DNA from: a virus
Lineage: Duplodnaviria > Caudoviricetes
IMG/VR virus record: IMGVR_UViG_3300032295_001996
Location: 1-31,128 of that record
DNA: 31,128 nucleotides
Direction: 5' to 3' (one strand)
A program made the translations under genes and the position numbers. Under the pieces are notes generated by a model that saw nothing but the letters and a program-made list of their open reading frames with translations, searched no databases and had not been told where the DNA came from. Shown one piece after another: positions 1 through 31,128 of the stretch; positions within the stretch are counted from its first letter, which is position 1; the number at the start of each line of letters is the position of its first letter.

Positions 1-123
1 CCGCCTTCCACCAAGCGTTGCCGCCGGTAAGCGTCCCAGGCGGCTTGCGGTTTCGGCGTTCCAAAACCGGCTAGCTTTTTTAGTCGATCAAAAAGGCTCA
101 TATAAAATACGCCTGAGTCCTGC
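1..123. repeat. Terminal direct repeat (circular assembly overlap), copy 1
   Basis: 1-123 is identical to 31006-31128. Joining the ends places the TGA of the 98..364 gene over the portal ATG (ATGA overlap). Confidence 0.97.
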
Positions 124-364
124 GCACTGGGCCATTAATGCCCGCCGCTTTGTAGTTTAGCGCCATCTGCGCCAGCATCATTACGTCCAGCGGGCTTAAA
201 GTGCCGCCCACGTTGAACTGAAACGAAGCCCCGTCAATCGAGCTGGAGACAAGCGAGCTTTTGCCGCTGCTCACGACATCAAACTTCTGAGAAATAATGG
301 CGCGCAACTCAGCCACGTCACGGGTCAAAAAGACTTGTAGGAGGAGCTTTTGGTCGGGAGCCAT
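98..364 (-). CDS. Head-tail joining (lambda gpW-like) protein, 88 aa
   Basis: Small ORF between terL and portal, the lambda A-W-B position. Stop overlaps the portal start across the circular join. Function is from synteny. Confidence 0.6.
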   Translation of the reverse strand: MAPDQKLLLQVFLTRDVAELRAIISQKFDVVSSGKSSLVSSSIDGASFQFNVGGTLSPLDVMMLAQMALNYKAAGINGPVRRTQAYFI

Positions 365-379
365 CTAACCAGACGCTTC

Positions 380-387
380 GGGACAAG
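380..387 (-). promoter_or_regulatory. Late-gene motif CTTGTCCC, 15 nt before ATG 364
   Basis: Same 8-mer at the same or similar spacing before starts 28716, 19525 and 14792. Confidence 0.7.
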
Positions 388-418
388 GGAAAACCCGGCC
401 CCCACTCAGGAGCCGGGT
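388..418 (-). terminator. Intrinsic terminator after terL
   Basis: - strand ACCCGGCTCC-loop-GGGGCCGGGT followed by TTTCCCTT. Confidence 0.65.
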
Positions 419-474
419 CTGATTTTTCCCCAACCAGCGCAACCCCGCCAAGGGTTTTTGGTTGAGCTTTAACG

Positions 475-2253
475 CTACTCCGATGGTGCCGGTTCGTCAA
501 CCTCCGGCGTGGATGAAATCATGTCGGGAAGGATGCCAAGAATCTGAGCCGTCAGCACATTCATAGCTTCGGCGTCCCACATGTGATTCGGGCGCCCTGT
601 AGCGGTCCACCGCAACCGGGTCTTTTTGGTCCTCTTGTCCACTGTCGCCCGTTTGCGCTCAGAGTTGAGGTGCCTCACGTACTCTGGCGGCGCGTCTTGT
701 GGGAATTCCCAGACCGGAGAACCTGTGTTGCGAAGGTTCGCGAGGATGTCTTTGATCGGATCCGACGCCCAATAAAAGAATGTCACGAACACCCGTTTAC
801 CAGCAGCGTCCCTAGTTGTGGGTGCCACTGCTCTGTCGGGGGCAGAGTAATACCGGCGGATGGGTTTGCCGTCCTGCCCGCGCACAGTGAAATGATCCTC
901 GGCGCGACCAACCAGTGCAGTCCAACCAAACTTGGCACAAATGTCGTAGATCCTGCCGTGGAAACTGTTCCCAGCGTCGAGCAACGTGCGCTTGTCGGGC
1001 ACTTTGAGCCTAGTCTGGATTTCGCGGATCTGGTCAACCGTTAGGATTTTCCCCGCCCAGAGTAACCGACTGTGCCCGTTCTTGAGCCACACCCGCACGA
1101 TTCCCCAGTAATGATCTTGCTGGCAGTCCACGGTAAAAACGCGTGCGGCTTCGTCTGGCATCGGCCTGCCGTCTTGCCATTCGTTTACAAAATACTCAGA
1201 CGCCTCGAGCTCAAGTGCCGGGAGTTCCTCCTCCTGCTTCCACGGCTCCGCGAGTCGTTGCATGCGGAAGTCCTTAGTGGGCTGCAACACCCCAAGGTGC
1301 CGAGCGTCGGACGCCTGGCACCACTGGATCACAAGGTCGGCCCAGCGGATCCAGTAGACGCTTTGAGCCGAAACGCGCCGGGAACGGTAGCCCTCCACAT
1401 GGTCATTTCCCTCGCTTCGCCATTCGCTGCGCTGAGTGAGCCCCCGGCGGGCTGCGGTAGTGTCAGGAGTGATGTGTCCACAGTGCGGGCACTCATGCCT
1501 GACGGTCTTTACCAGCGCGCCCCAGTTCCATTCGCCGTTTTCGTTTTTGGCTTCGTCGTATTTGATGTCCACCCATGCCGGTTTTACCCATTCTTCGCAG
1601 CCTGGGCACCGATGGCACCACTGAAACTCCTCGCCGGAACGCCACTCCTCGGTGAGTTGGTGCGGTTCCTCGAAACTCTGGCTGGTCAAAAGCGCGTAGC
1701 CGTTCCATCGGTCGTGAAGGCGTTTTTTAAACTGAGTGATCAGATCCGAGTATTGCCAGCACTCGTCAAGGAACAGAACCTGCACGGACTTTTCCTGAGC
1801 GTTGGAGGTGTTGGCACCGCCCAGCATGAGCGGCATGTGCGGAAAATAAATTCCGTCCTTTTTGACGTGGTGCCGGTTTGACGGCATGAGTCCCCGCAGC
1901 GGTTCGCAAGCTGCGAGAACAGGTTTGAGCCGCGTTTCCATCCACTCCGCAGAGGTAGCGTCGGTCTGCGTGATCGACAGCATCGGCCCCGGTTGTTGAG
2001 CCACTGCCCAGCACACCAGTGCCTCCAGTGCCGTGCTCTTGCCGGCGCCCGTGCACGCCTGCACAAACGTCTGTCGGCAAGTCGGGTCTGCAAAATCATG
2101 AAACACGGCGTTCCACCATGGTGCGGTTGCGCGGTCAAAGTGCGTCGAGCGGGAGCTGTGCGGAAAGCGCACGTTGGCCTCAAGCCAGTCCAGCGGGTCA
2201 CCGGTGTATGCGAGCCGGATGCCAGTGCGGGAGCCGTCCAGAATCGGGTTCAT
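475..2253 (-). CDS. terL: Terminase large subunit, lambda GpA family, 592 aa
   Basis: Walker A CTGAGKS, Walker B VLFLDE, CPGC/CPHC zinc insert, nuclease motifs TVDCQ and NHMWDAE; N-terminal DPLDWLEAN typical of GpA. Confidence 0.95.
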   Translation of the reverse strand: MNPILDGSRTGIRLAYTGDPLDWLEANVRFPHSSRSTHFDRATAPWWNAVFHDFADPTCRQTFVQACTGAGKSTALEALVCWAVAQQPGPMLSITQTDATSAEWMETRLKPVLAACEPLRGLMPSNRHHVKKDGIYFPHMPLMLGGANTSNAQEKSVQVLFLDECWQYSDLITQFKKRLHDRWNGYALLTSQSFEEPHQLTEEWRSGEEFQWCHRCPGCEEWVKPAWVDIKYDEAKNENGEWNWGALVKTVRHECPHCGHITPDTTAARRGLTQRSEWRSEGNDHVEGYRSRRVSAQSVYWIRWADLVIQWCQASDARHLGVLQPTKDFRMQRLAEPWKQEEELPALELEASEYFVNEWQDGRPMPDEAARVFTVDCQQDHYWGIVRVWLKNGHSRLLWAGKILTVDQIREIQTRLKVPDKRTLLDAGNSFHGRIYDICAKFGWTALVGRAEDHFTVRGQDGKPIRRYYSAPDRAVAPTTRDAAGKRVFVTFFYWASDPIKDILANLRNTGSPVWEFPQDAPPEYVRHLNSERKRATVDKRTKKTRLRWTATGRPNHMWDAEAMNVLTAQILGILPDMISSTPEVDEPAPSE

Positions 2254-2759
2254 AACGCGGCAAAACCTTCCCGTGCGTTAGCCTTCAGCAACTCAATACG
2301 ACTTCTGAGCTTTGGTTGTATCTCAGCTTCGGTAAGCCCGGCCAACTGTCCCGGTAGGTCACCAACTAACGCATCAAGTTCGGAGCACCAGACGGCCACC
2401 ACGCGGGTAGCGGTTTCTCGCATCTCGTCGGCCAGCACGAGCTCGCCTTTTTCGCGTTTGATTATAAGGTCGAGGCGTTCGATCTCCTTTCTGAGTTTTG
2501 CCGTGCGAGTCTCTTGAAAGCCTGCGGCCTGTGAAATTACGACATCAGCTGTCGGCTTTTCCTGTTTTTGAGCCAGTGCAGGTTCTGGCGTTGCCGGTTT
2601 TTGCGGCGGTATAACCACACGCCCGGCAGAGTGCACTGCGCGCCACTCTTCAATCTTTTCCCAACTCCAGCCGCGATTCAGCCCTCGCTTTTCCCAACCT
2701 TGAACGGCTCCACGGGAAACGCCATAGCGCTCGGCAATCTCTTTGTGACTGTATGCCAT
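2250..2759 (-). CDS. terS: Terminase small subunit (Nu1-like), 169 aa
   Basis: N-terminal HTH (SHKEIAERYGVSRGAVQGWEKRG), coiled coil with EKGELV; overlaps the terL start. Confidence 0.85.
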   Translation of the reverse strand: MAYSHKEIAERYGVSRGAVQGWEKRGLNRGWSWEKIEEWRAVHSAGRVVIPPQKPATPEPALAQKQEKPTADVVISQAAGFQETRTAKLRKEIERLDLIIKREKGELVLADEMRETATRVVAVWCSELDALVGDLPGQLAGLTEAEIQPKLRSRIELLKANAREGFAAL

Positions 2760-2760
2760 G

Positions 2761-2940
2761 GGTATTTTTTGCCTGTATTATCAATAATACAGCAAGAAAA
2801 TACAGTCCAAGATACAACCGCATGGCAGTTTTTGCCTGTAGATAGGGCATTTTTTGCCGATTGCACAAAAAAGCAGCAGACGTCCCTGCCTTCACCCCGA
2901 CGAAAAGCCACTCTAGGAGACTCCCTAGTGGGGGGAGTGG
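2761..2940. other. Candidate cos/packaging region: three GGYA-N5-TGCC dyads (2761, 2824, 2846), 20-bp palindrome (2773-2792), dyad CTAGG-N6-CCTAG (2913-2928)
   Basis: Repeats read directly. Position upstream of terS matches the lambda cosN-cosB-Nu1 layout (inference). Confidence 0.55.
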
Positions 2941-2992
2941 GCAAAATTGGGCCAAAGACATACCCCCCTTCATGGCCCAACTTTTTTAGGGC

Positions 2993-3038
2993 AAAAGAAG
3001 CCCCCGGTTGGTGCGCTTAAATCAGAGGCGTCCGGGGG
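2993..3038 (-). terminator. Probable terminator closing the early region
   Basis: - strand CCCCCGG...CCGGGGG stem followed by CTTCTTTT; loop is long. Confidence 0.45.
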
Positions 3039-3093
3039 TCGATTGCCGATACGATCGCACAATCTTGCGGTTAGTCTAGCATCATCTGTTAGA

Positions 3094-3429
3094 TCATCCA
3101 AGCATAGCCTTGCTGGCCTGCTTCGCCGCGTACTCAACAGCCTGGTGTGATACCCCCAGTGATGCCGCTGCCTGGCTCATGTCATCAAAGCCAGTCAAGT
3201 GCCCAAGCCCTGTACCGAATGCCATACCCACAATCCTTAACCGCATGTTGCTGCGTGCTGTTGCATCCAATAGCCAACTCAAGATGCGGACGATGGCGAC
3301 GCCCCCGGACGTCTGCCCATGTGCCCGGCAGCCTTTGACGTACCAGCGCCACACGTCCTCGGCTTGGTCGTGCGTTAGTCCTAGGTCAAGCAGGTCGTCA
3401 ATACCTGCGGCATAGTCTGGCTCGGTCAT
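3094..3429 (-). CDS. Protein with C-terminal sigma-region-4-like HTH (candidate late regulator), 111 aa
   Basis: MSQAAASLGVSHQAVEYAAKQA HTH pattern; last early gene before terS. ATG 3429 is preferred over 3597 because the upstream DNA is a structured repeat region. Confidence 0.6.
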   Translation of the reverse strand: MTEPDYAAGIDDLLDLGLTHDQAEDVWRWYVKGCRAHGQTSGGVAIVRILSWLLDATARSNMRLRIVGMAFGTGLGHLTGFDDMSQAAASLGVSHQAVEYAAKQASKAMLG

Positions 3430-3437
3430 TGAAAAAG

Positions 3438-3658
3438 GTGCCGGTCTCTCCCGACTGTCACGCCTGACTGTTCGTGGCGTCCTCCATTGGTGCCACTCTT
3501 TTACGACGCGCACCAAAGCGTCAAAACGTGCCGGTCTCTCCCGGATGTCACACCACTTGCCCAACCAGCTTATTTGCCAAATCAGGCCCAGCGGCATGGA
3601 GCCACTGGCAGGTGTCGCTCTCCAATTGGAGGAAGTAATAGTCTCTCCTATTAGTCAC
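3438..3658 (-). ncRNA. Array of three 24-nt GTGAC-N6-GAGAGA-N6-C hairpin units (3635-3658, 3528-3551, 3438-3461)
   Basis: Invariant GTGAC and GAGAGA loop; stems covary (TAATAG/CTATTA, CCGG/CCGG, GTCGG/CCGGC). Confidence 0.65.
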
Positions 3659-3726
3659 GCACGACCGGTCTGGCACACGCCAGTGGTCCCGCAGCGTTCG
3701 CGGAAAAGAACCCATAGGGATTGCCG

Positions 3727-3915
3727 CTAATGAACCATACTTGGCTCGATAGCGTCAAGGTCCTCTTGTTCCCAGCCCTCTCTTCGCATCTGAATTTCCA
3801 GTGCCTCTATGCGCCTATGTGCAGTCCTCAGTTGCCTGGACGTCTCGTTGAGCATGACCTTGAGCGTCTCGATTGCCAAGGCGTGTTCAATACGTTCTGC
3901 GGGTGTGATGCTCAT
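3727..3915 (-). CDS. Hypothetical coiled-coil protein, 62 aa
   Basis: ATGA overlap with the upstream gene; helical sequence. Confidence 0.7.
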   Translation of the reverse strand: MSITPAERIEHALAIETLKVMLNETSRQLRTAHRRIEALEIQMRREGWEQEDLDAIEPSMVH

Positions 3916-4223
3916 TTCCCCTCCTCCCATTTTCCCAACGTCCGCAGAAACGCCTTTGCACGTTGCCTAGCGGTGGCATGTGCAACCTCTATCCACGTAT
4001 CGGCCAGCAAATCAACGTAAGTGTCCCACTCGCCGTTTCTTAGCACTTTTTCAGCTTCATGCATCGCGTTTAGGTCGCCGCAATAATTTGGAATCGGTTT
4101 CCTGTGTGCCTCGTATCGGTCAGGCGGAAAGCCACGAACTCGAAACCCGCCGTTTTCGCACTCGCCAATTTCAGTCCACCCACATGATCCAGCGATCGCC
4201 GCGTCAATTTGTTGGTCGGTCAT
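3912..4223 (-). CDS. Phage ABA-sandwich-like hypothetical protein, 103 aa
   Basis: QIDAAIA...GW...IPNYCGDLNAMHEAE...ATARQRAKAFL pattern; ATGA coupling at both ends. Confidence 0.6.
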   Translation of the reverse strand: MTDQQIDAAIAGSCGWTEIGECENGGFRVRGFPPDRYEAHRKPIPNYCGDLNAMHEAEKVLRNGEWDTYVDLLADTWIEVAHATARQRAKAFLRTLGKWEEGK

Positions 4224-4378
4224 TTTGCAGCCTCCAGTTGATCCATCGGAATTCCCGTCAGCGCGTGCACTTCCCGGCACGCTTCCCCGGCCGAGTACGC
4301 TTCGACGTTCCAGTGCCTAAACGGTAGGAAGTCTGCACTAACCGTGTAGTGCAGTTTTTTAATTGGCGGGAGTGTCAT
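4220..4378 (-). CDS. Hypothetical protein, 52 aa (below ORF-track cutoff)
   Basis: MTLPPIKKLHYTVSADFLPF...QLEAAK fills the gap exactly; its TGA overlaps ATG 4223. Confidence 0.6.
   Translation of the reverse strand: MTLPPIKKLHYTVSADFLPFRHWNVEAYSAGEACREVHALTGIPMDQLEAAK
4333..4360 (+). terminator. Antisense-oriented intrinsic terminator
   Basis: CTGCACTA-ACCGTG-TAGTGCAG-TTTTTT on the + strand. Confidence 0.5.
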
Positions 4379-4379
4379 T

Positions 4380-4652
4380 TTAGCGAGTTTTCAAAAATTT
4401 CTCCACGGCAGCCTGAGTGAACCGCACCGTGCGATGGCCCAACCGAATAGCTTCAAGGTGGCCTAGGCGCGCCCACATTCTTACAGTTTGTTCGCTGACT
4501 TCAAGCTGGTCGGCCACATCGTGGCTTGTAAGCAAAGCGTTGGGGTTAACTTGAAGTCGCTTTGGGTTCGCTTCAAGTTTTCGCTTTTCAAAGTTAGTGC
4601 GCTTTTTTCTGGTCTCGGTTGTGTTGTTGGGTGTGGTCATATTGGTTGGCAT
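4380..4652 (-). CDS. Excisionase/MerR-like winged HTH (HTH_17-like) DNA-binding protein
   Basis: LLTSHDVADQLEVSEQTVRMWARLGHLEAIRLGHRTVRF; start could be 4640. Confidence 0.85.
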   Translation of the reverse strand: MPTNMTTPNNTTETRKKRTNFEKRKLEANPKRLQVNPNALLTSHDVADQLEVSEQTVRMWARLGHLEAIRLGHRTVRFTQAAVEKFLKTR

Positions 4653-4671
4653 AGATACGGCATCAGAAAGC

Positions 4672-4953
4672 CTATTTCTGGCCCCGCGTTAGGTGGTTAA
4701 AGGTTTCGTTCAGTTCCTGTCTGTCTCGCACAAACTGCGCAACGGTGCCCCAACGCACTGAAACGCTGTCAGCGTCGATAAGGTCAAGCATAAGGATTGC
4801 GCTTTGCAATTCGGTCTGGAGCAGGTCAGCACGTTCCCGCAGTGCCTCGATTTGTGAGGGAGTAATGATTTCGCACGCAATGCAAGGCCGGGTTGCTAGT
4901 GCTGCGTTCTCCGTTCGGAGTCGTTCAATTTCTGCCATCAAGTCTGGAATCAT
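4672..4953 (-). CDS. Hypothetical coiled-coil protein with CxxC
   Basis: ORF fits operon packing; CIAC motif. Confidence 0.65.
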   Translation of the reverse strand: MIPDLMAEIERLRTENAALATRPCIACEIITPSQIEALRERADLLQTELQSAILMLDLIDADSVSVRWGTVAQFVRDRQELNETFNHLTRGQK

Positions 4954-4984
4954 TTTAGATAGTCGGTTGATCAGTGCTTTTGCT

Positions 4985-5575
4985 TTAGTCGTTTTCGTGA
5001 AAGTTTGCGTAGAACTCGCGCAGGTAGTCTGGCCCGTCGCCTTGCGGTTCTCTCGAGCCGCTGCTGCGCCTCAAGCGCGAGCAAGCGGGCTCGGTTTCTT
5101 CTTTCTCTGATTTACACGCGGGGGCTTGAGGCCCCGCTGTAAATCTGTTCTCTTTCTTATTAAAGCGTCCAAACTGTGTACTCACGTGCCGTCCACCACG
5201 TGGACTCACGTGCCGTTCATCTGGTGTACTGCCGCGTTCATCTGGTGTACTGCTAATCGAGGTCAAAAAAAAGGCATTTCGGGTTGCGCGAAAGCTTCCA
5301 TTTGAGCCCGAAAACTTGCGGATTAGGCCCGCTTTTTCTAACGCATCTAGTGCCGTTTTGACTGTCCCCCGGGAGCATCCTACGTGCTCGGCTAACTGCT
5401 CATAAGACGCGGAAAAACGTCTTTTGTGCTCGGTCGCTGCTGCACTTTGAAAGTGGGTAAGTGCGCAGTAAATGGCATACGCGTTGATGCCTAATTGCCC
5501 GGCGTGCACGACAACTTCTCGTGCTTGCCAGGCAAACGGGCCTTCATCTTTTGGGTTCTCTGATCGTGGTTTCAT
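4985..5575 (-). CDS. HTH replication initiator-like protein, 196 aa
   Basis: AYAIYCAL...SASYEQLAEHVGCSRGTVKTALDALEKAGLI winged HTH followed by internal DNA repeats, as in lambda O; ATGA overlap with the helicase gene. Confidence 0.75.
   Translation of the reverse strand: MKPRSENPKDEGPFAWQAREVVVHAGQLGINAYAIYCALTHFQSAAATEHKRRFSASYEQLAEHVGCSRGTVKTALDALEKAGLIRKFSGSNGSFRATRNAFFLTSISSTPDERGSTPDERHVSPRGGRHVSTQFGRFNKKENRFTAGPQAPACKSEKEETEPACSRLRRSSGSREPQGDGPDYLREFYANFHEND
5166..5251. repeat. Four 17-bp iterons (CGTYCA-N4-GTGKACT), candidate replication origin
   Basis: Copies at 5166, 5190, 5214 and 5235; AT-rich tract at ~5141-5164. Confidence 0.7.
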
Positions 5576-6897
5576 TTTCGTTTTTTGGGTTCTTCTGGTG
5601 GTTCTGGTTGCGGGCAAAGCTGCCAAATCATCCCGTGCTTTTCCGGGTTTGGACTGTGGCGGATAAAGATTCTCGCCGTCGGTTGCCGGTCCCAGCTCAT
5701 CATTCCGGCGCGCAGTCTGCGCTTGGTTGCAGTCAACGAGCACGTCGGCGGTTGTCCTAGTTCAGTTTCCACTCTCTGAAGAGTCACAACCTCGCGGGCC
5801 CAGTTGGTCAGTGCGCTGGATCCGAACCCAGCATAAGCCAAGTCCGAGTCAGTGCGTGCCGTGCCTTCTCGCGGCTTCGGCAGGTGATGGATGAGCACCA
5901 ACAGCACGCCGGTCTTGCTGCTGATTCGGTTGAGCCCGTTGCAGAATTCAGTGACGACCTTTTGATCTGAGATGTCGTCGCCGAGGTAGCACATCAACGG
6001 ATCAATCCACGCAACGTCTGGCCGGTGCCGCACAATTAAAGCCTCAAGCACTCGGAGAAACTCCGAGCCTGAATGCACGTTATCCCGATAAAAAACCAAC
6101 CGCTTATTTAACGCCTGCTTTTCAGCTTCCCCGCAGTGATTCTTTCCAAACTTGCAAACGACAGATTGCAAGATTTCCGCTTGGTCTCCAATGTCATTCT
6201 CAGCCTGCAAAATCAGGCTTTTTAGTGCCCGCACTGGCTGAATGCCAAACGTCAAGACATCAGAAAATGCACCACTGCCTAATGCCCATCCAATCGCAAG
6301 CTGCATCGTTAATGAGCTTTTGCCGATGCCAGACTGAGCATTAATGAGCAACGACCCGCCTTTGCATAACCACCGATTGCCAATCAGAGTGTTTTTATCA
6401 GACTCCGTATCATAGTTTAGTAGGTCATTAAATCCGGTTTGTACTATAGCACCCAGCGTTTGCTCGGCACTGGCAACCGTTACGGCCTCGCCAAGTCCGG
6501 CGACAATTTCCCCGGTCGGCAACCCCTCACCCAAGGCTTTCGCGGCGTCCCTAAGTTGGGCCAACAGATTGCGGCGCCTAGCTGCATCCTGGACTAATCC
6601 GCACCAGCTCGGAAGCGGCGCAAGGCTCGGCATCCCGGTCGCGAGGTCAGACATCAGCGCATAACTCACGCCTTGGTGCGCCAACCGGCTTGCAAGCCCG
6701 ATTGGATCCATGCTGTCGCCAGCATCAGCCGCGGCTTGAATGCCTGCAAAGATTGTCGCAAACGTCGGATTGTAAAAATCTCCTGACGTTAACCCAGACG
6801 CGACGACGGCCGGAAAAGCCGTGTGCGGAGCAAACAAGAGACAACCCAGCACCGCCCGCTCGGCCTGTTCGGCCTCCGGGATCTTTTGAGCACTCAT
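5572..6897 (-). CDS. Replicative helicase: DnaB N-terminal domain + AAA_25/RepA-like ATPase, 441 aa
   Basis: PEAEQAERAVLGCLL...DFYNP (DnaB_N); Walker A AQSGIGKS; Walker B AWIDP; LIHHLPK; GSSAL. Confidence 0.88.
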   Translation of the reverse strand: MSAQKIPEAEQAERAVLGCLLFAPHTAFPAVVASGLTSGDFYNPTFATIFAGIQAAADAGDSMDPIGLASRLAHQGVSYALMSDLATGMPSLAPLPSWCGLVQDAARRRNLLAQLRDAAKALGEGLPTGEIVAGLGEAVTVASAEQTLGAIVQTGFNDLLNYDTESDKNTLIGNRWLCKGGSLLINAQSGIGKSSLTMQLAIGWALGSGAFSDVLTFGIQPVRALKSLILQAENDIGDQAEILQSVVCKFGKNHCGEAEKQALNKRLVFYRDNVHSGSEFLRVLEALIVRHRPDVAWIDPLMCYLGDDISDQKVVTEFCNGLNRISSKTGVLLVLIHHLPKPREGTARTDSDLAYAGFGSSALTNWAREVVTLQRVETELGQPPTCSLTATKRRLRAGMMSWDRQPTARIFIRHSPNPEKHGMIWQLCPQPEPPEEPKKRK

Positions 6898-6900
6898 CGT

Positions 6901-7116
6901 TTAGAGTGCCGCTTCTATTTCACGTTGTGCTCGAGCAATGCCGGACAAGATTTCTGGCTCGGCTTTTGCGGAAAAAAGGTGGATCGCACGGGCCAATCGA
7001 AAAGTGTCCATTGCGTCAGGTTGTAACCCAAATTGTCCCGACTTAACCAGCCCTTCGTGCGTGGTCATCAGTTCAGCGGCGATGCGTTCCGCTTCTAACA
7101 GTTCTGCTTTGTTCAT
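6901..7116 (-). CDS. Hypothetical protein, ~71 aa (alternative start 7161)
   Basis: Helical ORF; A/C-rich leader before ATG 7116. Confidence 0.6.
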   Translation of the reverse strand: MNKAELLEAERIAAELMTTHEGLVKSGQFGLQPDAMDTFRLARAIHLFSAKAEPEILSGIARAQREIEAAL

Positions 7117-7160
7117 TGGTGTTCCCGCGTGAATTGGATGCGCGGCCCCCGAAGCGGTCA

Positions 7161-7565
7161 TTAGAACGGGATTTCGTCAGACTCTAGGTCATCCTGTGCC
7201 GCGGCTGGAGGCATCCATCGCTTGATTTCAAGGTACGGCTTGCCGGTCTTGTCATTAATGCGTTCGCCGGGCCCGAGTTCAACCTTCGCAATTCGGCCAA
7301 TGCAGTCTTCCGTCTCAATGACAAGCGTCTTGCCCTCGACAACCCGTTTACCGATCGCTGTGGCAAATTCAGCCACGTTGCGGCTGTTTTTAGCCGTAAA
7401 GACAACCCAAGAACGGAACTTGAGCGGCCCAACGGCAACCTCTAGTTGAAGCATTTCGTTGCTTGCTTTCGAGACTGCTTCGACAGCGTTTTCAATACGG
7501 GCAAGATGGATCCCGGCTTCAATCTGAGCGGGTTGGTCAGTGGATTCGATTTTTAGTGATGGCAT
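7161..7565 (-). CDS. Single-stranded DNA-binding protein (DUF669-like), 134 aa
   Basis: IEAGIHLARI...SKASNEMLQL pattern, acidic tail ending DEIPF; adjacent to the annealase. Confidence 0.8.
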   Translation of the reverse strand: MPSLKIESTDQPAQIEAGIHLARIENAVEAVSKASNEMLQLEVAVGPLKFRSWVVFTAKNSRNVAEFATAIGKRVVEGKTLVIETEDCIGRIAKVELGPGERINDKTGKPYLEIKRWMPPAAAQDDLESDEIPF

Positions 7566-7582
7566 GGTTTTTAGGTTGATAA

Positions 7583-8302
7583 TTAGATACCGAACGCGCT
7601 GAAGAACCTTTCCGGGAACGCCACTGCTTGCGAGGCAATATCTGCCGGGATGTCGAGGAAGCTCTCGCCTTCCTTAATCCAGCCCCGTTTCAGTGCTCCT
7701 GCCGTGACTTTTTCACGTTGAGCCACGGATTTGTCTGCCATCAGCCTTTGCATTGGATTAATGCGCTCCAGCATTGGCGGCACTGGCTCAGTCTCGACTT
7801 GGATTGGTTCGGGTTCGGTGTGTGACTGGATCGGCGCGAACTCTTGCACTTCTTCAGGTGCGTAAAGGCCAGATAGCACGCCGGGAAAGATTCCCCGCAC
7901 GGCTTCGCTGATGCAGCGAGCTTTAAGCATCTGGCGCGGAAACTTTTTCCAAGTCGGATTACCGGTAAGTCCCGCACGCTCGGCGTCTTTGATTGTCCAG
8001 GATACTTTCAGACTCCCGCCCTGGGGATGCGTAAACGTGCCCGAGACTGCATCGTGCGTGTACTCATGCCACTCTACGCGGCCTCCGGCCTGCTGAAATC
8101 GTGCAAGCATGGCTTCAGATTTTAACGAAGGTTTGCCGGAAATAATGTGGTAATCCCTGGCGGCCTCGGCGGGGTGCCGTCCTTCTGCTTGGCAAAGAAG
8201 CCCGAGAGCAAGTGCCTGCTCTGCGGTTTGAATGCCGAACAGTTTAGATTTGGCAATGGCCTCAGCCATTAGTTTCGTTTGGTCGAATGGTATCAGGTTC
8301 AT
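7583..8302 (-). CDS. RecT/Red-beta-like single-strand annealing protein, 239 aa
   Basis: HIISGKPSL, WKKFPRQMLKARC, FPGVLSGLYAPEE motifs. Confidence 0.82.
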   Translation of the reverse strand: MNLIPFDQTKLMAEAIAKSKLFGIQTAEQALALGLLCQAEGRHPAEAARDYHIISGKPSLKSEAMLARFQQAGGRVEWHEYTHDAVSGTFTHPQGGSLKVSWTIKDAERAGLTGNPTWKKFPRQMLKARCISEAVRGIFPGVLSGLYAPEEVQEFAPIQSHTEPEPIQVETEPVPPMLERINPMQRLMADKSVAQREKVTAGALKRGWIKEGESFLDIPADIASQAVAFPERFFSAFGI

Positions 8303-8775
8303 TTGTTCTTTAGTTTCATTCCCGCCTCTAAAATTAACAGTGCGTCGGCGGTCTTGAGCGTCACTGTGAGTTGCGGATATAGCGCCTGAGCACGGCCTTT
8401 GAGATGAGCTTTCCAGCGGTTGCCGTGCGTCTTCTTGTCACCTAGTCCAAGAGCCTGCTGCCACTTCTTGGGCGGGAGGTACTCGATCCGAGTACCGTAG
8501 GCAGCTAACAAGCCCTCGATGCGCCCGTAGTTGCGAAACATGGTAGCCATGCTGCTGCCGGACATCTTTCCGGCAAACTTAGGCAACTCTTCAAGAAACA
8601 CCGTAGGCGTGTCTGCTGATGTTGTGTTGTGGGCAGTGCACAGAATCATCAATTGAGTGTCCATGTCGTGCAGCGTGCTAGGCATTGGTAATGCGTGCGC
8701 ACTGCCGTCTGTGTCGATGTAGGCAATTCCGCCACCCACACCGGGATCAATAGCTATGCAATTTTGAACACTCAT
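8299..8775 (-). CDS. RuvC-like Holliday junction resolvase, 158 aa
   Basis: IAIDPGVGGGIA, VFLEE, PKKWQ, ADALLI. Confidence 0.88.
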   Translation of the reverse strand: MSVQNCIAIDPGVGGGIAYIDTDGSAHALPMPSTLHDMDTQLMILCTAHNTTSADTPTVFLEELPKFAGKMSGSSMATMFRNYGRIEGLLAAYGTRIEYLPPKKWQQALGLGDKKTHGNRWKAHLKGRAQALYPQLTVTLKTADALLILEAGMKLKNK

Positions 8776-8975
8776 TTTGTCAATCGCGCCCAGATACGCG
8801 CAAGAACGCTGTGGTTTTCGAGATGGTTAAGCGACTCTCGGAGAAGTCGCACGGATTCGCCTTGCCAAGCAATGATCTGCCGGGCGTCTGTCAATTTTGC
8901 GGATGTTTCTTTGAACTTTGCGCGTTCGTCGCGGAGTTTGCGGCGAAGCTCCCAGATTTGTTTTCGCGTGCTCAT
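8772..8975 (-). CDS. Hypothetical basic coiled-coil protein, 67 aa
   Basis: Four-base overlaps with both neighbours. Confidence 0.7.
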   Translation of the reverse strand: MSTRKQIWELRRKLRDERAKFKETSAKLTDARQIIAWQGESVRLLRESLNHLENHSVLARIWARLTK

Positions 8976-9961
8976 TTACTTGCAACAAGTGGAGCCTGCC
9001 CGAGTTTTCTTTGCACGATCCATTCGGGTAACTGATGCCCGGCGTTGCTCCAAAGCGTCTCCGCTTTTTTGCGACTCAGTGCGCCGAGTGCAGCGATAGC
9101 GTTACCGGCTCCAATTAGCCCTTCCTCAACGGCGCGTGCAACATGCTCGGCCTCGATGTACTCGGATGCACGCGGCTTCTGTAATCGCCAGCCAGGCACT
9201 TTTACGCCTGCTTCGAGTAATCCGCGTGCCTTTTCTTTTGCCGCGTCTCGGAAGTCGTCCAGCGTCTGGCAAGCGGCCAAGAATTGCCCGAGTCGGTCAG
9301 GATCGTTGAGCAGCGCCAAAAAGCCCTCGTCCTGCACTGTCGGCGCAAGCCCGGCAACGGTCACCAGCGCGCTGTCCTTGCTGGCAACACGAGCCGGACA
9401 GGTCAGCGATTTTGCGCACCACCCACAATAATCGTTTTCCACCGGCGCTGTGCCGACGTTCGCCAGCACCTTACGCACTAGCTCGTCGGCTGTTGTGTAC
9501 GTCCACCGGTGCGTGACTACCTGGCGTTGGTCACAAAACAACAGGTGCGTCGTCCATTCGCCAACAAAGTGCTCCTGCATCAGGCCCAGCGCATAAGCTG
9601 CCATCTGCGCGGCGTAGTCGTAAACTTGGCCTGATTTAAGGTCGATCAGGAATCGGCCTTTAAGCGCAACGCCGTCAGCGGTGCCGCGGTGCTCAATGCC
9701 GCCCGTGCGGATGCGGCAACGGTCCTCGTCTGTCACGAGGTCATGTGCGCCGCCCAATCGGATGCACTGGTCAATCGCCCACCGAACTGCCTGGGCGTCT
9801 TCCTCTGGCAAATCCCAGTTGGGGAACTCTCCGGTCGTCCAAGCGTGTCGGAATGCTGCGTCTAATTTGGTGCCGCGTTCTGCTGCCGGACTGGTGCCGG
9901 GAGCGCTTTCGTATTGCCCGCACAAAGCGAGTTTAGGGAGTGCTGAATGTCGAATGTTCAT
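8972..9961 (-). CDS. PD-(D/E)XK exonuclease (DUF2800/Cas4-like), 329 aa
   Basis: AAERGTKLD, GTAD...IDLKSG, QMAAYALG, C..WC.....C cluster. Confidence 0.85.
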   Translation of the reverse strand: MNIRHSALPKLALCGQYESAPGTSPAAERGTKLDAAFRHAWTTGEFPNWDLPEEDAQAVRWAIDQCIRLGGAHDLVTDEDRCRIRTGGIEHRGTADGVALKGRFLIDLKSGQVYDYAAQMAAYALGLMQEHFVGEWTTHLLFCDQRQVVTHRWTYTTADELVRKVLANVGTAPVENDYCGWCAKSLTCPARVASKDSALVTVAGLAPTVQDEGFLALLNDPDRLGQFLAACQTLDDFRDAAKEKARGLLEAGVKVPGWRLQKPRASEYIEAEHVARAVEEGLIGAGNAIAALGALSRKKAETLWSNAGHQLPEWIVQRKLGQAPLVASK

Positions 9962-9967
9962 CGGAGT

Positions 9968-10519
9968 CTAGTTTTTCGCCTTTCTGTTTTGCAGCATTGA
10001 GACAAGCCCGCATTGCGTCGAACAGTTGTTTTTCCACCGTCGCACGCTGTCCTTTTGCTGAAACACTTTCCCGCACCCCGCGCACGTGGTATCCACCACC
10101 CGGGACGCCCTGGTCATCGCCGCGGCTTTGCTGATGTAGTTCCGACACGTGATGCTGCAAACCACCTGTTTGCGTTGCTGGGGTTGGAATTCAATCGAGC
10201 AAACCTTGCACGTTTTCCGCTCGAGCCGGCAAACCTTGCATTTCGGTTGGTCGCTTTTCTTCGCCCGCGGAAACATCTCGTCGCACCCGGTGCACCGTGA
10301 CCACACGGATCCGTTGCCGATCTTCGGAAGCGCGTTTTTGGGTTCAGGCGCCGGCATGATGATCAGCCCATCGCGGATCCCCTTGCGGACTATTGCCGGG
10401 ATGTCCGCCAGCGAAATCGGTTCGTCCTCCCGTTGCCCGCCGAACTCGTAGCATTTCGTCCGGGCCGGTGGACTCCAGCACGGTTTGCCGTTCATCGTTC
10501 CGATGTTGCCGCCGCTCAT
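9968..10519 (-). CDS. Cys-rich multi zinc-ribbon protein, 183 aa
   Basis: CTGC, CKVC x2, CSITC, CAGC, CSTQC; ATGA overlap at 10516-10519. Confidence 0.7.
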   Translation of the reverse strand: MSGGNIGTMNGKPCWSPPARTKCYEFGGQREDEPISLADIPAIVRKGIRDGLIIMPAPEPKNALPKIGNGSVWSRCTGCDEMFPRAKKSDQPKCKVCRLERKTCKVCSIEFQPQQRKQVVCSITCRNYISKAAAMTRASRVVDTTCAGCGKVFQQKDSVRRWKNNCSTQCGLVSMLQNRKAKN

Positions 10520-10731
10520 GCTGCCCTCCTTGCCATGACGGTAAGGGTCAAAAGTGCCAGCCCGGCGATCACCAAGCTTTCGCCTAAGCAGTCGCAAAAC
10601 TGGATGGCAACCAAATCGGCTATCAGCAGCACGCCCAGCCCGATGGCGTAGGCAATAGAGTGCCGCGGTTTGTTAGGTGGCGGCGTTGGTTGCGGGCCCT
10701 GAAATGGCTTGGAGTAGTGGGATGTGCTCAT
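10516..10731 (-). CDS. Small membrane protein (2 TM), 71 aa
   Basis: Pro-rich N-terminus then two hydrophobic stretches. Confidence 0.7.
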   Translation of the reverse strand: MSTSHYSKPFQGPQPTPPPNKPRHSIAYAIGLGVLLIADLVAIQFCDCLGESLVIAGLALLTLTVMARRAA

Positions 10732-10762
10732 TTGTTCGGTTGGTTCGTTGGTTCACTCTGAC

Positions 10763-10815
10763 GGCCTCGTCAGTGCCCGCATTACGGGTCAGACGCCCCG
10801 AAAAGCGTTTCGGCC
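10763..10815 (-). ncRNA. Type II hammerhead ribozyme
   Basis: GGCC-GAAA-CGCUU(UUCG)GGGCG-UC/UG-A-CCCG(UAAUG)CGGG-CA-CUGACGA-GGCC: complete catalytic core and three stems. Confidence 0.9.
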
Positions 10816-11048
10816 TATACACCTTTGATTTCGGGACGAAACCAGCGAGGAAGCGTGAACCAGTCCGAATAAACATGCCCGCCAACTTCAGATTTGATGG
10901 CTTTGAAGATTGAGCGTGGAGCCCAAAACTCAACCACGCTTCCTTCTGCTTTTAGCAAAACCGCTTTTGCGGTTGCGCGAGCCACTTTGTAAGTGCCGCG
11001 AAGGCCAGGTGCTGCTGCTTCGATTTCAATGATGTCGTTCGTTGTCAT
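10815..11048 (-). CDS. Hypothetical early protein, 77 aa
   Basis: ATAKAVLL...FWAPRS...TLPRWF; ATG lies 7 nt after TATAGT. Confidence 0.7.
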   Translation of the reverse strand: MTTNDIIEIEAAAPGLRGTYKVARATAKAVLLKAEGSVVEFWAPRSIFKAIKSEVGGHVYSDWFTLPRWFRPEIKGV

Positions 11049-11084
11049 GCGCCCAACTATACCCAACCAAACGCGCTTCGCTAG
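11049..11084 (-). promoter_or_regulatory. Candidate sigma70-type early promoter (leaderless)
   Basis: -10 TATAGT (11056-11061), 7 nt from ATG; weak -35. Confidence 0.5.
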
Positions 11085-11254
11085 CTATTTTTTGAACTTT
11101 TTTTAGCCCTCCTCAAAGCGTTCATTTCCCGCGCTTTAGGCCTAGGCTTGCACGCATTCCGGCGCGCTGCTTCTGCTTTTTTTTCGGATTTAACTGCGCC
11201 GCCCAGCTTGCCAATCTCGCGGCAGTGCTCTCGGAGTGTTTTTTCAGGCTTCAT
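11081..11254 (-). CDS. Small highly basic protein, 57 aa (not in ORF track)
   Basis: MKPEKTLREHCREIGKLGGAVKSEKKAEAARRNACKPRPKAREMNALRRAKKSSKNS, translated by hand; overlaps the DUF3310 end. Confidence 0.7.
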   Translation of the reverse strand: MKPEKTLREHCREIGKLGGAVKSEKKAEAARRNACKPRPKAREMNALRRAKKSSKNS

Positions 11255-11453
11255 TGCGTTCTAAACGGTTGATTTCGCGGTCGATGTACCAAGCGGCTTT
11301 GCGCAGATCCTCCAGTGCTTCGCCTTTGAGTCCGGCGCGCCACAAGTACTTGATTGCGTTGCCAATGCAAAAGTTGAAGTGCTCGGTGATTTGGATGCAC
11401 TCAACCGAGGACGGATGACTGGTGTAGTGCGGTGGATGATTGACTGGATCCAT
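11244..11453 (-). CDS. DUF3310 (SaV / T7 gp1.7-like) protein, 69 aa
   Basis: DPVNHPPHY...ECI...FCIGNAIKYLWRAGLK...EDLRKAAWY. Confidence 0.9.
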   Translation of the reverse strand: MDPVNHPPHYTSHPSSVECIQITEHFNFCIGNAIKYLWRAGLKGEALEDLRKAAWYIDREINRLERNEA

Positions 11454-11487
11454 CCGTGCAGCCTAGCAAACCCCGCTTTGCTGTCTA
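11454..11487 (-). promoter_or_regulatory. Candidate sigma70-type early promoter (leaderless) with dyad in the spacer
   Basis: TAGACA-16-TAGGCT with extended TGn, 6 nt before ATG; AGCAAA-N6-TTTGCT dyad at 11465-11482. Confidence 0.55.
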
Positions 11488-11509
11488 GTGGCTGTTTCCC
11501 TGAAGTGTT

Positions 11510-11601
11510 GCAAGTGCCTTTGTTTCAAGGGCGGAAACTGCGAAAACGCCGTCGCAGGCTCTCCCTGCGCACCATACGGTCACTTGCCGGGACTTTGTCC
11601 C
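11510..11601 (-). ncRNA. Candidate structured RNA after the endolysin
   Basis: GCAAGTG/CACTTGC closing helix enclosing CCGT/ACGG, CGCAGG-GAGAG-CCTGCG and GCC..GGC hairpins; preceded by GGGAC-AAA-GTCCC. Confidence 0.45.
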
Positions 11602-11604
11602 AAA

Positions 11605-12219
11605 TTAGTCTCCAACGGGCACCAACCCCGACTGGAAAAGCTCGGCCTCTTCGTCTCTGCGCCGCCGTAGGCCCCTAGAGTCGGGCCAGAGTCGTTTCAT
11701 TGCGCGGATCTGGTCGGGAATCTGCGCCAATTCGTTCACGCGCAATAATTCTTGGATCCGCAGCATTTCGCGGCGCCGGTCTCCGCTCAAGTTCGGGCCG
11801 CGATTAAACACAATCGACACCAGTGCTGCCGCGCAATCCCCCGGGAGTGCCTGCACCTGCGGCCAGATCCGAAGCGTGCGCAGATACCAAGTCGGGACTG
11901 TGACCTCTTCAAAAACGGCCAGTGCTGCCGCCCAGGGCACCACTAAGTGCCGAACGTGCGGCAGAATGAACTTGGCATCCTCTCCGCGACGGTTTGCCGT
12001 GCCGATCAGTGCCGCCAGCGTTTGCTGGTCAATGTGCGGCGCCCACGCCCGTGCAGTTTCCGTTGCCGGCGTGTGCCCAAGATCCCAACCGATGCCGATG
12101 GTGATCCCCGACGCTTCCCCAGGCCATTCCGGGTGACGGTCGTACTCTGCCTCTCCGCCAGTTTCCCAGCCGATAATAGCTTTAATCCCCCGTCGGCTGA
12201 TATTCGTCGTCGTCATCAT
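11605..12219 (-). CDS. Endolysin, pesticin/T4-lysozyme-like muramidase
   Basis: IIGWETGG, WPGEASGITIGIGWDLG, ALVSIVFNRG, GLRRRRDEEAELF. Confidence 0.88.
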   Translation of the reverse strand: MMTTTNISRRGIKAIIGWETGGEAEYDRHPEWPGEASGITIGIGWDLGHTPATETARAWAPHIDQQTLAALIGTANRRGEDAKFILPHVRHLVVPWAAALAVFEEVTVPTWYLRTLRIWPQVQALPGDCAAALVSIVFNRGPNLSGDRRREMLRIQELLRVNELAQIPDQIRAMKRLWPDSRGLRRRRDEEAELFQSGLVPVGD

Positions 12220-12421
12220 TTTCAATTTCTACAGGTTCTTGCGCTTCTTCGGTCCAGCGCATTGCGTGGTACTGGCGGGCAAAAAGACTGCCAACTCCCG
12301 CCTCAAACGTCGTGAAACTTTCGCTGTCGGAATCGTGCGCCAAGATCTGCACACAATCAAAGTGTTCCCCGACTTCGGCCACGATCTTTGCCAAGTAGAG
12401 CTTTTTTTCTTCGGTGGTCAT
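12182..12421 (-). CDS. Hypothetical acidic protein, 79 aa
   Basis: Overlapping operon packing; EHFDCVQIL...GSLFAR. Confidence 0.7.
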   Translation of the reverse strand: MTTEEKKLYLAKIVAEVGEHFDCVQILAHDSDSESFTTFEAGVGSLFARQYHAMRWTEEAQEPVEIENDDDDEYQPTGD

Positions 12422-12630
12422 GTGACTAAGTAGTGTTTGACCTTCAGTTTACGATTGTCCGTTGTTACGGTGCTATACTGTGCGTGCTTCCACTTTTTGC
12501 GAGCAACAAGACTTTCCGCTGTCGGTTTGGCAATGCCAAGCATTTGAGCAAGCTGTGCAACAGTGTACCAACCCGGAGGCGGTGGTTCCCCTTGCAATTC
12601 AGCTTTAAGCGCCGCAATCGCCGACGGCAT
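12418..12630 (-). CDS. Small HTH-like protein, 70 aa
   Basis: PPGWYTVAQLAQMLGIAKPTAESLV; TGATG overlap with the phosphoesterase gene. Confidence 0.7.
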   Translation of the reverse strand: MPSAIAALKAELQGEPPPPGWYTVAQLAQMLGIAKPTAESLVARKKWKHAQYSTVTTDNRKLKVKHYLVT

Positions 12631-13376
12631 CAAACCGGCAGCCGGAACTGGTTGTCTCTTGTCTCTTTCGCGAGCCATATCACGGTTTCGTTGTCTGAGT
12701 ATTCGCCCCACGCAAAGCCCCTGCTCCAAGACGTGGTTGCCCTGCGCTGAGCACTGTATCCCATGGCGTTGACGTCGCCCAGCCAGCCTACGCAATAGCC
12801 CGTAGGGTGCGCTCTGTTACGTCCCTCGGCCTGCTGCACCCGGTGCAGGTGTGCGATGACCACTTTGTTTGCTGCCCCTTCGCAAATGGCCTCCGCATGA
12901 TCCCGCACTGCGTTTTCATTGATCATGTACCCGTGCCCAAACAGCGCATCTCCAAACAGCCTCCATCCTTGTTGAAAGTTGTAGTCCACAACTTGGCACC
13001 GCATCGCTTTTGCACGGTCCTGAATTTGATGCATCACACGGGCTGCCAGTGCCGCCACAATGGCCCGCGGCGACTCCATCAGCGTATTCAGGCGGGCCTC
13101 GTGGTTTCCAAGAAAGTAGACCTGCGGTTCCAGTCTTGAAAGGAACGCCAGCCCGTCGTTGAGGTCGCTTTCCGGGTCCACAGCATCATCCGCCGTACCG
13201 GCTGCACCAGCACGCAAGCAAGCGAGATCGATTGCGTCCCCCAAGTGCAGCGTGGTGTGAGGCTTCCATCGTTTTTTGAACGCCAGAACCTTGTTGATCA
13301 ACGCTTGATCTGCGTGATGCCCATGCGAGCACCCAACGGCGAGAAACCGCTTCCATGCTCGCGTGATGTTAGCCAT
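12630..13376 (-). CDS. Calcineurin-like metallophosphoesterase, 248 aa
   Basis: GCSHG, LGDAID, GNHE, FGHG, AHLHR motifs. Confidence 0.85.
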   Translation of the reverse strand: MANITRAWKRFLAVGCSHGHHADQALINKVLAFKKRWKPHTTLHLGDAIDLACLRAGAAGTADDAVDPESDLNDGLAFLSRLEPQVYFLGNHEARLNTLMESPRAIVAALAARVMHQIQDRAKAMRCQVVDYNFQQGWRLFGDALFGHGYMINENAVRDHAEAICEGAANKVVIAHLHRVQQAEGRNRAHPTGYCVGWLGDVNAMGYSAQRRATTSWSRGFAWGEYSDNETVIWLAKETRDNQFRLPV

Positions 13377-13380
13377 GCGT

Positions 13381-13554
13381 TTACTTCCGCAAAGTGCGGA
13401 CGATTTCCACAATTTTCAGAAACGTGTACACCGCGGCGAGTAAGCACCCGGCAACGCGGATCCACTGCTCAACTTCCGACAACGACAGCGCCAATGCGCC
13501 TACATTGGCAAGGTTGACTGTGATCAACTCAGCAACGTGTTTTTCACTAGACAT
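13381..13554 (-). CDS. Small membrane protein (holin-like), 57 aa
   Basis: Hydrophobic segments, basic C-terminus. Confidence 0.6.
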   Translation of the reverse strand: MSSEKHVAELITVNLANVGALALSLSEVEQWIRVAGCLLAAVYTFLKIVEIVRTLRK

Positions 13555-13780
13555 GTGCCAAGAATGTTGTGCCAGTGCTGGAAATCTGTGGGAGTCTTCC
13601 ATCGGCTCCATAAATTGCACTGTACGGCGAAATCGTCGAAGGCGGAAGCCCATTGCCGTCAGTTCCCGCTGGGGGCAGCACTCTTTTTACGTTTGCTAGG
13701 ATTTGCAGTCCGGCGGGGGGAGTTGCGCCTAGGTAACGGGCCTGCATTGCGGGAATCACTGGAACTGGAAGCACGGTCAT
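13547..13780 (-). CDS. Hypothetical Pro-rich protein, 77 aa
   Basis: Protein-like composition; overlaps both neighbours. Confidence 0.55.
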   Translation of the reverse strand: MTVLPVPVIPAMQARYLGATPPAGLQILANVKRVLPPAGTDGNGLPPSTISPYSAIYGADGRLPQISSTGTTFLAHV

Positions 13781-14039
13781 AAAAAAAGGAGATCCAAAGG
13801 AAGTTTAGGGAGATTCCAATGTTCAGCATCACTTCGGATGCTGCTGGACTGGATAGCGTTAGCAGATTCCAAAGTGCGCCGCAAACTGTCACTGTGGTCG
13901 CCGCTTTGCAAAGCACCGCAGCCCACGGACGCTGCCAGATTGCGCTTTCGGGATGCCCAAAAACTCGAAAGACAAGGTGGAGCGCCGAAACTGCCAGAAT
14001 GGCGTTAGCGATTGCGTTTATTGCTGTGGCTGGGGTCAT
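13659..14039 (-). CDS. Membrane protein (3 TM) with basic tail, 126 aa
   Basis: Three hydrophobic segments in the first ~87 aa. Confidence 0.65.
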   Translation of the reverse strand: MTPATAINAIANAILAVSALHLVFRVFGHPESAIWQRPWAAVLCKAATTVTVCGALWNLLTLSSPAASEVMLNIGISLNFLWISFFYDRASSSSDSRNAGPLPRRNSPRRTANPSKRKKSAAPSGN

Positions 14040-14316
14040 CGGAAATGAGTTTGGTACTGATTAGTTCGACTGCCCTTAAACCACAGAAGCCGAGCAAGAA
14101 AGCTGCCGCGAAAGCGTACTGCGGGTCGCCGTCGAGCTTGGCAATCTTGAGTATAAGCGGTGTGACGTAATTGGCTGATGCTGCCCCGCCAAGCAGGCTT
14201 GCAAGGGTTTTTGTCAGGTTGCGCCCTGCCTCTTTGCTAGACATCAAAACACTGCCAGCAAAGCCCGCGAGCGCGAGCCCTAGATCAATTCCGGCATGTT
14301 TGAGTTCCTCGATCAT
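14005..14316 (-). CDS. Holin-like membrane protein (3 TM), 103 aa
   Basis: LALAGFAGS...LLGGAASANYVTP...AAAFLLGFCG. Confidence 0.7.
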   Translation of the reverse strand: MIEELKHAGIDLGLALAGFAGSVLMSSKEAGRNLTKTLASLLGGAASANYVTPLILKIAKLDGDPQYAFAAAFLLGFCGLRAVELISTKLISDDPSHSNKRNR

Positions 14317-14792
14317 TTCTTTTCGTCGGGCTTGTGAATCCCCCCGTAGTAAAACGCCAGCACAGACGAAAATGCCGTGGACAGGCTACCGATCAACAAG
14401 CTCAAGGTGGTACTTTCCCACAGCTTTAGATCCCCGGTGAGAAGCCCGATGAGGATACCAAAGAAGCCAAGCGTGACTCCACAGGCCAGTACAGGAGGCA
14501 CCCACGATGCCATTGCAGTCTGCATGTTTCGTGCGCTCGCCCTGTCCTCCTGGGCCAGTCGTTCGGCGTCAATTCCCAGCTCGGCCATCCTCGTCTTGAG
14601 TTGCAGGTCGGCGGCTTGCAAGGCGGCAATCTGCTCCGCCGTCAGGTTGCCACTGGTAAGTGCCCGCTGCACTTTTTCCGCGGTCGCGTCGGACATCCCC
14701 AACGCTTTACCGACAGCCTCCACGGCAGCACCGCCGAGCGGGCCACCAAGGAGGCTGCCGATTGTGGGGAGAATTTTTGCGAGAAAGCTCAC
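14313..14792 (-). CDS. Holin-like membrane protein (GTA 3TM-holin-like), 159 aa
   Basis: LGGPLGGAA N-terminus, EDRASARNMQ coiled coil, two C-terminal TMs ending FYYG; GTG start. Confidence 0.7.
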   Translation of the reverse strand: MSFLAKILPTIGSLLGGPLGGAAVEAVGKALGMSDATAEKVQRALTSGNLTAEQIAALQAADLQLKTRMAELGIDAERLAQEDRASARNMQTAMASWVPPVLACGVTLGFFGILIGLLTGDLKLWESTTLSLLIGSLSTAFSSVLAFYYGGIHKPDEKK

Positions 14793-15325
14793 TATAGTTG
14801 CCCTCGGGACAAGTAATCAGCCAAACGCACCGCTTGAGGCGTTTCCTCCTCAATGATTCGCTCATAACACGCGGCACCGTACTGCTTAAAAACCACCGCG
14901 TTATTTCGGAACCATCCCATGTGGTAGCCAGACGCCATAAACGTCACGAGCTTCTCGGTTGCGTCTGCGTCCACGACGTAATTTAGCAATGCAAACTTTT
15001 CCACCCAGTAGCTTTTGGGTTGGCAATTTATGTGCCCGTGCCCGCCTTGCCCCGGAACCGCAGCAGAAAAAAGCACCGTCGGCGCAACGCTTGTGAGTGT
15101 TTTGACAAGCTCATTTGCCCGACTTTCTGGCAAGTGCTCTGCAACCTCAATGCACATTGCAAGATCGTATTTACCCGCGTACTTGTCCGCGAACTCGTCA
15201 GAAAACACGTCCATGACGTCATAAGGGCACCGCGGGTCAAGGTCCACGCCGTCAGCGTGCACGCCCGCCTCTCGGAGTGCCTTCACATAGATCCCAGGGC
15301 CGCAGCCAACGTCTAAAACTTTCAT
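14792..15325 (-). CDS. Class I SAM-dependent methyltransferase, 177 aa
   Basis: VLDVGCGPG, YDLAMCIEVAEHL, FSAAVPGQGGHGHINCQ. Confidence 0.9.
   Translation of the reverse strand: MKVLDVGCGPGIYVKALREAGVHADGVDLDPRCPYDVMDVFSDEFADKYAGKYDLAMCIEVAEHLPESRANELVKTLTSVAPTVLFSAAVPGQGGHGHINCQPKSYWVEKFALLNYVVDADATEKLVTFMASGYHMGWFRNNAVVFKQYGAACYERIIEEETPQAVRLADYLSRGQL
14806..14813 (-). promoter_or_regulatory. Late-gene motif CTTGTCCC, 13 nt before GTG 14792
   Basis: Exact 8-mer inside the 3' end of the methyltransferase gene. Confidence 0.55.
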
Positions 15326-16470
15326 CGGTACAGTGCCGCGTAGTTTAGCCCAAGTCCCATGCCCAGCGGGCGGTTGTGATCCTCGTACCAGCCATTGCCG
15401 TTCCAGATGTCGCGGAAGTCCGCAAATGCGCGCTCGAATTTCGGGCGCACTGCGTCGAGAGAAAAGTTCTGGAAAGCAAACAGTGCCATCTTTGCCCGGT
15501 CAATCCGGTCAATGTTCCGAATTGCGCGCAAGATGTCGCCCATCGTGTTGCAGCGGTAACCGTTCACTCCATCAACGATGTACTCAGTCATTGCGCCGAA
15601 GTCAGTTGTGATCGGAACGCAACCGCTAAGCATCATTTCCACCGCAGTTCCACCAAACGGTTCCCAGTAGGTTGAAAGCAAGAAACCGAACTTGGCTTTT
15701 GCCATCAGTTCCTTCCGCGTCTGGATATCAGCGTAGCCGATAAAGTCCACATGTTGCGGCCATTCCTTGAGCCCAACGCCTTCAGGGCCGCCCTGCCCGG
15801 CCACCTTTAACCGGATTCCAAGTCGTCTGCACGCGTCAATGGCAATATCCAAGCCCTTGTTGACTCCAAGTCGCCCGATAAACAGTGCGTAGTTTTCGCG
15901 CTCTTGAGTTGCGTCAAAGTCTCTTGCGTCAAAGTAGTTTGGCACCACTCGGTGATACCAGTGCGGGTTGCAGTAAGAAACGCCTTCCGTGCCTGCATAG
16001 GCACCTTTAAGTGGATAGGACTCGTAACACCGAAACTGAGCAAAAGCCCATCCTGAGCCAATGCCGGGCTCAACAACGATCAAATCGTTTTCTGCGTTGG
16101 CAATATCGCACGCGGCTTTCGTGCCACTCCAAAATGCGAGCACTAAATCGCCACGCTTCTTGCGTTTTAGAATTTCTGCTCCTGCGTTTGTGTTGAACGT
16201 CTTGTGGGCAAAATCTTCAGAACTGTGTCGGAACTGGTTTTTGCGCCAATCGTAATTTCCGTAAGTTTTTTCAAGCACCTCGTTTGAGGTCACGTTGACA
16301 TGGACGTGCGCAGCAGTCTTCGAGTCTGGGTGCCCGTAATGAATGACGTTGTACTCGGTGCTGCCCTTAAACATTTCACAGAACTTGAGCACTTTTTGCG
16401 TAAAGGCGCACGCTGAGTAATCGGGATGCGTGACTGTGTGCGGAACTGCAAGAGCGTGGATATTCGTCAT
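15322..16470 (-). CDS. GT4 (GT-B) glycosyltransferase, 382 aa
   Basis: FIGRLGVNKG, EPFGGTAVEMMLSGCVPITTDFGA (EX7E), EYIVDGVNGY. Confidence 0.92.
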   Translation of the reverse strand: MTNIHALAVPHTVTHPDYSACAFTQKVLKFCEMFKGSTEYNVIHYGHPDSKTAAHVHVNVTSNEVLEKTYGNYDWRKNQFRHSSEDFAHKTFNTNAGAEILKRKKRGDLVLAFWSGTKAACDIANAENDLIVVEPGIGSGWAFAQFRCYESYPLKGAYAGTEGVSYCNPHWYHRVVPNYFDARDFDATQERENYALFIGRLGVNKGLDIAIDACRRLGIRLKVAGQGGPEGVGLKEWPQHVDFIGYADIQTRKELMAKAKFGFLLSTYWEPFGGTAVEMMLSGCVPITTDFGAMTEYIVDGVNGYRCNTMGDILRAIRNIDRIDRAKMALFAFQNFSLDAVRPKFERAFADFRDIWNGNGWYEDHNRPLGMGLGLNYAALYR

Positions 16471-16483
16471 GCCGGTAAATAGC

Positions 16484-16515
16484 AAAAGGCCCGCAGCCGT
16501 ACAAGACTGCGGGCC
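16484..16515 (-). terminator. Terminator after the fibre gene, overlapping a candidate promoter for the glycosyltransferase
   Basis: GGCCCGCAGTC-TTGTAC-GGCTGCGGGCC-TTTT. Confidence 0.75.
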
Positions 16516-16535
16516 CTTGAATTTGCCAATTTGGT

Positions 16536-18884
16536 TTAGGTGTAAATTGGAATATACCCAGAAACACCATTCCCCGTGGAGATGGCAACCCAATAAAGAG
16601 GCGTAGATGGATTACTCGGAGCAAATCCTACTGAAGTGCTTCCAATTTCCAAAGTCCAACTAAATCCAGTTGCTGAGGTTGGATCGTAATTGGTATTTGT
16701 ATTTACCGAACGATAAACAACACCATTGCGTTGAACAAGATCGTTAGTAATGTATGTGGCTGATGGATTCCATTCTTGGATTCCACTGGAAGCTGGAGCC
16801 CAATTTGTTCCATCAAACTTTAGCACTTGTGTCGCTGATGGCGCCGTCGAAGATACCGCCTGCCCTTGTAGTTTAACAGCGTTAACGTCTGAGGGAACGT
16901 AAGTTTCGCCGTTGTAGACCAAAACTTGTCCTTGTGCATTTGGAGCACTAACTGCAATTCCGGTAATCTTGACGGCGTCAACAAATCCGGACTGCCATTC
17001 GCTGCCATTCCAAACAAGCACATCGGCGTTTGATGGCGCCAGCGTTGCGATGTTTGTGCCCTTAAGCTGCGTCGCATTTGTAGACGGTGCACTGGGCTCC
17101 CATTCGGTGCCGTTATAAACAAGCCCTTCTCCAGAATTTGGAGCAGTAATGGAAATTGCAACGCCCTGCAAAGATGCAGCATTTGTGCTTGCATTAACAG
17201 GTTCCCAGATTGCATTTGCGTCATCCCAACCAAGCACTTGCCCATCGGTTGGTGCAGTGGCCGAAAGATTTCGGCCTTGAAGCGAAGTTGCGTCTCCGCC
17301 TCCACCTCCACCGGATCCAGTTGCACCGGTTGCGCCCTTGGCTCCAGTCACCTGAATTGCCAACACGTCAATGTGTGAACCATCAGCAATGGCCGTTGGG
17401 AAAACGATTTTGCTGTTTTCTGCGGTCGTGCCGGTGATCGAGAAGCCACCGTTGACTTCATCTGGTCGCTGAAACACGCCATCGATATAAACGAGGTATC
17501 CAGACTCGTCGTTCTGAGGGCCATCCCACCCAGAGATAGGGCCGAACTCGGTGAGGCTGCCGTTGCCCGTGAAGACTGGCGAAAGGACACCGCCGCCAAG
17601 TACAGGAGCCTGAGGGCCAGTGGCACCGGTTGCACCGACCTGACCCACTGCACCGGACAATGAAATGGTCCAGGACGAGTAAGTGCCAGAGCCAGCAAGC
17701 ACCGTGGTCACATTAACCACCAACGCGCCAGTTAGGGCGGTGTAGCTTGTAATGGTGCCCTGCATCCGGTTGTTGGCATCGTAAGCAAGGATGATTTGCT
17801 GGCCAACGCTGAGAGCCAGTCCGGTCTGCACGGTCAACGATTTGGATCCAACGGACAACGCAAGCGAGTCGGTAGACTGCGTGGTGTACTTGTCACCAGC
17901 CTGCCCGGTTGCACCCTGCTCGCCGCTGGGTCCGGTTGCACCCTGCACGCCCTGAGGGCCTTGTGGGCCCGTTGCTCCCACTTCCCCGGCAACTCCCTGC
18001 ACGCCCTGAGGGCCCTGCGGGCCGGTTGCGCCCTGCACGCCCTGAATTCCTTGGCTTCCCGTTGCCCCCTGATCCCCCTGAGGTCCGGTAGACCCCGTAA
18101 GTCCCTGAATTCCCTGCGCGCCGCTTGGCCCCTGTGCCCCTTGAGGGCCGGTTGCCCCCTGCGGGCCCGTTGCGCCGTCAACTCCAGCCACGCCTGAAGC
18201 TCCTTGTGCCCCCGAAGCCCCGACAGGGCCCGTCGCGCCGACTGCGCCCACTGCACCAGCAAGATTCACAGTCCAAGCGTTATAAGTGCCGCTGCCTGTG
18301 TTCTGGTTGACATCAACGACCATTGCACCAGTCCCAGAATTATAACTGGTCACAACACCGTGCATATGCTCGGGGTTGTCGGTATGTGAAATTATGACGG
18401 GTTGATTTTGCGTGTAAGCGAGTCCAGTCCCGACAGTTAAATTCTTAGTGCCATTACTGACCGTCAACGAGCTTGTCGAGGTCGTCTGGTATTTGTCCCC
18501 GAGTCCGGTTGCCCCTTGCTGGCCGGTCGCGCCCGTGCTCCCGATATTGCCCTGAGCTCCGCTAGGCCCCGAAGCCCCCTGCGCGCCGCTTGGCCCGGTA
18601 GCGCCCTGAATGCCGCTTGCGCCCACTTCGCCTTGCACTCCCTGAGGGCCCGTTGCTCCGATTTGGCCCTGCACCCCTTGCGGGCCCGTCGCGCCGGTAA
18701 CGCTTGCGCCTGAGGCACCTATGGGCCCAGTAGCGCCTACGTTGCCCTGAATGCCCTGAGGTCCATCATTGCCCGTCGCCCCCTGAATGCCCTGAGGGCC
18801 GGTTGCCCCTTGCTGGCCTTGTAGGGCACTCTGCGCTGCCTGGGAAATCATTCCCAGTTGGATTTTAGTTAGTTCTTGAGACAT
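16536..18884 (-). CDS. Collagen-like tail/virion fibre, 782 aa
   Basis: Long G-X-Y runs (GATGPQ), duplicated globular insert, five ~33-aa repeats, C-terminal WNPSATY...[11 protein letters not shown] (CBM5/12-like). Confidence 0.85.
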
Positions 18885-18890
18885 AAGCTT

Positions 18891-19208
18891 TTAATTGTTT
18901 TGTGTGCGGATAAAAATGCGGGCCCCGTCGTAAATGGCCTCGGGAAAAAGGATTGTGCCGTTATTGTCTTCGAGAATGTCGAAACTGTACACGGGCTCTT
19001 GCTGAACGCCGTCGATGACAACTTCGTACTTTTGCGCATCAGTCGTTGAGAACCCTTCAATTGGGTGAAAGCTGGACTTGATGCCGTCGCCAGTGAACTG
19101 CGAAAGATACCATGTGCCTCCACCTCCGCCATCAGTCCCCGGGCGCCCTGGAGGGCCAGTAAACAACGTGACGACTAGCGGCACGTCAAAAGTATTTTGA
19201 CAACTCAT
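18891..19208 (-). CDS. Small tail/fibre-associated beta protein, 105 aa
   Basis: FTGDG...VVIDGVQQEP...ILFPEA, similar to a domain inside the fibre. Confidence 0.7.
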   Translation of the reverse strand: MSCQNTFDVPLVVTLFTGPPGRPGTDGGGGGTWYLSQFTGDGIKSSFHPIEGFSTTDAQKYEVVIDGVQQEPVYSFDILEDNNGTILFPEAIYDGARIFIRTQNN

Positions 19209-19525
19209 ACTATGGAGGTTCTGGCTTGGATTATGCGCATGTCCCAGCCATCGGGACGTTGGACGTCAATGGTAAGCTGTGCACCAAATTGCGCAGCAAG
19301 TGCGCCAGTCTGAGATTGGCTAAGGCGCAAGCAAACGGTGGTTGCGTCGGGCCTTACAATGCTGGGAGTCGTCAACGATGCTCCCGCAGAAGTCTTAAAA
19401 GTCGGCGTAACGATCCAGTCCGTGAGATCCGTGTAATCACTGCACGCTCCATCCTCTTGGATCCGAAACGAAAAATCCCAGTCGGTGCCTCTCTGAATCG
19501 TGGATGAAGTCTGGACGGCAACCAT
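19205..19525 (-). CDS. BppU-N-like tail adaptor, 106 aa
   Basis: TIQRGTDW...TDLTDW...LRLSQSQT pattern; precedes the fibre genes. Confidence 0.6.
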   Translation of the reverse strand: MVAVQTSSTIQRGTDWDFSFRIQEDGACSDYTDLTDWIVTPTFKTSAGASLTTPSIVRPDATTVCLRLSQSQTGALAAQFGAQLTIDVQRPDGWDMRIIQARTSIV

Positions 19526-19758
19526 TACACTCTAGGGTCTGGGACAAGGTAATTCTGGGCAGAATCGCAGCACCCGCTCACAGACTCCATCGTTGTCGGC
19601 CACGCTCGTGCCGCAATCTCGTCGTCCCTGCTTGGGAGTTTTCCCATTGGGCACTGTGGCGCCTCCTGAAGGATGTCCCATCGCGTAGGGCACCCTGCGT
19701 AACGGTCACAAGCTAAACACACCGCGGCGCGTTTGTCAGCAAGCCACTGTGGGATCAT
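19525..19758 (-). CDS. Cys-rich small tail-module protein, 77 aa
   Basis: RAAVCLAC...C...CPMGK...CC. Confidence 0.7.
   Translation of the reverse strand: MIPQWLADKRAAVCLACDRYAGCPTRWDILQEAPQCPMGKLPSRDDEIAARAWPTTMESVSGCCDSAQNYLVPDPRV
19541..19548 (-). promoter_or_regulatory. Late-gene motif CTTGTCCC, 15 nt before ATG 19525
   Basis: Exact 8-mer, same spacing as at 364 and 28716. Confidence 0.65.
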
Positions 19759-20354
19759 GCCGGGGTCAGTGCGTAAGTGATGGTCCCGGTTCCGATTGAG
19801 GTCTCGAGGTCGTCGGGCCGGTAATAAGTGATTTCCGCTCCGTTTTCGATCCGATTGTAAAACCCAAACGCCAAAGGCTCCTCGAGGTCATCAACAATTT
19901 GCACAAAGCCTTTGGTGATCTCTGTGGACTTCCTCCAAACGCCATCGGCACAAACGTAAAAAGGATCGTCACTGTTTTCGGGTTTGAATAACCCTGAAAT
20001 GAACGTCGGGAAGCTGGTAAATCCCCCGGTCAATATGCTTGCGCTTCTGTCTGGGTTGTCAGTCGTCGTGACGACTAGCGGACTAAACTCGTAGCTTTGG
20101 ATCGAGGTCAGGATATAGAACCGATCCCAGCCCGTCCAGTTGCTGCGTTTTGCGTAGTAGCTGGTGTAACCAGTGCCGCACCGCATTGCCCGCCGCGGGT
20201 AGGGCGGGCCCACATCAGGATAGCTGTGCGCCCCGGTAACCGTAACGTCTAGCGGTGCCCCTTCGGGATCAGGGTTCGGGATCTGGTACGCGCAATTCGC
20301 CGAGATACTCATCCCGGTGAGGTTTATTTGGTGCTGCCACTCGTAACAATTCAT
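19755..20354 (-). CDS. Hypothetical tail-module protein, 199 aa
   Basis: Four-base overlaps on both sides; beta-rich. Confidence 0.7.
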   Translation of the reverse strand: MNCYEWQHQINLTGMSISANCAYQIPNPDPEGAPLDVTVTGAHSYPDVGPPYPRRAMRCGTGYTSYYAKRSNWTGWDRFYILTSIQSYEFSPLVVTTTDNPDRSASILTGGFTSFPTFISGLFKPENSDDPFYVCADGVWRKSTEITKGFVQIVDDLEEPLAFGFYNRIENGAEITYYRPDDLETSIGTGTITYALTPA

Positions 20355-21682
20355 GCCGCACTCCAGTCAAGCAGGCAAGGGTTGGGTTGCGGTTGCGTGC
20401 ACACGTTCGTAATGCTCGTGATTTTGATAGGAGACCCTCCAGTCACCACGGTTGCGATCAGGATGTACTGCATCGTATCCGTGTTTTGCAGCAGTTCCTC
20501 GCTTTGCAGAATTGTAATAGCGTCAGAATCCGGGCCGATGGTCAGAGTCGTGATGTCCCAAGAAATTGCGGCGTAAATGTAAGAATTCGTTGCCAGCTCC
20601 AGGTAAAACGCCGGAAAGCCGATTCCCATCCCGTCGGGCCAGCGGCCGGCAATTTGGTTTTGAGCCACTTTTACGCGCAGAGTTGTGCCTTCAGTCGCGT
20701 CGGTCACACGGAAGTAAGCGCACGCTGTTCCGCCGCCGCCGCCGGAAACAAACGGAATCGCGCACGTGTTCAGGATCCAGCTAACGTATCTGTCGCCGGC
20801 TTCTGTCAGGCTGGTATTGAGTTCCGCCAGCTTAAAGTAGACGTAGGTGTCGGTGCTTTCCTGATAACTGTCGGACGTGAAAAGCGTGATGTTTCCAGGG
20901 TCTGTTTGGATTTTGCCGTTTACCAGAACCATCCCGCAATAAACCACCCAGAAGTCTGATGTGTCTGCAATCGAAAGTCGGAACGTGTCCGTCAGCGTCA
21001 TGTTGTCCGGCAGTGCGTTCGCGACAAGCCCGGAACGGATGGTCACGCGACACTCGCCGTCTCTGCTGTCGTCCTCCACGAGGAAAGGGCATTCCGGCGC
21101 CTGCCTCTGGTAGACGATGGGGCACACGTTCGTGACTTCCGAAATGTACGGTTTTCCGTCGTCGTCCAAAGTCTTTGTGATGATGGCAACCAGGATGCGC
21201 TGAAAAGTGCTGTTTCCTTCTGTAAAGTTGGATTCCACGCTAACGGTGATAGCGGCGGAAAACGGAAGGATCTCGTTTCTTTGATCCACTTCGATATTCA
21301 CGTACACGTATTCAACCCCCGCCTCTTGAGCGATGGTGATTTTGTACGGTGGTGCCCCAGAATCCCCGCTCATCCCCTCCGGGTAACGTCCGTTCGGGTA
21401 TGTTTCGTTTGCGGTTCCAAGGACTGGATTTTGTCCAATTTCAACTTTCAACACCAGTGTGCCGTCGTCCATTTCGGATGCGTCACTAACCTCAAAAGGA
21501 CAGGGAATTCCGGCCGCTTGTGAAGAAGGTTGTTGGTTAATGACGAGTGACGTTCCTCCGCTGGTTTCGCGTAAAAAATAGCCAATCCCAGGGCGCAATC
21601 TCGATTGCCGGACGGCACTGTTGAGCCGTTGAATGTGTTCGGCCAAGATGGCCATCCCTTTCTGGACGTCTGGTAAATCCAT
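20351..21682 (-). CDS. Tail tip protein with three internal ~125-aa repeats, 443 aa
   Basis: Repeats begin CPFEVSD/CPFLVED/CAYFRVTD and end NVC/NTC/NVC. Confidence 0.7.
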   Translation of the reverse strand: MDLPDVQKGMAILAEHIQRLNSAVRQSRLRPGIGYFLRETSGGTSLVINQQPSSQAAGIPCPFEVSDASEMDDGTLVLKVEIGQNPVLGTANETYPNGRYPEGMSGDSGAPPYKITIAQEAGVEYVYVNIEVDQRNEILPFSAAITVSVESNFTEGNSTFQRILVAIITKTLDDDGKPYISEVTNVCPIVYQRQAPECPFLVEDDSRDGECRVTIRSGLVANALPDNMTLTDTFRLSIADTSDFWVVYCGMVLVNGKIQTDPGNITLFTSDSYQESTDTYVYFKLAELNTSLTEAGDRYVSWILNTCAIPFVSGGGGGTACAYFRVTDATEGTTLRVKVAQNQIAGRWPDGMGIGFPAFYLELATNSYIYAAISWDITTLTIGPDSDAITILQSEELLQNTDTMQYILIATVVTGGSPIKITSITNVCTQPQPNPCLLDWSAA

Positions 21683-21685
21683 TGT

Positions 21686-22348
21686 TTACGGGCCGTAAAT
21701 GTAGCTATCCCACTTGCCAGGTCTGGACGTCAACCATTCACGCGTGACGCGAAACAAATTACCTTCCTGCACCGAAGTCGCTCCGGTGAACAGAAAATTA
21801 ACCTGGCTACTGAAGTTAAATGGACACCCTTGGATGTCATTTGCAGCAAATCCGACACCCGTCAAAGATGGTGGCGTGCTGTAAACTTTCTGGTTTTTAA
21901 CCACGATCCGCGGCGTGAGGTATTCAATTTCCCCGCGATTGTATCGCAGCAGTAATTGCTGCACGTATTCGTTCGCAGAGTTTTTCGGAAAACCATTCGG
22001 AAAGGTTTCCGGGCCGGCTTCACGGCCTGCTTTCCACTGCGCCCAGTAACCCTTTTCCACCGCGCTGATGTTGTTTTTGAACAGCAAGAAAGTCTCGATT
22101 GGATCCGTAACCGTAGAAACGTCTAGACTCCAAATTTCTGGGAATGCTGTGCCGCCACCGCCGCCGCCGGGGTCTGGCACTTGCTCTGTAAAAGTTTCGA
22201 CTAGGGTAAAAAGCCCGTCCGTTTGCGTCAGCGTGTAGCTGGATGCGTCAGCGGACGGGATGATCGTTTCAAACGATTCATAAGTGTTGGTGAGATATTT
22301 GTTCCCACGCGCATCTTTCCCGACTTCGGTTTTTGTTAGAGTGCTCAC
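21686..22348 (-). CDS. Distal tail/hub-like protein, 220 aa
   Basis: Immediately after the tape measure; function from synteny only. Confidence 0.55.
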   Translation of the reverse strand: MSTLTKTEVGKDARGNKYLTNTYESFETIIPSADASSYTLTQTDGLFTLVETFTEQVPDPGGGGGGTAFPEIWSLDVSTVTDPIETFLLFKNNISAVEKGYWAQWKAGREAGPETFPNGFPKNSANEYVQQLLLRYNRGEIEYLTPRIVVKNQKVYSTPPSLTGVGFAANDIQGCPFNFSSQVNFLFTGATSVQEGNLFRVTREWLTSRPGKWDSYIYGP

Positions 22349-24039
22349 GAGTAAAGGGCTTGTGGTACGGAACTGTTTTGCGGACGGCCAAGTTTTTCAA
22401 CCATCTTTGCGGTGTTCATGGCCGTCTGTTGCTGTGCAATTAGCTGCTGCCTTGCAACGTCAAGGGCACCGGTTTGTGGGCCACCGACGTCGCCGCCAAT
22501 TTTGGCAAGACTGGAAACGATCGGGTTCACGCTTTTTGCCGATGCTGCTGCCGCCGCTGCTGCTGGAGTTTCTCCCAGAGCAATGGCCTGCTCCCCCGGA
22601 GCTGGAGTTGCGAACTGTTTGCGCAACTCTTCGCCTGTCTGTGCTGCTCCAGCCGTTGCGCGTGATGTGATTTCGGCCATCTTTGCCCGTGCGGCTTCCA
22701 CTTCGCCTTCTCCTGCCTCCTGCGCGGCCTGGGCGCCGTCCACAAAGGCTTTCGGAACGCTTGCAATAGATTCCCCCAGCGAAACCGCTGCCCCCTTTAC
22801 TGCGGCCGCTCCGCGTTCTGCTAACCCTGAAACGGCGTTTTCGGAAATCAGTGTTTTCAGGACTTTCGAGCTGTCCCTGAGTTGTGCCAGGACAAAGGCA
22901 ATCCCCTGCTGCAAAACGCCCAGCAGTGCGTTGCCTGCCATGATTAGCCCTGCCTTTAGTGCGTCAATCAGTGCCCCGATGTTGATGGCTTCCTGAAGCC
23001 TAGAAAACGCCTCCGCGATGGCAACGGACGCGTCTAGCAAGATGGCACGGAATTCTGCCCCCGCGACAACAAGCCCGGCTTTGATGTACTCCAGGGCGTC
23101 CCCGTTCATGATTGCCTCCGCAATCGCCGCGGCGCCGGCACCAAGTTGGGCGCCAGCGGATGCCAGATCCATGTTGACAAGTGACTCCACCAGGGTTGCC
23201 AGTGGCTCAAGTGCCGGCGAGAATTCGCGGATGGCGTTTGCTAAGTTTTGCCCCCCGCTTGCGCTGGATTCCATGATTTTTAGGATGGTCGGTGCCACCC
23301 CGGACGCAATCCCGGTGAACAGCCCTTGAAGCTTGCCTTTTACCGCAACGGCCAAGCTGTTGAGGCTTGACCCCTGGGCGCCCATTAGCTGCATGATCCG
23401 GGCAAAAACGCCGGCGTTTGCCTGCATGATTTGAGCCTGGGCGCCAAGTGCCGATGCTGCGCTGTTGAGATTCTTAGGATCCAACGCCGCAATCATTTTG
23501 ACTCCGGAAGCCCCAAACACGGCCATCGCCGCCTGTGCCTGTTCGGTGGGGTGTTGAATTCCCCTGATCGCTGCCCCCACTGCGTTCATGCGGTCGGCAA
23601 CACTCATGTCGGCCAGTTCGCCCATCGTGATGCCGGCGCGTTGCAGAATGCTGACAAGCGGGCCTGTGTTATTTGCAGCTTGCTGGATTGCTGCGTTGAA
23701 CTTTTCCGTCGCGGGCGCCACGTCTTCGGTTTTGCCGCCCACTTCATCCATTGAGCGTTCCAACGCCATTATCTGTTCCACTGCCAGCCCGGTCTTATAA
23801 CTGGTGTCAACCAAGCGGGATCCTAGTTCAATGGTGCTTTGTACTCCCTTATAAACCGCCGCCCCGAGTGCCGCGATGCCGGCAGCAAGTCCTATCGCCG
23901 CGACCTTGAGTTTCCCCATGCCGTTGCCTTCGTCAACCTTGCCGGCATCGGATCGAAAATTATTGATAGCCTGCTTGGCAACGTCCATCCCGGCCAAGAA
24001 ACCGCGGACATCTAAGGCGAGTTGTGCGGTTGCGCTCAT
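22345..24039 (-). CDS. Tail tape measure protein, 564 aa
   Basis: Ala/Gly-rich helical protein, N-terminal LALDVRGF, longest helical ORF in the tail module. Confidence 0.85.
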   Translation of the reverse strand: MSATAQLALDVRGFLAGMDVAKQAINNFRSDAGKVDEGNGMGKLKVAAIGLAAGIAALGAAVYKGVQSTIELGSRLVDTSYKTGLAVEQIMALERSMDEVGGKTEDVAPATEKFNAAIQQAANNTGPLVSILQRAGITMGELADMSVADRMNAVGAAIRGIQHPTEQAQAAMAVFGASGVKMIAALDPKNLNSAASALGAQAQIMQANAGVFARIMQLMGAQGSSLNSLAVAVKGKLQGLFTGIASGVAPTILKIMESSASGGQNLANAIREFSPALEPLATLVESLVNMDLASAGAQLGAGAAAIAEAIMNGDALEYIKAGLVVAGAEFRAILLDASVAIAEAFSRLQEAINIGALIDALKAGLIMAGNALLGVLQQGIAFVLAQLRDSSKVLKTLISENAVSGLAERGAAAVKGAAVSLGESIASVPKAFVDGAQAAQEAGEGEVEAARAKMAEITSRATAGAAQTGEELRKQFATPAPGEQAIALGETPAAAAAAASAKSVNPIVSSLAKIGGDVGGPQTGALDVARQQLIAQQQTAMNTAKMVEKLGRPQNSSVPQALYS

Positions 24040-24755
24040 GTGTCGATAATTTTTTGCATTCCTTTCTCTGCGGCTTCCTTCGATTCACGTTCCATCTTTT
24101 TTGCCACAACTTCGGCGGCGAAATTCAACCGGCGTTGCATCCCTTGAATCCCGCCGGCGTAGTTCACTTGGTTCTCCGCCCGGATCTGAAGTTTATTAGA
24201 CGTGCGTGTCACGTTGATTGAACCCCGGCCGCTTTTGCCACTAATCCAACTAGGGGTGGGCACCCGGAACCGTTGCGCCGCCGCGTTCCATCCCGATTGC
24301 AAATATCCCACCCTGGAATGTAAGTTGCGGCGGATCATTTCAAGGGTGGGTGCGTCAATCTGCATTTTGACGCGTCCCCGGAAACGCCCGTTGGTGCGCT
24401 GCTTTTCGTACCAGCTTTGCGGGTCAGTGTCCGCTGCACTGAGAAGTTTTGACACCGCTTTTCCTGCCGCCTTTTTGCCTGCCAGGGTGGAGACGGCGCC
24501 TTTTGCTGTCACCACAAACGCGCGCCCCAGGTCTACGTCAATGGTGGCTTTTCCGCGGGAAAAGTCCACGCTGCCAACCACCCGGGCGCCCTTTGCTGGT
24601 GGCGTGACTCCGCGGACGTTCATCATGTATTCAGCGAAGGACACGGCCATCAATTCCGGCAACACAACACCACCGGTTGCTATACCTTCGGCAATCCTGG
24701 CAAGCATCGCGGCGCCCCACTCTGCCTGGGCTTCATTCAACTCAAGCTTAATCAT
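24036..24755 (-). CDS. Basic tail-completion/neck protein (HK97 gp10-like), 239 aa
   Basis: TPP...VGYLQSGW...NQVNYA pattern. Confidence 0.55.
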   Translation of the reverse strand: MIKLELNEAQAEWGAAMLARIAEGIATGGVVLPELMAVSFAEYMMNVRGVTPPAKGARVVGSVDFSRGKATIDVDLGRAFVVTAKGAVSTLAGKKAAGKAVSKLLSAADTDPQSWYEKQRTNGRFRGRVKMQIDAPTLEMIRRNLHSRVGYLQSGWNAAAQRFRVPTPSWISGKSGRGSINVTRTSNKLQIRAENQVNYAGGIQGMQRRLNFAAEVVAKKMERESKEAAEKGMQKIIDT

Positions 24756-24975
24756 CTTCAACCTCCTCGTCAGTGAACGCCAGAAGTCGGTTCAGTTGCT
24801 CCACTGGTTTTGCAGTTTCGCGCACCGTCCAGGCGCCGGCACTCCACAGTGCGGCGTGGTAGTACTGGAGTGAGCGTGCCATTGGCAAATCGAGAATGGT
24901 GTCCTCAGTCCAACCGGTTTCTTTTGCCAGGGTGAAGATAAATGAAGCCTCCCACCCCGGCGCAATTAGTTTCCC
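24748..24975 (-). CDS. -1 frameshift extension (gpT-like part) of the tail assembly chaperone
   Basis: Open -1 frame from G GGA AAC: KLIAPGWEASFIFTLAKETGWTEDTILDLPMARSLQYYHAALWS...EEVEDD*; not in ORF track. Confidence 0.85.
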   Translation of the reverse strand, partial: GKLIAPGWEASFIFTLAKETGWTEDTILDLPMARSLQYYHAALWSAGAWTVRETAKPVEQLNRLLAFTDEEVEDD

Positions 24976-25346
24976 GGCGCGTCCTTGTCTGTAGAGTCCG
25001 AACGCGGCACCACCTGGACGCTGTTCTCCTTAATCTCCGCGGCCACCCGGTTGATCTCCGCCACAAGCTTCGGCAGTGCCATCAATGGCATGGAGTCGGC
25101 AAACGCGTGTATTTGATCCCACGCCGTGCCGTCGTCGATTGCCTTGCGCACCACGCCGATGGGTTGCGAGCGTTCCCACGCCAGGGCGATGATTTGCTCC
25201 TCGATTTGCAGTTGAGAAAGTTCAGTCGGTTCTGAGTCGGTGAACAACGTCAACCCGAGTGCCATGCAGTTCAGCCGGCTCCGGAGAGAAAAGGGTCGAA
25301 GTGATAGCCCGTCAATCTCGATCGGGCCTTGCAGGAAGGGTGTCAT
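24966..25346 (-). CDS. Tail assembly chaperone (gpG-like), 126 aa
   Basis: Ends ...GCG CCG GGA AAC TAA with slippery GGGAAAC; ATGA overlap at start. Confidence 0.8.
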   Translation of the reverse strand: MTPFLQGPIEIDGLSLRPFSLRSRLNCMALGLTLFTDSEPTELSQLQIEEQIIALAWERSQPIGVVRKAIDDGTAWDQIHAFADSMPLMALPKLVAEINRVAAEIKENSVQVVPRSDSTDKDAPGN

Positions 25347-25795
25347 AATTGGTTCAGGAGTTTCTGTTTTTGGTCTTCGGGAAGATCGGGGTGGATGACC
25401 ACGTGCCGCTTGCCCCGGCGGATAAGCGCGCACGGCTTTTGCTGTTTCAACCAGTCTTTCAAGGCCACGGTGAAATCCCGTTGCGCCTTCAGAATGGTCA
25501 CCAAGTGCCCGGGGTTGGCTTTGCGCCAGTCTTCGGACAACCACCGGCGGCGGAATTCCTCGAAAGAGATTTCTTCGTCACCGCACCAGGCCAGCTTGTC
25601 GCCTTTCACACTCCAGATGACTTGGCGGCGAATCCCGTCTTTCGTTTCCTCCACGGTGTCGTGGAAATTTTCTTCGTCGAGAAGCTCGCCGCCCACGGCC
25701 AACCAGGCGCCGATGAGATCGGTGTTGGGTGACTTGAGCGGCGGCATGTCGTCGCGGATGTAGTCAATCCGCATGCCTGCTTTGAGGTGTGACAT
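25343..25795 (-). CDS. Hypothetical protein in the tail operon, 150 aa
   Basis: Clean ORF, coupled to the chaperone gene. Confidence 0.75.
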   Translation of the reverse strand: MSHLKAGMRIDYIRDDMPPLKSPNTDLIGAWLAVGGELLDEENFHDTVEETKDGIRRQVIWSVKGDKLAWCGDEEISFEEFRRRWLSEDWRKANPGHLVTILKAQRDFTVALKDWLKQQKPCALIRRGKRHVVIHPDLPEDQKQKLLNQL

Positions 25796-25813
25796 AATCG
25801 GAGAGGGTCAGCG

Positions 25814-26122
25814 TTAAACCGCTGATGGGTAAGCAACGCCGTCGTAACTCCACCCCTGCCAGTCTTCGTTCGTCTGGCTTTCGGTGATTTTGGTCACGAT
25901 GACCTTTCCAGAAACGCCGATGGGCGCCCCGCTGGATCCGCCTAGGGTGATCGCCGGCAAGTCGCCTTTGCCTTTCACGGAAAAGGCGTAAGAGATATCT
26001 ACGTTCCGCGCGGTGGAATGTGTGCCGTCAAAGCGGATCAACTCTTTAGTGTCGGCCGATAGCGTCAGGTCAACGGACTCCACTAAGTCCCCGGTAATTT
26101 TGGTGATTCCGAAAGTGCTCAT
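25814..26122 (-). CDS. Tail tube-like protein 2, 102 aa
   Basis: Beta-rich; paralog of 26129..26431; tail-tube position. Confidence 0.6.
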   Translation of the reverse strand: MSTFGITKITGDLVESVDLTLSADTKELIRFDGTHSTARNVDISYAFSVKGKGDLPAITLGGSSGAPIGVSGKVIVTKITESQTNEDWQGWSYDGVAYPSAV

Positions 26123-26128
26123 AGTCGG

Positions 26129-26431
26129 TTATTCGAAAAGGACTCCAGTGATTTCGCTGGTCGGGAAATCGTCGTTAGTTTCCGAGAACTTGCTGGAGGT
26201 CAGCGTGACGGCATTGAAATCAGTCGCCACCGGGATGGTGGAGAGAACCGCGGCGCCTTTGCATGTGACGGTAATCGTCGTTTTGCTGCGCGGCTTTGCC
26301 TGGGCTTCGGCTACCCGGCCGATGGCGTTTTTAATGGTTGCAGTTTCCACTTCCGCGGTTTGCTCCGAGCTTTGCAAATAACCGGTCGGCGGCGTTAGTC
26401 CGTAGGTGCTGGTGACTCCGAATGTTGGCAT
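26129..26431 (-). CDS. Tail tube-like protein 1, 100 aa
   Basis: MPTFGVT...SETNDDF; true start 26431, after the 26436 stop. Confidence 0.6.
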   Translation of the reverse strand: MPTFGVTSTYGLTPPTGYLQSSEQTAEVETATIKNAIGRVAEAQAKPRSKTTITVTCKGAAVLSTIPVATDFNAVTLTSSKFSETNDDFPTSEITGVLFE

Positions 26432-26435
26432 GGCT

Positions 26436-26816
26436 TTAAGTTTGCGGGCCGTAGCCCAGGGTGAACTGAAGATTAGTGACCCAGTGCCGTTCGGTGTTTT
26501 GATTTTCCGACGTAACGGCAACCACTCCGTAAATCTGGATTTGAGAACCGGCGCCCGTGACGCTTTTAACTGCGTCGGTGATCTGCTGCACCAGCTCAAT
26601 GTGCTCCGCCACCGTGCTGTCGTCCGCCTGGTGCATGACGGCCGCGGTGAACGCCCCCCGCTGTAGTGGGCCGCCCACCAAAGCATCGCCGCGCAGATCC
26701 AACAAAACACACGGCATGGTGATAGTATCGCCGTCGTGCGGAAGCCCGATGTAGACGCCCGGGAAGCCTGGTGTGATCTCGTCACGGATCACCTCGCACG
26801 TCAGGAGGTCGATCAT
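26436..26816 (-). CDS. Tail terminator-like protein, 126 aa
   Basis: TMPCVLL motif, size and position; ATGA overlap. Confidence 0.55.
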   Translation of the reverse strand: MIDLLTCEVIRDEITPGFPGVYIGLPHDGDTITMPCVLLDLRGDALVGGPLQRGAFTAAVMHQADDSTVAEHIELVQQITDAVKSVTGAGSQIQIYGVVAVTSENQNTERHWVTNLQFTLGYGPQT

Positions 26817-27115
26817 CTGGTGATGTCCTCCAGGTAAAGTGTCCACGAAACTGGATCCTCCGCCACATCGCCAATCCGCCGCTCCGTGCCGTTAAGGGTC
26901 AGCTTTGTGCCTTTAACCGGCACCGGAAATCCGTTTTTGGAAAGGCGAACGGATCCCGTGAACTGAGACTCAAAACCACCGATGGCGAGAGTCTGGCTTT
27001 CCCGTTCTGAAGCCACACTGTGCACCGTCACGCCCTGGTACGTCACACTGTCGGCTTGCATGTAGCCGAGTGCCATATCCATTGCTGCCGCGGTGATGTC
27101 TCTCCATTCCGACAT
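26813..27115 (-). CDS. Head closure (gpFII-like) protein, 100 aa
   Basis: PVKGTKLTLNGTERRIGDV beta-barrel pattern; position. Confidence 0.6.
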   Translation of the reverse strand: MSEWRDITAAAMDMALGYMQADSVTYQGVTVHSVASERESQTLAIGGFESQFTGSVRLSKNGFPVPVKGTKLTLNGTERRIGDVAEDPVSWTLYLEDITR

Positions 27116-27342
27116 TAGAGCAACGGTTCTTTCGAGCGTTTAACTGGCTTAGGTGCTTCGATTTCGACAACCGGCGCGGGCTTGATTGTGCGAAACAAAT
27201 CCGGGCGCGGGTTGATCACCAACTCGATCTTTCCCGGGGTGTTATGCGCCTTGTAAAACCGGCGTGCCTCTTCGGGGTTGGTGGACGTGTAGATCACGCG
27301 CGGGCCGCACCCGGCATCTTCGAGGACTAAAGAGACTTTCAT
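27115..27342 (-). CDS. Small hypothetical protein after the capsid gene, 75 aa
   Basis: TAATG coupling to the next gene. Confidence 0.65.
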   Translation of the reverse strand: MKVSLVLEDAGCGPRVIYTSTNPEEARRFYKAHNTPGKIELVINPRPDLFRTIKPAPVVEIEAPKPVKRSKEPLL

Positions 27343-27357
27343 CTGTGATAATCGGAT

Positions 27358-27391
27358 AAAGCAAAGGCACCCCCCTGTGAAGGAGGGTGCC
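27358..27391 (-). terminator. Terminator after the major capsid gene
   Basis: GGCACCCTCC-TTCACA-GGGGGGTGCC-TTTGCTTT. Confidence 0.75.
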
Positions 27392-27405
27392 CCGGCTGAG
27401 TTAAA

Positions 27406-28284
27406 CTAGGCGGTAATGACGCGGACGCCCATTGCAGTTCCCACACTCACGCCCCAGATGCAGGAGACGTTGATGCAGGTCTTGCCCAAAGCGCGATCAT
27501 AGAACATGCGATAGGTGATCGGTAGCCCGAGGTCAGGAACAACCACTTCGGCGATCTGGATCGAGTCCTGCAACGCGGCTTCAGGATTGACGCGGCGGGC
27601 TGCCATGATCAGCGCGGAACTGTGGCAAGCAAAGGCGCCAAGGTTCTGGCTGTTGTTGTCGCACAAGTCGGACTGATAAACGTCCAAGCCAGAAACGCGC
27701 GGAACAATGCCGTCGGCCTTGTCAGGCGTAATGCCGGGGATTTCTGCGCTGTTCAGCGTTTTCAGCAAAGCACCGTAGAAATCAGGATTACAAATGAAGC
27801 TGCGGCCGATCTTCGGAGCTTTGAGCGTGCCGGTAAGCGTGGTGCTCAGGTCAATCAAGTCGGAACGGTCAAAGTTGGCCGCAGTCGAAGTGATTGAGCT
27901 CGTGAAGTTGCTGCTGGTCACCAGATTCCAGAGCTGGCCGAACATGTCAGCACCCAAAGCCTGAAGCATGGGAGCCAAAAACAGACGCTCGAAATTGATG
28001 GAGGACTGAAGCACTTCGATGTCCGTAAATCCAAGAGTCACGCCGCGGTGCTGGTCAAGCGTGATGGTCTTTGCGGTCGTGTCACCGGCAACAGGAACGT
28101 AGCCAACACTGGAAATGCTCACAACGGACGGGACCGTTGCAAAACGAGTGGTTACCGAACTACCAGCGGCCGCAACGTCGGTGCTGAAGTCGGTCGTGAT
28201 GCCGCGCAAAGGAGCGAAGGCATTGGTGAGGAACGGCAGCGACTGCTGCGCGATCTGAGCGAGGAAAACGCCATTAAGGGCCAT
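27406..28284 (-). CDS. Major capsid protein, 292 aa
   Basis: Follows protease and scaffold; TITLDQHRG, RSFICNPDFY, SGLDVYQS patterns; followed by a terminator. Confidence 0.85.
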   Translation of the reverse strand: MALNGVFLAQIAQQSLPFLTNAFAPLRGITTDFSTDVAAAGSSVTTRFATVPSVVSISSVGYVPVAGDTTAKTITLDQHRGVTLGFTDIEVLQSSINFERLFLAPMLQALGADMFGQLWNLVTSSNFTSSITSTAANFDRSDLIDLSTTLTGTLKAPKIGRSFICNPDFYGALLKTLNSAEIPGITPDKADGIVPRVSGLDVYQSDLCDNNSQNLGAFACHSSALIMAARRVNPEAALQDSIQIAEVVVPDLGLPITYRMFYDRALGKTCINVSCIWGVSVGTAMGVRVITA

Positions 28285-28314
28285 AGTATTGTATCAGGTA
28301 AGTTGTTGAGAGGT

Positions 28315-28716
28315 TTAGAGCTGCATCGCTTTCTTGTTCGCGGCGTAGAAAGCGTTTCTTTCCACGAAACCAAGAGTCATGTAGTGCGCCCAAAGTTCGT
28401 CCTTGGACTTCGGCGCGGAAACTTGTTCGGGCTGGATGGCCACGGGAGCCACGCCCAAGTTGGCCACGATAGCGTTGGCTTTTGCGGCGGCGTCGGCTTC
28501 GGCGGCTTTCACGGCGTCGAGTGCTTTTGCCAGTTCCAGCTTTTCAGCCTGCGCAACGTCCAGGGCGGCAGAGAGGTCTGCGGCCTTGAGTTTAAGCGCG
28601 TCAAATTGAGCAACCACTGCGGAATGCTCCGCGGTGAGTGCGTTAAGCGCGGCCAAATCCGCCTGCGCGGCAGATAGCGCGGCCAGCGCATCGGTTAAGG
28701 TTGCAGGAGACTCCAT
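28315..28716 (-). CDS. Capsid scaffolding protein, 133 aa
   Basis: Ala-rich coiled coil with a C-terminal helix pair, between protease and capsid. Confidence 0.75.
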   Translation of the reverse strand: MESPATLTDALAALSAAQADLAALNALTAEHSAVVAQFDALKLKAADLSAALDVAQAEKLELAKALDAVKAAEADAAAKANAIVANLGVAPVAIQPEQVSAPKSKDELWAHYMTLGFVERNAFYAANKKAMQL

Positions 28717-28731
28717 ACAACCAAACGTTTC

Positions 28732-28739
28732 GGGACAAG
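28732..28739 (-). promoter_or_regulatory. Late-gene motif CTTGTCCC, 15 nt before ATG 28716
   Basis: Exact 8-mer fused to a terminator U-tract, as at 380. Confidence 0.7.
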
Positions 28740-28774
28740 GAAAAGCCCGCTCCGGGCATCAAACCGGAGCGGGC
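28740..28774 (-). terminator. Terminator after the protease gene
   Basis: GCCCGCTCCGG-TTTGATGC-CCGGAGCGGGC-TTTTCC. Confidence 0.75.
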
Positions 28775-28803
28775 CACATGAACCCAATGAACAAAACGAA
28801 CGC

Positions 28804-29613
28804 CTACAGCATAGCGAGCAAAGCCTCGTATGCAAGTTCCTGATTGCCTATTCCATCAATCAAGTTTGCTGCCTTGGCTCGCGGTGCCAAATAAGCTGCG
28901 CCGGTCATGTATTCGTCAGCCACCCGGCGATTGCGAAGCACGTTGTCGCGGAACTGTGCGAAGGAGTCATCAACAAGCTGTTGCAGGCTTGCGCGTTGAG
29001 CTAAAGTCAAAGCCGGTCCCATGCCTGCACCCTTTAACGGGCCCGACGTAATCGGATCCCATTTTAGCCCCTGCTCCTCGTAAGCGGCCGACTGGTCAAG
29101 CCACGGGATGATTGTGCCAATGCTGCCCCAAGTTGATCCTACGGAGCCGAACACCTTGTCGCAACTTACCGCAATGTTGTACGCGGCGCTGCAAGCGGTG
29201 TCGTCGGAGTAGGCGACAATCGGCACTTTCAGAAACTGAATGAGGTCAGTGATCTCAGAACAGCCTGAGCAACTCCCGCCCGGTGAGTTGATCTCAAGCA
29301 ACACTCCGCGCACGTTGGCTTCCATGGCGGCTTCGAGATCCTCGGCCACCCATTCGTAATCCCACACTCCACAGCAGGCTTCAATCGGGCTGATACCCTT
29401 GGCAAGGGTGCCCTCAATACATATGTGCGCGATTCCTTGCCCGTCGATCTCCATCGGCTCGCGTTGGGACTTCATTCCCATCATGCCTTCGTATTCGTCG
29501 CCATTGGCGCGCACTAGTCGCCCCTCCACGAGCTTGCGAACCGCTGCGTACCCGCCGGGCGTGATGAGCCAAGGACGGTAGAAAACTTGCTCGATGACGC
29601 GTTGAAATTTCAT
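28804..29613 (-). CDS. Prohead protease, S49/SppA family (lambda gpC-like), 269 aa
   Basis: INSPGG, ACSAAY, GSIG, ANLIDGIG. Confidence 0.93.
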   Translation of the reverse strand: MKFQRVIEQVFYRPWLITPGGYAAVRKLVEGRLVRANGDEYEGMMGMKSQREPMEIDGQGIAHICIEGTLAKGISPIEACCGVWDYEWVAEDLEAAMEANVRGVLLEINSPGGSCSGCSEITDLIQFLKVPIVAYSDDTACSAAYNIAVSCDKVFGSVGSTWGSIGTIIPWLDQSAAYEEQGLKWDPITSGPLKGAGMGPALTLAQRASLQQLVDDSFAQFRDNVLRNRRVADEYMTGAAYLAPRAKAANLIDGIGNQELAYEALLAML

Positions 29614-31106
29614 TCGGTTGGCACGGTTGGCGGGTTGCCGTTAGGGGTCAGCAGTCCAAAGACTTCACGAGAAAGCCCGGAGCGTTCGACTCGTTTCTTA
29701 ATTTCCAGTTCTTCGCGTTCGACTTCGTCCAAGTGCTCTTCCAATGTTTTGGAGCCAGAAGCCAAGATGTCAGTCATACTGCGCATCCCGGCGCGGTAAG
29801 CTTCAATGGCATCGCGGGAAGCGTAGCCGGAATCGGCCGTTAGGCGAGCGGGTTCTGTGAATCGGAACTGATAAGCGCCCCCCCGGTCTTTATCTGCGCC
29901 AGTGTAGGGCGGCAGAATTCCAAGCTCGACAAACTTGGCAATCGCGTAAGCACAACGCCTTTTGCAAAACGCAGCAAGGTAAGCGTGCCGCTCCGACGTG
30001 ATCCGATTGACTTGCTCGAGCACAATCCGGGCGGAAGCTCCGCCCAGTTTGCTCATGTCCCACCCGAATTCCGGTGGCCATTGAGCGGCTAACAGTGCGT
30101 TGCGGATTAGCCTTTCCTGTAGCCGGTCCTGCGCTTCGGTTGGAATCTTGGCATCAATCTGGTCAATGGATTCGCCCGCGTTGGCTTGCAGATATTCAAT
30201 CCGGCCTCCCGCCATTGGAGTAAACCGAAGCCCAGGCGCGCATTGCGGGATGTTCGTGTCAGTCAACGCCTGGTATGCGTCGGAAGCGTCAGCCATCCCT
30301 TGCTGGTTGGTAACAAGCAATCCGATCTTTGCAGCCATGCGAGAGGCGGACTGGATATCGTCGCCGAGGTCCTTGAGGGAAATTAAATCGCGAATCGCGG
30401 GAGCAAACGCGGAAATACCACGGACCTGATCCACTTCGCGAGGATCCATCGTCAACATGCACGACTGCACCGGGATGTCCCTGTCTTCGCTGCCGTCCTG
30501 CGGTTCACCCAAAACTCGATAGGCCACCGCGCGGTTGGTGCGCGAAAGTATCACACCGTTGTAAATTCGAAGCCCCCTATAGCGTCCTTCGGTCAGGATG
30601 CCGTCCTCCGCGCGGCTTCCGATCTGGTGCCAAGGCACTTGCTGCAACTGCGGATAACCGCTTTGTGCGGTCGTCAGGATGGTCAGCAAATCGCCTTCCC
30701 GGTCAATAGCGGTGGACTCAAGGCGTAGCCCTTCCCACCAGCTTTTGCCGTCGAGATAGGCAATCTGAAACCAATCCAGCAACACGGCCTCGGCCTGCTT
30801 TCCCCACTCTTTGTCGGCGCCCACAAAGATCGGCCGCATTGCCATCCCTACGGACAGCATGGACTTCTGGTCAATGGCGGCGTTGACCATGCCGTTGTTC
30901 CAGTAAAGTTTCCGTGCTGCACTGTTGACGGTGCGCCATTCGCCAACAGTGAGCTCACGGGAAATGCTTTGCGTGTGATTACGCCACCACGGTTCCCCCC
31001 ACACTCCGCCTTCCACCAAGCGTTGCCGCCGGTAAGCGTCCCAGGCGGCTTGCGGTTTCGGCGTTCCAAAACCGGCTAGCTTTTTTAGTCGATCAAAAAG
31101 GCTCAT
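29610..31106 (-). CDS. Portal protein, lambda family, 498 aa
   Basis: AARKLYWNNG, REGD, DQVRGISAFAP, GGASAR; position between the gpW-like gene and the protease. Confidence 0.9.
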   Translation of the reverse strand: MSLFDRLKKLAGFGTPKPQAAWDAYRRQRLVEGGVWGEPWWRNHTQSISRELTVGEWRTVNSAARKLYWNNGMVNAAIDQKSMLSVGMAMRPIFVGADKEWGKQAEAVLLDWFQIAYLDGKSWWEGLRLESTAIDREGDLLTILTTAQSGYPQLQQVPWHQIGSRAEDGILTEGRYRGLRIYNGVILSRTNRAVAYRVLGEPQDGSEDRDIPVQSCMLTMDPREVDQVRGISAFAPAIRDLISLKDLGDDIQSASRMAAKIGLLVTNQQGMADASDAYQALTDTNIPQCAPGLRFTPMAGGRIEYLQANAGESIDQIDAKIPTEAQDRLQERLIRNALLAAQWPPEFGWDMSKLGGASARIVLEQVNRITSERHAYLAAFCKRRCAYAIAKFVELGILPPYTGADKDRGGAYQFRFTEPARLTADSGYASRDAIEAYRAGMRSMTDILASGSKTLEEHLDEVEREELEIKKRVERSGLSREVFGLLTPNGNPPTVPTE

Positions 31107-31128
31107 ATAAAATACGCCTGAGTCCTGC
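31006..31128. repeat. Terminal direct repeat (circular assembly overlap), copy 2
   Basis: Exact copy of 1-123. Confidence 0.97.

Follow-up and report, generated by a model that had tools for sequence, protein, structure and literature searches.

What is the array of three related hairpins that fills the gap between two small genes of a tailed-phage genome, and does it act as RNA? The array lies at 3697-3438 on the minus strand of a whole virus record of 31,128 bases, the stretch analyzed here in full and referred to as the window. A scan of 38 ORFs identified terminase, portal, capsid, tail, RecT and helicase genes of lambda-like type; they all lie on the minus strand, and the terminase small subunit is encoded two genes after the array (Table 1). 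A terminator-like hairpin with a long loop and a U run is located at 2993-3038 (-), between the 111-aa ORF and the terminase genes; it shows a weak likeness to abiF (E 1.4), and another locus (L613, 1893-1929) scores 36.4 bits against a threshold of 37. At 15322-16593 (-), after the tail fibre gene, lie an auxiliary gene of glycosyltransferase type and a small gene with likeness to methyltransferases. The window contains neither a tRNA nor an Rfam family.

Table 1. Features of the array and its flanks in the window, and loci in which accompanying motifs were found.
Feature	Position	Strand	Description
Upstream flanking ORF	3727..3930	-	62-67 aa, function unassigned; stop at 3727; kept in relatives
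Unit 1	3635..3697	-	P1 ACGC 3697-3694/GCGU, long hairpin insert, UGAC junction, 6-bp stem, GAGAGA loop
Tail and spacer 1	3618..3634	-	Pyrimidine run, small palindromic hairpin
Unit 2	3528..3615	-	P1 ACACC/GGUGU, two-hairpin insert, UGAC junction, 4-bp stem, GAGAGA loop
Tail and spacer 2	3481..3527	-	U run, hairpins
Unit 3, minimal	3438..3480	-	P1 ACGCC/GGCGU with short loop, UGAC junction, 5-bp stem, GAGAGA loop
Unit 3 tail	3430..3437	-	G-free, runs up to the ATG of the next gene
Downstream flanking ORF	3094..3429	-	111 aa from MTEPDY, function unassigned; ATG at 3429; 13 homologues
Arrays led by the GCYYGCC hairpin			L610-L612, L615, L495, L502, L506, L508
Recurring motifs inside P1			L001, L008, L013, L132, L135, L137, L142, L184
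Recurring motifs just upstream of a unit			L009, L047, L054, L148, L177, L186

A preliminary description of this DNA had reported three minus-strand units with a GAGAGA loop, and their cores were indeed located at 3660-3635, 3553-3528 and 3463-3438; the gaps of 83 and 66 nt given between them are right if counted from GTGAC. A pattern derived from the cores has three matches in the window even with two mismatches allowed, and none of 100 shuffles yielded it. Since this pattern was built from these very copies, the weight of the argument rests on tests outside the window. A covariance model run against the whole genome, with unit 3 belonging to its training set, recovered only the three copies (E <= 6e-6), the next match having an E value of 0.25. 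The upstream partners proposed for the stem P1, starting at 3697, 3615 and 3480, are present, and each unit folded alone forms P1 followed by the GAGAGA hairpin. Stems of six letters had been proposed for all units; pairing is kept in each of them, but six pairs exist in unit 1 only, units 2 and 3 having four and five. The pyrimidine or U runs noted after the units (TTCCTCC, GTTTT and CTTTTT) are likewise real but do not constitute terminator U-tracts. Inserts similar in kind to that of unit 2 recur in relatives. The 306-nt region as a whole folds slightly more stably than shuffles (z -1.73) and, as this margin is small, the case depends on comparison with other genomes.

Such a comparison also bears on whether the region is translated, which would have spoken against a structured RNA. 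A 167-aa ORF runs over units 2 and 3; in the window and in a near-identical twin, 75 open codons precede MTEPDY. In six relatives, just 9-38 unrelated codons precede MTEPDY in the same frame. The array region is therefore not a conserved reading frame, and a protein-coding reading was rejected. No RNA data set was listed as covering 2300-5000 of the window, an outcome that argues neither for nor against transcription.

Viral sequences were scanned with the pattern GYGTGAC-N5-GGAGAGAC-N3-YAC, in which the stem positions are partly free. This gave 121 matches among the 120 viral loci listed, with about 260 stretches estimated in all. Complete pairing at the three free stem positions was seen in 116 of the 121 matches, compared with about 5% expected from an arithmetic estimate, which bears out the claim of compensatory stem changes in a structured RNA. 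Among 62 distinct cores, 181 of 186 stem cells pair, and G-U combinations far outnumber C-A (15 vs. 1), as fits single-stranded RNA made from the sense strand. In species genomes, full pairing was found in 92 of 121 matches, and the remainder look like chance occurrences. An alignment (A1) is paired to 99.4% with double changes in seven of eight pairs, values that are partly circular because its rows were chosen for pairing; the mutual information of P1 is partly circular for the same reason.

Further scans varied the part of the module that was held fixed. A search that fixed stem and loop gives an estimate of about 1,800 stretches for this one stem variant, and a second variant accounts for about 1,300 metagenome stretches. 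A stem-only scan revealed GAC or GGC directly upstream in 113 of the 117 non-redundant matches listed, preceded by U in 103; the loop was GAAAGA in 96 and GAGAGA in 21, making GAAAGA the commonest form. When the loop was left free, it read exactly GARAGA in 68 of 108 cases and was a close variant in nine, the others being unrelated. Searching for P1 only, a strict GAGAGA hairpin came next in 75 of 116 matches, and the other 41 were, judged by eye, mostly loop variants such as GAGAGU and GAGAGUA. A search for homologues had been proposed at the outset; the pattern scans found them in abundance in viral contigs, with covarying stems. The units of the window are copies of a real, abundant, cross-phylum and apparently undescribed phage RNA module.

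According to the titles of species-genome records carrying the pattern, the module occurs in at least eleven phyla, including Pseudomonadota, Bacteroidota, Cyanobacteria, Planctomycetota, Verrucomicrobiota and Bacillota, a count to be read with the reservation that bins can misplace phage contigs. Cultured carriers are mEp390, CS01, Medea1, MinM2, MD18, RcCWillis, Pokken, Alexa and Adzire. Host chromosomes carry few copies: a scan with the model gave one match apiece in five genomes that had been selected because they carry the module, and in one phylum the module was found in three of 151 genomes. A 41-nt query had no match in E. coli genomes; the mEp390 stretch matched 23 of 5,426 of them, mostly outside the core. 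No opposite-strand copies occur in 115 loci, and no partner gene common to the carrier phages was found. Full-text searches of the literature returned no description of the motif or its context, and its strings are absent from the readable parts of the supplements of PMC10690425 and PMC8040213. As candidate-RNA alignments in such supplements were readable only in part, the module may be among the unnamed candidates of the catalogues PMC10690425, PMC8040213 and PMC5737381.

The consensus is [P1]-U-G-R-C-N-[4-6-bp P2]-GARAGA-[P2']-R-H-H-H, in which about 12 bases are invariant. P1 partners were identified for 205 of 213 units, compared with 149 in shuffles. In an independent metagenome set, partners are present in 29 of 36 GAGAGA units (16.5 +/- 3.2 in shuffles) and in 43 of 75 GAAAGA units (22.3 +/- 3.8). 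The signal is weak in the viral GAAAGA set (0.32 vs. 0.18), so P1 may be optional in this class; ensemble folding of the stem-only set gave little P1 signal over shuffles. The third loop base covaries with the nucleotide that precedes the junction U and forms part of the second P1 pair. This base is G in 19 of 20 GAGAGA units and in 17 of 92 GAAAGA units of the viral set (p 1e-10), and in 32 of 37 and 8 of 78, respectively, of the metagenome set (p 7e-16); these p-values ignore relatedness, and the same association was seen in different stem variants and collections. Such covariation suggests that the loop folds back and docks onto P1. Downstream of the stem, 91% of the 227 units have a purine at position +0, and few have G at positions +1 to +3 of the tail (3.5% vs. 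27% farther on). The tail motif RNWUU is found in 53 of 227 units against 25-27, an excess that may only mirror the AU-rich tail.

Most loci (99 of 115) contain a single copy. Seven relatives share both flanking genes, with 72-100% identity in the 111-aa protein; at this orthologous site, one is identical over the array and the other six carry two to four units with different inserts, while three to five units were counted by eye in further relatives. The distinction between a constant handle and a variable insert, made in the preliminary description, holds: in the ACACCU class, 168 different inserts were counted, which range from 3 to about 90 nt and for the most part form one or two hairpins with variable loops. 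The suggestion that the variable part is a targeting payload fared worse, as the window inserts have no significant complement in their own phage genome (best 12 nt, E 0.07). The conserved part is the constant handle and not the insert, which looks less like a guide than like peripheral structure that is tolerated. The arrays probably change by recombination between the constant handles of 20-25 nt, and their earlier interpretation as a processed multi-unit cassette is plausible.

Other structured elements accompany the module. A second conserved hairpin, GCYYGCC ... AAGG ... CCU CAAACC GGCGRGC, leads many arrays, and two recurring motifs, CAGCGUGAG-stem-RGCAACAGCGC and GAGUAGGC-stem, travel with the module; neither the hairpin nor the two motifs have an Rfam match (Table 1). 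In L611, a few bases separate the last unit from a tRNA-like gene (1390-1487, +) whose anticodon arm is enlarged; the gene scores 31.9 bits with the Rfam tRNA model, was missed by ARAGORN, and has a counterpart with a similar start in L057. On a Pedobacter chromosome (L618, 1545-1750, +), two units are followed by a tRNA-like RNA in which a long insertion replaces the anticodon arm, all within a long ORF-poor structured region.

Analysis of the genomic context revealed a preference for tRNA genes of the same orientation. A same-strand tRNA begins 2-13 nt downstream in 17 of 213 units and 2-8 nt past the stem in 27 of 117, with no antisense case in either set; within 25 nt, 11 same-strand tRNAs and one antisense tRNA were counted at 115 loci. 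In MD18, the spacer between two tRNA-Leu genes consists of a unit. The gene upstream of the unit encodes the major capsid protein in 15 and a ssDNA-binding or annealing protein in five of 116 ORFs, and a head-tail adaptor gene lies downstream in 10 of 99 cases; these counts include several related Mu-like phages. A Shine-Dalgarno sequence with an ATG occurs within 45 nt downstream of 41 of 227 units, and some units sit at the end of small ncRNAs. Downstream of the unit, only convergent genes are annotated in RcCWillis and Alexa, the RcCWillis unit adjoining the stop of a convergent integrase gene. An unannotated, ORF-free structured stretch of RcCWillis (L630, 2290-2530), opposite to the strand of the flanking genes, has one unit at its end. 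In mEp390, the leftward leader (L245, 2100-2720) combines two units with a put-like element and a hairpin resembling IsrK and RprA. Long ORFs span 79 of 212 units, 56 of them on the opposite strand, according to a crude ORF picker that is noisy in GC-rich DNA.

These contexts have in common an RNA segment that finishes, on its 3' side, in a sequence-specific hairpin and a short single-stranded tail; next comes a tRNA, a start site or a further unit, or nothing follows. The simplest account, tentatively preferred here, is that the module might be a cis-acting end cap that defines and protects the 3' ends of RNAs cut from long phage transcripts. It would mark the cut sites and shield the 3' end of the upstream piece. 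Docking of loop base 3 on the junction-proximal P1 pairs would produce a compact fold, and 3'-5' exonucleases could be blocked by this fold itself or by a conserved host protein that binds it. RNase P cleavage before tRNAs is established biology and would cut the tail where a tRNA follows; elsewhere, RNase E/Y-type enzymes might do so. Capsid and SSB messages would thereby be kept above those of downstream genes, and array units would be released as stable RNAs of 45-110 nt. The observations underlying this reading are the structure and its covariation, the one-strand bias, the co-orientation with tRNAs, the cross-phylum spread, and the gain, loss and shuffling of units. Against it, a plain hairpin suffices to block exonucleases, so that the roughly 12 invariant bases call for a protein or a tertiary contact as explanation. 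The poor support of P1 in the GAAAGA class also speaks against an end cap, and tandem copies with short spacers would fit a dosage role at least as well.

A dosage role would be expected of a trans-acting decoy or aptamer, in which the handle is the product and binds a conserved host or defence protein, its abundance arising from strong genes, tRNA clusters and arrays. This alternative, possible if on the unlikely side, would explain better than an end cap the two to four units at the orthologous site and the three to five of other relatives. It also agrees with the freely varying inserts, with units that fill tRNA spacers like discrete genes, and with placement behind highly expressed genes. 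However, no target emerged from the analysis, most loci hold one copy, and a cis element would more typically show such strict placement where genes meet. The invariant bases, fixed stem length and tertiary covariation would also fit a small self-cleaving ribozyme of a new class, which would punctuate phage transcripts and have the junction G-R-C and the docked loop as its active site. The contexts match those given for bacterial ribozymes, including Mu-like phage genes, in PMC10085705, and the proximity to phage tRNAs matches that of theta ribozymes in PMC10879173. Yet the minimal core has only about 22-45 nt, P1 has poor support in many of the GAAAGA copies, there is no conserved pseudoknot or multiway junction, and no known ribozyme lies beside units in the loci scanned with Rfam; a ribozyme is rated as rather improbable. 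Similar doubt attaches to antitermination or anti-pausing by a put-like RNA that would act on host RNA polymerase in a factor-independent way. The two adjacent stems recall put, units lie in the leftward early leaders of mEp390 and P7641, the window array precedes the terminator-like hairpin (3038-2993) before the terminase genes, and no dedicated phage protein was found. However, the module has no sequence likeness to HK022 putL and its model no match in HK022 25,000-40,751. Moreover, mEp390 appears, from its sequence, to carry a separate put-like element at pL, units in RcCWillis and Alexa have only convergent genes downstream, and repeats before single tRNAs would be unneeded for processive antitermination.

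Two further readings are very unlikely. A selfish micro-element spreading or recombining as a DNA hairpin (REP/HUH- or attC-like) would account for the conserved tetranucleotide at the hairpin foot and for the gain and loss of units. It is opposed by the absence of opposite-strand copies in the 115 loci, the 15:1 bias of G-U over C-A, the single copy in each of five host genomes and the absence of a transposase family among the 38 window ORFs scanned. A leaky intrinsic terminator that steps expression down is equally hard to credit: a GC-rich hairpin does follow capsid genes and unit 3 passes a terminator scan, but UUU directly after the stem was found in only six of 227 units and five or more U within 8 nt in 42 of 227, tRNAs begin 2-8 nt later, and the loop is sequence-specific. 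Membership among intrinsic terminators was rejected on this scarcity of U-tracts directly after the stem.

A short motif that is kept base for base across many phyla, with no shared phage gene found, must work alone or through a near-universal bacterial machine, and either alternative would be new biology. In its boldest form, in which little confidence is placed, this would mean a new class of very small self-cleaving ribozymes, or an equally universal host-factor aptamer, serving as portable phage punctuation across more than ten phyla; recombining arrays, placed before tRNAs and after capsid genes, would cut transcripts into stable tRNAs, mRNAs and small RNAs. The module bears on the processing of phage tRNA and ncRNA clusters and on the excess of capsid messages over those of their neighbours, and could be of use as a portable RNA insulator or stabilizer. 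Minimal units of 43 nt and cultured carriers (mEp390, MD18, RcCWillis, MinM2, Medea1 and CS01) make it cheap to test.

Comparison with known systems agrees with the earlier statement that no named family applies: in Rfam 15 scans of the units of the window and of four sets of 20 loci, only tRNAs passed the threshold, and a sub-threshold RprA match (E 0.35) overlaps a unit (L314) through a neighbouring hairpin. A nine-letter likeness of the loop to 23S rRNA near A2058 was treated as chance. The boxB of lambdoid nut sites has a 5-bp stem and a purine loop starting with GA, whereas the module has a hexaloop, a 5' UGRC, P1 and no boxA. The proposal of boxB-like antitermination sites was not supported, since sites resembling boxA occur downstream in two of 441 cases and upstream in none (1.95 in shuffles). 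PHROGs and Pfam scans detected no N-like protein, with the proviso that N proteins diverge and small ORFs lack assignment. CsrA/RsmA sponge sites, as in CsrB and RsmY/Z, present an ARGGAU-type GGA fully in the loop. The GGA-type sponge suggested earlier finds no support in this comparison, as the first G of the module's GGA is part of the closing G-C pair and the commonest loop is GAAAGA. Intercistronic stabilizer hairpins and REP/BIME arrays are gene-junction hairpins, often in tandem, that shield upstream RNA from 3' exonucleases; REPs form inverted pairs, number hundreds per host chromosome and have a RAYT partner. In contrast, the module is one-stranded and phage-borne with an invariant loop and junction, and REP/REPIN membership was rejected on the lack of opposite-strand copies in the 115 loci, the one match per genome in five genomes and the three positive genomes of 151 in one phylum.

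In HK022, put is a cis-acting phage RNA that requires no phage protein and consists of two neighbouring stems with a conserved G between them (PMC9378689). The module resembles it in its two adjacent stems with a conserved G at their joint, its presence in some early leaders and the failure to find a dedicated phage protein. It differs in sequence and is not tied to promoters; identity with put was rejected because the 5' AGACG duplex/triplex, the A9-G35/U28/A64 pattern with its U28 bulge, and the internal loop of stem II are absent from the module. Conversely, HK022 putL (NC_002166, numbered as in PMC9378689) contains neither UGAC nor GARAGA. Theta ribozymes, minimal HDV-like ribozymes, are small structured RNAs beside phage tRNA genes for which transcript processing has been proposed; according to PMC10879173, they are placed at the tRNA 3' end and have the HDV double pseudoknot. 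The module lies 2-13 nt before the tRNA 5' end and lacks this nested fold, and membership in the theta or HDV-like class was rejected on both counts. The ncRNA arrays of UG27 reverse transcriptases have units of about 150 nt and need the enzyme, according to bioRxiv 10.64898/2026.09.22.753630, whereas no reverse-transcriptase family was found among the 38 window ORFs. UG27 arrays gain and lose structurally conserved, sequence-diverse units, and the phage arrays of the module likewise gain and lose units of conserved structure and diverse sequence.
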